Position numbers and translations under genes: made by a program. This document shows positions 1 through 64,000 of a DNA stretch of 64,000 bases, piece by piece. Below the pieces are notes generated by a model. That model was not told the DNA's origin. It was given only the letters and a program-made list of their open reading frames with translations, and did no database searches. Origin of the DNA: an uncultured delta proteobacterium (GTDB taxonomy: Bacteria; Desulfobacterota; Binatia; Binatales; Binataceae). The stretch is from NCBI GenBank assembly GCA_963842085.1, contig CAWJET010000002.1:352001-416000 (forward strand), in the 5' to 3' direction. Numbering within the stretch: position 1 is the first letter of the stretch; each line of letters starts with the position of its first letter.

Positions 1-1971
1 CTGGACGACGAGTCGGCGTCCGTCGATCAGAAGTTGGCCGCTACTTCGACCGACCCGGGCATCTACCTGCTGCGCGACCGCGCGGGCAAGGTGCTTTATG
101 TCGGCAAGGCCAAGTCTCTGCGCTCGCGCGTGCGCGCCTACTTCCGCGAGGGGGGAGACGGGCGCTTCCAGGTGCGGTTCCTGATGAAGCGGGTGCGCGA
201 CTTCGACACGATCGTTACCGCGAGCGAAAAGGAGGCGCTGATCCTCGAGAACAACCTGATCAAGCAGTACAAGCCCAGGTACAACATCCGTCTCAAGGAC
301 GACAAATCTTACCTGAGCGCGAAGATCACCAATCACGCGTGGCCGCGAATCACCGTCACGCGCAAAATTGTAAAAGATGGCGGCCGCTACTTCGGCCCGT
401 TCGGCTCGGCCGACGGTCTGCGCGAGACGATCGACGTTATCCGCAAAGTCTTTCCGCTGCGCACCTGCACCGACGCGGTGTTTCGCAATCGCTCGCGGCC
501 GTGCCTCGAATATCAGATCAAGCGATGCCTCGGGCCGTGCTGCTTGCCGGTCGATCGCGACGAGTACGGGCGCCATCTGCACGCGGCGCAGATGCTGCTC
601 GAAGGGAAAAACCTCGAGTTGCTGCGCGAGATGCGCGATCAGATGAAGGAGCATGCGTCGCGGCTCGAGTTCGAGCAGGCCGCGCGGATTCGCGACCGCG
701 TGCGCGCGATCGAAAAAACCGTCGAGCGGCAGACCGTCCTGCATCATTGGGGAATCGACGAGGACGTGTTCGGAATCTACCGCGAGGGCGGCTTTATCGA
801 GGCGATCGTGCTGATCGTGCGCGGCGGCAAGCTGACCAGCACACAAGGATGGAGCTTCCAGGACCTGGAATTTCCGGTGCACGAAATTCTGTCCGACCTG
901 CTCACCCAGTACTACTCGGGCGCGCGCAATATTCCCGACGAAGTGATCGTGCCGGTCGAGCTGGAGGACGCCGCCGTGCGCGCGGAGCTGCTCTCGGAGC
1001 GGCGCGGAAAGAAATGCGAAATGTTCCAGCCGCAGCGCGGCGAGAAGCTGCGCCTGCTCGAAATGGCGATGGACAACGCGCGCCAGAGCTTTGCCTCGCG
1101 CCGCGACAACGAAAAGACCCGCGAGCGGATGCTCGAGGATCTGCGCGTCAAGCTCGGCCTGCGTAACACGCCCAAGCGGATGGAGTGCTACGACATCTCG
1201 AATCTGCAAGGCTCGATGGTGGTCGGCTCGCAGGTGACGTTCGACGAAGGCGAGCCGCAAAAGAATCTCTACCGCCGCTACCGGATTCGCAGCTTCGAGG
1301 GCCAGGATGATTTCGCCAGCATGTACGAAGTCCTCAAACGGCGCCTCGAACGCGCGGTGCGCGAGCACGAGTATCCGGATTTGTGGGTGATTGACGGCGG
1401 CAAGGGACAACTGAACGTCGCGCTCGCGGTGCTGCGCGAGTTCAGGCTGCTCGATCAGATCGATTGCGTGTCGCTCGCCAAGCAGCACGTGCTGAACGAC
1501 CGGCGCGAGAAGGAAGTGACCAAATCCGAGGAGCGCGTCTTCATTCCGCGGCGCAAGGATCCGCTCGTGCTGCCGAAGAATTCGACGGCGCTGTTCCTGC
1601 TGGTGCGGATTCGCGACGAGGCGCATCGATTCGCGATCACCTACAACCGCGAACTGAGGCGTCGCGCACGGCTGCGTTCGGTGCTGGACGATATCGAGGG
1701 CGTCGGCCCGGTGCGCCGGCGCGCGATGCTCCGTCATTTCGGGAGTCTCAAGCGGATTCGCGAGGCGACCGTCGATGAGATCGCGGCGGTTAAGGGACTC
1801 AACCGCGAACTCGCCGCCGAAATTCGCCGGCATCTCGACGAAATGACGGCGCTGCTCGACGTCGAAGAATCCGCCGACTCCGCGGATCAGCTGGCTCTTC
1901 CGCTCGATTCATCGGCGGTTCCCGCCGACAACGCCGGCGCGAGAGTCAATGACACGCCCGCACGTGATTGA
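1..1971 (+). CDS. uvrC: Excinuclease ABC subunit C (frame is open to the window edge; true start may be upstream)
   Basis: GIY-YIG N-terminus (PGIYLL..LYVGKAKSLRSRV), UVR domain, endonuclease motifs ECYDISN and IDGGKGQLN, RDEAHRFA, C-terminal HhH (IEGVGP). Confidence 0.97.
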   Translation: MDDESASVDQKLAATSTDPGIYLLRDRAGKVLYVGKAKSLRSRVRAYFREGGDGRFQVRFLMKRVRDFDTIVTASEKEALILENNLIKQYKPRYNIRLKDDKSYLSAKITNHAWPRITVTRKIVKDGGRYFGPFGSADGLRETIDVIRKVFPLRTCTDAVFRNRSRPCLEYQIKRCLGPCCLPVDRDEYGRHLHAAQMLLEGKNLELLREMRDQMKEHASRLEFEQAARIRDRVRAIEKTVERQTVLHHWGIDEDVFGIYREGGFIEAIVLIVRGGKLTSTQGWSFQDLEFPVHEILSDLLTQYYSGARNIPDEVIVPVELEDAAVRAELLSERRGKKCEMFQPQRGEKLRLLEMAMDNARQSFASRRDNEKTRERMLEDLRVKLGLRNTPKRMECYDISNLQGSMVVGSQVTFDEGEPQKNLYRRYRIRSFEGQDDFASMYEVLKRRLERAVREHEYPDLWVIDGGKGQLNVALAVLREFRLLDQIDCVSLAKQHVLNDRREKEVTKSEERVFIPRRKDPLVLPKNSTALFLLVRIRDEAHRFAITYNRELRRRARLRSVLDDIEGVGPVRRRAMLRHFGSLKRIREATVDEIAAVKGLNRELAAEIRRHLDEMTALLDVEESADSADQLALPLDSSAVPADNAGARVNDTPARD

Positions 1972-2123
1972 CGCTAGAGTTCCCTGGAGCACATATCATT
2001 CGTCGCGTTATCTGCCTGTGTCAGCGCATAATCTTTCAGTCAACATTGACCGCACGCCGCCATTGACGCTCACAGGAGGGCGTACCTATCGCCGCGGGAG
2101 CACTTTCCGTAAGACGCGCCGTC

Positions 2124-4742
2124 TTGCGACCGGTCGGGCGCGAGCCGGGCAGGTCCCGCGATATCCTGCCTCCGCTCCCGGCGGTCAGCCTGGTCGAACG
2201 GTTTGCGCCGATCTACGTGGTCGCGTTGGCGGTGGCCGGCGGAGACGCGCTTGGCAATTTTCACGTCGCGATTCCGCTGTGGCTCGCGTCGACGCTTGCC
2301 CTGATCGCGCTCGGCGCGTTTCTCAACTCTCGAAGGACGCTAGGTCTCGGGGCCGCATACCTGGCGATCGCGATGACCGCGAACGTTGCTGCGGCGAACG
2401 TACTCCAGAAGCCGCACGAGCCTCATGGCGTTGCGACGATGGCGGACGGCTCGCGCGTCACCATCGGAGGACGCCTGTATCGCGAGACCGAGCACGAGCC
2501 CTACGGCGAGCGGCTGTACGTTGCGGTCGAACGAGCCGCCAAGCAGGGCGGCACGATGTCGGCGTCGAGCGGCAACGTCCGAGTCGCGGTGGTCGGTGGC
2601 GGTGAGTTCAAGCTGGGTGACGAGATCAGGCTGACTGCGCGGATTCGCTTTCCGCGCAACTACGGCAATCCCGGCGAGTTCGATTACGCGGGCCTGATGG
2701 CGCGCGACGGCATCGACGCGACGATGACCGCGCCGAAGGACTCGCTCGGTTCACCGAGGTTTCAGATTATCGGGCATCGTTCGAGCTTTCCTGCAAGCCA
2801 GATTGAATCGATACGAACCCACATCGGCGAGTTCTTCGATCGGAACCTCGCTTATCCTGAAAACGCCGAAATGCGCGCGCTCGTGATCGGCGATCAGGGC
2901 GAAATCGGCGAGCCGCTTCGGCAGACGTTCGCGCGCACCGGGATGGCGCATCTGCTAGTCATCTCCGGACTGCACCTGAGCATCGTGGCGGCCGCGATGT
3001 TTGCGGTAACGCGGCTTGCGATGATGCTGTTGCCGGGGTTCGCGAACCGCGGTTACGCGAACAAGGTCGCCGCGCTTGCCGCGATGCTCGCGGTAGGCGC
3101 GTACGCCTTGATCGCCGGGCATCGCGTGTCGACGGTGCGCGCGCTGGTGATGGTGCTCGCGTACATGCTGGCCGTGGCAATCGATAGATCGCGCGAGGCG
3201 ATCGCGTCGCTGGCGCTCGCCGCAATCGTGATTTGCATCGCGCTTCCCGGTTCGACCGCCGACATCGGGTTTCAGCTTTCGTTCGCGTCGGTGATTGCGA
3301 TCGTGCTCGGCATGCGCCGGTTTGCCGCGTGGTTCGCGCGCCGCAAGCGCCTGGGCAGGCTTCGCGGCGAACCCGCTTCGTCACGGTGGCGGTTTATTGA
3401 AGTTCCAGCCGGCTACCTCGCGGTCTCGTTCTGGGCGATGGTCGGGACGGCGCCCCTCACCGCGTACCACTTCAACCAGTTTGCTGTGGTCGGCGTGGTC
3501 GCCAACGCCGTAGTGGTGCCGATCATGGCGTTTGGCGCGACGGTCAGCGGACTCGTTGCCGCCGCGATGAGTTTCTTGTCGGAGCCGTTCGCGCGCCGGA
3601 TACTGCTGTTGGGCGCGAACGCGCTCGCAGCCGGCAACTGGCTGGCGGCATGGTTTGTCGATTGGCCGTTGGCGTGGTTCCGTATCTTCACCCCGACAAT
3701 TCTCGAACTCGGAATCGCCTATGCGTTGCTGATGATCTGGTTGCTCGCCCCGCTCGCCGCCGCGATAACCGCGAACCGAACGCGCGACGAGATCGCGGAC
3801 GACACGACAAGCGCGCTCAGATTCGGATGGCGTGCGCGATGCGCCGGTGCGCTGGCTGTCGTGCTGACGGTTGACGCTGGATACTGGACCTACGACCGGT
3901 TCTTCAATCCCGACGTGCGCGTAACGTTCCTGTCGGTCGGGGAGGGCGACGGCGCGGTGGTGCGATTTCCCGGCTCGCGCGTGATGGTGATCGATGCCGG
4001 TGGCTCCTATGGAGGCTTCGACGCGGGCGAGCGAATTGTCGCACCGTATTTGTGGTCGCAAAAAATCATCCGCGTCGACTATCTCGCGCTGAGTCATCCC
4101 GACCTCGACCATTTCGGCGGCCTCGATTTTATCGCGATGAACTTCGCGCCCCGGGCGTTCTGGACTACCGGCGTGCCGAGCCTCGACGTCAGCTACGCAC
4201 GCTTTGTGGGCGACCTCGAGCGCGCCCGGATTCCGATGGTGCAGGTGCGCGATGCGGCTCCGGTCGCGTCGATCGGCGGCGTTGCAATCGCGTCGCTCAA
4301 CGGCGACACCGGCATCGCGAGGACGCACAACAACAGCTCGATGGTGTTGCGATTCAGTTTCGGCAGCGCGTCATTGCTGTTCACCGGCGATATCGAGTCG
4401 GCCGGCGAGCGCGCGATGATCGGGAACCGCGGCGATCTTCGTGCGACGATACTCAAGGTGCCGCATCACGGCAGCGCTACTTCCTCAACGGCGGCGTTCA
4501 TTGCGGCGGTGCATCCGGAGGCCGCGGTAATCTCGGACGGATATTTGAATAAATTTCATTTTCCCGCCGATGCTGTCGTCGAGCGTTACGCCGACGAGGG
4601 CGCATTCTTGTTGCGCACCGACCTCGACGGCGCCGTGACGGTGGATGCCACGCCCGAGCGGATGACGGTGCGGACGTTTCGAGGGCGCCGCGGCGGTTCA
4701 ATTTTCCTGATGCCGGCAGCTGTTGCCGCTGCCCGGCGCTAG
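2124..4742 (+). CDS. comEC: ComEC/Rec2 DNA uptake competence protein
   Basis: NPGEFDY, competence-domain HLLVISGLH, GFQLSF, many TM segments, C-terminal metallo-beta-lactamase (SHPDLDHFGG, LKVPHHGS). Start uncertain. Confidence 0.93.
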   Translation: MRPVGREPGRSRDILPPLPAVSLVERFAPIYVVALAVAGGDALGNFHVAIPLWLASTLALIALGAFLNSRRTLGLGAAYLAIAMTANVAAANVLQKPHEPHGVATMADGSRVTIGGRLYRETEHEPYGERLYVAVERAAKQGGTMSASSGNVRVAVVGGGEFKLGDEIRLTARIRFPRNYGNPGEFDYAGLMARDGIDATMTAPKDSLGSPRFQIIGHRSSFPASQIESIRTHIGEFFDRNLAYPENAEMRALVIGDQGEIGEPLRQTFARTGMAHLLVISGLHLSIVAAAMFAVTRLAMMLLPGFANRGYANKVAALAAMLAVGAYALIAGHRVSTVRALVMVLAYMLAVAIDRSREAIASLALAAIVICIALPGSTADIGFQLSFASVIAIVLGMRRFAAWFARRKRLGRLRGEPASSRWRFIEVPAGYLAVSFWAMVGTAPLTAYHFNQFAVVGVVANAVVVPIMAFGATVSGLVAAAMSFLSEPFARRILLLGANALAAGNWLAAWFVDWPLAWFRIFTPTILELGIAYALLMIWLLAPLAAAITANRTRDEIADDTTSALRFGWRARCAGALAVVLTVDAGYWTYDRFFNPDVRVTFLSVGEGDGAVVRFPGSRVMVIDAGGSYGGFDAGERIVAPYLWSQKIIRVDYLALSHPDLDHFGGLDFIAMNFAPRAFWTTGVPSLDVSYARFVGDLERARIPMVQVRDAAPVASIGGVAIASLNGDTGIARTHNNSSMVLRFSFGSASLLFTGDIESAGERAMIGNRGDLRATILKVPHHGSATSSTAAFIAAVHPEAAVISDGYLNKFHFPADAVVERYADEGAFLLRTDLDGAVTVDATPERMTVRTFRGRRGGSIFLMPAAVAAARR

Positions 4743-4831
4743 CTGCTGGAGCGCTTAGTCAGAGCGCGGTGTAAAATCAGCGCGCGTTTCTATCGACCCC
4801 GCCCATCACTCTAAGCTACATATGGAGCGAG

Positions 4832-5977
<1,146 letters not shown>

Positions 5978-6002
5978 GGCAAAAATCGGTGAGGACTGTA
6001 CT

Positions 6003-7637
6003 GTGAGCAAGAAGGAGAAATGGCTTGCGACGACCTACAAGCAGGCAAGCGAGCGCCCGGTCCGCTTCTCGACCGTGTCCGACATGGAGCTCGCCCCGCT
6101 CTACACGCCCGACGACCTAACCGGCTCGTACGACGCCGCGCTCGGTAACCCGGGCGAGTTTCCGTACACGCGCGGTGTGTACGGCTCGATGTATCGCGGA
6201 CGCTTGTGGACGATGCGCCAGTTCGCCGGGTTCGGGCTCGCCGAAGACACCAACGCGCGCTTTCACTTCCTGCTCGGCCAGGGCCAGGACGGACTCTCCA
6301 CCGCGTTCGACATGCCGACGCTGATGGGCTACGACGCGGACCACGAACGCGCGCTCGGCGAAGTGGGACGCGAGGGCGTGTCGGTCTCGACGGTCCACGA
6401 CATGGCGGCGCTGTTCGATCGAATCCCGCTCGACCGGGTCACCACCTCGATGACGGTGAACTGCTCGGCGTCGATCCTGCTCGCGATGTACCTGGTGGTG
6501 GCCGAGCGCAACGGAATTCCGTGGGAGCGCGTCGGTGGCACCATTCAGAACGACATGCTCAAGGAGTACATCGCGCAGAAGGAATGGATTTGCCCGCCGC
6601 GCCCGGCGCTGAGAATCGTCACCGACATGATCGAGTTCTGCGCGCGCAAAGTCCCGCGCTGGCACGCGGTGTCGATCTCCGGCTACCACATCCGCGAGGC
6701 CGGCTCGACCGCCGTGCAGGAGCTCGCCTTCACGATTGCCGACGGCATCTGCTACGTCGATGAAGCGGTCAAGCGCGGGATCGCCGTCGACGACTTCGCT
6801 CAGCGGCTCTCGTTTTTCTGGAATCTGCACAACGATTTTCTCGAAGAGGTCGCCAAGCTCCGCGCCGCGCGCCGGATGTGGGCGCGAATCATAAAGGTTC
6901 GTTTTGGCGCGAAGAATCCGAAATCGATGATGCTGCGCACGCATGCGCAAACCGCCGGCGCGTCGCTGACGGCGCAGCAGCCGATCAACAACGTGGTTCG
7001 CGTGGCGATCCAGGCGCTGGCGGGTGTGCTCGGCGGAATCCAGTCGTTGCACACCAATTCGATGGACGAGACGCTCGCGCTACCGACCGAGCAGTCCGTC
7101 ATGGTCGCGCTGCGCACCCAGCAAATCATCGCGGAAGAAACCGGCGTCACGAACACGATCGATCCGTTCGGCGGCAGCTACGCGGTCGAAGCGCTGACGG
7201 ACAGGATGGAACGCGAGGCGAACGACTATATCCGGCGCATCGACGAGATGGGCGGGATGGTCAAGGCAATCGAGACCGGCTATCCACAGCGCGAGATCGC
7301 CGAGGCCGCGTTTCACTTTCAGCGCCAACTCGAGCAGCGAATCAAGACAGTGGTCGGCGTCAACAAGTATTCAATCCCCGAAGAGATTCCGATCGCGACG
7401 CTCAGGATCGATCCGGCGATCGAAGAGCGGCAGATTCAGCGCGTGCGCAAGGTCAAGCGCGAGCGCAATTCCGTCGCGGTCAAGGAAGCGCTCGCGCGAG
7501 TCGCCGAGGCGTGCCGCTCCGGCGAAAACCTGATGGAACCGATTTGCGAGGCGGTGCGCCGCGACGCGACCGTGGGCGAAGTTTCGGATATCTTTCGTGC
7601 CGAGTTCGGTGTGTACACGGACCCGGGCTGGATTTAG
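6003..7637 (+). CDS. icmA: B12-dependent acyl-CoA mutase large subunit, isobutyryl-CoA mutase-like
   Basis: [18 protein letters not shown] (Phe where MCM has Tyr), KEYIAQKEW (Gln where MCM has Arg), [19 protein letters not shown]; no B12-binding domain. Confidence 0.8.
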
Positions 7638-7640
7638 GCG

Positions 7641-8045
7641 ATGGCGGAAAAGAGACTCAGAATTCTGGTCGCAAAGCCCGGACTCGACGGTCACGATCGC
7701 GGCGCTAAAATTATTGCGCGCGCGCTACGCGACGGCGGTTTCGAGGTCATCTACACCGGGCTGCATCAGACGCCCGAAATGATCGCCGAGGCTGCCGTGC
7801 AGGAAGACGCCGATGCGGTCGGGCTCAGCGTGCTGTCGGGCGCGCACATGACGCTGTTTCCCGAGGTGATGCGCCTGCTGAAGGAGCGCGGCGCCGGCGA
7901 CGTCGCGGTTTTCGGCGGCGGGATCATTCCCGACGACGACGCGGTCAAGCTCAAGGAGATGGGCGTGCGGCAAATCTTCACCCCCGGCGCATCGACGGAA
8001 GACATCGTCAAATGGGTGCGCGAGAATGTCGCGGCCCGCACTTAG
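7641..8045 (+). CDS. icmB: Cobalamin-binding small subunit of acyl-CoA mutase
   Basis: [11 protein letters not shown] (DxHxxG), [20 protein letters not shown]. Confidence 0.85.
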
Positions 8046-8051
8046 GTTCAA

Positions 8052-9209
8052 ATGAACTTCGATCTGACCGAAGAGCAGCGCCGCATCCGCGAAACGCTGA
8101 CCGACTTCGCCGAGCGCGAGATCAAGCCGCACTCGACAAAGTGGGACAAGGAGGAGACCTTCCCGCGGCATATCGTCGAGCAGCTCGGCCAGCTCGGCTT
8201 TCTCGGGGTCGCGTTTCCGGAAAAATTCGGCGGCGGCGGCGCGGACACCCTGTCACAGGTGCTTGTCGTCGAGGGGCTCTCGCGCTACGACGCGTCGATC
8301 GGGCTGACCTGCGCGGCGCACATGTCGCTCTCGACCGGGCATATCGCGGGGTTCGCATCCGACGAGCAGCGCGAACACTACGTTCCCGCCATGCTCCAGG
8401 CGAAGAAGCTCGGCGCGTGGTGCCTGACCGAGCCGAGCTCCGGTTCGGATGCGGCCGCGATGCGCACGAAGGCGACGCGGGTCGGCGACAACTATTCGAT
8501 CACCGGCTCCAAAATGTTTATCACCAACGGCACGGTCGCCGATGTGTACGTCGTGATGGCGATCACCGATCAGGCGCGCGGGCGCGACGGCGTGTCAGCA
8601 TTCATCGTGGATCGCGGCACGGCGGGACTCTCGAACGGAAAGAAAATCGAGAAGCTGGGGCTGCGCGCGTCCGACACCGCCGAAGTTATCTTCGAAAACG
8701 TCACGGTCCCGGCGCGCAACCTGGTCGGCGAGCTGGGCGCGGGATACAGGCAGACGCTCAAGGTGCTCGAAGCGGGGCGAATCGGAATCGCTGGGTTCGC
8801 GGCGGGAATCGCGCGCGGCGGCTTCGAGGAAGCGCGCGCATACGCGCTCGAACGCGCGCAGTTCGGCAAGAAGATTGCCGAGTTCCAGGCGATTCAATGG
8901 ATGTTCGCCGACATGGCGACTCGAATCGACGCGGCATGGGTACTCATCTGCCGGGCCGCCGCGCTCAGAGATGCGGGCAAGCCGTTCGCGCGCGAGGCGG
9001 CGATGGCGAAGCTGTTCGCGTCCGAGACCGCGATGTGGTCGACGATCAAAGCTGTGCAGATTCACGGCGGCTACGGCTACGTCACCGACTTCCCCGTCGA
9101 GCGCTACATGCGCGACGCCAAGCTCTCCGAAATCGGCGAGGGCACCAGCGAAGTGCAGCGGATGATCATTGCCAAGTCGCTGCTGCGCGACGGCTACCTG
9201 CCCGCTTGA
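8052..9209 (+). CDS. Acyl-CoA dehydrogenase
   Basis: [47 protein letters not shown]. Confidence 0.95.
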
Positions 9210-9213
9210 TTGG

Positions 9214-9933
9214 TCAATCTTCCAGAAGATCTTCGCGTATGATCGCCAGCTCGGCGGCGTTGAGGCCGATCACTTCGCGCATGAAGCCTTCGATGCCGCC
9301 GTTTTCGTCGATTAGTTCGAAGACTGGATCGAGTTGCTCCGCCGCCAGCGGGATCTTGCTGAAGACCACGTTGCTTTCGAGGAAATCGGCGACGATTCGA
9401 TCGCGTTCGACCCCGAGCATCGACAGCAGCATCGCGGCGCCGACTCCGGTGCGGTCGCGGCCGGCGGAACAGTGAAAAAGCAGGGGGTAAACGTCGCGCT
9501 CGGCGAGCAGCTTGAAGAAGCGGCGCCAGTCGTGCCGGAAGTGCATCACGAGCGCCAGGTGTTCGCGGCCGGGTTCCGGGGCTACGCGCGTGTAGCCCTG
9601 GTCGTTGAACCATTCGTCGCCCATCGGAATGTGTTCCCATCGCACGCCGCGGCGCGCGGCCGGCTGGGGCGCGCCAAGGTGTTTGACTTCGGCGCGGCTC
9701 TGGAGGGTGACGAGGGTGCGAAGTCTGAGCTGGCTGATGGGACTCTCGGGCGGTACTTCGGCGAGATGCGACGAGCGGAATACCAACCCGCTGCGGACAC
9801 GGCGGCGATTGGCGACGGGATGTCCTCCGAGGTCGCGGAAATTTTGCGCGGCGAAACTGCGGAGCAGCTCGAAGTCGACGACGACCCGCGGCTTTTCGGG
9901 TGCGTCTTCGGTCCTGTTCCTATTCTTCGGCAA
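9214..9933 (-). CDS. Tyrosine-protein/lipid phosphatase family protein
   Basis: NFRDLGG, FRSS and P-loop HCSAGRDRTG. Confidence 0.88.
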   Translation of the reverse strand: MPKNRNRTEDAPEKPRVVVDFELLRSFAAQNFRDLGGHPVANRRRVRSGLVFRSSHLAEVPPESPISQLRLRTLVTLQSRAEVKHLGAPQPAARRGVRWEHIPMGDEWFNDQGYTRVAPEPGREHLALVMHFRHDWRRFFKLLAERDVYPLLFHCSAGRDRTGVGAAMLLSMLGVERDRIVADFLESNVVFSKIPLAAEQLDPVFELIDENGGIEGFMREVIGLNAAELAIIREDLLED

Positions 9934-10034
9934 GAGAGTTTCAGTTTAACAGGGCTCGCGGCCTCGACCAAAAGAAAGCCGCGTGAGGTTCCACGGCTTT
10001 GCTCGCGCTGACGAAAGAGGTAGGAACGAATTTA

Positions 10035-11450
10035 ATGACGGCGAACACTCATGCGATTGTTATTGGCGGGAGCATGGCGGGGCTTTGCGCTGCGCGCGTC
10101 CTCAGCAAGTTTTACGACAAAGTCACCGTGATCGATCGCGATGCTTATCCGGCCGGGGCGCATGAGCGGCCCGGCGTTCCGCAGAGCAGGCATGTTCATG
10201 CGCTGCTGATGCGCGGGCGGCTCGAGCTCGACCGCCTGTTCCCGGGTTTCGAGAAGACGATGCTGGAGCGCGGCGCGCTCGAGATAAATTTTGGCCGCGA
10301 CTTCGCTGCGCTCAGACCGGACGGATGGGCCGAGCGGCGTCCGAACTCGATAACGACGCTGTTCGCGAGCCGCGTGCTGATCGAGGCGACGGTGCGCGAG
10401 CTGATTCGCCGAATTCCAAACGTCGAGCTGATCGAACGGGCCGAAGCGGTCGGCTTCGAGACGGTGCGCGGCGATTCGATTCGGGTCAGCGGAGTAAAGG
10501 TGAATCCGCGCGACGGCGGCGCAGCGTTCACGCTGAGCGGCGACCTGGTCGTCGATGCGAGCGGGCGCGCAACCAAAATTCCGTCGTGGATCGACGCGAT
10601 GGGCTTGCCGACGCCGCCCGAGACCGTGGTCGATTCGCATACCGGGTACGCGTCGCGATGGTACAAGGTGAATCCCGAGCGGCGCCCGAAGGATTGGTGG
10701 TGGAAAGGAATCTGGATCGATCCGATCGCGGAGGATTTCCTGACCGCCGGCGTGGTGTTTCCGGTCGAGCACAATCGAATGATCGTGACGATGGCGGGAA
10801 TCGGCGGCCATTATCCGCCGAGCGACGAGGACGGGTTCACCGCGCAACTCGCGCAACTGCGCTCGCCGATTATCGCCGAGGAAGTCGCGCTGGCGGAACC
10901 GATGTCGCAGGTTTATTCGTACCGGCAGATGGCGAACCGCTGGCGGCATTACGAGAAATGGGGCGCGCGGCTCGACGGCTTCGTCGCGCTCGGCGACTCG
11001 TCGTGCGCGTTCAATCCCGTTTACGGCCAGGGGATGACGTCGGGCGCGTTGTCGGCACTGATACTCGGCGAGTGCCTCGAAAACAACGGCATCAACGACG
11101 CCGAGTTCCCGCGAAAATTCTTCACGGCGCAGGCGCGCTTCCAGGCCGAGCCATGGGGACTCGCGACGGGCTCCGACTTCAGAGTTCCGGGCACCGAAGG
11201 CAAACGTCCAATGATCAGCCGCGTGACGGCTCCGCTGCTGGGAAAAATGTTCGAGGTGGCCGGCGACGATCCCGCGATCGGCGACCGGATCGGCGAAGTG
11301 ATCAACATGGTGAAGCCGCCGTCGGCGCTGTTCGAGCCGTCGTTGCTGATGCTGATCGCGAAGGCGTGGTCGCGGCGGCTGATCAAGGGGCGAAGGCGGG
11401 AGAAGGAGGCGACGGCGATGCCGCCGCTGGCGCTGGGGGCCGAGGGGTAG
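10035..11450 (+). CDS. FAD-dependent monooxygenase/oxidoreductase
   Basis: VIGGSMAGL Rossmann motif, GVPQSRHVH, VVDASGR, LGDS..FNPVYGQGMT; ATG at 10035 after a purine-rich RBS. Confidence 0.88.
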   Translation: MTANTHAIVIGGSMAGLCAARVLSKFYDKVTVIDRDAYPAGAHERPGVPQSRHVHALLMRGRLELDRLFPGFEKTMLERGALEINFGRDFAALRPDGWAERRPNSITTLFASRVLIEATVRELIRRIPNVELIERAEAVGFETVRGDSIRVSGVKVNPRDGGAAFTLSGDLVVDASGRATKIPSWIDAMGLPTPPETVVDSHTGYASRWYKVNPERRPKDWWWKGIWIDPIAEDFLTAGVVFPVEHNRMIVTMAGIGGHYPPSDEDGFTAQLAQLRSPIIAEEVALAEPMSQVYSYRQMANRWRHYEKWGARLDGFVALGDSSCAFNPVYGQGMTSGALSALILGECLENNGINDAEFPRKFFTAQARFQAEPWGLATGSDFRVPGTEGKRPMISRVTAPLLGKMFEVAGDDPAIGDRIGEVINMVKPPSALFEPSLLMLIAKAWSRRLIKGRRREKEATAMPPLALGAEG

Positions 11451-11480
11451 GAAAGGGGAAGGGTAGATCACTTTATTTAA

Positions 11481-11530
11481 CGGGAGTGTACGCTTTTGGA
11501 CTTGATACAGTCCAAAAGCGTACACTTCCG
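11481..11530. mobile_element. 50-bp MITE-like element: two 22-bp TIRs, 6-bp spacer, flanked by an 8-bp direct repeat
   Basis: CGGGAGTGTACGCTTTTGGACT-tgatac-AGTCCAAAAGCGTACACTTCCG (21/22 complementary); TTATTTAA at 11473-11480 and 11531-11538. Confidence 0.7.
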
Positions 11531-11539
11531 TTATTTAAT

Positions 11540-11592
11540 GTGAAACCCATCCCGGGTTTCACGCTTCCTTGGGCAGGGTGACCCCTGCACCC
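11540..11592. repeat. Dispersed REP-like double-hairpin repeat
   Basis: GTGAAACCC..GGGTTTCAC-GCTTCCTTGG-GCAGGGTGACCCCTGCACCC; reverse-complement copies at 41725-41776 and 42128-42180, partial copy at 44401-44423. Confidence 0.85.
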
Positions 11593-11763
11593 GGTGTAAA
11601 GAAAGAATAGATACGGGACTTCGTCCTGTTAAAACCAGGATGAGCTTCGTGCGATTGTGGTTGCTCCAACAAGAGCTCAACTCGACCCACCGCGGATTTC
11701 GGCGGATAGTGACTCGGTGAAGCAGTAGACTGTCGAGGCGCTAGCGCCGTGGAGATATAAGTC

Positions 11764-12021
11764 GTGCAAGAGAAAATTAAAGTTGGATTCCAGGCTTTCA
11801 CTTCCGACGGAGGCGAGGAGTTCGGCGCCGTTCGGCAGGTTGCTCCGGGCGGACGGCCCGAGCTGGTGATCTACGTCGAGAATGCCGGCGATTTCACGGT
11901 CCCGCTCAGCGCGGTGGAAGCGGTGCATTCGGAGAAAGTTGTGTTCAACTGCGCGAAGCTCGATCGCATGCTACGGCAGGCGATCGGGCATGCGCATGAC
12001 GCGGAAAAGCCGGGCGCTTAA
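11764..12021 (+). CDS. Small hypothetical protein (PRC-barrel/DUF2171-like)
   Basis: GGAG RBS before GTG; SDGGEEFGAV..VPLSAVEAV pattern. Confidence 0.7.
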   Translation: MQEKIKVGFQAFTSDGGEEFGAVRQVAPGGRPELVIYVENAGDFTVPLSAVEAVHSEKVVFNCAKLDRMLRQAIGHAHDAEKPGA

Positions 12022-12035
12022 AAACCTGGGGCCAT

Positions 12036-13694
12036 TTAGGCGCGGCGGCGGGAGGTGCGGCTTTCGACGAGGCGGCGGGCGGCTTCGCCGATTGCGCCTG
12101 CGCGATGCCATCGCGAGTACTCTTCGACCGTCAGGCCGTGGGCCAGTTCCAGGGCGACCGACAGTCCCGCGAGCACGAAGACTTCGCCGAGAACGCTGAT
12201 GCGCGGTGCGAGCCCCAAGCCGCCGCCCTCGTTGCGGACCGGGACGTGGATGACGAGGTCGGCGAGCTGGGCGAGGCTCGAATCCTTGTTGCCGGTGATT
12301 GCGATCAGTTGCGCGCCCTGCTCGCGAATGGCGGTCGCGGTGGAGAGCAATTCGTCGGTGCTGCCGCTGTTGGAGATCGCGATTACGACGTCGCGCGGAT
12401 GCACCTGGCCGAGGCTGCCGTGCAGTGTTTCAGTCGCGTGCAGAAAAGTCGCGGGCGTGCCGACCGAGCAGAACACGCTCGCGGCGTAGCGGGCGACGTG
12501 CTCGGGCTTGCCGACTCCCGTCACGTGGACGCGCCCGCCGCGGCCAAGGGCGGTGCGGATAGTCTCGACGGCGCGCGAGATGGCGGCGATGTTCAAGCCG
12601 CCGCGCAGCGCGGCAAGCTCGGCGAGGGCGAGGTCGAAAAATTTTTCGACTTCGCTGGTCGAGTCGCCAATCGCGGCCTCGCGCGGCTCGGCGTCGAGCC
12701 GCGGCGTCGGCAGCGCGAGCGGTTCGGCATAAAGGTCGAGAATTTCCTCGCGCACTTCGAAGCCCGATGGGAACGCGCCCAGGCGCGTGACCGCGACCGC
12801 GCCGGCCGCATTTGCGAGCCGCCCGATCTTGTCCCACGGCATCCCGAGGCGAAGGCCGGCAAAGACGCCGGCGAGGAACGCGTCGCCTGCGCCGGTGGAG
12901 TCGACCTGCTTGACCTTGAAGGCGGGCACGCGAACGGAAGTGTCGCGGGCCGCGATCGAGCATCCCTTGTCGCCCTCGGTAATGATGACGGCGCGATTGC
13001 CGTAGCGGGCGCGAATCGCCTCCGCCATCTTCAGCGTGTCGCGGCCGTTGCCCGTGACGATTTGTCGAGCGGCTGCTTTCGAGGGCCTGAGCCAGGTCGC
13101 GAGTTTCAACGCGCGCTCGAGTTCGGCGCGCGTGCCGAGCGATCCGATAGCGTCGGAGGGCGGCACGTCAACGTCGAGAATCGTCGGGATGGAATGGGTG
13201 CGCGCGAAAAGCAGAATCGCGAGCACGGTGCGCAGCGGGAGCTGCGAAATTTCAGTCGAGACGAGGTTGGCGCGGCGGATGAACGCGCCGTGGCGGCTGC
13301 GGACCTCGGCGGGAGTGAGCTCGCCGGTCGCGCCGCGCGCCATGTAGATGGCGCGGTCGCCGGCGGCGTCGACGAAGATGGTCGCGAACGCGCTGGCGGT
13401 GCCGTCGAAGGTCAGGTGATGGCGGATGCCGAGGCGATCCATGCCGTCGCGGAGGAACTCGCCGTTGCGATCGTCGCCCATCTTGCCGAAGATGCCGGTC
13501 TTGAGGCCGAGGATTCGGCCCCATCCGAGATGGTTCAGGACGAGGCCGCCGACCTGGGTGCGTTCGATGGCGGCGCTGGCGGTATGCGGGCGGAGCAGGA
13601 TTTTTTCGTCGGCGCGGATAATCCGCGGCGTGCGGTAGAACAGGTCGACGACCATGCTGCCGCATCCGACGACGTCGAGTTTTTCTTCAGCCAT
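12036..13694 (-). CDS. PfkB-family sugar kinase fused to a KdsD/GutQ-like SIS isomerase domain
   Basis: GSMVVD start, VDSTGAGDAF PfkB signature; C-terminal VTGVGK, FLHATETLHGSLG, AISNSGSTDE, LAP; ATG at 13694 overlaps the upstream stop. Confidence 0.88.
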   Translation of the reverse strand: MAEEKLDVVGCGSMVVDLFYRTPRIIRADEKILLRPHTASAAIERTQVGGLVLNHLGWGRILGLKTGIFGKMGDDRNGEFLRDGMDRLGIRHHLTFDGTASAFATIFVDAAGDRAIYMARGATGELTPAEVRSRHGAFIRRANLVSTEISQLPLRTVLAILLFARTHSIPTILDVDVPPSDAIGSLGTRAELERALKLATWLRPSKAAARQIVTGNGRDTLKMAEAIRARYGNRAVIITEGDKGCSIAARDTSVRVPAFKVKQVDSTGAGDAFLAGVFAGLRLGMPWDKIGRLANAAGAVAVTRLGAFPSGFEVREEILDLYAEPLALPTPRLDAEPREAAIGDSTSEVEKFFDLALAELAALRGGLNIAAISRAVETIRTALGRGGRVHVTGVGKPEHVARYAASVFCSVGTPATFLHATETLHGSLGQVHPRDVVIAISNSGSTDELLSTATAIREQGAQLIAITGNKDSSLAQLADLVIHVPVRNEGGGLGLAPRISVLGEVFVLAGLSVALELAHGLTVEEYSRWHRAGAIGEAARRLVESRTSRRRA

Positions 13695-14829
13695 TGCGCC
13701 CCGCAGATTGTCGTTCCGCTGCCGGCGCGCGTCCGGCGGGCGAATCGTATTCGCTGACCCATCCGCGCTCAAGCATCTCGGCGTTGCGCTCGCGCAGCGC
13801 GGCGAACCGTGTAGAGAATTCGCGGCGCTCGAAGTCGCTCAGCGGCGGCGTGCCCGCCGCTACTGCGTCGCTGTCGATGACGCCGAGTTCCTTGAGCGAC
13901 GCCTTGAGCGTTGCGATGGTCGGCCGATAGGCCTTAGCACCGCGCTTGAACGTGCACGCGATGCGAAATTCCTCGATCGCGCCGGCGTACAAGCGCATCA
14001 ACTCGACGTCGCCCGAGCGGCAGACCTGCCATGCGCGCTGCCATTCGCGGGGCATCGCGTTGGCCGGCCCGGCGACGACGCCGTAGGGGCGCGTGCGCTG
14101 AGTGAGGTAGCGGTTCCAATAATGGCGCATGCGATCGCCGACGCCTTCAGGCGGGGCGAACAAGTCGAAGATGAGGTAGGCGTTGCCGGCGTAGATGGCG
14201 AATTCGTGGCCCGCCTTGAAGTGCGACGCGGCGCGCGTGTAGTTGCCGATGACGGTTTTGCTCGCAGTGACTTTTATTCCGCGCACGTACGGCAGCCGGG
14301 CCATCGCCTTGACGTCGCGCGTGTGCAGGTGCGGTGCCTTGCCGGGCGCGGCGATGTCGGCGTTGTCGTAGAGGAACAGCGGGAGCATGCGGCCCGCGCG
14401 GTTGAAGACGGCGCCGATATCGCGCTCGACGAATTCGGCGGGATGCTCGACGTCGTTAATCGAGAGCGGCGCGAGGACGGCCGCGTCGGCGCCGGCGTGG
14501 AGCGCGTGAGTGAGATTGTCGAGCGTGTCGGCGCGCGTGTGGGCGGTAATGCCGGCCCATGCTTCGATTTTTTTGGCGGCGGACGCGCGCGCGCGGCGGC
14601 ATTCCTCGATCGCGATGCGTGCGACCGCCTGGCGGCGCGGGTTGTCGATGCGATCCCATTCGCCGGTGGTGCCGGCCGCAAAGATGATGTCGGCGCCGGC
14701 TCCGTCCTGGAGCGCATAGCGAACGACGGCGCGCTGCTGGTCTTCGAGGATGCGGCCGCGAGCGTCGAGAATCGCGACGATCGGGACCGAAAGCCCCGGG
14801 CGCGGGATGTAGTCGTCGAGCGAATTCAC
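13687..14829 (-). CDS. DHDPS/N-acetylneuraminate-lyase family class I aldolase
   Basis: AAGTTGEW, LFLYDN (catalytic Tyr), RGIKVT (Schiff-base Lys); GTG at 14829. Confidence 0.82.
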   Translation of the reverse strand: MNSLDDYIPRPGLSVPIVAILDARGRILEDQQRAVVRYALQDGAGADIIFAAGTTGEWDRIDNPRRQAVARIAIEECRRARASAAKKIEAWAGITAHTRADTLDNLTHALHAGADAAVLAPLSINDVEHPAEFVERDIGAVFNRAGRMLPLFLYDNADIAAPGKAPHLHTRDVKAMARLPYVRGIKVTASKTVIGNYTRAASHFKAGHEFAIYAGNAYLIFDLFAPPEGVGDRMRHYWNRYLTQRTRPYGVVAGPANAMPREWQRAWQVCRSGDVELMRLYAGAIEEFRIACTFKRGAKAYRPTIATLKASLKELGVIDSDAVAAGTPPLSDFERREFSTRFAALRERNAEMLERGWVSEYDSPAGRAPAAERQSAGRNG

Positions 14830-14836
14830 GGCGGCG

Positions 14837-14845
14837 ATCCTAGCA
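14837..14845 (-). promoter_or_regulatory. Extended -10 promoter giving a leaderless transcript of the aldolase
   Basis: TGC-TAGGAT 7 nt before GTG 14829; no RBS. Confidence 0.55.
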
Positions 14846-15041
14846 GAAGCGGCGGAGGGCTGCTGCCCGCATGGTTCGCGGTACCGGCTGTTTGCCAAGC
14901 TGACAAACTGAGCTGGTGGTGAACATCACGCAATTGGTTTCCGTCGGCATGCGGCCAGCGAAAGTCGATAGAAACGCGCTCCGGCCGGGTTCCGCCGCGG
15001 GCGCGATTGTGACTGATCGAAAAGACCGAAACAGGAAAATC

Positions 15042-15099
15042 ATACCATATGTGGTGGTTTTGGGGCGGCACCCTACCATCGGTGGGTTCGTTCCGTCAA
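15042..15099 (-). promoter_or_regulatory. Tandem NrdR-like boxes overlapping a sigma70-type promoter
   Basis: ATACCATATGTGGTGG (15042-15057) and weaker CTACCATCGGTGGGTT (15073-15088), 31 bp apart; minus-strand TTGACG-18-TAGGGT. Confidence 0.5.
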
Positions 15100-15260
15100 A
15101 AAATATTCTTGTCGGAGCCGGGAGCCGCCCGATTTCTGGCGAGCGCGGCGCGTATGGAACATCATTACCCATACGGTATGCGTAGCATATAAGGTCCGAC
15201 CCGGTCAGGCTGAATAGTTCAGCCCTCCCCAAATAGGGTGCCGGTCTGGGCGCGGCGCGG

Positions 15261-15965
15261 CTAGCCGATGCCGAGGCCGAGATCGGTGATGAAGCTCCAA
15301 TGACGCTCGTCGAGCGAGGCGAAGTTCTCGAGCTTCAGCTTGATCGTCAGCTTGTAAGTACCGTCGTCGGAAAGGGCGCCGGTGGGAGGATTCTCGTACC
15401 AGATGCTCTTTTTGCAGACGTCGAGCATCATCTGATCGATTTTAGCCTTGCCGGAGTGCTGCTCGAGGATGAGTTCGGTGAGCTTGCCGCTTTTGTCCAT
15501 GATGGCGGTGATGACGACGGCTTTGAGTTCGGTGGGCAGCCTGGTTCGCGAGATTTCCTCGCTCCTCTCGGCGACAATGAGTCGCGCATATATGCGATCG
15601 AGAATTACGGCGGCAAAATTGCCGAACTTGGCCGCCTTCTCGTTCAGCAGCCGCACGGTGGCGGGATTTCGTTCGGTGCCGACTTCGCGCGAGATGCCGG
15701 GTTCGGCCTCGAAAGTGCGGGGCCCGGCCGAGACGTCGCCGGAATCGTGCAGCAGTCCTTCGCCGCGGGCGGGAACCGCATTGACGGCGGCCAACGAATC
15801 GACGGGGGCGTCGGAGACGGTTGACAAATCGCTCAGCAATTTCGGCTGCGGGCCGGCGCCGGGGGCAGCGGGCGGCGGCTGGTCATTGGCCGCGCATCCG
15901 GCGGCGAGAATTGCGACGGCCAGGAGCAGTGCCGTGAAAAACCGTTTCCGCGGTGGGTATCTCAT
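15261..15965 (-). CDS. Lipoprotein with a TonB/TolA C-terminal-like domain
   Basis: Signal peptide with lipobox LAAGC; DKSGKL..SGKAKIDQ..NPP pattern. Confidence 0.7.
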   Translation of the reverse strand: MRYPPRKRFFTALLLAVAILAAGCAANDQPPPAAPGAGPQPKLLSDLSTVSDAPVDSLAAVNAVPARGEGLLHDSGDVSAGPRTFEAEPGISREVGTERNPATVRLLNEKAAKFGNFAAVILDRIYARLIVAERSEEISRTRLPTELKAVVITAIMDKSGKLTELILEQHSGKAKIDQMMLDVCKKSIWYENPPTGALSDDGTYKLTIKLKLENFASLDERHWSFITDLGLGIG

Positions 15966-17569
15966 TTGGATTTATCCCGCTGACGATCCTTAGCTGAATC
16001 CAAAGCGATGATCGCCGGACGCGCATCATTGTAGTCGGCGACGAAAGCGTCGAAAAGTTCCTCGCCGAATGCGCGCTCCTCGGCGCGAACCTTGTCGTTG
16101 TGTTCCTGCGCGATCGCGTCGCCGATGCGCGCGAGCAGCTCGAGCGTGGGCGAGTAATTCAACCGGGCCGTCACACCGCCGGCGAATTCGTAAGTGCCGT
16201 TGGGCAGCTGGCGCGAGCTGAGCTTTGCGTTCATGCCGCCATTGCCGGTCGCCAGCACGCGCAGAAACTCGCCCGCAATCAGGTCCAGCATCTGATGTAC
16301 TCCGGGCGGCGCGATGAGTTGCGGGACCGCGTCCATCCGGTTGACGAACGTGACGGTGCCGGAATCGCGGCGGTAGTCAGTGGCGAAACCCACGTTGGCC
16401 AGGCCGAAATTCATCTTGAGACTGGTGATATGCCCCGAGGCGAGAGTGCGGTAGCTGCCGTGCGAGATTTCATTGAGCGCGATGCTGTCGCCCGCAGGTT
16501 GCATCGCGGAGTTGAAAGGGGTGAGCAGGCCGTTGCGCAGCATGATGATGAAGTGGATGTGGCCGCGGTCGAACGCCTCGCGCATCCAGTAATTTCCGTG
16601 CGAATCGAGAATCTCGGAGGTCGCCGTCACGGCGGGCACGAGCTTGCGGTAGAAGTCGTAGAGCAGCGGATATTTTTTGAGCGCGTCCTGGCGAACCTCC
16701 GCATCGACATTGAACAGCACGATTGGACCCGCACTCGAGGAGAATTCGTCGAGCAGGTTGTTGAATTTGAAATAGTGATCGAACTTCGCCGCCAGATGCG
16801 GCATCTGGCGATGGAACCGGTCGAGCGCGGCGCGGTCATGATGGTTGAACGCGCCGGGCGCGGAATCCCACGGCGGTTTCAGATCGCCGTGAACCTCGCG
16901 CAACGCTTCGGATGACGCGTCGACCAGCGCGCCGATGCCGTAGGTGTCGATCAACAACTCGCCCGCGAGCGTGCCGGTCACGCTGGAAATGTTGTCGGGA
17001 GTCGAACCGGGCGCGGGCTTCAGGCCGAAGACGCCCGAGAAACGGTCAGGCTCCTCGGGACTGCGCCACTCTTTGACGAGCGTGTACAAATAGTCGGCGT
17101 CGTCGGGCCGTCCCGTGACGCAAATCTCGTGCGTGCCGTCGGGCTGATCGTGCCACGGGATTTCAGGCTTCGAGTAGAGAGCGGCGGCGCGGATCATTGT
17201 CGATTGGCGCGGCGGAAGCTGATCGACGACATCCTGGAGCGAGGGGCCGAGCTTGGGATGGAACGAGATCTTGCGCTGGAAGTCGAGCTGGCGATCGAGG
17301 ATGGCGATCGCACGCGACGCGCGTGCGGGACCGGGCGGTGCGAGATAGATGATTGGCGCGAAGAGGGTTTGACTGTCGGGCGCGAAGCCCTCGCCGGCGG
17401 GAACTTTGGGAGAGGTCAACGCCGGCGGAGGCTTGGCAGGTTGAGAGTTTCGAGCTGGTGCCGGCGCAGAGCCGGACGCGACGGAGGTGGCAATCGCGCA
17501 GATCGTGATTAAAATTGCTGCGAACAAGGTGGCGATAGCGATCCGAAAAGCCCGAAACGGCGGTTGCAG
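15962..17569 (-). CDS. Exported hypothetical protein (start uncertain; the ORF extension to 18031 is a shadow of rpmE)
   Basis: Hydrophobic N-terminal segment, Pro-rich linker, GC3-rich codons, 4-bp overlap with the next gene. Confidence 0.7.
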
Positions 17570-17641
17570 CGGGCGAATTGTGCGAGATACCTTGCGATGG
17601 TATCCTGCAACGCAATAGGCAAAAGAGTTCGAGAAGTAAAA

Positions 17642-17881
17642 ATGAAACTTGGAATCCATCCCGAATACCGTCGCTGCACCGTTATCTGCGCGTGCGGCAA
17701 CACCTTCGAAACGCGCTCGACGCTCAAGGAGCTTCACGTCGAGGTCTGCTCGAAATGCCATCCTTTTTACACTGGCACGCAACGCCTGGTCGATACCGCG
17801 GGGCGGGTCGAGCGGTTCAATCGCAAGTACGGCATCAAGAAGCCGGCGGAAAAGACGGCGGAAACCGCCGCCGAGAAGTAG
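17642..17881 (+). CDS. rpmE: 50S ribosomal protein L31 (Zn-binding type)
   Basis: [29 protein letters not shown]. Confidence 0.97.
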
Positions 17882-17941
17882 CATAGCAACTCCCGCCGCC
17901 TGCGGTGCTCGATGCACCCGGGTGCGCGGGGGAGAATCGAT

Positions 17942-17971
17942 CGGCACGGCCATCGCGGCCGCGCCGTTTTT
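17942..17971 (+). terminator. Probable intrinsic terminator after rpmE
   Basis: CGGCACGGCC-atcgc-GGCCGCGCCG followed by TTTTT. Confidence 0.5.
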
Positions 17972-18009
17972 GTTTCCGGGCGAATTTTCGGAGCCGTGCA
18001 CGAAGGGCG

Positions 18010-19071
18010 ATGCTGGATAAGGCAAGTGCAATAGAAGAGCGGGTCGCGGAACTCGAGCGCAAGCTCAGCGATCCGGCCACGCTCGGCAATCAGCGCGAAT
18101 ATGCGCGGCTCGCCAAGGAGCGCTCGCAGCTGTCCGAAGCGGCGCATTGCGCGCGCGAATATATACGCGTTGCGGACGAGATCGCGGGGCACAAGGCGAT
18201 ACTCGACGGCGACGACGCCGAGCTGCGCGAACTTGCCAAGGCCGAGATGCCGGCGCTGCAGAAAAATCTCGCCGCGCTCGAAGACAAGCTCAAGGAACTG
18301 CTGACGCCGCGCGATCCCAACGACGAGAAGAACGTGATTCTCGAAATCCGCGCCGGCACCGGCGGCGAAGAGGCGTCGCTGTTTGCCGGCGACCTGTACC
18401 GGATGTACACGCGCTACGCCGAGCGGCATGGATTCAAGATCGAGGCGCTCAGCCTGAGCGAGACCGGGCTTGGCGGAATCAAGGAAGTTATCGCGCTCGT
18501 CAGCGGCCGCGGGGCATACTCGCGGCTCAAGTACGAAGGCGGGGTGCATCGCGTGCAGCGGGTGCCCGAGACCGAAGGGTCGGGGCGCATCCACACCTCG
18601 GCCGTCACGGTGGCGGTGATGCCGGAAGCCGACGACGTCGAAGTCAACATCAACGAGGCCAAGGACCTCCGGATCGATGTAATGCGCGCGTCGGGACCGG
18701 GCGGGCAGAGCGTCAACACGACGGACTCGGCGGTGCGAATCACGCATATTCCGAGCGGGATGGTGATAATCTGCCGCGACGAAAAATCGCAGCACAAGAA
18801 CAAGGCGCGCGCGCTGAAGATCCTCCGCGCGCGGCTGCTGGAGCAGGCGCAGGCCGAGCAGCAGGCGAAAATCGCGCAGACGCGGCGCTCGATGGTCGGG
18901 ACGGGTGACCGCTCGGAGCGCATCCGCACCTACAATTTTCCGCAATCGCGGGTGACCGACCATCGCGTCAACCTGACGATTCATCAGCTCGACAGTTTTC
19001 TCGACGGCGATATCGATCCGATCATCAACGCGCTGGCGGCCTACGACCAGGAGCAGGCGCTCAGCGCGTGA
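18010..19071 (+). CDS. prfA: Peptide chain release factor 1
   Basis: AGTGGEEA, RVPETE (PxT motif of RF1), GGQ, RTYNFPQ. Confidence 0.97.
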   Translation: MLDKASAIEERVAELERKLSDPATLGNQREYARLAKERSQLSEAAHCAREYIRVADEIAGHKAILDGDDAELRELAKAEMPALQKNLAALEDKLKELLTPRDPNDEKNVILEIRAGTGGEEASLFAGDLYRMYTRYAERHGFKIEALSLSETGLGGIKEVIALVSGRGAYSRLKYEGGVHRVQRVPETEGSGRIHTSAVTVAVMPEADDVEVNINEAKDLRIDVMRASGPGGQSVNTTDSAVRITHIPSGMVIICRDEKSQHKNKARALKILRARLLEQAQAEQQAKIAQTRRSMVGTGDRSERIRTYNFPQSRVTDHRVNLTIHQLDSFLDGDIDPIINALAAYDQEQALSA

Positions 19072-19099
19072 GCGCGGTCATGAAGCGCGTAGCACGGTT

Positions 19100-19975
19100 A
19101 TGAGAGAAGTGCTCGCGCGGCGCGCGTTGGAGGCGATCGACAAGGCGTCGCGCCGGCTCGCCGACGCCGGCATCGAATCGTCGCGGCTGGACGCGGAGCT
19201 CCTGATGGCGGCGGCGGCGGGGGTCACGCGCGAAGCGGCTGTCACGGGTTCGATCGATCTCTCACCCACCGCGCTGAACGACTTCGACGCGCTGATCGCG
19301 CGGCGCGAAAAACGCGAACCGGTCGCGTACATCGTCGGTCACAAGGAATTCTATTCGCTCGATTTCGAGGTGAGTCCGGCGGTACTGATTCCGCGGCCGG
19401 AGAGCGAGCTCGTCGTTGCCGCGGCGCTCGAGTTTATCGCGCGGCGGCCGGCGGCGCGCGTACTCGACATCGGCACCGGTTCCGGCGCGATTGCGATCGC
19501 GATTGCGGTCAACGCGCCGCACACTCGGGTGACCGGCGTGGACATTTCCGCCGCCGCGATTGCGGTGGCGTCGCGCAACGCCCGTCGTCATCGAATCGAG
19601 GAGCGAGTCACGCTGCGGCGCGCCGACTGCTTTGAGGTTCTGGATGGAGGACCGGCGCTTGGAATTTTTGAAGTGATAGCCTCCAACCCGCCTTATCTGG
19701 ATGATGCAGAGATCGCCGCGCTGGAGCCCGAGGTGCGTGCGTACGAGCCGCGCGCCGCGATGAGCGCCGGAGCGGGAGGGCTCGATATCCTGCGCAGGAT
19801 TGCGGCGGGGGCGGCGCAGCATCTCGAGCGCAACGGCGAGCTGATGGTGGAAGTGGCGGCGGGACAGGCGGCGGCGGTCGCGAAACTTGTGGAGGAGACG
19901 GGCTTGCAGGTTGTCACTGTGATAAACGATTTCGCGGGGCATCCGCGCGTCGTGTGCGCGCGAAGAAGCGGGTAG
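19100..19975 (+). CDS. prmC: Release factor glutamine methyltransferase
   Basis: REPVAYI, VLIPRPE, LDIGTGSG, SNPPY; follows prfA. Confidence 0.95.
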   Translation: MREVLARRALEAIDKASRRLADAGIESSRLDAELLMAAAAGVTREAAVTGSIDLSPTALNDFDALIARREKREPVAYIVGHKEFYSLDFEVSPAVLIPRPESELVVAAALEFIARRPAARVLDIGTGSGAIAIAIAVNAPHTRVTGVDISAAAIAVASRNARRHRIEERVTLRRADCFEVLDGGPALGIFEVIASNPPYLDDAEIAALEPEVRAYEPRAAMSAGAGGLDILRRIAAGAAQHLERNGELMVEVAAGQAAAVAKLVEETGLQVVTVINDFAGHPRVVCARRSG

Positions 19976-19977
19976 CG

Positions 19978-21234
19978 ATGGAAAAAATGATAATTCATGG
20001 CGGGACTCCGCTGCGCGGCACCGTCACGCTCAGCGGCAGCAAGAACGCCGCGCTACCGATCATGATGGCGTCGCTGCTGACGCCGGAGCCGCTGCGACTC
20101 AGCAACGTGCCGCGCCTTCGCGACGTGAAAACCGCGATGGATTTGCTCACCCAGCTCGGGGTGCACGCGCGCTGGACCGACGAGCATTGCGTCGAGCTGC
20201 GCGCCGCCAACGTTACCTCGCACGAGGCGTCGTACGAACTGGTCAAGACCATGCGCGCATCGTTCGTCGTGCTCGGGCCGCTGCTGGCGCGGACGGGTCG
20301 CGCCCGCGTCTCGACTCCGGGAGGATGCGCGATCGGCGCGCGCCCGGTGAATCTGCATATCGCGGGGATTCGCGCGCTCGGCAGCAAGATCCAGTTTCGT
20401 CACGGTTACGTCGAAGCGCATGCCGAGAAATTGACCGGCGGGCGGATCTGGCTCGATTCTCCATCAGTCGGAGCAACCGAGAACATTCTGATGGCGGCGG
20501 CGACGGCGCGTGGACGTACCGTGATCGAAAACGCCGCACGCGAGCCCGAGGTGCAGGACTTGGCGCGAGTGCTGGTCAAGATGGGCGCGAAGATCAACGG
20601 CGCCGGCACGCACGTGCTGGAAATCGAGGGCGTCGAGCGGCTGCATGGCGCGGAGCACGAAGTGATACCCGACCGAATCGAGGCTGGGTCCATGATGGCG
20701 GCGGCGGCGATCACCGGCGGCGACATTACGATTACGAACGCGCCGATGGAGCATCTCGACGCGGTTGCGGCCAAGCTGCGCGAGTCGGGTGTCGTGGTCG
20801 AGGCTAACGGCAAGGGCATCCGCGTCGCGCGCGCCAACGGACTCAGGTCGGTCGAGCTGCGCACGCTGCCGTACCCGGGGTTTCCGACCGACCTGCAGGC
20901 GCAGATGATGGCGATGCTGACGCAGGCCGACGGCACCTCGGTCATCACCGAGACGATATTCGAAAACCGGTTCATGCATGCGCAGGAACTGGCGCGGATG
21001 GGCGCCGACATCCTGATGAAGGGTCCCACCGCCGTGGTGCGCGGGCCGTCGAAGCTGTGCGGCGCGCCGGTGATGGCGACCGACCTGCGCGCCAGCATGG
21101 GCTTGATAATCGCCGGCCTTGCCGCCGAAAACACGACCGAGCTCAGCCGCATCTACCATCTGGATCGCGGCTACGAGGCGCTCGACGCGAAGCTGTCGGG
21201 TCTCGGCGCGCGAATCGAGCGCGCGCAAGAATAA
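19978..21234 (+). CDS. murA: UDP-N-acetylglucosamine 1-carboxyvinyltransferase
   Basis: SGSKNAALP, MRAS, PGGCAIGARP, GFPTDLQ, IFENRF, DLRA. Confidence 0.98.
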   Translation: MEKMIIHGGTPLRGTVTLSGSKNAALPIMMASLLTPEPLRLSNVPRLRDVKTAMDLLTQLGVHARWTDEHCVELRAANVTSHEASYELVKTMRASFVVLGPLLARTGRARVSTPGGCAIGARPVNLHIAGIRALGSKIQFRHGYVEAHAEKLTGGRIWLDSPSVGATENILMAAATARGRTVIENAAREPEVQDLARVLVKMGAKINGAGTHVLEIEGVERLHGAEHEVIPDRIEAGSMMAAAAITGGDITITNAPMEHLDAVAAKLRESGVVVEANGKGIRVARANGLRSVELRTLPYPGFPTDLQAQMMAMLTQADGTSVITETIFENRFMHAQELARMGADILMKGPTAVVRGPSKLCGAPVMATDLRASMGLIIAGLAAENTTELSRIYHLDRGYEALDAKLSGLGARIERAQE

Positions 21235-22598
21235 TGAGGCCCCGGGTTCTCAGGTCGCGGACGCCGGAGTTCAGAAAATTTCTGGCCGCGATACTCGCGC
21301 GGCCCGGCGGCGACAGCACGGCCGTGGATCGGGCGGTGTCGAAGATTATCGCCGACGTGCGAAAGCGCGGCGATCGGGCGCTGATCGAGCTGACGGCCAG
21401 GTTTGACGGCGTGAAACTCACTCCAGCCACGCTCCGCGTGACGCCTGCCGAGCGCCATTCGGCGATCAACCGAATCCCGGCCGACGATCGCCGTGCGCTG
21501 GAGCTGGCGGCCGAGCGAATCGCGGAGTTCCATCGCCGCACGATGGACAAGTCGTTCATCTATCGCGACAAGTCCGGGATGCGGCTCGGCCAGATGGTCC
21601 AGCCGATGCGTCGCGTGGGGATATACGTGCCCGGCGGGCTCGGCGCGTATCCGTCGTCGCTGCTGATGAACGCGATTCCGGCCAAGGTCGCCGGCGTCGC
21701 CGAAATCGTGATGGTTTCGCCGCCGTCGGCGGAAGGTGAGCGGCTCGCCGTGCTGGCGGCCGCGGAAATCGCCGGCGTCGACGAGTTCTACCGCGTCGGC
21801 GGAGCGCAGGCGGTCGCCGCGCTTGCCTACGGCACGGAAACAATCAGGCCGGTGGACAAGATCGTCGGTCCCGGCAACGCGTTCGTGCAGGCCGCCAAGC
21901 GGATGGTCTATGGCGTCGTCGATATCGACAAGATGGCGGGGCCGAGTGAGGTGCTGGTGATAGCAGACGACCGCGCGCGTCCCGAATGGATCGCTGCCGA
22001 CCTGATCGCGCAGGCCGAGCACGGCTCCGGTGACGAGGCGGCCGTGCTGCTGACGACTTCGGCGAGCGTTGCGAATCGAGCGGCGGCGGCGGTGGAAATC
22101 GCGCTGAAGAGCCTGCCGCGCGCCCGCCAGGTCGAGGCGGTATTGGTCAAGCGCGGCGCGGTGGTCATCGTCAACGATTTGAACGAGGCGTTCGAGCTGG
22201 CCAATGAGATCGGGCCGGAGCATCTAGAGCTCGACGTGCGCAATCCGTCGCGGTGGCTGGCGCAGGTAAAGGCTGCGGGCGCGGTCTTTCTGGGGCCGCT
22301 CACTCCCGCGCCGCTTGGCGACTACCTTGCGGGTCCGAATCACGTTCTGCCGACCGGGGGCGCCGCGCGCTTTGCGTCGCCTCTGGGTGCATACGATTTC
22401 CTGAAACGAACCAGTATAATCGAGGCATCGACGGGTGCGATTGCGGCGCTCGGACCGGCAGTGGCGCATCTGGCGCGGATGGAAGGGTTCGAGGGGCACG
22501 CGCGCGCGATGGAACTTCGGGCCGCGACGGCAGGGGTGACCGCTGCACCCAGCATTAAGAAAAAGATGCGGGCCGCGCGCGTTAGAAATTGCGAGTGA
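21234..22598 (+). CDS. hisD: Histidinol dehydrogenase
   Basis: GIYVPGG, GGAQA, IVGPGN, AGPSE, QAEH, GDYLAGPNHVLPT; TAATG coupling to murA. Confidence 0.96.
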   Translation: MRPRVLRSRTPEFRKFLAAILARPGGDSTAVDRAVSKIIADVRKRGDRALIELTARFDGVKLTPATLRVTPAERHSAINRIPADDRRALELAAERIAEFHRRTMDKSFIYRDKSGMRLGQMVQPMRRVGIYVPGGLGAYPSSLLMNAIPAKVAGVAEIVMVSPPSAEGERLAVLAAAEIAGVDEFYRVGGAQAVAALAYGTETIRPVDKIVGPGNAFVQAAKRMVYGVVDIDKMAGPSEVLVIADDRARPEWIAADLIAQAEHGSGDEAAVLLTTSASVANRAAAAVEIALKSLPRARQVEAVLVKRGAVVIVNDLNEAFELANEIGPEHLELDVRNPSRWLAQVKAAGAVFLGPLTPAPLGDYLAGPNHVLPTGGAARFASPLGAYDFLKRTSIIEASTGAIAALGPAVAHLARMEGFEGHARAMELRAATAGVTAAPSIKKKMRAARVRNCE

Positions 22599-22618
22599 AG
22601 GGTGAAGGGGCAGGCGGA

Positions 22619-23287
22619 ATGCAAAACAGACGCAAAGTCAGTGTGCAAAACAAAGGCAAGACCACGGGGCCGGTCGCGCGGCTGGCGCCGGCCAAGGCGA
22701 AGCGCAGCGCCGAAGTCGAGCGCAAGACGCGCGAGACTTCCGTCACGGTCGCGCTCAAGCTCGATGGCGCAGGGCGCGGCGAGGCAAAGACCGGCGTTCC
22801 GTTCCTCGATCACATGCTCGAAAGCTTCGCCCGCCACGGATTCTTCGATCTGAAGGTCGAGGCCACCGGCGACTTGCATATAGATGACCATCACACGGTC
22901 GAAGACGTCGGAATCGTCGTGGGCCGAGCGTTTCGCGAAGCGCTCGGCGATCGCGCAGGAATCAAGCGCTTTGGCGAGGCGACGGTGCCGCTGGACGAGG
23001 CGGTCTGCACGGCGATTGTCGATATCAGCGGTCGCGCATACCTGGGTTACAACGTCCCGATCAGCCAGGAGCGCGTCGGCAACTTCCAGACCGAGCTGGT
23101 GCACGATTTCATGAAGGCGCTGACGGACGAGGTCGGGATGAACCTCCACCTCAACCTGGTTAGCGGTCGCAACCCGCATCACATCATCGAGGCGACGTTC
23201 AAGGCGTTGGCGCGCGCGATGGATCATGCGACGACGCGCGAGCCGCGGCTGTCCGGCGTGCTTTCGACCAAGGGCACGCTCAGCTAG
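22619..23287 (+). CDS. hisB: Imidazoleglycerol-phosphate dehydratase
   Basis: RKTRET, FLDHML, DDHHTVEDVG, NPHHIIEA, STKG. Confidence 0.96.
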   Translation: MQNRRKVSVQNKGKTTGPVARLAPAKAKRSAEVERKTRETSVTVALKLDGAGRGEAKTGVPFLDHMLESFARHGFFDLKVEATGDLHIDDHHTVEDVGIVVGRAFREALGDRAGIKRFGEATVPLDEAVCTAIVDISGRAYLGYNVPISQERVGNFQTELVHDFMKALTDEVGMNLHLNLVSGRNPHHIIEATFKALARAMDHATTREPRLSGVLSTKGTLS

Positions 23288-23309
23288 ATCGCTGATTAGA
23301 ATAGTTCGC

Positions 23310-24047
23310 TTGTTCGAGAAGTTCACCGTTATTCCCGCAATTGACCTGAAGGGCGGCCGGGTCGTGCGCCTGCTCCGCGGCGACATGAACCGGGCGACCG
23401 TCTACGGCGGCGAGCCCGGAGATGCGGCGCGTCGCTTCGAGGATGAGGGTGCGGAGCTGATTCACGTCGTCGATCTGGACGGCGCGATCGCGGGGGAGCC
23501 ACGAAATGTCGCGGCGATCGCGCAAATTCGAGCCGCCGTGAAATGTGCTATCGACGTGAGCGGCGGGCTGCGCACGATCGAAGCGGTACGCGCGACGTTC
23601 GCGGCCGGTGCGGACCGGGTCTCGATTGGTTCGGCCGCATTGCTCAATCCAGAGCTGGTTCAGCGCGCCTGCGCCGAGTTCCCCGGCCGGGTGTTCGGGT
23701 CGATCGACATTCGAGACGGCCGGCTCGCCGTCAAGGGATGGGTCGAGACCAGCCAACTCACGCTCGCCGAAGCAGCGGAACGGTTTCGCGTCGCGGGAGT
23801 TGCCGCCGCAATCGTGACCGACATCGCCCGCGATGGGGCGCAGGTCGGCGTAGATGCGGTCGGAATGGAAGAAGTCGCGCGCGCGGTTCGCATCCCGGTC
23901 ATTGCGTCGGGTGGTGTCGCGAGCCTCGATGACATTCGCGGTCTTCGAAGGCTGTTCGGCACCGGGGTGGTGGGAGTGGTCGTCGGACGGGCGCTTTATT
24001 CAGGGAATTTCGGCTTGAAAGACGCGTTGGCAGCGGCTATCAGCTAA
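23310..24047 (+). CDS. hisA: ProFAR isomerase
   Basis: IPAIDLKGG.VVRL, HVVDLDGA, TDIARDG, IASGG; TTG start 7 nt after TAGAAT. Confidence 0.93.
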   Translation: MFEKFTVIPAIDLKGGRVVRLLRGDMNRATVYGGEPGDAARRFEDEGAELIHVVDLDGAIAGEPRNVAAIAQIRAAVKCAIDVSGGLRTIEAVRATFAAGADRVSIGSAALLNPELVQRACAEFPGRVFGSIDIRDGRLAVKGWVETSQLTLAEAAERFRVAGVAAAIVTDIARDGAQVGVDAVGMEEVARAVRIPVIASGGVASLDDIRGLRRLFGTGVVGVVVGRALYSGNFGLKDALAAAIS

Positions 24048-24070
24048 ACAACATCCGGTCGCTCACCCGG

Positions 24071-25093
24071 TCAGCTTGCGTCAGACCGCAGCCTCACCTG
24101 TGGATTCGCGCAGCATCGCGGCACGCGCCCGGCGAACACGTCGATAATATTGTCCACCGCTATCGCGCTCATCCGCGCCCGCGTCGCAATGCTGGCGCTG
24201 CCGATGTGCGGCGTGATTACGACATTGGCGAGTCGAAGGATTGGATCACGCGGCGCAATCGGCTCGGGATCGGTTACGTCGAGGCCTGCGCCGGCCAAGC
24301 GCCCTGATTTCAGCGCCGCGAGCATCGCGGTTTGATCGACGATCGCTCCGCGCGCGGTATTGATTAGAATCGCGCCGCGCTTCATCAGCGCGAACTCGCG
24401 CGCCCCTATCATGTGACGTGTCTTTGGTGTCAGCGGTACGTGAATCGACACAAAATCTGACTGTGCCAGCAGGCGGGGCAGGCTGACACCGACGGCGCCC
24501 ATGAGGCGCGCGTCGTTTCGAGGCAGCTTTCGCCTGCTCGACGGATGGTTGAGATAGAGCACGCGCATCCCGAAGCCCGTCGCGCGGCGCGCCATTGCCC
24601 GGCCAATTGCGCCGAATCCAACCAGCCCGAGCGTGCTCGAGTGCACGTCGCGGCCGAGCATCGTCATCGGCCCCCACGTGCGCCACTTGCCCGCGCGCAC
24701 GTGACGGTCGGCCTCGGCGATTCGCCGCGCCGCGGCCATCAGCAGGCCGAAGGCAAGGTCGGCGGTGGCCTCGGTCAGGACTCCGGGGGTGTGACCGACG
24801 GCGATTCCGGCGCGGGTGGCGGCGTCGAGGTCGATATTGTCGACGCCGACGGCCAGGTTGCTGATGACGCGAAGCCGCGGCGCGCTCACGATCGCGCGCT
24901 CGTCGATCTTGTCGGTGAGCATCGAGAGCACTGCGTCGGCGTCCGCCAGTGCGGATCTCAGAGCCGGCGCCGGCGGCGGTGTCTCGCCTTGCCACACCGT
25001 AACCGCGGCGGCGGCGCGGAGACGGTCGAGCGCGGCGCGCTCGATCGCGCGGGTGACGAAGACTTTTCTGCGTCGGCGTGCCGGACGCGGCAT
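24071..25093 (-). CDS. D-2-hydroxyacid dehydrogenase (glyoxylate/hydroxypyruvate reductase-like)
   Basis: GVDNID, GLVGFGAIG, INTARG, GLDV..PEP, PHIGSA. Confidence 0.93.
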   Translation of the reverse strand: MPRPARRRRKVFVTRAIERAALDRLRAAAAVTVWQGETPPPAPALRSALADADAVLSMLTDKIDERAIVSAPRLRVISNLAVGVDNIDLDAATRAGIAVGHTPGVLTEATADLAFGLLMAAARRIAEADRHVRAGKWRTWGPMTMLGRDVHSSTLGLVGFGAIGRAMARRATGFGMRVLYLNHPSSRRKLPRNDARLMGAVGVSLPRLLAQSDFVSIHVPLTPKTRHMIGAREFALMKRGAILINTARGAIVDQTAMLAALKSGRLAGAGLDVTDPEPIAPRDPILRLANVVITPHIGSASIATRARMSAIAVDNIIDVFAGRVPRCCANPQVRLRSDAS

Positions 25094-25149
25094 GCGGCTA
25101 AGCTCCCGGTGGTTCAAATAGTTCTTTGGCTCTGCTATACGCGACAAGC

Positions 25150-27321
25150 GTGGCTGACTCCATCGTTTCATCGGTAATATCGTCGGCTCGTTCGAGTGGA
25201 CGGTCGGTTCTCACGGAAATCGAGAGCAAGCGAATCATGCATTCGCTCGGCCTGCCGGTCGTGGTGCCGGAGGCTGCGTCAACGGCTGACGACGCCGTCC
25301 GGGCGGCGGCCCGGATCGGATTCCCGGTGGTGCTGAAAGTGCTGTCACTGCAGGTGAGTCACAAGAGCGACGTCGGCGGCGTCGCGCTGAATCTCGACAA
25401 TGAAGCCGCTGTGCGCGATGCGTTCGAGCGAATCCGCAGCAATCTGGCCGCAGGCGCCGCCGACGCGCGCTTCGAAGGGGTTGCGGTGCAGCCGATGGCG
25501 AAGCCGGGCGTTGAGCTGCTCGCCGGGACGTTCCACGACGATCGATTCGGCGCGATGGTGATGGTGGGGCTGGGCGGCGTGTTCGTCGAGGTGCTGAAAG
25601 ACACCGCGCTGGCGCTTGCGCCGATTGGCGGGCGCGAAGCGTCGGCGATGCTCGCGCGGCTTCGCGGCGCGCAGATTCTGCGCGGCGTCCGCGGTCAGCC
25701 TGGCGTTGATATCGACGCGCTCGTTTCGCTGCTCGAGACCGTCTCGGGAATCGCCGCGACGCATCCGGATATTGCCGAGATGGATCTCAATCCGGTCGTT
25801 GCGTACGAGGACGGTCTCGCGATCCTGGATGCGCGAATCGTGCTCGCGGCGGCCAAGACCGAGACACCGCCGCCGGACCCGCATCGCGCGGCGCGGCTCA
25901 AAAATCTCGCGCGCGCTTTCAACCCGCGCACGGTTGCCGTCATCGGCGACAAGCGGATGAGCGGGTACATGTGGATCCGCGCGATGGCGCATCTCAAGGG
26001 CAAGCTCTACTCGGTGCAAATCGATCCCAACGAGATACCGGGCATCGAAGCGATGGGCGTGGAGAACCGCAAGAGCCTGGCCGAAATCACGGAGCCGGTC
26101 GATTACGCGGTCAGCGCCGTGCCGCGCCAGATCGCACCGCGAATTTTGAAGGATTGCGTCGCCAACCACGTCGGCTCGATCGGATTTTTCACGTCGGGAT
26201 TTTCGGAGACCTCGGAGGAGCTGGGAATCCGGCTCGAAGCCGAGCTGCGCGACATCGCGCTCAACTCGGAGATCGCGCTGGTCGGTCCCAATTGCATGGG
26301 GCTGTACAGCCCGGCGGCGGGCCTCTGCAATTTTCCCGAAGAAAATGTGGGAGACGGCGGCGACGTCTGCTTCATCTCGCAAAGCGGCACGCACACCATC
26401 AACTTTTGCCTGCAGGCGCCCACCCACGGCAACAAGGTCAACAAGGCGGCGTCGATCGGCAACGTGCTGGTGCTCGAGGCGGCGGACTATATCGACCTGA
26501 TGACGGCCGATCCGGCGACCCGCGTGATTGGGATGTATATCGAAGGCGTGCGCGACGGGCGCCGGTTCTTTGACAGCGTCCGGCACGCGGCCGAGCGTCA
26601 TCCGGTGGTCATCTGGAAGGGCGGGGTGACCGAGGCGGGCGCGCGCGCCACATTCTCGCATACCGGGTCGCTCGCGACTGCCGAGGCGACCTGGCGCGCC
26701 GTGGTGCGGCAGAGTGGCGCGGTCGAAGTGGCGAGCCTCGATGCGATGCTCGACGCGGTCGAGCTGTTCGCGCGCGCCAAGCGTATCGGCGGCAAGCGGA
26801 TGGGTCTGGTTGCGATGACCGGCGGCCAGTCCGTGGTGATCACCGACACGTTTGCGACGGCGGGGCTCGAAATTCCCGCGCTATCGGAGTCGTCGTACGA
26901 CGAGCTGAAGACGTTTTTTAATATAATCGGAGGCAGCTACCGCAATCCGCTCGATGCGGGCGGTACGATCGGCGCGGCGCACCATCAGGGCAATCTCGAT
27001 CGCATCCTCGAGATTCTCGAACGCGACCCGGTCATCGACGCGATCGTGCTGGAGGTCGGCACCGGATTGCGTGCGGCACGATGGGCCACGCACGAGGATG
27101 AGATCACGGGCCTGCTCGACAAGCTGGCGGATTTTGCCGGGCGCTCGACCAAGCCGTTCGCTATCGTGATGCATCCTGCGCACGTCGAGGCGATCGTCGC
27201 GCGGGGCAAGGAGCTTGCGCGAGCGCGCGGGGTGGTCGTGTTCGACAGTTTCGAGCGCGCCGCCGCCGCATTCAGGACCGCGTCGGACTACTGGGCAAAT
27301 CGCTCGCGGCTGGGCAGCTAG
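25150..27321 (+). CDS. ADP-forming acyl-CoA synthetase (ATP-grasp domain first, then CoA-binding/ligase domains)
   Basis: GFPVVLK..HKSDVGGV, DLNPV, VGPNCMG, ISQSG, SHTGSLA (phospho-His), NPLD. Confidence 0.88.
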   Translation: MADSIVSSVISSARSSGRSVLTEIESKRIMHSLGLPVVVPEAASTADDAVRAAARIGFPVVLKVLSLQVSHKSDVGGVALNLDNEAAVRDAFERIRSNLAAGAADARFEGVAVQPMAKPGVELLAGTFHDDRFGAMVMVGLGGVFVEVLKDTALALAPIGGREASAMLARLRGAQILRGVRGQPGVDIDALVSLLETVSGIAATHPDIAEMDLNPVVAYEDGLAILDARIVLAAAKTETPPPDPHRAARLKNLARAFNPRTVAVIGDKRMSGYMWIRAMAHLKGKLYSVQIDPNEIPGIEAMGVENRKSLAEITEPVDYAVSAVPRQIAPRILKDCVANHVGSIGFFTSGFSETSEELGIRLEAELRDIALNSEIALVGPNCMGLYSPAAGLCNFPEENVGDGGDVCFISQSGTHTINFCLQAPTHGNKVNKAASIGNVLVLEAADYIDLMTADPATRVIGMYIEGVRDGRRFFDSVRHAAERHPVVIWKGGVTEAGARATFSHTGSLATAEATWRAVVRQSGAVEVASLDAMLDAVELFARAKRIGGKRMGLVAMTGGQSVVITDTFATAGLEIPALSESSYDELKTFFNIIGGSYRNPLDAGGTIGAAHHQGNLDRILEILERDPVIDAIVLEVGTGLRAARWATHEDEITGLLDKLADFAGRSTKPFAIVMHPAHVEAIVARGKELARARGVVVFDSFERAAAAFRTASDYWANRSRLGS

Positions 27322-27378
27322 AGTCAAGCAGTCCAGGTTGACTCAGCGGCGTTCGGCTCTGAGACTCAACTTCTGGAG

Positions 27379-28566
27379 GTGCTGAATATGGAGCAGCTCG
27401 TATCGGAACAAGCCCGACCTTATTTCGAGAAGGTGCAGAAGATTGCAGCGATAATTCGCGAGCATGCCGATCGCGCCGAGTGCGAGGCGCAGATGCCGCG
27501 CGAGGTTGCCGATGCGTTCCACGAGACCGGGCTGTTTAAGGTTTTCCTGCCGCGCAATATGGGCGGCGGCGAGCTGACGATTCCCGATTCGCTGCGGCTA
27601 TGCGAGGAAATTTCGCGCATCGACGCGTCCACGGGCTGGAACTTCGCGATCTGTTCCGGCGGCCCACTGTTCGGACACAACCTCTCGCGTGCGGCGTTCG
27701 AAAAGATCTACGGCGATCCGCGAGGCGTCAGCGCCGGATCGCTGAATCCGATGACCACGCAGGCGGTTTCGGTGGAGGGCGGATGGCGACTCAGCGGGAA
27801 GGCCCAATATGCCAGCGGTTCAGGGCACGCGACCTATCTGTTGGCGGCCGGACTTGTTTTGCGCGATGGTGCGCCGCAATTCGTCAACGAGGTTCCTGTG
27901 CTGCGTGCGGGGCTGTTTCCGATCGAGCATGCGAAAATCCTGAACACCTGGTCGACCGCTGGAATGAGAGGCACCGGCAGCAACGATTGCGTGTTCGAAA
28001 ATGTTTTTGTGCCGGATGAATTCACTTTCGATTGGCTGGACGCGAAATCGCCGTGGCAGCGCGGTCCGTTCGGCAACATTCCATTACACGTGCAAATCTC
28101 GGGCGGCCTCGCGCCTGTGATCCTTGGCGCCGCACGCCACGCGCTCGATACGCTGAATGAGCTTGCACGCGCCAAGGTGCCGGCAGCAACTCGGGCTACG
28201 TTGCGCGAGCGCCCGATCGCACAAATCCAGTTCGCGCAGGCGGAGGGTCTGCTGCAGGCGGCGCGCTCCTACCTGTACAGTTCGCAAGATGAGGTGTGGC
28301 GCAAGGGCGAGGCGGGCGAGAGCTTCACCGTTCAGGATCTGGCGCATATTCGGCTCGCAATCGTCACCGCTATGAAGCTGGGGCTGCAGGCGGTCGATCT
28401 GGTCGCGGACGCGGCCGGGATGAACTCGGCGCAGAAGTCGTGTCCGATCGAGCGATGCTGGCGCGATGCGCATACGGCATCGCAGCACGTGTTGGTAAAC
28501 ACGGCGCGCTTCGAGGTGGTAGGCCGCGTGCTGTTCGGACTGGATCCAGGCTCGCCGGTAATCTGA
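27379..28566 (+). CDS. Acyl-CoA-dehydrogenase-fold flavin-dependent monooxygenase (HsaA-like)
   Basis: DASTGW, WRLSG..ASG, WSTAGMRGTGSND, ERCWRDAH. Confidence 0.85.
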   Translation: MLNMEQLVSEQARPYFEKVQKIAAIIREHADRAECEAQMPREVADAFHETGLFKVFLPRNMGGGELTIPDSLRLCEEISRIDASTGWNFAICSGGPLFGHNLSRAAFEKIYGDPRGVSAGSLNPMTTQAVSVEGGWRLSGKAQYASGSGHATYLLAAGLVLRDGAPQFVNEVPVLRAGLFPIEHAKILNTWSTAGMRGTGSNDCVFENVFVPDEFTFDWLDAKSPWQRGPFGNIPLHVQISGGLAPVILGAARHALDTLNELARAKVPAATRATLRERPIAQIQFAQAEGLLQAARSYLYSSQDEVWRKGEAGESFTVQDLAHIRLAIVTAMKLGLQAVDLVADAAGMNSAQKSCPIERCWRDAHTASQHVLVNTARFEVVGRVLFGLDPGSPVI

Positions 28567-28577
28567 AACGATGATAT

Positions 28578-29969
28578 CTACCGCGGCGGTTCGATTACCG
28601 TCATCACCGTGCCTGCCGTTGCGTCGCCGTCGAGAAACGCCAGCCATCGGCCCCTCAGCGACCAGCTCATCGTAACGGTGCCGCGGGCCGGACCTTCGGC
28701 GAGCAGAAACGCGCTATCGTAGTGGAGAGAATAGGTGACGATCTTCCGCCACGGCACCGGCAGACTCGGCGCATAGATTTGCATCGCCGCCTCGTCCGCA
28801 TCTTTCGAATACTCCATCGTGCTGCGCGCCAGCATCTCAGGCACGCTCTGGAAGCCCAGCGATTTCACATCAACCTGGCCCTGTTCGGATTGCGCTACCG
28901 CGATTTGCGCGAGCACCGGCGCTTCGGGATGCTCGATCGCTCGCGCGAAAGTAAGCCCCTGGTTGCCAAGCGTGACGGTGTCGCCACCGGCGGCAAAGGA
29001 CGCGGCGCCCGTCGATACCCCCATCAAACGTTCCGCGCCGGTCGCAATGTCGTACTTGAATACGCCGATCGTGCGGTGTGTGGGGTCGGGCCCGACATAC
29101 AGGAACGACCCTTCGTCATCCTTGTCCCAGTCGAGCACGTGAATCGGCTCGCGTACGTGAAACCTGGTGCAGGTGGAGTTGCGCCGATCGAGGATGACCG
29201 GGGGCGCGGCCGCGTCGCCCTGGCCGACCGCATAGACGCCGTGTGCGCTCCAACTGAGCGCCGACATCGGGCATGAGAACTTCAGCGGCAGGACCGAACC
29301 AGCGCCAGTGACGACGATCATCTGCAAGCCGTCGGCGGGATTTGGCGGTGGCTCGGCGGAAGACTCGGTCGAATCGGGCGGCGGTGATTCGACGCCGGCG
29401 CCGGATTCCTCGGGCGGTTCGGGATGCCGTCGCAGCGCAAGCGCGATCGTCGCGTCGTTGAGCCAGCTCATCGAGATGGAGTCGAACCGGCCATTGAAGC
29501 TCGCGAGCACGTTGCCCGCGCCGCTGGCGATCAGGTCGCGAATGATCACATCGACCCGGTTGCCGCCCGGCGCGACCATCGCGGTCGCGAGCGTCAGCCC
29601 GTTGGGACTCGCGGCGACGTCAGCGATGGTTCCCTCCTCGGCTGCGTCCGGTCCCGTCTCCGCCGCGAGGATACGGCCGGTCCGCCACCCGGCGCCGCTG
29701 AGGCCATACATGATCGTGTGCCCAGTCTGAGTCCCGACGACACCGATTTCCGCGCTGTTCTGCAGCCAGATGGGAGAACGCGCGGCAATCGGCGCGAAGC
29801 CTTGCGGCATCGCGACGTTGGTCAGCACCTTGATGCCGTTGGTGACCTCCAGGGTGGTGGAATGGCCGACAAACGGCGGCGGCCCGGGCTTGGGCGCCTT
29901 GGCAGTCGAGCATGACGCAACGCTCACGGCAGTCAGAGCAAGGATCAAGATGAGGACAGACCTGGGCAT
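28578..29969 (-). CDS. Lipoprotein, probable TolB-like beta-propeller
   Basis: Lipobox VASC; repeated aromatic-S-x-x-G turns (ASPNG, WSAHG, WSLRG). Confidence 0.65.
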   Translation of the reverse strand: MPRSVLILILALTAVSVASCSTAKAPKPGPPPFVGHSTTLEVTNGIKVLTNVAMPQGFAPIAARSPIWLQNSAEIGVVGTQTGHTIMYGLSGAGWRTGRILAAETGPDAAEEGTIADVAASPNGLTLATAMVAPGGNRVDVIIRDLIASGAGNVLASFNGRFDSISMSWLNDATIALALRRHPEPPEESGAGVESPPPDSTESSAEPPPNPADGLQMIVVTGAGSVLPLKFSCPMSALSWSAHGVYAVGQGDAAAPPVILDRRNSTCTRFHVREPIHVLDWDKDDEGSFLYVGPDPTHRTIGVFKYDIATGAERLMGVSTGAASFAAGGDTVTLGNQGLTFARAIEHPEAPVLAQIAVAQSEQGQVDVKSLGFQSVPEMLARSTMEYSKDADEAAMQIYAPSLPVPWRKIVTYSLHYDSAFLLAEGPARGTVTMSWSLRGRWLAFLDGDATAGTVMTVIEPPR

Positions 29970-30021
29970 CGAAAAGCGGTAGTGTATTTGGACCGATCAA
30001 AAAAGGCGACCGATTCAGAGA

Positions 30022-31839
30022 ATGAAGAACCCGTTTATTGAACGACTGTGGATAAGCCGCGAGGTTCGACTCGCAATCATTGTCGCGATTTTGTGCGCCA
30101 TCGGCGCGGTTGCCTGCGCCGCCGGCGACTGGAAGGCGGGAATAACCGCTCTTGGAGTCGCGGCGGCGATGGTGGCGGCATTCTATTTCGCTGTGGTCAG
30201 GCCCGCGCGAATCCCGCGAGACGCCGTCCTGATGGTTCGACTGGCGGGTCCGATCGAAGAAGACGTGACACGCTCGCCACTCGATCAGCTCATGCGCCGC
30301 GGCGCGCTGAGCCTCGACCATCTGCGCTATGCGCTCGAGTCGGCAGCAATTGACGACGACGTTCGCGCGATCGTGGTGGAGGTCGCGGGATTAGGCGCCG
30401 GCCTGGCGACCGCGCACGAAGTCCATCGCCTGATGCGCGCTGCGCAGGCGGGCGGCAAGCGCGTGATCGCGCTGCTGCGCGGCGACAGCGCGGGGTTGCG
30501 CGAATACCTGGTCGCGGCAGGCGCGGGCGAGATCGTCGCCAATCCGGACACGATGCTGACGATGCTCGGCGTCGCGACCGGCGGCGTTTTTCTGAAGAAC
30601 GCGCTCGACAAGCTGAAGATCCAGGCGCAAACCCTGCAGTGGAAAGAGTACAAGGGCGCCGCCGAGACGCTCGGCCGCGACACGATGTCGCCGGCGGTGC
30701 GCGAGAGCATGGAGGCGATCGTCGCGGACTGGGAGAAAATCCTCGTCGAAGCGATCGCGTCGGCGCGGAAGATGACCCCGGAACGCGCGCGCGAGCTGAT
30801 CGCGGCGGGCTTCGTCAGCGCGAAGTTCGCCGTCGAGAATCATCTGATCGATCGCGAAGGCTACATCGAGGACATCCGCGCTGAACTCGATCCCAATGCG
30901 AAGCGCAAAGCGTTCGTCAGCCTCGCGCGATACCGGCGTCACGCAATCTTCACCCGCGAGCGCGGGCGGCGCGCGCGGATCGCACTCGTGCACGCCAGCG
31001 GACCGGTAGTCTCCGGCGAGGCGCCGCCGACCGGCGAATTTATCAGCGGCGTCGCGACGGCCGCGCAAATCGATCGCGCGTCGCGCGACGAGCGCGTCAG
31101 CGCAATCGTATTTCGCGTGAATTCACCCGGCGGCTCCGCGGTCGGCTCCGACCTGGTGTGGCGCGCCGTGCGCGAGGCGCAGGGACGTGGCAAGCCGGTC
31201 GTTGTCTCGATGGGCGACGTGGCGGGCTCGGGCGGCTATTACGTCGCGGCGGGCGCCGACGCTATCGTCGCGGAGCCGGCGACGATTACCGGTTCCATCG
31301 GCGTCGTGTACGCCAAGTTCAATCTCGGCAATCTGCTCGGCGAGCTCGGCGTCCATTTCGATTTCGTGAAAAGCGCGCCCATCAGCGATGCGATGTCTTT
31401 TGCGCGCGCGATGACCGACGACGAGCTCGCACAGCTCAACGAAACAGTCGGGCATCTGTACTCGGCGTTCACCGCGAAGGTTGCGCAAGGCCGGCGGCTA
31501 AGTCCCGAGCAGGCTGAAGCCGTCGCCAAGGGGCGCATCTGGAGCGGTCTCGCGGCGAAGGAGCGTGGACTCATCGACGAAGTCGGCGGACTGTCAACCG
31601 CGGTGGCAATCGCGCGGGACCGAGCGCGCATCGCCGAGCATCGGCGCCATCAGCTCGTGACCTACCGCGCCGAGCGCCGATGGCTGGATCTTCGCGGCGG
31701 CAGCGCGGAAGTCTCAACGCCGTGGGCGATTCGCGCAGCAGCGGGCGTGCTCGGCATTCCCAGCCGTTGGGCGCCCGCGATGCTCGAGATGCACGTGCGC
31801 GGCGGCGTGATGCTGCTCTGTCCGTTCATCGAGCTGTAG
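30022..31839 (+). CDS. sppA: Signal peptide peptidase SppA (two S49 domains)
   Basis: YKGAAE, RVNSPGGSA, VVSMGDVAGSGGYY, TITGSIGV, GRIWSG. Confidence 0.93.
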   Translation: MKNPFIERLWISREVRLAIIVAILCAIGAVACAAGDWKAGITALGVAAAMVAAFYFAVVRPARIPRDAVLMVRLAGPIEEDVTRSPLDQLMRRGALSLDHLRYALESAAIDDDVRAIVVEVAGLGAGLATAHEVHRLMRAAQAGGKRVIALLRGDSAGLREYLVAAGAGEIVANPDTMLTMLGVATGGVFLKNALDKLKIQAQTLQWKEYKGAAETLGRDTMSPAVRESMEAIVADWEKILVEAIASARKMTPERARELIAAGFVSAKFAVENHLIDREGYIEDIRAELDPNAKRKAFVSLARYRRHAIFTRERGRRARIALVHASGPVVSGEAPPTGEFISGVATAAQIDRASRDERVSAIVFRVNSPGGSAVGSDLVWRAVREAQGRGKPVVVSMGDVAGSGGYYVAAGADAIVAEPATITGSIGVVYAKFNLGNLLGELGVHFDFVKSAPISDAMSFARAMTDDELAQLNETVGHLYSAFTAKVAQGRRLSPEQAEAVAKGRIWSGLAAKERGLIDEVGGLSTAVAIARDRARIAEHRRHQLVTYRAERRWLDLRGGSAEVSTPWAIRAAAGVLGIPSRWAPAMLEMHVRGGVMLLCPFIEL

Positions 31840-31847
31840 CGACGACC

Positions 31848-32771
31848 CTAGAGCGGCGAGCGCTCCAGTTCCTCGCGGATCGAGTACATCTTCTGGCGCG
31901 CTTCGGTGATGTAGGCGTCGAGGTTGCGGCGATGGTTCGCGAAAAGTCCGTCGGGCGAACCGTTCATGACAATTAACGGCTTCATGACGGCGGCCTTGCC
32001 GAGCGCGTCGATCGATTCCTCGAACAGCGTCTTCAGCACGGGGTCGTCCTTGATTTGCCCCGCGTATTCGCGCTCGAGCGCCTGCATCATGTGGTACATC
32101 ACGTGCGCGTAACCTTGCGAGTGATAGAAATAGTGGTTGCAGTCCCAGCTATGAACCGGGCTGCCGTCGTCCTTGGTGGACCGGTACAGATTCGCATGCG
32201 CGTCGCCGAGCAGGTCGGTCCACGTCTGGATCAAGCGGACCAGCTCGACGGCGCGAGTGTTAAGCTCGCGCGACGACGGCGGCGTGGTGTGCAACCCCGC
32301 AATGTACATCCGCAGATGTTTGACGCCGTCGTCGTACTTGCTTTCCGCTGACGGCAGGATCCATCGCTCGGCGTCGTTGCGGAAATCGGTGTCGGCGATT
32401 ACCAGGTTCGGATCGTACTGGTTCGAGGAAACCTTGGTCAGATGATCCTTAAGAACGCGCGTGGTTTCGCGGACGGCCATGATGATGCCGAGCTGGCGAT
32501 CGGAGTTGTTGTCCGGCCCGACTTTCGGCCCCCACAGGAAGAAGTCGTTGGGACGCCAGCCGAAGCCCGTGTGCAGCTCATGGTCCATGATTGCAGCCAG
32601 TGTCGAGGCGTAGATCTCGCCGGGCGGGAACGGCTTGTCGGGCGGAAAGATTGCGCTGATGTCGTAGTCGAGATGATTGTGGTGAATCTGGCCGAAATGA
32701 AGCGCCAGGTTGCCGCCGATCCAGATTACAAGAAGGGCCGCAGCCCCATAGAGAAGTCGGTTCCGGTTCAT
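31848..32771 (-). CDS. DUF2333-like membrane-anchored protein
   Basis: N-terminal TM helix; GWRPND, DN..QLGI, W.LPSAE, FANHR motifs as recalled for this family. Confidence 0.7.
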   Translation of the reverse strand: MNRNRLLYGAAALLVIWIGGNLALHFGQIHHNHLDYDISAIFPPDKPFPPGEIYASTLAAIMDHELHTGFGWRPNDFFLWGPKVGPDNNSDRQLGIIMAVRETTRVLKDHLTKVSSNQYDPNLVIADTDFRNDAERWILPSAESKYDDGVKHLRMYIAGLHTTPPSSRELNTRAVELVRLIQTWTDLLGDAHANLYRSTKDDGSPVHSWDCNHYFYHSQGYAHVMYHMMQALEREYAGQIKDDPVLKTLFEESIDALGKAAVMKPLIVMNGSPDGLFANHRRNLDAYITEARQKMYSIREELERSPL

Positions 32772-32830
32772 CCCGAAGGAGCAGGCATCGAGCAGCGATT
32801 CTGCCGGACGAGACTATAACACGATTGCTG

Positions 32831-33622
32831 CTATGCCGCGCGCAGTGGAACTGCTGCGGCGGTGGCGCGCTTGAGTTCGTCGCGGCTGGTGCCCAACTGC
32901 TTGAGCAACGGAAACAGCGCCCGCGTCAGGAACACGCGTGGACTGATGCCGCCGCCGCCGGTCCGAAGTTTCTCGCGATAGTTCGGAATCAGCCCGTCGC
33001 CCGGCATCTTGAAATGGGCGATCACGTGCGCGAGGTCCGCCAGCGTGCCGACGCGATCTTCCGCCATCTCGATCTCGACCATCGCGCGGTAAAAGCCGGC
33101 GTGGGCGGCCTCGTCGCGGCTGACCAGGAAGAAGATTGCCTCGAGGGTCGGGTCACTCTCGAGTTCGGCGCGATCCTTTTGCGCGCGATACGCTAGATAG
33201 GTCGCTGATTCCTGCAGCGCGCCATAGCAGCTCATCCGGCGGCGCGTCGCGAACGGAACTCTCCACGAACGCGAAAACACATCTGTCTCGAACCTGTCGA
33301 ATTGCGCCGGCGTGCGCAGCCCGGAGCGAAGCAGGTACTCGCGAAAGACCAGTCCGTGACGCGATTCCTCGTAGCTCCACGCGTTCTGAAACCATGCGAG
33401 GCCGAACACGCCGCGCAACAACTCATTACCGGCTGCGGTGTAATCCGGCAGGTACATTTCTTCGGCGCAATACGTCTCGATGCGAATCGCGCGTTCCTCG
33501 GTATTGGCGCGCGGCGACAGCTTGTCCCACGGGACATCTTCGAAGATATTCCAGCGGCGCTTGCGCTCCGCAGTCTCGAAATAATCCATGTACGCGCGGT
33601 GAAACTTCTCTTTTGCAGTCAT
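32831..33622 (-). CDS. Acyl-ACP desaturase-like ferritin-fold diiron protein
   Basis: LPDY, WSYEESRH, LQESAT, DEAAH, FKMPG. Confidence 0.85.
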   Translation of the reverse strand: MTAKEKFHRAYMDYFETAERKRRWNIFEDVPWDKLSPRANTEERAIRIETYCAEEMYLPDYTAAGNELLRGVFGLAWFQNAWSYEESRHGLVFREYLLRSGLRTPAQFDRFETDVFSRSWRVPFATRRRMSCYGALQESATYLAYRAQKDRAELESDPTLEAIFFLVSRDEAAHAGFYRAMVEIEMAEDRVGTLADLAHVIAHFKMPGDGLIPNYREKLRTGGGGISPRVFLTRALFPLLKQLGTSRDELKRATAAAVPLRAA

Positions 33623-33736
33623 CAGACAGAAACTGACGAAGGAAGCAGGCGGGGCTATGCTTACAAGAGTATCACGGGGCAGCGTGGTCTCCTAATCGAA
33701 AATGTCTTCTGGAGAACAATCTGCGATAACAGCTGC

Positions 33737-34993
33737 TCAGAAAATACTTAATAAACGTTTAGTTAGCGAACTACTCTTGCCGACATCCGAAGCTGCGAGG
33801 ATCGGGATCGTAGTGACCTGTTTACCGCCCGCGGTCACGTTGGCCGTTCCAATCTGCTGGCCAGCCTTGAGCGGCGCCGCGATCGACGGCGGCAGGTTAT
33901 AATCGATTTTGATCGCGTTGTGTGCGTCGTCCCGCTTGACGAACACGCCTGCGTCGGCGCCCCAAACCGGCTTGATACTGCCAATGTCCGCGTCGGTCAC
34001 GGCGACGGATTGCCCGATCGGAGCGCCTTTCTTTGCGACCGAATGCATTTCGTAGTTGAGAAATCCCTGCGAGAGCATCTCGGACGCTTCCTTGAAGTTC
34101 GTCAACTTGTGCTGGCTGCCGAGCACCACCGCGACCAGCCGCAGCTCGCCGCGTTTAGCCGTCGCGACCACGTTGAATCCCGATTTGTCGTAGAAGCCCG
34201 TCTTGAGGCCGTCGCATCCTGAATATGTCCGCACCATGTGATTGGTGTTGCGCAAAATGAATGTGCCGCCGCGAAACGGCGCCGTGTCGATCGACGACCA
34301 TCGGTGCACGTCGGGATATTTCACCAGCGCGCGCGCGAGAATCGCCTGATCGTACGCGCTGGCGACGTCGGGCGATTGTCCCTTCGCGGGCGGCAGACCG
34401 TGAACCGAATAGTAGTGGGTGTCCTTCATCCCCAGCGCGGCGGCTTTCCGGTTCATCATCACCACGAATGCTTCGGTCGATCCCGCGATATACTCCGCGA
34501 CCGCCACCGACGCGTCGTTGGCCGAATGCACGACCACGGCCTTCATCATGTCGTCGAGCGAAAACGTTTCGCCCTCCTTGAGATAGACTTGCGATCCGCC
34601 CATCTCGGCGGCGTTGCGCGAGGTCGTTATCTGGTCGGTGAGCATGAGCGAGCGGTCGTGAATTTTCTCGGCGACGATCAACATCAGCATCATCTTGGCC
34701 AGCGACGCGGTCGGCCACGGCGTGTGGTCGTTGGCCTCGAAGATGACGGTGCCGGTCGTCGGTTCGAGCACGCACGCCTCGGTGTATGGACCCAGCGCGG
34801 CACTCGACGCGCTGGCGGTGCTTTCCTCCTGGGCAGCGGGCGCGGCATTCGCCGTCGCATGATGACGACGCGCGGCTAGAGCAGTATGCGACGGCACTAT
34901 CGCGGCGAGCGCGACGGTCAAAGCGATAAATGCAAATTTTCGGATAACCGGAAGTTCGGCGATGGATTCGCCGCCCGCTGACAGAACTTTCAT
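33737..34993 (-). CDS. D-alanyl-D-alanine carboxypeptidase (S11)
   Basis: SLAK, SAN and KTG motifs, PBP5-like C-terminal domain; GGAGG RBS before ATG 34993. Confidence 0.92.
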   Translation of the reverse strand: MKVLSAGGESIAELPVIRKFAFIALTVALAAIVPSHTALAARRHHATANAAPAAQEESTASASSAALGPYTEACVLEPTTGTVIFEANDHTPWPTASLAKMMLMLIVAEKIHDRSLMLTDQITTSRNAAEMGGSQVYLKEGETFSLDDMMKAVVVHSANDASVAVAEYIAGSTEAFVVMMNRKAAALGMKDTHYYSVHGLPPAKGQSPDVASAYDQAILARALVKYPDVHRWSSIDTAPFRGGTFILRNTNHMVRTYSGCDGLKTGFYDKSGFNVVATAKRGELRLVAVVLGSQHKLTNFKEASEMLSQGFLNYEMHSVAKKGAPIGQSVAVTDADIGSIKPVWGADAGVFVKRDDAHNAIKIDYNLPPSIAAPLKAGQQIGTANVTAGGKQVTTIPILAASDVGKSSSLTKRLLSIF

Positions 34994-35090
34994 CACGCAC
35001 CACCTCCGCAACACATCGAAACAACACAAGGATAGTAGCCAACAACTCGACCGTCGGCGAGCGCTCGCGCACTCCGCGGGTAGGGATTGT

Positions 35091-36164
35091 CTAAAAGCGG
35101 TCGGCGGTCCAGTACACTGATCGCGAATCGGCGAAGAGTTCGAACGCGTGCGCCGCGGCTGCTTCGGGGGCCATCGCGAACCGCTGCGCCAGCTTGTCGG
35201 GCGCGAGAACTCGCCACATGTAGTTGTTGTCGATGTGGTGCGCGACGGGACAGCCCGCGCCGTCCAGCGCTCTTTCGAGTGCCCGATCGTGCGCCGTATG
35301 CGTGACGAGCACCGACGGTTCGGCCGGCTTCGACGCACCGTGGAGCAGGGCGGCGCGGCGATGCTCCCCGATGCTTCTTACGGTGACCGGCACGCCGGCA
35401 GCCGATTGGCCGAGGTACTTGAACGTCGCGAGCATCGCCTCAATCCCGGCCGCGCCGGCATCGTAGCCGTACTCCATCACCATCGAGACGCCGTGGAAGC
35501 GCGTGACCCTCGCGTACGCCGCAATTCGCGCGCCGTCGCGGCACACGACGAAATATTCCTCTGAGCCTTCGCCGGGATGGAGCGGCTGATTGCCGGCAAA
35601 TTTGAGGTTCGCGCGCCACGCGCCGTCGTCGCGGATGGCGGTGACATTGAAGCGTCCGCTGTAAGCGCGATGAAGCGCGGCAATTTCAGCAAGGTCGCGC
35701 TCGGTCTCGAAGCTGTCGATCACGAAACCATCGCGCGCGTTGATTGAAGCGGCGCTCGCCAGGATGCTGAACTTGCGCTCGAGCTCGCGCCATCCGAACT
35801 GGTCGTAGAAAGTGAGCCGCTCCGCGAACAGCAGCGATACTTCGAAGCCCTCGCGCACCATCGTATCGACCGCCAGACGCATCAGCGCCGACGCGACGCC
35901 CTTGTGCCGGTACTCCTCGAGCGTGAAGACGGAGCCGATACCGCCCATCGGCACCGATTGCCCTTCGAGATTGACGGCGCGATCGAAAATCTGGACGGTC
36001 GAAACCAGTCGTCCGCCGTCGCGCGCAACCAGACAGAGCGCGTCCCGAAAGCGCGGATCGTTACGGTTGTAGCGGGCGAAAAACTCGCCCCGGTCGTTGT
36101 ACCAATGCCCCAGCAGGTCGAGGACTTCGTCCCGCTCGCCGTGGTGAGCAGATCGGACTTCCAT
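35091..36164 (-). CDS. Eis-like GNAT acetyltransferase
   Basis: GGIGSVFT.EEYRHKGVA..LM, FYDQFGW. Confidence 0.85.
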   Translation of the reverse strand: MEVRSAHHGERDEVLDLLGHWYNDRGEFFARYNRNDPRFRDALCLVARDGGRLVSTVQIFDRAVNLEGQSVPMGGIGSVFTLEEYRHKGVASALMRLAVDTMVREGFEVSLLFAERLTFYDQFGWRELERKFSILASAASINARDGFVIDSFETERDLAEIAALHRAYSGRFNVTAIRDDGAWRANLKFAGNQPLHPGEGSEEYFVVCRDGARIAAYARVTRFHGVSMVMEYGYDAGAAGIEAMLATFKYLGQSAAGVPVTVRSIGEHRRAALLHGASKPAEPSVLVTHTAHDRALERALDGAGCPVAHHIDNNYMWRVLAPDKLAQRFAMAPEAAAAHAFELFADSRSVYWTADRF

Positions 36165-36231
36165 CGTTCAGGCTTTGTAACTTACTCCAGCTGGCACTGC
36201 TATAGGAGCAAGGGGAACAATCGTCGGAGGG

Positions 36232-37224
36232 TTATCGAAGGTCCAGATGAACCGTGGTTGGCTGGCCGCCGCGATTCACCACCAGGTCGATTGCCGAGGC
36301 GGTTTTCATCGCTTGCATCAGGCCCAGCGCCTGCATCGGATTGGTTACGGGCTGTCCGTTGATATTCGTCAGCAGGTCGCCGTTTTGCAGACCGATTTGC
36401 TCGAACACCGAGCCCGGCGCGACCTCGGAGATCGAGAAGCCGTCGGTCTTGCCATTGACGAAATGGGGCAGCGCGCGCATCTGCGAGAAGAACTGCGCCG
36501 GATTCTCCATCGTCTGCTGAACTTCGGCGCGGCTGACCTCGAACTTTCCGGGGCCGAGTTTCTTCAGTTCAAGTTTGCTGCTGCTGTTGTCGTCGCTATC
36601 GTCGCTGTCGTTGCTGTTATCGTTGTCGTCGTTATCGTTCGCCGCCGCACCAGGACGACCAAACCCGCGCAGTCGGTGCCGCATCGCAGCGGGCAGACCC
36701 CTGAGCATTGGTGCCGGGACAATTCCGCCGCCCAACTGGGACGGCGGCACTTCGGGCATGTCGGAGGACGGAATCTTAAGCGCTACGCGATGACCGCCGC
36801 GGTCGATGATCGCGCGGTTGGTTTCGACGCTGACAAGCTTGCCCGCGTCCGGGATGTTCTCTCCCACCTGATAAAGCGACTCGTTGCCGGCTGGATCTTC
36901 GATTATGGCGTAAGGCTTCGATCTGCTGACCAGCGAGGTGCCGATCAGTTTCAGGTGCAGGTCCTCCTCGACCACCGGCGCAGACCCGGTGTCCTGCGGA
37001 ACTTCGTTGAAAATGTCGCGCTTGACGATTAGGTCGTAGTAAGCGCGCGTCCGTACGCCGGTTGCGAGCTTGCGCGCGGACGACGAGGTGGGAAGAGCGT
37101 CGGTTTCGCTGGAAGTGGCGCGCACAATGATGTCGCGCACGCACATGGCCGAGACGATCGCCAGTGCCGCGACCAGGACGAAGTTCAGAATCGTGACGTG
37201 GATCTGTGAAAACCTGAGTTGCAT
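36232..37224 (-). CDS. gspC: Type II secretion protein GspC with PDZ domain
   Basis: N-terminal TM, LKLIGT..AIIE..YQVGE, PDZ (GF.I..V.PGS.F..IGLQNGD..INGQ). Confidence 0.82.
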   Translation of the reverse strand: MQLRFSQIHVTILNFVLVAALAIVSAMCVRDIIVRATSSETDALPTSSSARKLATGVRTRAYYDLIVKRDIFNEVPQDTGSAPVVEEDLHLKLIGTSLVSRSKPYAIIEDPAGNESLYQVGENIPDAGKLVSVETNRAIIDRGGHRVALKIPSSDMPEVPPSQLGGGIVPAPMLRGLPAAMRHRLRGFGRPGAAANDNDDNDNSNDSDDSDDNSSSKLELKKLGPGKFEVSRAEVQQTMENPAQFFSQMRALPHFVNGKTDGFSISEVAPGSVFEQIGLQNGDLLTNINGQPVTNPMQALGLMQAMKTASAIDLVVNRGGQPTTVHLDLR

Positions 37225-38589
37225 TTACAGGATCGATTCAGCCTCGTACGCGCATCCCTTCACTAGACGGCCCACGTCGTAGTTCCATTCACCCTTCCAG
37301 CGGCTGATTACAAAACTCGCCTGGCTGTGACCGCCCCGGACCAGGTCCATCAGGCGCAGCAGGTAGATGCTCTCATCCTGACCGAGATTGTTCAACGCCC
37401 GCTCGCGCTCGAGTCCCCGGGCCGCTATTTGCATCAGCTCGTAGCCCAATTCCTGCAGTTTAATTTTTCCGGCGCGGGCGTCAAGGCCGTTCTTGTGCGC
37501 GGCGTCCGCGATTGCGAGCCGCTCGCGATAGCTCCATCCCTTGACCAGGTCCCACGCCGCCGCGATGCAATCGTCGTTGTAAAGCGTGCCCTTGAGCAGT
37601 GCCGGCAGCGCGAGCATGAACTGCGGCGGCTGGCTGTCGGCGGTGCGCACCTCGACGTAGCGCTTGAGGCGGACCTCGGTGAAAATCGTGGTCAGGTGAT
37701 TGGTCCAGTCCTGGACGGTGGCGCGTTCGCGGCCGTAACCGCTTGCGAGATACTGGCGGAATGTAAGGCCCGGCGGCCGGGTGAGATCGATATAGTCGTG
37801 GTTGCGAATCAGGAAGTACATCGGTACGTCGAGCGCGTACTCGGCGTAGTCCTCGAACGAACAATCGTCGCGGAACACGAACTCCGGAACGCCGCTGCGT
37901 TCGTTGTCGGTGTCGGTCCAGATATGCCCGCGGAAGCTCTGGTAGCCGTTGAGCCCGCCGTCGCTCAGCGGGGAGTTGGCGAAAATCGCGTACAGGATCG
38001 GCACGATACCCATGCTCACGCGCAGCTTGCGCATCGCGTCCGCCTCGTCGCTGTAGTCGAGGTTGGCCTGCACGCCCGCGGTCTGCTTCATCATGCGCTG
38101 GCCGAGTTTTCCCTTGCGCGCCATGTACGGGTACATGATGTGGTAGCGGGCCTTGGGCAAGAGTTCGATCTGGTCGATGCGGCTGACGGGTTGCATCCCG
38201 AGTCCTAACACCGTTGCGCCGATCTTGCTGGTGATTTCGATCAACTGTCGTACGTGGGTCGCAAACTCGGCGTGCGCGCAGTGGATAGTCTCGCATTGCT
38301 CGCCGGACAGCTCGATCTGACCGCCCGGCTCGAGCGTGATTGCGGCGCGCTCGCCCTTGAGCGCCAGGATGTGTCCGTGTTCTTCCTCGGGCTCGAAGCC
38401 GTAGTCCGCCGCCATCCGTCGCAGCAGGTCTTCGACGCCGCCGGCGCCTGAATAGGGAATAGCGGTACCGTCAGCAGAGCGGACGACGACCTTTTCGTAC
38501 TCGGTGCCGATTCGCCAATCCGCGCGGGGCTTACCGCCTTCCTGGAAGTAGCGGACCAGGTCGTCTTTCTTTTCGAGCAACTCACTCAT
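37225..38589 (-). CDS. gshA: Glutamate--cysteine ligase (GCS2 family)
   Basis: RIGTEYEK, ITLEPGGQIELSG, MM..TAGVQANLD, FANSP, HLTTIFTEVRLK, EVRTAD. Confidence 0.92.
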   Translation of the reverse strand: MSELLEKKDDLVRYFQEGGKPRADWRIGTEYEKVVVRSADGTAIPYSGAGGVEDLLRRMAADYGFEPEEEHGHILALKGERAAITLEPGGQIELSGEQCETIHCAHAEFATHVRQLIEITSKIGATVLGLGMQPVSRIDQIELLPKARYHIMYPYMARKGKLGQRMMKQTAGVQANLDYSDEADAMRKLRVSMGIVPILYAIFANSPLSDGGLNGYQSFRGHIWTDTDNERSGVPEFVFRDDCSFEDYAEYALDVPMYFLIRNHDYIDLTRPPGLTFRQYLASGYGRERATVQDWTNHLTTIFTEVRLKRYVEVRTADSQPPQFMLALPALLKGTLYNDDCIAAAWDLVKGWSYRERLAIADAAHKNGLDARAGKIKLQELGYELMQIAARGLERERALNNLGQDESIYLLRLMDLVRGGHSQASFVISRWKGEWNYDVGRLVKGCAYEAESIL

Positions 38590-38618
38590 GAATCAAATCC
38601 AATCGCGACTCTTTTTAT

Positions 38619-38654
38619 CCCTCTCCCTGCAAGGGAGAGGACTAAGGTGAGGGT
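38619..38654. repeat. REP-like palindrome
   Basis: CCCTCTCCCT-gc-AAGGGAGAGG..GGTGAGGGT, a common extragenic palindrome type. Confidence 0.55.
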
Positions 38655-38971
38655 CCTTGTTCAGCGCGCGATTCTTTTCGCGCGCGATTCAAGATTCCGC
38701 CTCCGGAAGCAGTTAGGCAGCTCTTCTCAAAAAAGGCTCCGTCAAGCGCGCCTATAATGGCCCCGCCAAACATGCGAGGCAAGCCGCGAGCGGAGTCTCT
38801 GCTGCGACGCGCTTTTTCACCTCCCTGTGTCAGAGTGGCGGTCGATGCGCGCCGAAGGAGGCGCGGAGGGAGAGGTGCAACGCTCGCCCTAATACGACCT
38901 TGAAATCATTTGGCCGCAAACTCATGCAACGGGGTTCTCACCTCTCACGACGCGAGTACGCGCGGTTGTCC

Positions 38972-39014
38972 GTCATCCTGACGAAGCGAGCAACGCGAGC
39001 GGCAGGAAGGATCT
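38972..39014. repeat. REP-like element of the GTCATCCTGA..GAAGGATCT type
   Basis: GTCATCCTGACGAAGCGAGC..GGAAGGATCT; related reverse-complement segments near 41581-41606 and 41958-41983. Confidence 0.5.
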
Positions 39015-39420
39015 CGGACAGCTTCGCGCCAGCGAAGCCGGTTCCGGTTCTTTATCGGCCGTAGGCCCTCCTCGCTGCCACCAAAGTCCAAATGACATTC
39101 ATGTCGTCGGACGGGTGAGGGCGACCGCATTCAGCGTGATGCGGGCGCCATCCCTCTTGCCCGTTCCCTCTTGTTCCGTATTCGAGGCTGCCGTTCGAGC
39201 GCGTATCGGAGGGCTCACAGCGAGTTTCAGGCCTATAACCCGTTCCATGGGTGGTAGTCGATCCTTTGGTCGGACACGACGGGCATGCAGCACCTATTCG
39301 AGCCGAGGGAGATAACGACAGCGGCAGGATCTCTTGAGCAACAAGGAGAAGGCGACGCAAACGGTGATCGCAGCCTTCGTGTTTTGTTCTCCTGAACTAA
39401 AGTAGGGGATTATCCGGGTC

Positions 39421-39449
39421 TTGACTAACACGCGCACACGCGCTAATGT
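39421..39449 (+). promoter_or_regulatory. Transposase promoter (leaderless), -35 inside the left TIR
   Basis: TTGACT-17-TAATGT, ATG 7 nt downstream. Confidence 0.65.
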
Positions 39450-39456
39450 CTGATGC

Positions 39457-40386
39457 ATGACGAAAACAGACAAGCACCAGCCGCGTTTTGTGCGACAGAT
39501 GACCCTCAGCGAGTTCGACGCGCTGTTCCCTAATGAGAACGCATGTCGCACTTATCTGCTCTTGCGGCGCTGGCCCGCTGGCCCGAAGTGTCCGCGCTGT
39601 CAGAATGATCACGTCTACGAAAGCACTGCGCGTCCGTGGCACTGGCAGTGCATGAAGTGTGGACCTAAGCCGCGCTCGCCCTATCGCTTCGCACTCACGA
39701 CCGGAACGATCTTCGAGGAATCGAAGAAGCCGCTGATCATGTGGTTCAAGGTTCTGCATCTGATGGTTACGTCGAAGAAGGGAATCAGCGCACTCCAGAT
39801 TCATCGCATGCTTGGAACCGGCTCGTATCAGACCGCGTGGTATATGTGCATGCGTCTGCGCGCCGGAATGAAAGACCCGGAGTTCCGGCAACTGATGGGG
39901 ATCGTTGAAGTCGACGAAACGTTCATAGGCGGACTCAATAAAAATCGCCATCGAAAAGATCGGATCAAGGGTGCTGGCGGTCCGGGGTCCGGTAAGATCA
40001 CTGTAGTCGGCGCAATCGCTCGCAAGGGCAACCTCGTCTGCAAGATGGTTGAGCGCACGGACACGGAATCCCTCACTGGATTCGTCCGCGAAGTTACCAA
40101 GGCGCACGCCACGCTGGTCATCACGGACGAATGGCGCGGCTACGACGCGATCAGTATTTACAATCGCGAGCATCAGTTCGTCCGGCATACCGCTGGCGAG
40201 TACGTGCGCGGCAACATCCATACGCAGAGCATTGAGTCGTTCTGGTCGCTGCTCAAGCGCGGCGTGATCGGAACGTACCATCACGTCAGCAAGAAATATC
40301 TGCCACTCTACCTGAATGAGTTTCAGTTCCGATTTAACAACCGAAACGAAGCCGATATTTTCGGCAAGGCGATAGCAGGATGCTGA
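39457..40386 (+). CDS. IS1595-family DDE transposase
   Basis: Zn ribbon CPRC..CMKC, TGTIFE, KGISALQ, VEVDETFIGG, TDEWRGY, HTQSIESFWSLLKR. Confidence 0.95.
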   Translation: MTKTDKHQPRFVRQMTLSEFDALFPNENACRTYLLLRRWPAGPKCPRCQNDHVYESTARPWHWQCMKCGPKPRSPYRFALTTGTIFEESKKPLIMWFKVLHLMVTSKKGISALQIHRMLGTGSYQTAWYMCMRLRAGMKDPEFRQLMGIVEVDETFIGGLNKNRHRKDRIKGAGGPGSGKITVVGAIARKGNLVCKMVERTDTESLTGFVREVTKAHATLVITDEWRGYDAISIYNREHQFVRHTAGEYVRGNIHTQSIESFWSLLKRGVIGTYHHVSKKYLPLYLNEFQFRFNNRNEADIFGKAIAGC

Positions 40387-40464
40387 GACACGAACACTGG
40401 CGAATGTCTCAGCTATCTGAGAACGTCGCCAGCGAGCCGATTCAATTGGAGTTTGCATTTCCGG

Positions 40465-41019
40465 TCAAAAGACTGCCTCTACGGTTACAACTGTCCCTAC
40501 GATTGGACCGTCGAACACGATGAGCGCACTGCGCGAGTTTTTGTCTTTGATTTCGTGCATGGGGAGCATTGCCCCATTCCCGTCTATGCGAAAATCCTTA
40601 ACCGCGATGGCTTTGTCGAAGACCACAAAGAGATATACGGCATTGCTAAACACTTGATTGGAAATGGGCCGACCCTGCGAATCCTTCATCGTGGCCCGAC
40701 TTATCGAATTTATTGAGACGTAATTCGCAACGTTTAATTTTGTAATGGGTTGGGAATTGCCTAATTCGTTATACTGAATTTGAAGTTTGGTCGGCGTGTT
40801 ACCGGCAAGTCCGTCGGATGGGGGCGCAAAGTACGGTTGCACCCAAATAGCGACCGCAAGGATCGCCATCACAGTCATCGGCCAGTATCGAACCGCACTT
40901 CGCAACCTGCCCTGCCAATTAATCGGCGGCACGGCTGGTCCCTGTTGGGCAAAAATTCGATTGCCCTGCCAAAGCAGGTAAAGCGTCGCCGCATCTACTA
41001 TGTAACGCTCGATATCCAT
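40465..41019 (-). CDS. IS passenger: membrane-anchored hypothetical protein
   Basis: GAGAGGG RBS, TM segment, beta-rich C-terminus, visibly AT-richer than the host genes. Confidence 0.7.
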   Translation of the reverse strand: MDIERYIVDAATLYLLWQGNRIFAQQGPAVPPINWQGRLRSAVRYWPMTVMAILAVAIWVQPYFAPPSDGLAGNTPTKLQIQYNELGNSQPITKLNVANYVSINSISRATMKDSQGRPISNQVFSNAVYLFVVFDKAIAVKDFRIDGNGAMLPMHEIKDKNSRSALIVFDGPIVGTVVTVEAVF

Positions 41020-41100
41020 CGATCCCTCTCAGGGTGGGATTTCCCCTTGAGGCAGCGTAGTGTGCTTGACGGCACGCGGCCAGCCGCGCAGACTGACGGC

Positions 41101-41325
41101 ATGAGCAGTCCTTACGCTCAAAAGATTCTGTTCTTTTTCTGTCGCAAGTGCGGCGACTACCACGAGAAAACACACCCACACTACAAGGCGCAGAAGCAGC
41201 GTTCCTATCGTCGCCGCAAGGCGAAAGAAAAAAGCGCCAACGCAGTAGGAGAGGGGGCAACCAACCACGCTGGCGCGGAACCCGGAGGATTCCATCCCGA
41301 CCATAAGTCGCAACCGCACTTGTAG
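41101..41325 (+). CDS. IS passenger: 74-aa basic CxxC/His peptide
   Basis: FCRKCGDYHEKTHPHY then a basic tract; TTGACG-17-CAGACT 6 nt before ATG. Confidence 0.55.
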   Translation: MSSPYAQKILFFFCRKCGDYHEKTHPHYKAQKQRSYRRRKAKEKSANAVGEGATNHAGAEPGGFHPDHKSQPHL

Positions 41326-41449
41326 CAAGCCTAATCTGACGCGCTCGTAGCGGAGGTTCGTCCAGCTCTGGCCCACTATCCGAATCATGGCCGGGATCGT
41401 TACATAATCCCGTCTGATAGTCTAGAGCCGGATAATCCCCCAAAAGTAC

Positions 41450-41465
41450 TGTTTCACGTGAAACA
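41450..41465. promoter_or_regulatory. parS: parS centromere site
   Basis: Perfect TGTTTCACGTGAAACA palindrome. Confidence 0.85.
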
Positions 41466-42180
41466 CTTTCGCTTTAAACCACAATAACTAGGCGGTGTTT
41501 TTTCGAAAACAGGCGAAACTGTGACGCCATTCGGTTGCTGCAATTGCCGGAAAATCGTGCGGCGGCGAGCAAAGCACCGGGTTTCTTCGCTGCGCTCTGA
41601 ATGACACAAAGACGGACGTCTGACCTCAATCCCCGAGGAACCTGAGAGCGAAATGTCGTCCTCGACATTTCGCGATTAGCATTCTTTCTCACTAAGGCGC
41701 AGGTTTGACAGTGCTCTTTTCGCTGGGTGCAGGGGTCACCCCTGCCCAAGGAAGCGTGAAACCCACGGCGGGTTTCGCATTCAATCGTTTGTTCAGCTGT
41801 ACTCGTTATCCACCTGAAATAAAGAACGTTTCACGTGAAACATTTTCGCTTTAAATCGCAACAACCTGGCGGTGTTTTTCGAAAACAGGCGAAACTGTGA
41901 CGCCATTCGGTTGCTGCAATTGCGAGAAAATCGTGCGGGCATCGAGCGAAGCACCGGGTTTCTTCGCTGTGCTCTGAATGACACAAAGACGGACGTCTGA
42001 TCTCAATCCCCGAGGAACCTGAGAGCGAAATGTCGTCCTCGACATTTCGCGATTGGCGCTCTCCCTCACTAAGGCGCAGAGCCTGTCTTGGGCGGAGCCC
42101 AAGGAGGTTACCCTTGCTCTTTTCACTGGGTGCAGGGGTCACCCCTGCCCAAGGAAGCGTGAAACCCACGGTGGGTTTCA
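41451..42180. repeat. Tandem duplication of a ~330-355 bp non-coding module (41451-41776 and 41828-42180)
   Basis: Long near-identical stretches in both copies: parS, GCGAAATGTCG-tcct-CGACATTTCGC hairpin, REP-like repeat at the end. Confidence 0.92.
41827..41842. promoter_or_regulatory. parS: parS centromere site (second copy)
   Basis: CGTTTCACGTGAAACA (15/16 match). Confidence 0.8.
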
Positions 42181-42244
42181 TATCGAATCCGGTCCCTCGA
42201 CTTTGCGCAAAAACGTGTCAGATTGGCGCGGGAGAAAAACGGCG

Positions 42245-43747
42245 ATGCCTCAACTGATACTTGCCATCGACCAGGGAACTACCGGCACGACGGTTTTCGT
42301 CGTCGATGCGCGCGGGCGAATCCGCGGCCGCGCTTACGCCGAGATACGGCAGTTCTATCCCAAGCCCGGATGGGTCGAGCATGACCCCGAGGAGATCTAC
42401 CGCTCGGTCGTCACGCTATCGAAAAAAGCGATCGCCGCGGCGAAGATTTCGGCTTCCTCGGTCGCCGGAATCGGGATCACCAATCAGCGCGAGACGTTCG
42501 TGGTATGGGAGCGGCGCAGCGGCCGCCCCGTCTATCGCGCGATCGTGTGGCAATGCCGCCGCAGCGCGTCGATCTGCGATGCGTTGCGCGAGCGCGAGCC
42601 CGAGGTCGCGCGCCGCACGGGACTGCTCGTCGATCCTTACTTCTCGGGAACCAAACTCAAGTGGCTGCTCGACGAGAAACCCGAACTGCGCGCGCGCGGC
42701 CAGCGCGGCGAGCTGTGCTTCGGCACGATCGACACGTGGCTGGTGTATAAACTGTCGCGCGGCGCAGAGTTCGTGACCGATTACACCAACGCGTCCAGAA
42801 CGATGATGTTCAACCTGGCGCGCCGCGAATGGGACGACGAGATGCTCGCGATGCTGGGGGTTCCGCGCGAGATGCTGCCGCGGGCAGCGAGCTCGCGCGG
42901 GCCGCTGGCCGAGACGGCGCCGGGCACACTCGCGCCGCACGCGATTCCAATCGCGGCGGTGATCGGCGATCAGCAATCTGCACTGTATGGACAGGGCGCG
43001 GTCGAATCGGGCGACTCGAAGGCGACTTACGGGACGGGCGCGTTCCTGCTGATGAACACCGGCGACACGATGGTGCCGTCGGAGAATCGATTGCTCACGA
43101 CCGCGGCGCTTGGGCCCGCCGGCGAGCCTGCCTATGCGCTCGAGGGTTCGGTGTTTATCGCGGGCGCGGCCGTGCAATGGCTTCGCGACGGGCTGAAGCT
43201 GGTGCGCAAAGCTTCGGATACCTACGCCGAAGCGCGCGCCAGTCTCGCGAAAAATAAGGATCGCACGCAGCCTTACGTGGTGCCCGCGTTCGTTGGACTT
43301 GGCGCACCGCATTGGGACGCAAAAGCGCGCGGCGCGATCGTGGGAATCACCCGCGGCACGACCCGCGCCGACATAATCCGCGCGACGCTCGACAGCATCG
43401 CCTACCAGGTGCGCGACGTGATCGTTGCGATGGAATCCGACACCGGCCATCCGATGAGCGAGCTGCGGGCCGACGGCGGCGCCACCGCCAATCGCTACCT
43501 GATGCAGTTTCAGGCCGATATCCTTGGCAAGCCGGTGCGGCGCGCGAAGATAGCGGAGAGGACTGCGATGGGCGCGGCGATGCTCGCGGGCCTGGCGATG
43601 GGAGTGTGGAAGTCGCCTGGTGAAATGCACGCGATCGTCAAGGGCGCGGACGTGTTCAAGCCGAAAATGCAAACCGCAGAGCGTGAACGATTGCTTGCCG
43701 GATGGCATGACGCGGTCTCGCGCACGCTCACCAAGCCGTCTGATTGA
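42245..43747 (+). CDS. glpK: Glycerol kinase
   Basis: AIDQGTT, GITNQRET, AIVWQCRR, DPYFS, TNASRT, GDQQSAL, TYGTG, DGGA. Confidence 0.96.
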   Translation: MPQLILAIDQGTTGTTVFVVDARGRIRGRAYAEIRQFYPKPGWVEHDPEEIYRSVVTLSKKAIAAAKISASSVAGIGITNQRETFVVWERRSGRPVYRAIVWQCRRSASICDALREREPEVARRTGLLVDPYFSGTKLKWLLDEKPELRARGQRGELCFGTIDTWLVYKLSRGAEFVTDYTNASRTMMFNLARREWDDEMLAMLGVPREMLPRAASSRGPLAETAPGTLAPHAIPIAAVIGDQQSALYGQGAVESGDSKATYGTGAFLLMNTGDTMVPSENRLLTTAALGPAGEPAYALEGSVFIAGAAVQWLRDGLKLVRKASDTYAEARASLAKNKDRTQPYVVPAFVGLGAPHWDAKARGAIVGITRGTTRADIIRATLDSIAYQVRDVIVAMESDTGHPMSELRADGGATANRYLMQFQADILGKPVRRAKIAERTAMGAAMLAGLAMGVWKSPGEMHAIVKGADVFKPKMQTAERERLLAGWHDAVSRTLTKPSD

Positions 43748-43765
43748 ATCGAGGTAGCGAAAAAA

Positions 43766-44410
43766 ATGACCGTAAATGGAAAGCCGATCGTTACCGTCCT
43801 GTACCCCGAACAGCACGACCAGGCCGCGGACTCGCTGGGGCGCGCGTTCATCAACGATCCTACCTTCAAGTCGATAGTTCCGGATGTCACCGATCCCGCC
43901 GAGCGCGCCAGGCGTCTTCCGGACTTGTTCCGCGCGATGCTGGCGATAGAGCGCCGCAGCGGACAGCCGGTGTTCGGCGTGATTGATGACAATGGACGCG
44001 TCGTTGCGGCGGCGATGACCGAAGGCGTCGGGCATCCTGGCACGCTCGGTTTGCTCGCGACCGGTCTCGGCCAGATGCCGCGGCTGATTCGAGCGCTCGG
44101 GTGGGGCGGGCTTATCCGCGCGCTGAATCTATTCAGCGTACTGGCCGCCAATCATCCCAAGGAGCCGCATCTGTACCTGCAGGTGCTTGGATGCGATCCG
44201 CCGTTTCAGGGCAAGGGCTACGGCAAGGCGTTGCTCGATCGGCTTGCGCTCGAGGCAAGGGCGCGGCCCCAGATAGCCGGCGTTTACCTCGAGACTGCGA
44301 CCGAGGCCAACGTCGCCTTCTACAGCTCGAGGGGCTACGAAATTTTGGGCGAGCTGTACCCGCTGGGCGTGCGGACGTGGCGGATGTACCAGCGCAGGCG
44401 GCAGGGGTGA
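43766..44410 (+). CDS. GNAT acetyltransferase
   Basis: HLYLQVLGCDPPFQGKGYG, YLET..NVAFY..GY. Confidence 0.88.
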   Translation: MTVNGKPIVTVLYPEQHDQAADSLGRAFINDPTFKSIVPDVTDPAERARRLPDLFRAMLAIERRSGQPVFGVIDDNGRVVAAAMTEGVGHPGTLGLLATGLGQMPRLIRALGWGGLIRALNLFSVLAANHPKEPHLYLQVLGCDPPFQGKGYGKALLDRLALEARARPQIAGVYLETATEANVAFYSSRGYEILGELYPLGVRTWRMYQRRRQG

Positions 44411-44462
44411 CCCCTGCACCCGGTATTAAGAATAGAAGGTAAAGGCGCGCCCTCTCCGTGGC

Positions 44463-44492
44463 TGGTTCTCCCTTCCGCGCGGGAAGGGGAAC
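44463..44492. terminator. Hairpin between convergent genes
   Basis: GGTTCTCCCTTCC-gcgc-GGGAAGGGGAACC. Confidence 0.45.
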
Positions 44493-44494
44493 CG

Positions 44495-44773
44495 TTACGA
44501 CGCGGCAGTGCGCGGACGTAGCGTAGTCACGCGCAGTCCCTTGGAGGTCCATCCGACGTCGAAGCCGACGATGTCGCCCTCGCGAATCAGATCGATCCCC
44601 GGCATCGCGCCGCCGATTGGAGCACCCGCCACGGCCACGAATGGAAACTCGAAGGGGATTTCCTTGCCGCTATGCGAGCGCACGATGCCGCGTCCGCGGG
44701 CGCGGTCGAGCTTGAGGATCATGCCCTGGTAGAAGTTTCCGGGAAAGCGCTCGCTGTCGTAGTCATCGGCCAC
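44495..44773 (-). CDS. Small cold-shock-like OB-fold protein
   Basis: G.I.K....GRG.V, EGD.VGFDV..T.KGL pattern; lacks canonical RNP1/RNP2 motifs. Confidence 0.65.
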   Translation of the reverse strand: MADDYDSERFPGNFYQGMILKLDRARGRGIVRSHSGKEIPFEFPFVAVAGAPIGGAMPGIDLIREGDIVGFDVGWTSKGLRVTTLRPRTAAS

Positions 44774-44820
44774 GATCTAAGGGAGTAGCACCCCAGGGCG
44801 CTGCGGAAAAGCGGCAGATG

Positions 44821-44853
44821 AAAAAGCCGGCGATGATTGCGTCATCGCCGGCT
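44821..44853 (-). terminator. Intrinsic terminator
   Basis: Minus strand AGCCGGCGATGA-cgcaa-TCATCGCCGGCT-TTTT. Confidence 0.75.
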
Positions 44854-44885
44854 CGAATCGCGGCTCGATTCGCGCGAGGAAACGA

Positions 44886-45530
44886 TCAGGTACCCAGTTT
44901 GTAATCGATCACCGTGGCCGATTCCACCAGCAGCTTTCCATTCCACATTTTCTTGGTCTCTTCCTTGACCAAACCGCCTTGGACGTCATCCGACAGCCAG
45001 TCCTTGGCCCAGGATACCTCGGGTCCGGTCTTGATCGTGGTCTCGATCCAATGAGTCTTGATCTTATTGCCCATTACAGTCAGGTCCTCGTCGCCTTGGG
45101 TCTCCTTGACCGTCTGCTGCTTGGGAGGCTTTTCCCACAGCGAGTCGCTTGCGTTGCTGACCTCGCCGTTGGCGAAGAGTGTCACCTTGTCGGCAGGCAT
45201 CTCGGTTTCGCTGCCGTCGCCCAGATCGATCCTGGTCTCCTCGAGGACGGCTTTGTCCTTGTTGAGATCGATCAGCTTGGAGTTGATGCGCATGACTGCG
45301 GCGTGGGGCGGATGCGCCATCGCTTCTACGACGCCGACATTGTTCTCACGATGTTCGAAGACTTTCCGCTCGATGGTAACGTAAGTGCCGGGTTTGAAGT
45401 GAGCCCATTGCGCGTACTCCGGATTAGCCGGCTCCGGTGGGTGCGAATCGTCAGCGGCCATCAGAAAGAGGCTTGCGCACAAAACACTGGAGACCAGGAT
45501 CGCCGCGGAGAGTGTCGGCCGGAACCTCAT
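44886..45530 (-). CDS. Exported beta-rich hypothetical protein
   Basis: GGAGG RBS, signal peptide, NPEY..W..FKPG and WLSDDVQGGLVK. Confidence 0.8.
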   Translation of the reverse strand: MRFRPTLSAAILVSSVLCASLFLMAADDSHPPEPANPEYAQWAHFKPGTYVTIERKVFEHRENNVGVVEAMAHPPHAAVMRINSKLIDLNKDKAVLEETRIDLGDGSETEMPADKVTLFANGEVSNASDSLWEKPPKQQTVKETQGDEDLTVMGNKIKTHWIETTIKTGPEVSWAKDWLSDDVQGGLVKEETKKMWNGKLLVESATVIDYKLGT

Positions 45531-45760
45531 GGTGGACCTCCTGAAATGACGTAGGTAGAAGCCGATAAGTTATAGTCGAGCTATGCGCGGGATCCTACTG
45601 AAACAAAATTGTCGATGTCAACCGTAACCGGCCGGGCGCTGCGCGCGTGCGCCAGGCTCGGTTGACATTGGACTTCAGGATTCGTTAGATGGGAGCACTG
45701 ACTCAGGGATTTCGACGATTAACGGATACGACCGGGAGTGAGTTCCCATCAGGAGGAACC

Positions 45761-46087
45761 GTGGAATCCGACAACCCCGCCATCCGCAACAGACTTAAGG
45801 AACGCCTTCGCACGCTTATCGGCACGGGCGCCAGCACTATCGTGCTCGCGACAACGATACTTAGCGGGCTCCCTGCCGACGCCAATGTCGCGGACACCAG
45901 TCCGGCGGATACTCTCCAGAATCGCGTCGAGAAAGTGCGCCCCCAGGTTCAGGACGCGAACGCCAACCTGCAGCAGCAGGGCGATTCGAAAATCCAGCTG
46001 GCGTGGTGGCGCAATTGGCGCAACGGCGGTTGGCGCGGATGGGGCTGGCCGAACTGGCACAACTGGCGTAACTGGGGCAACTGGTAA
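45761..46087 (+). CDS. RiPP precursor, GrrA/OscA-like, with Trp-rich W-x-N repeat core
   Basis: AGGAGG RBS then GTG 45761; signal-like N-terminus, LQNRVEKVR leader motif, QLA followed by WWRNWRNGGWRGWGWPNWHNWRNWGNW; directly upstream of the rSAM gene. Confidence 0.88.
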   Translation: MESDNPAIRNRLKERLRTLIGTGASTIVLATTILSGLPADANVADTSPADTLQNRVEKVRPQVQDANANLQQQGDSKIQLAWWRNWRNGGWRGWGWPNWHNWRNWGNW

Positions 46088-46129
46088 AATTTTCCCAACT
46101 ACGCAGCGCGGCATCGGGCAGTACTCGAG

Positions 46130-47299
46130 ATGGCTGCGGTCAATAGATGGCGAATCGCCGGGCCGCTCGAGCTGCTGGTACTGCAGCCCACTCCGTTCTG
46201 CAATCTCGATTGCACATACTGCTACCTTCCTGAGCGCGACTCGAAACGCAGGATGTCCGATGCGACCCTGAATCGGGTTTTTGAATTCGTCTTTTCAAGC
46301 GGAATAGTTGAGCAGGGTTTCACCGTGGTGTGGCACGCGGGCGAGCCGATGGTCCTGCCGATTGCCTATTACGAACGCGCGATCGAAATTGTCAGCGCGC
46401 ATAATCCCGGCGGCTTGCAGGTTGGGCATTCGTTCCAGACCAATGGCGTGCTGATAGACGACGCGTGGTGCGAATTTTTCAAAGCGCATCGCGTCAACGT
46501 CGGAGTCAGCGTTGACGGGCCCGCGTTTCTTCACGATCGCAATCGAAAAACGCGCAAGGGCGGCGGGACTCATCATCGAGTGATGGAAGGGATCCGAAGA
46601 CTGCAGAGCAACGAGGTGCCGTTCCACGTGATCTCCGTGCTGACGGGAGAGTCACTCGACTACGCCGACGAGCTGTTCGATTTCTACATCGAGAACGAGA
46701 TCCGGGAGATTGCGTTCAACATCGAGGAGATCGAAGGACCGCACGCCGGGTCGACGCTCGTCGGCGCGGGCGTCGACGATAGATTCCGCCGCTTTATCGG
46801 CAGAGTTTTTGAGCTGGTCGCGCGCGACGACTCGGCCATCAGCGTACGCGAGTTTGATTCGCTCATTCCGATGATTCTTGGCAGTGGCGGCAAGGACAAC
46901 GACTTTCCGCCAACCCAGGAAAACGCACCTTGCGCGATATTGAGCGTGGACTGCGAAGGCAACTTCACTACTTACTCGCCGGAACTGCTCGGCCTCAAGA
47001 GTAGTCACTATGGCGATTTTGCAATAGGCAATGTGAATACAGATACGCTCGCGTCTGCGATTAATTCCGAGAAATTTCAGCGTATGAGTAGTGATATCGC
47101 GCGCGGACTGAGTAAGTGCCGCGAGACATGTGAGTATTATAGTTTGTGCGGCGGCGGCGCGCCGGTGAATAAGTACTTCGAGAATGGCTCGTTCGATTCG
47201 ACCGAGACCATGTTCTGCCGTTTGAATCGCAAGGCAATCGTCGATGTGATTGTCGCGAAGCTGCAACATCCGATTGGCGCCGTGACCGACGCGGCCTGA
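46130..47299 (+). CDS. grrM: Cyclophane-forming radical SAM/SPASM peptide maturase, GrrM/OscB type
   Basis: QPTPFCNLDCTYCY, WHAGEP, QTNG, GVSVDGP, FNIEE, SPELL, C..TC.Y..LCGGGAP.NK.FENG..TET..C. Confidence 0.88.
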   Translation: MAAVNRWRIAGPLELLVLQPTPFCNLDCTYCYLPERDSKRRMSDATLNRVFEFVFSSGIVEQGFTVVWHAGEPMVLPIAYYERAIEIVSAHNPGGLQVGHSFQTNGVLIDDAWCEFFKAHRVNVGVSVDGPAFLHDRNRKTRKGGGTHHRVMEGIRRLQSNEVPFHVISVLTGESLDYADELFDFYIENEIREIAFNIEEIEGPHAGSTLVGAGVDDRFRRFIGRVFELVARDDSAISVREFDSLIPMILGSGGKDNDFPPTQENAPCAILSVDCEGNFTTYSPELLGLKSSHYGDFAIGNVNTDTLASAINSEKFQRMSSDIARGLSKCRETCEYYSLCGGGAPVNKYFENGSFDSTETMFCRLNRKAIVDVIVAKLQHPIGAVTDAA

Positions 47300-47310
47300 C
47301 GCGAAATTCA

Positions 47311-47883
47311 GTGAAAATTCGTGACGCGCCGCGGTACCAGAGCCGGCTGACGCCGGCCGAACGTGTGCAGGTGTTCGACTCCAGCAAATGGAAGCCGGCA
47401 AGCGCGGACGAGCTGGCGGCATGGACCGGCAATCGTGAGCCGTCCGCTGACGACGTGTTGGTGATCGGCATCCCCCGGCACTTGCTTAAGCGCTGGTGGA
47501 GTCTGGCTGAATCGGACCATATAACCAAGGGGTTTGAGGGCTATGGGCGCGAGGTCGCCGAGTATTTCGAGTACAAGAAGTGGCGCTGGCCGGTCCTTGC
47601 TTTGCTGGAGGTGGTGGCTGCCGGCGGCAAGGGCGATAGAGCGCTGGTACCGAGTAACCCGATGCGGTTCGGCAACGGAGTAGGGACACTGTTCGCGTGC
47701 ATCAACCTGGGCGAGGAGAATGCTGCGATCGCGATCGACGCGGGGTCGGGGCGGATTCGCGTCATCCTCGAGCCCGGCGAGGGTGTGATGCTGCCGGAGA
47801 GCGGTATCCGCTGGAATCGATCGGCGCTCGGCGGCTCGGACGTTGCGATTACGATGCTGATCGGAGAGCTCTCAACTGAATAG
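47311..47883 (+). CDS. Uncharacterised protein co-oriented with the RiPP maturase
   Basis: Starts 11 nt after the rSAM stop; CINLGEE..RVILEPGEG..LP beta-rich C-terminus. Confidence 0.7.
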   Translation: MKIRDAPRYQSRLTPAERVQVFDSSKWKPASADELAAWTGNREPSADDVLVIGIPRHLLKRWWSLAESDHITKGFEGYGREVAEYFEYKKWRWPVLALLEVVAAGGKGDRALVPSNPMRFGNGVGTLFACINLGEENAAIAIDAGSGRIRVILEPGEGVMLPESGIRWNRSALGGSDVAITMLIGELSTE

Positions 47884-47890
47884 TCACTCG

Positions 47891-48196
47891 CTACGGCATC
47901 GACATGCAGGTTTGTAGTTCGCCGAGGGCGTTGTCGATGTATCCGATCGCGTTGGCCTTATGCCCGTGATAGTCATTCGCGGCTTTGGCCTGTAGTACGT
48001 AGCGCGCGTGCTGCAGCTCGTTCATTGCTTGTGAGATTTCAGGATGGCCGCCCGGTGGAGGTCCGCCGTAGTAGCCAGGGCCTTCAGGGGGCGGACCGTA
48101 AGGACCGCTGCTGTAAGCGGGGCCCTGCGAACACGCGGCACAGGCCAGCACGATCCCGAAGATGACGCCGCTGGCGAAACACAATCCTTTGACCAT
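47891..48196 (-). CDS. Small Gly/Pro-rich putative lipoprotein
   Basis: AAGGAGGA RBS, hydrophobic signal ending LACAAC, HPEI..A..L..DYHGH..AI helical domain. Confidence 0.75.
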   Translation of the reverse strand: MVKGLCFASGVIFGIVLACAACSQGPAYSSGPYGPPPEGPGYYGGPPPGGHPEISQAMNELQHARYVLQAKAANDYHGHKANAIGYIDNALGELQTCMSMP

Positions 48197-48209
48197 AGAA
48201 ATCCTCCTT

Positions 48210-48623
48210 TCATGGAAAGTGGCGATCGATATAGGTAAGCGCGGACTCGAGGTCAGGCAATATCTTGGTGCAAAAACGGACCATCCACGGCGAGCATTCC
48301 GCAAAACTGAACGGGCTGAACGCGATCACGAACTTGCCGAGATCGTGTCCGGCGTAGAAGACCTCCATCGCGGTACCGAGCGAGGGCTTACAGTAGTTCA
48401 CCAGCAGCAGGTCGGCGTCGCGAACGTCCTGCAAATCGAACTCGACGATTTCATTGGCCGAATCGATCTCGCGGTCGCGAAAGTTGCGCCGCATCGGATC
48501 GAGCAGGATGAATCTTCCGGCCAGGCGTTCCTTGGCGCGCGTGCGCCAGTCCTTGGCCGAGCGCTCGGACTCCGCATCCATGATTGGACCGCAGAGGTAG
48601 ATTTTTCGGACGCCGTCCGCCAT
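48210..48623 (-). CDS. Nucleoside 2-deoxyribosyltransferase-like protein
   Basis: KIYLCGPI, LDPMRR, D..DV..AD, SLGTAMEV; TGG-TAGATT 8 nt before ATG. Confidence 0.82.
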   Translation of the reverse strand: MADGVRKIYLCGPIMDAESERSAKDWRTRAKERLAGRFILLDPMRRNFRDREIDSANEIVEFDLQDVRDADLLLVNYCKPSLGTAMEVFYAGHDLGKFVIAFSPFSFAECSPWMVRFCTKILPDLESALTYIDRHFP

Positions 48624-48641
48624 CGCGGCGCAATCTACCAT

Positions 48642-48721
48642 ATCCGGGTCAAAGCCGATAAGTTCTACGATGGCCGCGCCAGCGGCGTTCCAAATCCCGG
48701 TCAAAGCCGATAAGTTTTACG
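48642..48721. repeat. 28-bp direct repeat (26/28 identical, period 52) in a divergent promoter region
   Basis: ATCCGGGTCAAAGCCGATAAGTTCTACG and ATCCCGGTCAAAGCCGATAAGTTTTACG. Confidence 0.85.
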
Positions 48722-48725
48722 CCGA

Positions 48726-51700
48726 ATGCGCTGCACACAATGCTCAGCCGAAAATCCCGAGGGAGCGAAGTTCTGCAGCGAATGCGCTTCTCCGTTGGCG
48801 GCGAAGTGTCCGCGGTGCGGCGCAACGAACAAACCCGGAGCCAAGTTTTGTAACGAATGCGCGGCATCGCTTGCGGGCGCGCGCCCGAAATCGATTGCGC
48901 AGCCTGAATCGACGCCTTCGGTGCGCGTATCACTGGAAGAAGCCGCGGCGGCCGTTGCTGAGGGCGAGCGCAAGATCGTCACCGCGCTGTTCGCCGATAT
49001 CAAGGGCTCGACCGAGCTGGAGCAGGACCTCGACCCCGAGGAAGCGCGCGCGATTGTAGACCCCGCACTGAAGCTGATGATCGACGCGGTGCGTCGTTAC
49101 GACGGGTACGTGGTGCAATCGACCGGCGATGGAATATTCGCGCTGTTCGGGGCGCCGGTTGCTCATGAGGACCATCCGCAGCGCACGCTCTATGCGGCCA
49201 TCCGCATGCAGGAAGAGTTGCGCCGATACTCGACGAAGCTCGTCGCCGACGGAGGCAATCCGCTCCAATGCCGAGTCGGCGTCAACACCGGTGAGGTTGT
49301 CGTGCGATCGATCTCGACCGGTGGCGGGCATGTCGAGTACACGCCCATCGGGCATACCACCAACCTTGCGTCCCGGATGCAGGCAGTGGCGCCGGTAGGT
49401 TCGATCGCAGTCGCAGAGCCCACGCGCAAGCTCTGCGAGGGCTATTTCGCGCTCCAGCCGCTCGGACCGACCAAGGTCAAAGGCGTCAGCGAGCCGGTCA
49501 ACGTTTACGAAGTGACCGGCCTCGGTCCGCTGCGGACGCGCCTGCAGCGCTCGGCGGGCCGCGGGCTCTCGAAGTTCGTCGGCCGCGAGCGTGAGATGGA
49601 GGCGCTCAAGCGCTCGTCGGAGCAGGCGCGAGCGGGCCGCGGGCAGATTGTCGCGGCGATGGCCGAGGCGGGCACCGGCAAGTCGCGGCTGTTCTTCGAG
49701 TTCAAGGCCAAGAACCAGTCCGGCTGGATGGTGCTGGAGACGTTCTCGGTCTCGCACGGCAAGGCGGCGGCGTATTTTCCAGTGATCGACCTGCTGCACA
49801 ACTATTTCCGCATCACCTCGGATGACGACGCGCGCGCAAGGCGCGAGAAGGTCGCCGGCAAGATCGCAATCCTGGATCGATCGCTGGAGGACGCTCTGCC
49901 GTACCTGTTCGGCTTGCTGGGCATCGTCGAGGGCGACGATCCGATTGCGCAGATGGACGGGCAGGTGAAGAAGCGGCGCACGCTCGAAGCGATCAAGCGG
50001 ATATTGTCGCGCGAATCGATGAACCAGCCGCTGATGGTTATCTTCGAGGACTTGCACTGGATCGATGACGAAACGCAGGCGTTCCTGAATTTGCTGGCCG
50101 ACTCGATCGGCACCGGGAAAATTTTGCTGCTGGTGAACTACCGGCCCGAGTACTCGCATCAGTGGAACAGCCGGACTTACTACACACAGTTGCGGCTCGA
50201 CCCGCTCGGCAAAGAGTCGGCCGACGAGATGCTCTCCGCGCTGCTCGGCGATGGTGCGGAGCTGGCAGCGCTCAAGAAACTCATCATTGAAAAAACGGAA
50301 GGCAATCCCTTCTTCATGGAAGAGACGGTGCAGGTCCTGCTCGACGAAGGCGCGCTGGTGCGCGACGGCAGCGCTGCGCGGCTCACGCGGCCGCTGGGCG
50401 AGCTCAAGATCCCGCCGACTGTGCAGGGCATCCTCGCCGCGCGCATCGACCGGTTACCGCCTGAGTCAAAGGACCTGCTGCAAGCGCTGGCCGTAATCGG
50501 GCGTGAATTTCCGCTGTCGCTGATTCGTGCGGTGGTGCCGAAATCCGATGATGAACTCAACCGCCTGCTTAGTGACCTGCAGTTGGGCGAGTTCATCTAC
50601 GAGCAGCCGGCGGTGGGCGACGTCGAGTACACTTTCAAGCACGGCCTGACCCAGGAGGTCGCGTTTGGATCGGTGCTGACAGACCGGCGCAAGGAGCTTC
50701 ATCGACGCACCGCGGTTGCAATCGAGTCTCTATACGCGGATCGCCTGGAAGACCGTTACGCCGAGCTGGCGCATCACTATGGCCGTGCGGGCGACGCCGC
50801 CAAAGCGGCGCACTACCTCCGTCTTGCGGGCGTACAGGCGCGCGCGCGGTCGGCCTTCAGCGAGGCGCTCGCACATCTGACTGCCGGACTGGAATTTCTC
50901 AATACTATTCCCCAGAGTCCGGCCCGCGACGTACACGAGTTGCAGTTGCAGTTGGACCTGGCCGATGCCTCTACGACCGTGTATGGTCCCGCTTCCGATG
51001 TACCCGAAGCGGCCTTTTCGCGAGCCTACGAGCTTTGCCGTCGCGGCGGCGAAAGTGTTGACCTCCTGCGAGCATTGGACGGGATTAGAAATGTGCATAA
51101 CACCAGAGGAGCAGTGCACAAAGCGTACAAAGTGGCTCAAGAGATCCTGGAGATAGCTCGCAGAATCAACGATCCAACTCGGGTTGCGCTCGCCCAAACA
51201 GCCTTGGGCATGTCTCTGAGTACTCTGGCCGAACTGGCTCAAGCACGTGAGATGATGGAAGAGTCGCTGGCGCCGCTGGGATCTCTGCCGGATCTTCCGA
51301 ACCTGCAAACTGCCCGGGTAATTCTGCCTCTCTTGCTCGGTCGCACACTATGGCTGCTTGGCTTCCCGGACCAGGGGCTCAAGCGGATGCGCGAGGCTGA
51401 AATCGCCGGGAATCGGAGCGCCAACCCCATTGCGAAGGCTTTTGCCTTGCAACCGAGCGAAGTGCACACCTGGTGTGGCAATTTTGAAGTGGTTCGAGAA
51501 AACTCGCAAAAGCTGTTGCAGGCACCCTGGCTGGTAGAACTAAACCCTCTCTTCGCCGCTCGAGCAGACGTCTCTCTAGGCTGGTTGCTGGCCAGAACAG
51601 GAAAGCTCGACGGGATAGCGATGATACGCGACGCGATGGCAAGGATAACTGCGACCCGCTTCGGGCTATCCCGGTCGCTGTTCGGCTCGATGCTGGCGGA

Positions 51701-52076
51701 AGCATGCGCATCCGTCGGCCAAATCGATGAAGCCGTGAGCGTGCTGGATGAGACACTTCCGTTCGCGCAGACCGAGGAGCGCTACTACGAAGCCGAGTTG
51801 AATCGCCAGCGCGGAGAATTGCTCTTGATGCGCGGGAGCACGGAAAGTGGAGCGGCCGAAGATTGCTTTCGCGAGGCGATCAAAATCGCCCGGCGCCAAA
51901 GCGCCAAGTCGTGGGAACTGCGCGCGACGACCAGCCTTGCGCGGTTGCTCGCGAAGCAGGGCAAGCGCGACGAGGCGCGTGCGATACTCGCGGAAATCTA
52001 CAACTGGTTCACCGAGGGCTTCAGCACCGCCGACCTGAAGGACGCGAAGGCCTTGCTCGATGAGTTGAGTGGATAG
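48726..52076 (+). CDS. Double Zn-ribbon / class III nucleotide cyclase / STAND ATPase / TPR protein
   Basis: Four CxxC pairs, LFADIKGST, TGDG, TNLASR, FVGRERE, AGTGKSR, FEDLHW, GNPFF, SWELRA..WFTEGF. Confidence 0.93.
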   Translation: MRCTQCSAENPEGAKFCSECASPLAAKCPRCGATNKPGAKFCNECAASLAGARPKSIAQPESTPSVRVSLEEAAAAVAEGERKIVTALFADIKGSTELEQDLDPEEARAIVDPALKLMIDAVRRYDGYVVQSTGDGIFALFGAPVAHEDHPQRTLYAAIRMQEELRRYSTKLVADGGNPLQCRVGVNTGEVVVRSISTGGGHVEYTPIGHTTNLASRMQAVAPVGSIAVAEPTRKLCEGYFALQPLGPTKVKGVSEPVNVYEVTGLGPLRTRLQRSAGRGLSKFVGREREMEALKRSSEQARAGRGQIVAAMAEAGTGKSRLFFEFKAKNQSGWMVLETFSVSHGKAAAYFPVIDLLHNYFRITSDDDARARREKVAGKIAILDRSLEDALPYLFGLLGIVEGDDPIAQMDGQVKKRRTLEAIKRILSRESMNQPLMVIFEDLHWIDDETQAFLNLLADSIGTGKILLLVNYRPEYSHQWNSRTYYTQLRLDPLGKESADEMLSALLGDGAELAALKKLIIEKTEGNPFFMEETVQVLLDEGALVRDGSAARLTRPLGELKIPPTVQGILAARIDRLPPESKDLLQALAVIGREFPLSLIRAVVPKSDDELNRLLSDLQLGEFIYEQPAVGDVEYTFKHGLTQEVAFGSVLTDRRKELHRRTAVAIESLYADRLEDRYAELAHHYGRAGDAAKAAHYLRLAGVQARARSAFSEALAHLTAGLEFLNTIPQSPARDVHELQLQLDLADASTTVYGPASDVPEAAFSRAYELCRRGGESVDLLRALDGIRNVHNTRGAVHKAYKVAQEILEIARRINDPTRVALAQTALGMSLSTLAELAQAREMMEESLAPLGSLPDLPNLQTARVILPLLLGRTLWLLGFPDQGLKRMREAEIAGNRSANPIAKAFALQPSEVHTWCGNFEVVRENSQKLLQAPWLVELNPLFAARADVSLGWLLARTGKLDGIAMIRDAMARITATRFGLSRSLFGSMLAEACASVGQIDEAVSVLDETLPFAQTEERYYEAELNRQRGELLLMRGSTESGAAEDCFREAIKIARRQSAKSWELRATTSLARLLAKQGKRDEARAILAEIYNWFTEGFSTADLKDAKALLDELSG

Positions 52077-52082
52077 TCGCTT

Positions 52083-52871
52083 ATGGCGCGAGTTGAAACT
52101 CTAAAGCCGGGCGAGATTGGCGATGCGGCGGACAAGGCCGAAACGCTCGCGCTCCGCGGCGAAGGCCTGACCAAGGTTTACGGCGGCCGCGCCGTGGTCG
52201 ACAACGTAAACGTAGTCGTCCGGCCGGGCGAGGTGGTGGGATTCCTAGGCCCCAACGGCGCCGGCAAAACCACCACCTTCTACATGCTGGTGGGACTGCT
52301 CAAGCCCGACCAGGGGCGAATCATGTTCAGCGGCGAGGATATTACGACGCTGCCGCTCTACCAGCGCGCGCGCCGCGGGATTTCGTACCTGCCGCAGGAG
52401 CCGAGCGTCTTCCGCAAGCTGACGGTCGAGCAAAATCTGCTGGCGGTGCTCGAAACGCTGCCGCTCAACGAAGAGGAGCGTTACGCGCGCCTGCAATCGC
52501 TGCTCGACGAGCTCGGGATCTCGAAACTGGCGAAGTCCAAGGCGGGCGTGCTGTCCGGCGGCGAACGGCGGCGCGTGGAGATCACGCGCGCGCTGGTGCT
52601 CGATCCGGTGTACCTTTGCCTCGACGAGCCGTTCGCGGGAATCGATCCGATCACCGTGGTCGAGATTCAGCGCGTCGTGTCGTATCTTAAGGAGCGCGGC
52701 ATCGGGGTGCTGATGTCGGATCACAACGTGCATGCGACGCTGTCGATCATCGATCGCGCGTATATCATTCACGCGGGCAAAATTCTGTTCGAGGGCAAGC
52801 CGCGCGAAATCGTCGCGAGCGAGGCAGTGCGCCAGGTGTTCCTGGGCGAGCGGTTCAAGCTGGCGAGATAG
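52083..52871 (+). CDS. lptB: LPS export ABC ATPase
   Basis: GPNGAGKTTTFY, YLPQEPSVFRKL, LSGGERRRVEI, DEPFAGIDP, DHNV, FLGE.F. Confidence 0.93.
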   Translation: MARVETLKPGEIGDAADKAETLALRGEGLTKVYGGRAVVDNVNVVVRPGEVVGFLGPNGAGKTTTFYMLVGLLKPDQGRIMFSGEDITTLPLYQRARRGISYLPQEPSVFRKLTVEQNLLAVLETLPLNEEERYARLQSLLDELGISKLAKSKAGVLSGGERRRVEITRALVLDPVYLCLDEPFAGIDPITVVEIQRVVSYLKERGIGVLMSDHNVHATLSIIDRAYIIHAGKILFEGKPREIVASEAVRQVFLGERFKLAR

Positions 52872-52906
52872 CGGGACCGATCAAGCGCAGGCGCGCACGA
52901 ATCGAA

Positions 52907-53719
52907 TCAGTAGGGGACTCCGGACGCGCTGAATCCGGAGTTTGGCATCGGCGGCGGATAGGTCGGATACCCGTAGCTGCCATAGCCCGGCGCGTAGCCG
53001 GAACCGAATCCACCGTAACCTCCGCCATAGCCCCCGTAGCCACCGCTGCCCAACGACATGCCGCCCCCCAGCAGCATCGGGAGCAGCGTGGTCAACATGC
53101 TCGGCGGGGCGCTGTTGTACTGCTGATACTGCTGGTACTGCGGCGCTCCCTGCGCCTGGTAAGCCTGTACGCCGGGTGGCTCGTTGTTCTGATAATTCTG
53201 GATCGAACCGGTCGCGGCGTAAGGATCGTAGCCGCTGGATGCATTGGCCGAGGGAACTCCATTGACCGTCGATCCGGAAGCGTCTCTGCCGTTGGCAAGT
53301 TCGGGACTGATCTTGATCCGGTTGTCGACGACCAGCGTTGGATCCTTCAGATAGTGGCGAGCCTTCTCCTCAGCGTCGGTCTTGCCAAAGTCGCTGGCGA
53401 CGAAGCCGAACAGGATTACCTGCTTGCCGCCGCTGGGACTGGTGACGACTTGCGCGCCAACCAGCGGCAGCGAGTGATGCTTCAAATAATCGGTGAGGCC
53501 CTGGCTCTGCGGAGAGTCGATCGTGCCGCCCGCCACCGTGCCGGCCGCCGAGGGCGGCGGCAGACTCGAAGTCGAATCGAAGCTGTTCGAAGTGCCGAGC
53601 TGCGCACCTTTCGTTGCACCGGTCGTCCCGTAGGGATTCTGCACCGGCTCGCATGAGGTCAAACCGGCGAGAGCGACCGCCAACCCGAAGGCCGCCACGG
53701 CATTTCCGATACGACGCAT
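52907..53719 (-). CDS. BON-like domain lipoprotein with Gly/Tyr-rich tail
   Basis: Lipobox LTSC; V.L.GFV..K..AE..VDNRI; TATAAT 6 nt before ATG 53719. Confidence 0.72.
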   Translation of the reverse strand: MRRIGNAVAAFGLAVALAGLTSCEPVQNPYGTTGATKGAQLGTSNSFDSTSSLPPPSAAGTVAGGTIDSPQSQGLTDYLKHHSLPLVGAQVVTSPSGGKQVILFGFVASDFGKTDAEEKARHYLKDPTLVVDNRIKISPELANGRDASGSTVNGVPSANASSGYDPYAATGSIQNYQNNEPPGVQAYQAQGAPQYQQYQQYNSAPPSMLTTLLPMLLGGGMSLGSGGYGGYGGGYGGFGSGYAPGYGSYGYPTYPPPMPNSGFSASGVPY

Positions 53720-53861
53720 AAGAGGATTATAGACCTGTGTCATCCACCTAACAATTCGACGAACTCAGGGCAATTTCGTTTCATTTCGCGAGGACGAGTT
53801 CGCGTTGCGAGAATGCGTTACTCATTGTGCGAGAGGGGCTGCGTCGAATCTACGCTTTTCG

Positions 53862-53878
53862 CTGGCACATTCGATGCA
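53862..53878 (+). promoter_or_regulatory. sigma54 -24/-12 promoter
   Basis: CTGGCACATTCGATGCA, GG-N10-GC spacing. Confidence 0.65.
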
Positions 53879-53919
53879 ACCTTGGGTAGCTGTCGGGATG
53901 GGTAACCAAAGGAACCGCA

Positions 53920-54435
53920 ATGTTGACTAACAAACCGGGCCTCGCTCGGCCCGAACGGAGTCCAATTACAGCGCGCGTCGCAGCGGCGCTTTCGCGGCTG
54001 AGTCTTGAAGATTCAAAGCTCGGCGAACGCCTGCTCAGCGCGGCGGTCGCCGGTGCGGTGGTCGCGCGCCAGCCGGCCGATACGATCCTGCGGGCGGAAG
54101 CGGCGGAAGCGTGGAACTCGATTAAAACGGTGATCGCGCATCACCTTGCCAGTGAGGAAGATATCGTTCTGCCCTGGATGAAGTCGCGGGAAGACTTCCC
54201 GCCCGATCTGATCTTGCGCACTTGCGAACAGCATCGGCGGTTGCGGGAGCTTGCACGAGTGGTCGAAGCCACCTCATTCGTCACGGGCTCCGATGAAGAA
54301 GTGACGAAAGCGGGAACCGCGCTGACCGCTTTCGCAGTATGTCTGGACGATCTGATCGACGGCGAGGAACGCGACTTGTTTCCGATGATTCAACGCAGCT
54401 TGTACGCGGAAGCCACCAGTCCCGCGGCCGCTTGA
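53920..54435 (+). CDS. Hemerythrin/HHE-like domain protein (some metal ligands missing)
   Basis: HHLASEEDIVLP, EQH..L, EERDLFP. Confidence 0.72.
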   Translation: MLTNKPGLARPERSPITARVAAALSRLSLEDSKLGERLLSAAVAGAVVARQPADTILRAEAAEAWNSIKTVIAHHLASEEDIVLPWMKSREDFPPDLILRTCEQHRRLRELARVVEATSFVTGSDEEVTKAGTALTAFAVCLDDLIDGEERDLFPMIQRSLYAEATSPAAA

Positions 54436-54453
54436 AGCAAGGCGGATCGCCGG

Positions 54454-55257
54454 CTACTTCGGATAGCCGATCTCGGCGAGGAAATCGCGCACCAGTTGAT
54501 TGAAGACGGTGGCGTTCTCGAAATAGATCGAATGGCCGCTGCCGGGCACCGTGCGCAGGCGCGAATTTGGCAGCGCCGACGCCAGCGCCTTTACGATGTC
54601 GGGCCTGATTAGGGTGTCCTCTTCGCCAACCATGCACAGTATCGGCATCGTCAGGCGCTGCTTCACGGCAGCCAGGTCGTAGCGCAGGCCGATTATCCGC
54701 GCGCCGGCGTCGGCGGGCGGGCGCGCGCCGTGAACCCGGATTTCGTCGTAGAGAAACGCCATCTCGGGGCGCCGCGCAAAGTAATCGGCGGCATAGGTCG
54801 GCAACGATCCGATCGGCGGGGTCGCATCGACGGGCAGCGGCGCCCGCGGCGGTGCGAATTTCATCTCGGGCGTGAAGATTCCGCCCGGCGTGTCCGCCAT
54901 CACCATCGCGGCAACTCGTTGGGGATGCTCGAGCGCGTAGCCGACGATCGTCCATCCACCCATCGATTGCCCGACCAGCACGGCCTTGTCGATCTTCAGA
55001 TGGTCGAGCAGGGCGCCGAGGTCGCTCGCGTGTGCGCGATTGAACAAGCCGTCGGGATCGGGCGAGAGGCCGAAGCCACGCTGATCAACCGTGACGCACT
55101 CGAACGAGCGCATGAAGTACGGGACCTGCTGCCACCACGAGAGATGGTTGCCGCCAAGGCCGTGCAGGAAGACGAGCGGCGCGCCCGCGCCGACGCGCTC
55201 GTAGTAGAGCGAGAACTTGCCGATTTCCAATCTGCCAGGCGTGATTCGATATTCCAT
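54454..55257 (-). CDS. Alpha/beta hydrolase
   Basis: FLHGLGG, DQRGFG.S, GQSMGG, GEED, GHS; GGAG RBS before ATG 55257. Confidence 0.9.
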   Translation of the reverse strand: MEYRITPGRLEIGKFSLYYERVGAGAPLVFLHGLGGNHLSWWQQVPYFMRSFECVTVDQRGFGLSPDPDGLFNRAHASDLGALLDHLKIDKAVLVGQSMGGWTIVGYALEHPQRVAAMVMADTPGGIFTPEMKFAPPRAPLPVDATPPIGSLPTYAADYFARRPEMAFLYDEIRVHGARPPADAGARIIGLRYDLAAVKQRLTMPILCMVGEEDTLIRPDIVKALASALPNSRLRTVPGSGHSIYFENATVFNQLVRDFLAEIGYPK

Positions 55258-55283
55258 TGGCGATACTCCGCGTGCGAGCAGTC

Positions 55284-55633
55284 TTACGACTCGCCCTTTG
55301 GTTTGTCGATGCGCAGGCCCGAGAGCAGTTGCGCGACGTTTTCGCCGACTTCGCGGCGAGCGGCGGGCTTGTCGTCCGCGTGCGCGATAAAAATTGCGGC
55401 CTCGGTCAATGCGCCGATCAGCAGATGAGCCAATGAATCGATCGGCCCGGGCGCGATGATGCCCTGGTTGCAGCGCGGCGGTGACCAGCCGCAGATTGTA
55501 CTTGGTGTCGATCTCGCGCCAGCGCTCCCATCCCAGGACGGCCAGCGCGTCGATCAGCACGACGCGTTGCACGGCGGGGTCGAGGCACGCGTCGAGGAAG
55601 GCGTTGCAGCCGGCGAGCGGCGGGCTTGTCGTC
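55284..55633 (-). pseudogene. TetR-family regulator remnant (C-terminal domain only, frameshifted)
   Basis: FLDACLDPAVQRVVLID..VLGWERWREID continues in another frame near 55465 as PIDSLAHLLIGALTEAA..LLSGLR; no HTH upstream. Confidence 0.65.
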
Positions 55634-55715
55634 TGCAAGACGGCGGAGAACAGCTGATGAGCGTGCTGCTGCAGGAATTTTGGCGCTCCGAGTCGGACAA
55701 CGGAGGCGCAACTGC

Positions 55716-56366
55716 CTAGCGAGAGCGCCGGATCTGTCTGATTTTAACGGGACGCGAACCTCTACGGGATCTGACGTAAGTCAATGCCACCATGACCGCC
55801 ACGAACAGAAGTTCCCACCAGAACAAAACGCTGAACCGGTCGAGTTGGCTGTACCACGTATCCGCGGCCGGAGCAGCGCTGGTGGCCGTCCCGAAAGTGG
55901 TCGACAGGTTGCCCCGCCAACGTGACATTACAACAATGCCATTCCACACGAGCCCTCCGACCAGCACCACCGCCCAGAAAAGAACGCCGAATTGTTCGGG
56001 TCGGCGGCGCCGAACGATACTGTCAAGCGAACCGGGCTCAGGAATGATCGTGGGGGTGGAGCGAACCGGGCGGCGGGGCAACTCCGGGCCGGGCTCTTCT
56101 TGGTCTTCCTCGAGCGCAGCCGGCTGAGGGACGAGCGCTACCGGATCAATTGAGGTGACGCCCGCCTCGCGAATCTGGCGCAGGATGAAAAGCATATCCT
56201 GCTTGCAGGTCAGAGTTCCCAACAGCGCGCATTTCGACAGCGCCTCGAGTTCCTTTGGGGTAATCCTGAGGCGCGCGATAAGATCGCGGTCGTTGCGAAT
56301 CTCATCCAGAATCGCGCGCTCCTGGCGCGGCGCGAGGTCCAAATGGTTTTGGGTATCGGATTTCAT
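55716..56366 (-). CDS. Membrane protein of unknown function (2 TM)
   Basis: Soluble N-terminal domain, Pro-rich linker, two hydrophobic helices. Confidence 0.7.
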   Translation of the reverse strand: MKSDTQNHLDLAPRQERAILDEIRNDRDLIARLRITPKELEALSKCALLGTLTCKQDMLFILRQIREAGVTSIDPVALVPQPAALEEDQEEPGPELPRRPVRSTPTIIPEPGSLDSIVRRRRPEQFGVLFWAVVLVGGLVWNGIVVMSRWRGNLSTTFGTATSAAPAADTWYSQLDRFSVLFWWELLFVAVMVALTYVRSRRGSRPVKIRQIRRSR

Positions 56367-56698
56367 AGGAAAGCATTCTGACGCCGAACACGACTCAAAG
56401 CAAGACTAAACATGACATGAGCCGCATAGAGCATTATAACATCTTTAAGAGACGCAATAGGACTCAATAGATAAAGCGTACAGTAAGATTTATCTACCTA
56501 CTGTATGTGTAGATAGCGAAAGTGTAGCGAACCTCTACTCTTCGTACGGTGCGGTTGAACGGATTTGTCGCGATGCGTGTCGGGGCCCGCAATGGCGCCG
56601 CCGCACGTCCCTTGGGGCTCCAACTCGCGCCGATTCCGCGCCTTTCGCGAACGTCGGAAAAGAGGGTAAATGCACCTGAGAGTGGTGAGGCAGCGCCC

Positions 56699-57154
56699 AT
56701 GCATGGCTTGAGATCGCTTCTGAGACCGGCGCCTGATTACCGCGCCGTTGTCTTTGTTCGCGTAGCAGTCGGGTCGATTTTCTTCAGCCAGGGGATCCTG
56801 AAGTACATCGATCCGCACATGGGTGTGCTGCGGTTTGCCCGCATCGGGTTCCCGATGCCCGAGTTTACCGCTCACTTCGTTGGCGCCGTCGAGATTGTAT
56901 GTGGGTTCCTGGTCCTGGTCGGTCTGCTCACCAGGCTTGCGAGCATACCGCTCTTGATCGTGATCGTAACGGCGATTGCGACGACCAAGATCCCGGAACT
57001 GTTTCACCCCAACCAGGGCTTCTGGTTCATGGTGAGCGACGCGAGGACGGACTCTGCGATGACGATGAGCTTGCTGTTACTGATCGCCGCCGGCGGCGGA
57101 TCATGGTCCCTCGACGCGCGGATCTGGAGGGAAGACGCGCGACGCCCAGGCTGA
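56699..57154 (+). CDS. DoxX family membrane protein
   Basis: R..VG.IF..QG..K, F..IG.P, EIVCG..LVGLLTR, GGGSWSLD. Confidence 0.85.
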   Translation: MHGLRSLLRPAPDYRAVVFVRVAVGSIFFSQGILKYIDPHMGVLRFARIGFPMPEFTAHFVGAVEIVCGFLVLVGLLTRLASIPLLIVIVTAIATTKIPELFHPNQGFWFMVSDARTDSAMTMSLLLLIAAGGGSWSLDARIWREDARRPG

Positions 57155-57187
57155 ACGCCCCGCGATCATTTCGGTCTTGATTTCTCG

Positions 57188-57433
57188 CTAGTGAGTGCGC
57201 GAGCGCAGGTAGGCAACGCAGCCGCTTAAGCTGGTCATTTTGGGATAGTCCGCCTCCGGAATATCGACTCCGGTCGCTTCGTGAATAGCGATCGCGAGGT
57301 TCAGGATGTCCATCGAGTCGAGGTCGACTTGTTCGCGCAGATCGACCGCCGGGTCGATTTCGCTCAGCTCGACCTCGGGTGCGATCTTGTGCAGCTCGCG
57401 CAGGTAGAGCGCTTTTATCTCGTCGTCGGTCAC
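57188..57433 (-). CDS. Acyl carrier protein
   Basis: DLDSMD phosphopantetheine Ser motif, GVDIPE. Confidence 0.88.
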   Translation of the reverse strand: MTDDEIKALYLRELHKIAPEVELSEIDPAVDLREQVDLDSMDILNLAIAIHEATGVDIPEADYPKMTSLSGCVAYLRSRTH

Positions 57434-58686
57434 AGCTTCTCCGGCTCCTGCAATAGACGCTCGATGGCGGCCAGGAACAATGCGCCGCGATGACCGTCGC
57501 TCGCGCGATGGTCACCCGACAAGCTCGCCATCACGACGGGCCGCGCGCCGACCATTCCGCCGCTTGCCCACGGGCGCTCAACAATCTTGCCGAAACCGAC
57601 CAGCGCAACCTGCGGCGGATAGATGGCTCCGAAGACGGTTTCGACGCCCTCGTCGCCGAGACTGGTAACGGTGATTGTTGCATCGGCGATCTCGGAACTG
57701 CGAAGCATGCCGGCGCGCACGCGCTTTACCAGATCGCGCAGACTCACCATGATCTCGCTGAGGCTCTTCTGGTCAACATCGTGAATCGCCGGCGCGATAA
57801 GGCCGCCTTGCCGGATCGATATCGCGACGCCGACGTGAACCGCCGCGCTCGGCTTGAACGCACCATCGATCCAGAAGCCGTTCATCTCCGGTATCTCATG
57901 AACGGCGACTGCGACGGCCTTCAGCAGAAGCACGGAGTAGAGCAGCCTCTCCGTCACCGGCCGCCTAAGGTTTTCCGCCTGCAGCCACCCCATCGCCTTG
58001 CTCATGTCGATGTGCGTGCCGAGATAGTAATGGGGTATCTCGCGCTTCGAACGCGCCATCGCCGCCGCGATCACTTTGCGCATCGCCGCACGATGATCGA
58101 TCGCTGCAACGGCGGGTTTGGGCGGCGCCGCTGTCACCGGCTCCTCAATTGGCGCGGCGACCGGAGCTGCAGGAGTTGGCGGCGGCGGGGCCTTCGCGGC
58201 GCGCTCGACGTCGGCCTTGGTGACAGCGCCTTCGGGACCGGTGCCCTTGACGGTTGCGAGATCCACCTTGAGTTCCATCGCGACGCGCATCGCGAGCGGA
58301 GAGATACGCGCGCGATGGGGCGCGGCAGGCCTCGGCGCCGGCTTGGCCACGACGCGCGCAGCCGCAGGCGGGGTCGGAGCCGGCGCGATAACTGCCGGCG
58401 CGCGCTCGGCGGGTTTCGGCTTCGCCTCGGGAGCGGCCGCGACAGCCTCACCATTTGTGACAAGCACGGCCAGCAGCGTACCGACGGGGACCTTTTCTCC
58501 TTCGGGGACGACGATCTTCTGGATGACACCGGTCTGGAAAATTTCCACCTCGATAGTGGCCTTTTCGGTATCCACCACCGCAACGATATCGCCGCGCTTA
58601 ACCTTGTCGCCCGGCTTCACCAGCCATTGCAGCACGGTGCCGACTTCCATGTCGGCGCCAAGCGAGGGCATCAGGAAATCAGCCAT
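57430..58686 (-). CDS. pdhC: Dihydrolipoamide acyltransferase (E2)
   Basis: Lipoyl DTEKA, E3-binding ISPLA..GTGP.G, DHR..DG. Confidence 0.92.
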
Positions 58687-59680
58687 GACCGCCCATCATC
58701 CGCGTCACGGTTGCGACGATCGTCGAGGCTTGCGGCAGCGCGGCATCTTCGAGGTGCTTGGCGTAAGGCATCGGAACCTCGGCGCTGCAGATGCGCTCCA
58801 CCGGCAGGTCGAGTTCGTAGAACGCTCCCTCCATAATGCGCGCGCTGATCTCGGCCGAGATGCTGCCGCTGCGCCATCCTTCGTCGATAATCACGGCGCG
58901 ATGCGTGCGCTCGACCGAATCGAGAATCGTCTCGCTGTCGAGCGGCCGCAGCGTGCGCAGATCCACGACCTCCGCCTCGATCCCCGATGCAGCAAGTTGC
59001 TCGGCAGCTTGAATCGTCCTGCCGAGCGTGCCGCCGTAAGTGATCAGGCTTACGTCCGTGCCCGCGCGTCGTATCGCAGCCTTCGAGATCTCAACCGCGC
59101 CCGCATCGGCGGCCATCTCACCCTCCATGTTGTACAGCGTGCCGTGCTCGAAGATGAGCACCGGGTCGGGATCCTCGAGCGCCGTCCACAGCATGCCGCG
59201 CGCGTCTTCCAGAGTGGCCGGCGCGAGCACCTTGATGCCCGGAATATGCGCGTACCATCCCTCGAGGCTATGCGAATGCTGAGCGCCGAGCTGGCGCCCG
59301 GCGCCGGTGGTCATCCTGATCACGAGCGGGATGTTGATCTGACCGCCCGACATATAGAGGATTGTCGCCGCGTTGTTCACGATTTGGTCGAGCGCCAGCA
59401 GGCTGAAATTGACCGTCATGATTTCGACGATGGGCCGCATGCCGTTCATCGCCGCACCGATTCCCGCGCCGACAAACGCGGATTCGGAAAGCGGTGTGTC
59501 GCGGATGCGCTCGGGGCCGAATTCCTCGAGCAATCCCTTGCTCACGGCGTAGCAGCCGCCGTAGGCGCCGACATCTTCGCCCATCAGAAAGACGCGCGGA
59601 TCGCGGATGAGCGCGTCGCGGATCGCCTGGCGCATCGCCTCGCGATAAGTGATCTTCGCTTTCTGCGCGTCGGGACTCAC
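58679..59680 (-). CDS. pdhB: 2-oxoacid dehydrogenase E1 beta
   Basis: [27 protein letters not shown]; GTGA overlap with pdhA. Confidence 0.92.
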
Positions 59681-60678
59681 GCCGGCGGCTCCCCTGAGTA
59701 CGAGAAGCGCGTCAGCTCTTCGATCGGCTCCCAAGTGCCGGCCTCGGCGAAAGCGACAGCCTTTTCGATCTCCGCTGCGGCCTCGTCTTCGATGCTCTTC
59801 AATTTCGCGTCATCGAGAACGCCTTGCGCTGTCAGGCGATTCTGAAAGGTTGCGATCGGATCGCGTTTCTTCCATTCCTCGACTTCGCGCTTGTCGCGAT
59901 AGAGCTGCGGATCGTACATCGAGTGCGCGCGAAAGCGATAAGTCCGGAATTCCAGGAAGCACGGTCCCTCGCCGGAGCGCACCGCGAGCGCGGCCCGCTG
60001 CGCGGCTTCCTCGCACGCGACGACGTCCATCCCATCGACCGGCCACGACGCCATTTCGTATGCCGCCGCCTTAAGGCTCAGATCGGTTTGCGACTGCGCG
60101 CGCTTGAGCGCCGTGCCCATCGCGTAAAGATTGTTCTCGCAACACAGCAGCACCGGGAGCTTCCACAACGCCGCCAGGTTCATGCATTCGTGAAACTCGC
60201 CCTCGGCCACCGCGCCGTCACCGAAGAAGCATGCGGTGACGCGAGCGCGATGTTGCAGCTTGTCGGCCAGCGCGAAACCGATCGCGAGCGGCAGCCCGCC
60301 ACCGACGATTGCGTTACCGCCATAGAATCGCGCCGCCGCGTCAAACAGATGCATCGAGCCGCCGCGCCCGCGGCTGCATCCTTCCTGCTTGCCGTACATC
60401 TCGGCCAGGATCGAGTCGGCCGAAACGCCGCGCAGCAGCGCGTGTCCGTGCTCGCGATAGGTCGCGACGACCGAGTCTTCCGGCGTCAACGCGCGCATCG
60501 CGCCGACCGCAACGGCTTCCTCGCCGATATAGAGATGGAGAAATCCGCGGATTTTGGCCGCGCTGTAAAGCTCGGCGGCTTTTTCTTCGAAGCGGCGGAC
60601 GCGGACCATGTCGCGCAGCAGCGCCAGCGCGTGCGCGGCGTCAACATTTTGGGTCGCGATGGTTGGTTGTAGCGCCAT
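59677..60678 (-). CDS. pdhA: Pyruvate dehydrogenase E1 alpha
   Basis: [34 protein letters not shown] motif, RFRAHSM.D. Confidence 0.93.
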
Positions 60679-60681
60679 GTT

Positions 60682-62445
60682 CTACGAACTCTCCAGCGTT
60701 GAGATGTCGCCCTCGGGCAGGCCGAGCTCGCGCGCCTTGAGCAGCCTGCGCATGATTTTTCCGCTGCGGGTCTTGGGCACGCTGGCGATGCAATCGATTT
60801 CCTTGGGCGCGACCACCGCGCCCAACCGCTTGCGCGCGAAGCCAAGCAGTTCGCTGCGAAGATCGTCGCTCCAGACGAACGACGGCTTGAGCGAGACGAA
60901 TGCCTTGACGATTTCACCGGCCATCGGGTCCGGCTTGCCGATGACCCCCGCCTCCGCGACCGCAGCATGCTCCAGGAGGGTGCTCTCGACTTCGAACGGC
61001 CCGATCAGATGACCCGACGATTTGATCACATCGTCGGCACGCCCAACGAACCAGTAGTAGCCATCGGCGTCGCGCCGCGCGAGGTCGCCAGTGAGATACC
61101 ATCCGCCCAGGAAGCATTTGCGATAGCGCTCGTCTTCATTCAGGTACCCGCGGAACATCGACGGCCAACCGGGCCGCAGCGCAAGTTCGCCCTCGACTCC
61201 AGCTTCGCGAATTTCCTCGACGGTGCCGTCCTTGAGGCGGCGAACGACGCCTGCCTCGATACCAGGAAGCGGGCGGCCCATCGAGCCCGGGCGAATGTCC
61301 ATGGCGGCGAAGTTTGAAATCATAATGCCGCCGGTTTCCGTTTGCCACCAATTGTCGTGAATCGGAAGGCCGAACGCTTCCTGTCCCCATACCACCGCCT
61401 CGGGATTGAGCGGCTCGCCGACGCTGGCGATGAAGCGCAGATGGCGAAGATCGTATTTGCGGATCACCCCGGTCCCGATTTTCATCATCATGCGGACCGC
61501 GGTCGGCGCGGTGTACCAGTTAGTGACCTTCTGCTGTTGCAGCAACGCGTACCATCGCTCCGCATCGAATTCCGCCTCGTCGATGATGCTGGTGATGCCA
61601 TTGGTGAGCGGCGCGATGATTCCGTACGACGTACCCGTGATCCATCCGGGATCGGCCGTGCACCAGAAAATATCGTCGGGATGAAAATCGAGCGCGAAGC
61701 GGCCGGTCACGTGATGCGCGACGACGGCCTGATGCACGTGCATCGCACCTTTGGGCTTGCCGGTGGTTCCGCTGGTGAAATGAAGCAGAGCGAGATCCTC
61801 GGGATCGGTCGGCGGGATGTCGAAATCGTTGCTCGCGTTGTCCATCAACTGGTGGAAATTCTCGGTATTTGGAATCTTGCGAATCTCTTCGGGACTGCCA
61901 ATCAGCAGCACGTGCCTGAGCCCGGGGAGCGAGGCGCGCAAGTCGGCGACTTTGCGTTTGTACAGCGCGACGGTGGTTACCAGCACGCGGCCGTCGCCGA
62001 TGCCGATGCGTTGACGAATCGGTTCCGGACCGAAGGCGGAGAAGAGGGGGCAAAAGACGTTGCCATTTTTCAGCGTCCCGAGCGCGCTGATATAGAGTTC
62101 GGGAATACGCCCAGACAGAAGAAACACCCGCTCGGCTTTGCTGAGACCGAGACCTCGCAGCACGTTCGCAAAGCGGTTGGTGAGGATGCGCAGGTCGGCA
62201 TAAGTGAAATCGCGCGTGTCGCCCGCCTTGCCGATCCATCGCAATGCCAAATGATTGCGGAGGGTACCGGCCGCGTGACGATCGATCGCCTCGTACGCGA
62301 TGTTCAGCCCGCGGCCGCCGGGCAGGCCGTCGAGTTCGCGCCGTGCCGCATCCCACGAAAATCCTGCGCAAACTTTCTCGTAGTCGAGGAGATTCGGGGC
62401 GACCGCCCATCCGCCTTTTGGCTTTTCGATGGTCCTATAGATCAT
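60682..62445 (-). CDS. acsA: AMP-forming acetate--CoA ligase (AcsA type)
   Basis: [39 protein letters not shown]. Confidence 0.92.
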
Positions 62446-62456
62446 TCGAAAGACTA

Positions 62457-62473
62457 AGCTAGGAATGTGCCAG
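62457..62473 (-). promoter_or_regulatory. sigma54 -24/-12 promoter upstream of acsA
   Basis: CTGGCACATTCCTAGCT, GG-N10-GC; predicted start site falls at the ATG. Confidence 0.55.
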
Positions 62474-62840
62474 CCCCGCGTTGAGGATTTGGTCGTTCAT
62501 AGAGGCGTGTAAGGAGCTTGGAGGTCGGTGTTGTACGCGAACGCAGCCCCGAACGACTGTGAAGCTCCGGCGTCGCGGCCTTTTAGATCACTTCTGTATC
62601 CTTCGGAGACAGCTTATGTGAGGCGTAAGGCGACAGGTGCCCCGCATTTCCTTTGATCGGTCGCGACTGAGAAAGCCCCCGGAAATATTATGACAGACAG
62701 CTCAGATCGTTAGTGCCGAGATTGGCATCTCCAAAACCAGCACGCCTGATGCTCTGCCAAAAGATCAAATGCCGATCGCGGGTGAGCTCACATGATAGAG
62801 CGCGGATTGACCTGGCGTCACCTCGGCAGCAATCGCGAAT

Positions 62841-63848
62841 TCAGAGCTTGCTCGCGATGTAGCCAGTCACATCGACCAGGCGGTTCGCATAGCCCCACTC
62901 ATTGTCGTACCAGGCGAACACCTTGGCGAGGCGCCCTCCGATCACCTTGGTCAAAGGCGAGTCGAGAATCGAAGAGCTGGGGTTGCCGTTGAAATCGCTC
63001 GATACCAGCGGCTCCTCGCAATACTCCAGGATTCCCTTTAGCTCTCCTTCCGCCGCTGTCTTCATCGCGAGGTTAATCGCCTTGCTGTCGGCATCGCGTT
63101 CGAGCAATGCACAGAGATCGACCAGCGACACGTTTGGGGTCGGCACTCGCACCGCGATTCCGTCCAGCTTCCCTTTCAGCGCGGGGATGACCAACCCGAT
63201 CGCGCGCGCGGCCCCGGTCGAAGTCGGTATCATCGACATCGCGGCGGCGCGCGCCCTGCGCGGATCCTTGTGCGGCGCGTCGAGCAATTTCTGATCGTTC
63301 GTATAGGCGTGCACCGTGGTCATCAGTCCATGCACGATGCCGAAATTCTCGTGCAGAACCTTTGCGATGGGGGCCAGGCAGTTGGTCGTACACGATGCAT
63401 TCGAGACGATCTCATGCTTCTTGGGGTCATAGTCGCGCTGGTTAACCCCCATGCAGAGTGTCGCGTCCGCCCCCTCGCCGGGCGCGCTCAGGACGACCTT
63501 TTTCGCGCCGGCACTCAGATGTGCCGCCGCCTTGTCCCGCGAGGTGAAATGTCCGCTCGACTCGACCACCAGCTGTACGCCGAGCCGCGACCATGGCAAC
63601 CGCGCCGGATCATGCTATGAGAGCGCTTCGAACGAGTGCCCGTTCACCATCACGTGCGAACCCTCGACCTTGACTTGCTCCGAAAGCGTTCCATGCACGG
63701 AATCGTATTTGAGCAAACGGCTCAGGTTTTCAGCGCTGGTCACGTCATTGACCGCCACGATTTCAAACGAAGCACGTTTCTGAATCGCCGCGCGATAAAA
63801 CATCCTGCCCGTGCGGCCGAAGCCGTTGATCCCAACTCGAATTGCCAT
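62841..63848 (-). pseudogene. gap: Glyceraldehyde-3-phosphate dehydrogenase interrupted by an in-frame TAG (63615-63617)
   Basis: GINGFGR, KYDSVHG, then [12 protein letters not shown] in the same frame, [20 protein letters not shown]. Confidence 0.88.
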
Positions 63849-63879
63849 AGTACACCTCCAAAATGATGCGAACTGAAAG

Positions 63880-63896
63880 AGCATTGAATATGCCAG
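63880..63896 (-). promoter_or_regulatory. sigma54 -24/-12 promoter upstream of gap
   Basis: CTGGCATATTCAATGCT, GG-N10-GC. Confidence 0.62.
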
Positions 63897-64000
63897 TCGT
63901 GTTTGAGAGGGCATCTTCTGGTCCTGCCTGGGGATTTCTGCTGCATGGGTTTTGCTTCGTGACCGGGGTAGGACGGCCATCGGCAACTGCACCAATGGCA

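Follow-up and report, generated by a model that had tools for sequence, protein, structure and literature searches.

A probable triceptide-type locus with six W-x-N motifs and a MicC-like partner protein in an uncultured Binataceae soil bacterium

What kind of peptide is made from a short gene whose last 27 codons include ten for Trp, and what do the proteins encoded beside it contribute? The question is raised by a 64,000-nucleotide stretch of DNA (hereafter the window) from an uncultured soil bacterium of the Binatus group, family Binataceae, in which a first-pass annotation had proposed a Trp-cyclophane RiPP locus. Three genes lie there on one strand, separated by intergenic gaps of 42 and 11 nt. 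The precursor gene (45761..46087, plus strand; 108 codons and a stop) is followed, as that annotation had described, by two co-oriented genes, a radical SAM/SPASM gene (46130..47299) and a gene for a 190-residue protein, here called gene C (47311..47883). The evidence given below indicates that the locus is probably a triceptide-type RiPP system of the GrrM/OscB branch, and its product is most likely a Trp-rich peptide stiffened by up to six carbon–carbon rings.

The 389-residue enzyme encoded at 46130..47299 (plus strand) was assigned by comparison with curated protein families. On NCBIfam TIGR04261, the GrrM/OscB maturase family, it reaches 482.6 bits (cut-off 310), with residues 18–379 aligned to positions 1–362 of the 363-position model; a genome-wide search with the same model gave the same result, the enzyme being the sole copy in the genome. 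The next family, AmcB, reaches 313 bits, which is under its cut-off of 425 and 170 bits behind TIGR04261. Grouping with the anaerobic sulfatase maturases, the outcome that the first-pass annotation had named as fatal to its reading, is absent. The score on TIGR03942 is 196.1 bits against a cut-off of 349.45, a similarity of 196 bits within a SPASM superfamily common to both, and no sulfatase gene is adjacent, so this role was rejected. Passing TIGR04261 while missing the sulfatase-maturase models, the enzyme supports the triceptide reading. The Pfam Radical_SAM model matches at 67.8 bits; the Pfam SPASM model reaches 19.4 bits, below its gathering score of 21.5, and the SPASM assignment therefore rests on the full-length NCBIfam alignment. 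Residues 24–31 form a C-x3-C-x2-C motif (C24, C28 and C31), and six Cys residues lie within the last ~125 residues, where a C-x3-C-x5-C pattern is found, from which the textbook SPASM Cys motif differs. The precursor gene with its six W-x-N motifs ends 42 nt upstream of the enzyme gene, for which the median dN/dS is 0.119.

Triceptides are peptides with three-residue cyclophanes on Ω1-X2-X3 motifs, made by enzymes termed 3-CyFE (PMC11499958). According to a review (PMC11002830), OscB links C7 of Trp to Cβ of the Asn or Asp two residues on, and C4 of Phe to Cβ of Asn. The W-x-N cross-linking that had been assumed for the family agrees with these links, and the Ω-x-N motif that OscB cross-links is the motif of the window core.

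This core occupies 46004..46084 (plus strand), and the C-terminal end of the precursor reads WWRNWRNGGWRGWGWPNWHNWRNWGNW. Inspection of the open reading frame and its sequence bore out the earlier description in full: a precursor of 108 residues, a 27-residue core with ten Trp and six W-x-N motifs (in order WRN, WRN, WPN, WHN, WRN and WGN, the last four contiguous), and AACTGG recurring at 9-bp spacing, at 46052, 46061, 46070 and 46079. The six motifs are the predicted sites of Trp-to-Asn Cβ cyclophanes. Besides the ten Trp, the core contains four Arg, one His and five Gly, with no acidic residue among its 27, and it also holds W-R-G and W-G-W, two motifs that have no Asn.

Conservation of the core was analysed at two depths. 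In 19 sequences (those of the window and of 18 related loci), the final 30 codons, which comprise the 27 of the core and those of the preceding Q-L-A, encode the same residue throughout at 28 positions; the non-Trp core codons vary synonymously, and pairwise codon differences over these 30 positions number 651 synonymous versus 108 non-synonymous. The non-synonymous changes are confined to two X2 positions of W-x-N motifs. Because the core is nearly invariant as protein while its codons vary synonymously, the motif pattern is, on the evidence of these alignments, real and not due to chance. In an alignment of 28 more diverse precursors, the invariant core columns are W86, N88, W96, N98, W99, N101, W102 and W105, and the precursor of one related locus, L018, carries nine W-x-N motifs. 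Fixed W and N with a free X2 fits the pattern predicted by an i to i+2 link. We consider it quite improbable that the enzyme makes other links, such as ether or C–N bonds, or cross-links some of the motifs only, in which case the ring count and topology given here would be wrong. Related SPASM enzymes do form C–O and C–N links (PMC11499958), the core does contain the two motifs that have no Asn, and the enzyme is 53–59% identical even to its full-length metagenome relatives; however, TIGR04261 is passed by a wide margin, and strict conservation of W and N around a free X2 is what an i to i+2 link predicts.

A search of both proteins against the GrrA and GrrM models had been suggested; the enzyme is recognized, and the precursor gave no match to the GrrA/OscA1 model TIGR04260 (cut-off 31 bits) at E ≤ 0.1; over the whole genome, the best match to this model is 14.3 bits, at an unrelated place. 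Because the window precursor misses the model, the pairing of substrate and enzyme rests on adjacency and motif. Relatives of the precursor come closer. One with WRNGG repeats (P0299) is recognized by the GrrA/OscA1 model (61 bits, with 31 required) over its full length, including the N terminus, and three others (P0298, L060 and L024) score 20–23 bits. The precursors of the GrrA/OscA1 family have Gly-rich repeats, whereas the window core, with its five Gly in 27 residues, has one N-G-G-W and otherwise no repeated Gly-Gly unit.

The start of the precursor gene was placed at GTG 45761, in frame within an open reading frame of 45689..46087 and just 3′ of AGGAGG at 45751–45756. This start is supported because the Shine–Dalgarno sequence and the GTG are kept across related loci, the in-frame residues upstream diverge, and the majority of homologue gene calls are 108 residues long; the same comparison and gene calls led us to reject ATG 45689. 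The median dN/dS of the precursor is 0.137 against the 11 related loci. Residues 1–41 (45761..45883, plus strand) present, in order, a positively charged start, a hydrophobic stretch, P-A-D-A and then N-V-A-D. By a heuristic script, a 15-residue Kyte–Doolittle window reaches 1.5–2.2 in all 28 aligned precursors, the N-region is net positive in 26 of them, and most rows have a small-x-small site after the hydrophobic stretch; in five, the first script match lies inside it. By this simple heuristic the segment is predicted to be Sec-type signal-like; the hydrophobic stretch might instead serve as an anchor in the membrane or as part of the leader. Residues 42–81 (45884..46003, plus strand) form a leader-like segment that, in the alignment of 28 precursors, includes a conserved R-V-E-x-V-R stretch and ends in the Q-L-A junction before the core; R55, L80 and A81 are nearly invariant. 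A promoter and terminator scan of 45400–48400 returned no more sites than shuffled sequence, and no useful sites on the plus strand.

A fourth gene accompanies these three. Divergent from the precursor gene, up214 (44886..45530, minus strand) encodes a secreted 214-residue protein, a homologue of which is the precursor's neighbour in 19 close Binataceae loci. The same holds for two divergent loci, L024 and L025, which are flanked by other genes, and for 17 of the 21 metagenome loci in which a precursor is seen, where either orientation occurs. From this recurrent neighbourhood, up214 is a co-conserved, predicted secreted partner of the module. Its alignment has 12 invariant columns; no Pfam or NCBIfam family was found for it, and its profile has no significant match in the PDB, SH3 matches at E 0.03–0.05 being treated as chance. 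The nearest named Atlas cluster, DUF3108-like at 0.90, serves as a lead only, and the other matches are unnamed. On the other side of the locus, convergent with gene C, dn137 (47891..48196, minus strand; 101 residues from an inner ATG) encodes a small protein with an N-terminal hydrophobic segment that contains Cys residues, and a Pro/Gly-rich stretch. No family was found for it either; it is conserved in Binataceae loci only (the L024 homologue has 97 residues), with no homologue in the metagenome loci at E ≤ 1e-4, and its membership of the module is uncertain. No protease or exporter is common to the loci, and the flanking genes differ between them.

These neighbours bear on what leaves the cell. 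The product might be an exported envelope protein of ~67 residues after signal cleavage and not a small diffusible natural product, its cross-linked Trp tail acting in the periplasm or outer membrane with up214, for instance as an anchor or ligand-binding element. The signal-like N termini of all 28 precursors, the shared lack of a leader protease or dedicated exporter, the co-conservation of secreted up214 in Binataceae and the metagenome loci, the conservation of the leader segment itself and the inheritance of the module at a fixed chromosomal site in Binataceae all speak for such a protein. However, the triceptides characterized so far are all cleaved ahead of their first ring motif (PMC12912966); the conserved Q-L-A junction may mark such a cleavage, and up214 offers no functional clue in the Pfam, NCBIfam, Atlas or PDB searches. 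We regard this outcome as unlikely, although not far-fetched. Only the nature of the end product is at stake here; the cross-linking mechanism could stand in either case.

Gene C (47311..47883, plus strand) belongs to no Pfam or NCBIfam family. A search with its single sequence found nothing, and the same kind of search needed the family profile: a profile of 90 family members matched PDB 9vkm_A, MicC, with an E value of 1.9e-13 over chain residues 63–289, and by this match gene C is a homologue of MicC, an oxidative peptide-cleaving oxygenase. An AlphaFold2 model built from the 90-sequence alignment has a pLDDT of 94.2 and a pTM of 0.90; a model from a shallow alignment of 28 close sequences (pLDDT 41.7) was unusable. 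Comparison of the better model by VIA gave a Z of 9.8 to 3dkq (rmsd 3.9, 137 residues aligned) and of 9.7–9.1 to ALKBH7, OkaE, PiuC, P4H and AlkB, and Foldseek placed cupins on top (TM 0.48–0.51). The model thus supports with confidence a double-stranded β-helix as in Fe/2OG dioxygenases. An Atlas search, in which all matches were under 0.9, had given 2OG-oxygenase and cupin leads that were later borne out, and a profile search for distant relatives found solely unnamed or 'hypothetical' proteins.

The residues on which MicC depends are another matter. Mutagenesis identified H160, D162, H253, R188 and K266 as essential in MicC (PMC12912966), in which H160, D162 and H253 form the triad and R188, Y244 and K266 bind 2-oxoglutarate; in gene C, all of these are replaced. 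The H-x-D of MicC (H160 and D162) falls in an insertion that has no profile columns in the gene C family, H253 corresponds to W168 (with His at that column in 6 of 90 members), R188 to A138 (column T/A/S) and K266 to T181 (column L/W/T/V). The basic residues for the C5 carboxylate of 2-oxoglutarate, R188 and K266, are thus absent, and gene C has no His after residue 70. Its median dN/dS is 0.412, against 0.12–0.14 for the precursor and the enzyme. These substitutions make it slightly more probable than not that gene C is a non-catalytic accessory that binds the peptide or the enzyme, and not an oxygenase. A complex prediction for gene C with precursor residues 45–108 (score 0.02, verdict mark 0.32) says nothing either way. 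The role of gene C is the weakest step of the proposed mechanism; a binding partner is not obviously needed, because OscB reportedly works in E. coli with its precursor alone (PMC11002830).

It is improbable that gene C is still active through a non-canonical metal site, cutting oxidatively at the G-G after the second W-R-N ring, which would release one further fragment beside a bicyclic peptide amidated at its C terminus. Such a cut would be in line with the homology to MicC (profile E 1.9e-13) and with the layout of the MicA core, ring motif, G-G, ring motif, which MicC cuts at the first Gly (PMC12912966) and which the N-G-G-W of the window core matches in place. The family also retains polar N132 (invariant), D/E135, E136, R150 and E157, and functional diversification has been suggested for MicC homologues beside radical SAM genes (PMC12912966). 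Nevertheless, all five MicC-essential residues are replaced, with the few His at the H253 column as noted; the G-G position reads W-G, G-W, F-G or W-H elsewhere in the wider precursor family; and the radical SAM gene has a dN/dS only a third as high.

The survey of homologous loci that had been suggested extends the module well beyond the window. Precursor, enzyme and gene C occur together in 21 of the 23 Binataceae-type genome loci found with gene C, and a wider family is present in soil metagenomes. Among the 44 metagenome loci with at least 100 nt of sequence upstream of a gene C relative, 42 have a co-oriented GrrM-like gene that ends 17–491 nt upstream of it, and where the upstream sequence extends to 1700 nt or more, as in 20 loci, a W-rich precursor is always present too; these loci were found with a narrower gene C alignment. 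Three genome loci (L016, L017 and L021) show split matches in the enzyme or gene C, owing either to sequencing errors or to decay. Another (L023) has lost the precursor, the enzyme and most of gene C, and the module is therefore dispensable. A phylum sample of 401 genomes yielded gene C from the genome that contains the window, plus one weak match, and TIGR04261 from two genomes. The second of these two (G017, locus L076) was set aside as a different cluster, in which the neighbours are a longer peptide gene and a further radical SAM gene. A Desulfopila locus (L026), in which 65 residues of gene C match at 32% and no radical SAM match is found, was treated as unrelated. The sequencing runs containing the locus, among the matches listed, number ten, all of soil or wetland DNA, and no RNA run is among them.

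The following mechanism builds on what was observed, namely the genes, the families to which they were assigned and how they are conserved. The radical SAM/SPASM enzyme would modify the 108-residue precursor in the cytoplasm. By the precedent of OscB, a 5′-deoxyadenosyl radical would abstract a hydrogen from Cβ of the Asn at position 3 of each W-x-N, and the resulting carbon radical would add to the indole of the position-1 Trp (at C7 in OscB), each three-residue cyclophane costing 2 Da. With as many as six such rings, including a run of four in direct succession, the product would be stiff, cationic and rich in Trp and Arg; gene C may act as a non-catalytic accessory that binds the peptide or the enzyme. 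Given the Sec-type signal-like N terminus and the lack of a dedicated protease or exporter in the module, the general Sec pathway and signal peptidase most likely perform export and the first cleavage, and the peptide may be trimmed again close to the conserved Q-L-A. A fuller version, which we rate as rather unlikely, joins all four genes into one system, widespread among soil bacteria and put to a different use from that of known triceptides, in which a Sec-signal precursor is cross-linked in the cytoplasm, held or presented by a dead MicC-like protein, exported by the general route, and acts through its series of Trp cyclophanes in the envelope with up214; gene C would then be a pseudo-enzyme, recruited to bind the peptide, that replaces a recognition domain, and the product would not be a free antibiotic.

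The OscA/OscB and GrrA/GrrM triceptide systems were reportedly described by Nguyen et al. in 2020 (Nat Chem). Their enzymes belong to the same curated family, TIGR04261, as the window enzyme; they are best known from cyanobacteria, whereas the window host is a member of the Binataceae. Compared with OscA/OscB as presented in citing papers, the window locus appears to add the MicC-like protein that lacks the triad and the secreted protein. MicC itself, from the minviopeptin cluster (PDB 9VKM; PMC12912966), shares sequence homology and the double-stranded β-helix with gene C; both are encoded beside a cyclophane-forming radical SAM enzyme, and the two cores have a similar layout of ring motif, G-G and ring motif. 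However, the 9VKM chain has 295 residues and gene C ~190, the partner of MicC belongs to a PasB-like branch and that of gene C to the GrrM branch, and the window locus has no counterpart to the ADP-ribosyltransferase of the minviopeptin cluster. In composition, the window core resembles the linear Trp/Arg-rich antimicrobial peptides, which are unmodified host-defence peptides, except that cyclophane rings are predicted to constrain its Trp residues.

Within the literature searched, the earlier suggestion of a possibly undescribed core, host lineage and gene set holds. The core motif strings had no match in the literature text searched, and the precursor falls outside GrrA/OscA1. A search for GrrM with cyclophane returned unrelated chemistry only, and a search on Binatota and RiPPs gave, among the matches listed, general BGC surveys. 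Beyond the first-pass annotation, the analysis adds the MicC-like fold of gene C with its catalytic residues missing, the signal-like N terminus of the precursor, the co-conserved secreted protein and the frequent occurrence of this locus type in soil metagenomes. As far as searched, the ring-forming enzyme is thus of a known kind, and the partner proteins and the export signal are undescribed.

Triceptides are a young RiPP class, and the papers cited here refer to one characterized example of the GrrM/OscB branch, which the locus type described here would extend to uncultured Binatota and many soil metagenome lineages. The predicted array, six rings in 27 residues, is the densest Trp-cyclophane array met in this analysis, and a rigid, cationic product of this kind could plausibly act on membranes. 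Should the signal peptide prove real, this would be a RiPP that uses the general secretion route. Gene C offers a natural case of an oxygenase fold that has lost all its catalytic residues and yet keeps close company with a radical SAM peptide maturase (in 42 of 44 loci). If it is a binding partner, it would bear on how SPASM enzymes that have no recognition domain find their substrates.

The precursor gene, the radical SAM/SPASM gene and the third gene described in the first-pass annotation were recovered by ORF reading of the window, all on one strand and with unchanged coordinates. As that annotation had seen, the 108-aa precursor (gene A; 45761..46087, +) contains 10 Trp and six W-x-N motifs in its C-terminal core, WWRNWRNGGWRGWGWPNWHNWRNWGNW, which also holds four Arg and one His but lacks acidic residues. 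The final four motifs are contiguous, and four copies of AACTGG follow one another at 9-bp intervals (46052–46084). The reading frame is already open from 45689, and a GTG at 45761 lies five bases after AGGAGG. Because this Shine–Dalgarno sequence and the GTG are conserved in related loci, in-frame residues further upstream diverge and most homologue gene calls are 108 aa, we take GTG 45761 as the start.

The 389-aa enzyme (gene B; 46130..47299, +) matched the NCBIfam model TIGR04261 (‘cyclophane-forming radical SAM/SPASM peptide maturase GrrM/OscB’) at 482.6 bits (cut-off, 310) over model positions 1–362 of 363, which supports the GrrM/OscB type proposed for it. The next-best NCBIfam families all fell below their cut-offs (AmcB, 313 of 425 bits; anaerobic sulfatase maturase, 196 of 349; DynA, 164 of 450), and by these scores the enzyme does not group with the sulfatase maturases. 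In Pfam, Radical_SAM scored 67.8 bits and SPASM 19.4 bits, slightly below its gathering score of 21.5. A C-x3-C-x2-C motif occupies residues 24–31, too close to the N-terminus for a recognition domain to precede it. According to the review PMC11002830, OscB (IPR026357) joins Trp C7 to Asn or Asp Cβ, and Phe C4 to Asn Cβ, between residues i and i+2, and its co-expression with the precursor in E. coli is sufficient. PMC11499958 defines the triceptide class and gives Nguyen et al. 2020 as the source for OscB. By analogy, the window enzyme would form Trp-to-Asn Cβ cyclophanes at up to six W-x-N motifs, with a loss of 2 Da for each.

The first-pass annotation had proposed comparing both proteins with the GrrA/GrrM models, and agreement extends to the enzyme but not to the precursor, which had no match to TIGR04260, the GrrA/OscA1 precursor model, at E ≤ 0.1; the sole genome-wide match to that model is unrelated (14 bits). 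A protein search returned 31 clusters of precursor relatives, all unnamed. Because a distant relative with WRNGG repeats (cluster P0299) passes TIGR04260 over its whole length (61 bits; cut-off, 31), the precursors of cluster P0298 and of loci L060 and L024 are intermediate (20–23 bits) and the window precursor has no match, the Binatus peptide is a Gly-poor offshoot joined to the GrrA family through intermediates, and a non-member by the curated test.

With gene C (47311..47883, +) as the query, 23 genome loci (L004–L026) were fetched; with one exception they bear the name Candidatus Binatus, Binataceae or ‘uncultured delta proteobacterium’. Nineteen of these (L004–L022) carry close copies of A, B and C at one chromosomal site, in the order glpK, GNAT, a small minus-strand gene, up214 (a divergent gene for a 214-aa secreted protein; 44886..45530, −), A, B, C and dn137 (a small convergent gene; 47891..48196, −). 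L024 and L025 hold a divergent module (precursor 51%, enzyme about 61% and gene C 26–28% identical) with other flanking genes, but up214 is retained and dn137 still lies beside gene C. In L023, A, B and codons 1–138 of C are missing. This natural deletion (L023:3451-4478) leaves an up214 homologue with an internal stop abutting a gene C fragment of residues 139–189 only, with the dn137 homologue next. L026 was set aside as unrelated. The radical SAM gene of L016, L017 and L021, and gene C of L021, appear as split tblastn hits in different frames, and the precursors of L013 and L016 are disrupted in their N-terminal part, reflecting either long-read sequencing errors or early decay.

Several neighbouring genes were also recorded. 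No family was found for dn137, whose product has a hydrophobic, Cys-containing N-terminus and a Pro/Gly-rich stretch; its C-terminal part looks helical and closes with C-x-S-M-P. A nucleoside 2-deoxyribosyltransferase-like domain (33.6 bits) is present in a 164-aa protein (48210–48704, −) that is 82–97% conserved in most Binataceae loci. A 1116-aa protein (48726–52076, +), which combines a double zinc ribbon with an adenylate/guanylate cyclase domain, an AAA_16 ATPase and TPR repeats, is found beside the module in some of the Binataceae loci, though not in L024.

Across the window and 18 loci, 28 of the final 30 precursor codons are amino-acid-invariant, most non-Trp codons vary synonymously, and residue changes in the core are confined to the central position of the fifth (R/H) and sixth (G/R) W-x-N motifs; pairwise codon differences comprise 651 synonymous versus 108 non-synonymous changes. 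Among 28 aligned precursors, with identity down to 34%, the invariant columns are exactly the W and N of the motifs, and the Q-L-A preceding the core is almost invariant. Median dN/dS (NG86, window versus the 11 loci without split hits) was 0.137 for A and 0.119 for B. The selection seen on the precursor is that expected of a cyclophane substrate. In one locus (L018:2418-2768), a Binataceae-type core is lengthened C-terminally by extra W-H-N and W-P-N units, giving nine W-x-N motifs versus six in the window.

Gene C is tied to a GrrM-like enzyme well beyond these genomes. A metagenome scan with distant gene C family members (21–31% identical to the window protein) yielded 48 loci. In 44 of them the sequence extends 100 nt or more upstream, and in 42 of these a co-oriented GrrM-like gene ends 17–491 nt before gene C; the two exceptions have only 231 and 262 nt of upstream sequence. 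Full-length enzymes from these loci are 53–59% identical to that of the window. In all 20 loci that extend 1,700 nt or more upstream, and in L069, there is a precursor whose start is signal-like and whose tail carries W-x-N motifs; these tails have a W-P-N-W-H/R-N-W centre in common. An up214 homologue adjoins the precursor, on either strand, in 17 of these 21 loci, and the remaining four have less than 1 kb upstream. Because up214, A, B and C recur in the metagenome loci and dn137 was not found in them, the conserved module is up214, A, B and C. Its distribution is patchy even between relatives: among 401 sampled genomes of the same phylum (not the whole phylum), gene C and TIGR04261 were each nearly confined to the window's own genome (4.93 Mb, two contigs), where this enzyme is the only TIGR04261 match. 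The one other TIGR04261 match in the sample (L076, G017:C1:2785295-2789320; 323.7 bits) is preceded by another radical SAM/SPASM-like gene and followed by a gene for a 108-aa peptide of another type, at a locus with neither a W-x-N precursor nor gene C.

Signal features were scored with a simple script on the 28 aligned precursors. A net positive start was found in 26, and all 28 have a 15-residue window with a mean hydropathy of 1.5–2.2. Most rows have a small-x-small site after the hydrophobic stretch, usually preceded by proline, although in five rows the first match by script falls inside the stretch. In the window precursor, L-P-A-D-A is followed by N-V-A-D, placing the site after residue 41. 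These features suggest a signal-like N-terminus, which fits the absence of any common protease or exporter in the flanks of the Binataceae loci, L024 and eight metagenome loci (20 flanking ORFs in the latter). The flanks are housekeeping genes in the Binataceae loci, different in L024 and variable among metagenome loci (MFS transporter, FAA hydrolase, Na/Ca exchanger, NADH dehydrogenase subunits, MlaD, MMPL, acyltransferases and a GNAT protein). The precursor would thus probably undergo Sec export and signal-peptidase cleavage after residue 41, possibly with a later cut at Q-L-A.

The 190-aa gene C product matched no Pfam or NCBIfam family. Its 132 close relatives are all hypothetical, the few named ones being Candidatus Binatus. 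A gene C profile recovered 163 clusters at E ≤ 0.001 from 1.84 billion representatives, and in the 37 that were scanned no significant Pfam family covered the matched domain. P0168 (389 aa) fuses a gene C-like domain (38–199) to 2OG-FeII_Oxy_3 (296–377; 33.8 bits, gathering score 27); P0263 was rejected as an unrelated surface protein. The single sequence matched no solved structure, and a 90-member profile matched one, 9vkm_A (E = 1.9e-13), the ‘alpha-ketoglutarate-dependent non-heme iron oxygenase MicC’. An AlphaFold2 model from the 90-row alignment (pLDDT 94.2, pTM 0.90) gave cupins as the best Foldseek PDB matches (TM 0.48–0.51), and VIA gave Z of 9.8–9.1 to Fe(II)/2OG dioxygenases (3dkq, ALKBH7, OkaE, PiuC, prolyl hydroxylases and AlkB), in line with a double-stranded beta-helix fold for gene C.

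According to PMC12912966, the substrate of MicC is the cross-linked, ADP-ribosylated core YSKIHASGGFTKDL, in which it cuts the N–Cα bond of Gly8 and leaves a C-terminal amide; mutagenesis showed each of H160, D162, H253, R188 and K266 to be essential. Residue numbers of the chain in the HMMER alignment exceed the native ones by 20, as checked on H-x-D, H253, R188, F190, Y244 and K266. The MicC H-x-D falls within an insertion to which no column of the gene C family profile corresponds. H253 aligns with W168 of gene C at top posterior probability, and among 90 members this column is W, L, V, F, Y or A, with His in six. R188, Y244 and K266 correspond to A138, V159 and T181. Because these ligand positions are replaced and the window protein has no His beyond residue 70, gene C is a MicC homologue unable to bind iron and 2-oxoglutarate as MicC does. 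Its dN/dS of 0.41 indicates persisting purifying selection, approximately threefold looser than on A and B. The genes present, their families and conservation, and the fold of gene C with its lost catalytic residues are established by the analysis; the weakest step of our proposal is that gene C would act as a non-catalytic binding partner. Its main rival, residual or altered catalysis at the G-G after the second ring, is suggested by analogy with MicA, the MicC substrate, but G-G is not kept across the wider precursor family.

The enzyme belongs to a named family whose motif chemistry is already known, and an NCBIfam-based annotation pipeline would put a name on it. PMC12912966 mentions that in Actinomycetota and Bacteroidota MicC homologues are encoded next to radical SAM genes, and the sections consulted carry no remark on ligand loss. 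Literature searches with four motif strings gave no match to the Gly-poor W-x-N precursor family, although the primary triceptide papers may list related precursors, and searches for Binatota with RiPP gave nothing specific to it, in keeping with the earlier suggestion that the core and gene set may be undescribed. As far as searched, the Gly-poor W-x-N precursor family, its signal-like N-terminus, the triad-less MicC-like partner and the co-conserved secreted protein are apparently new to description.
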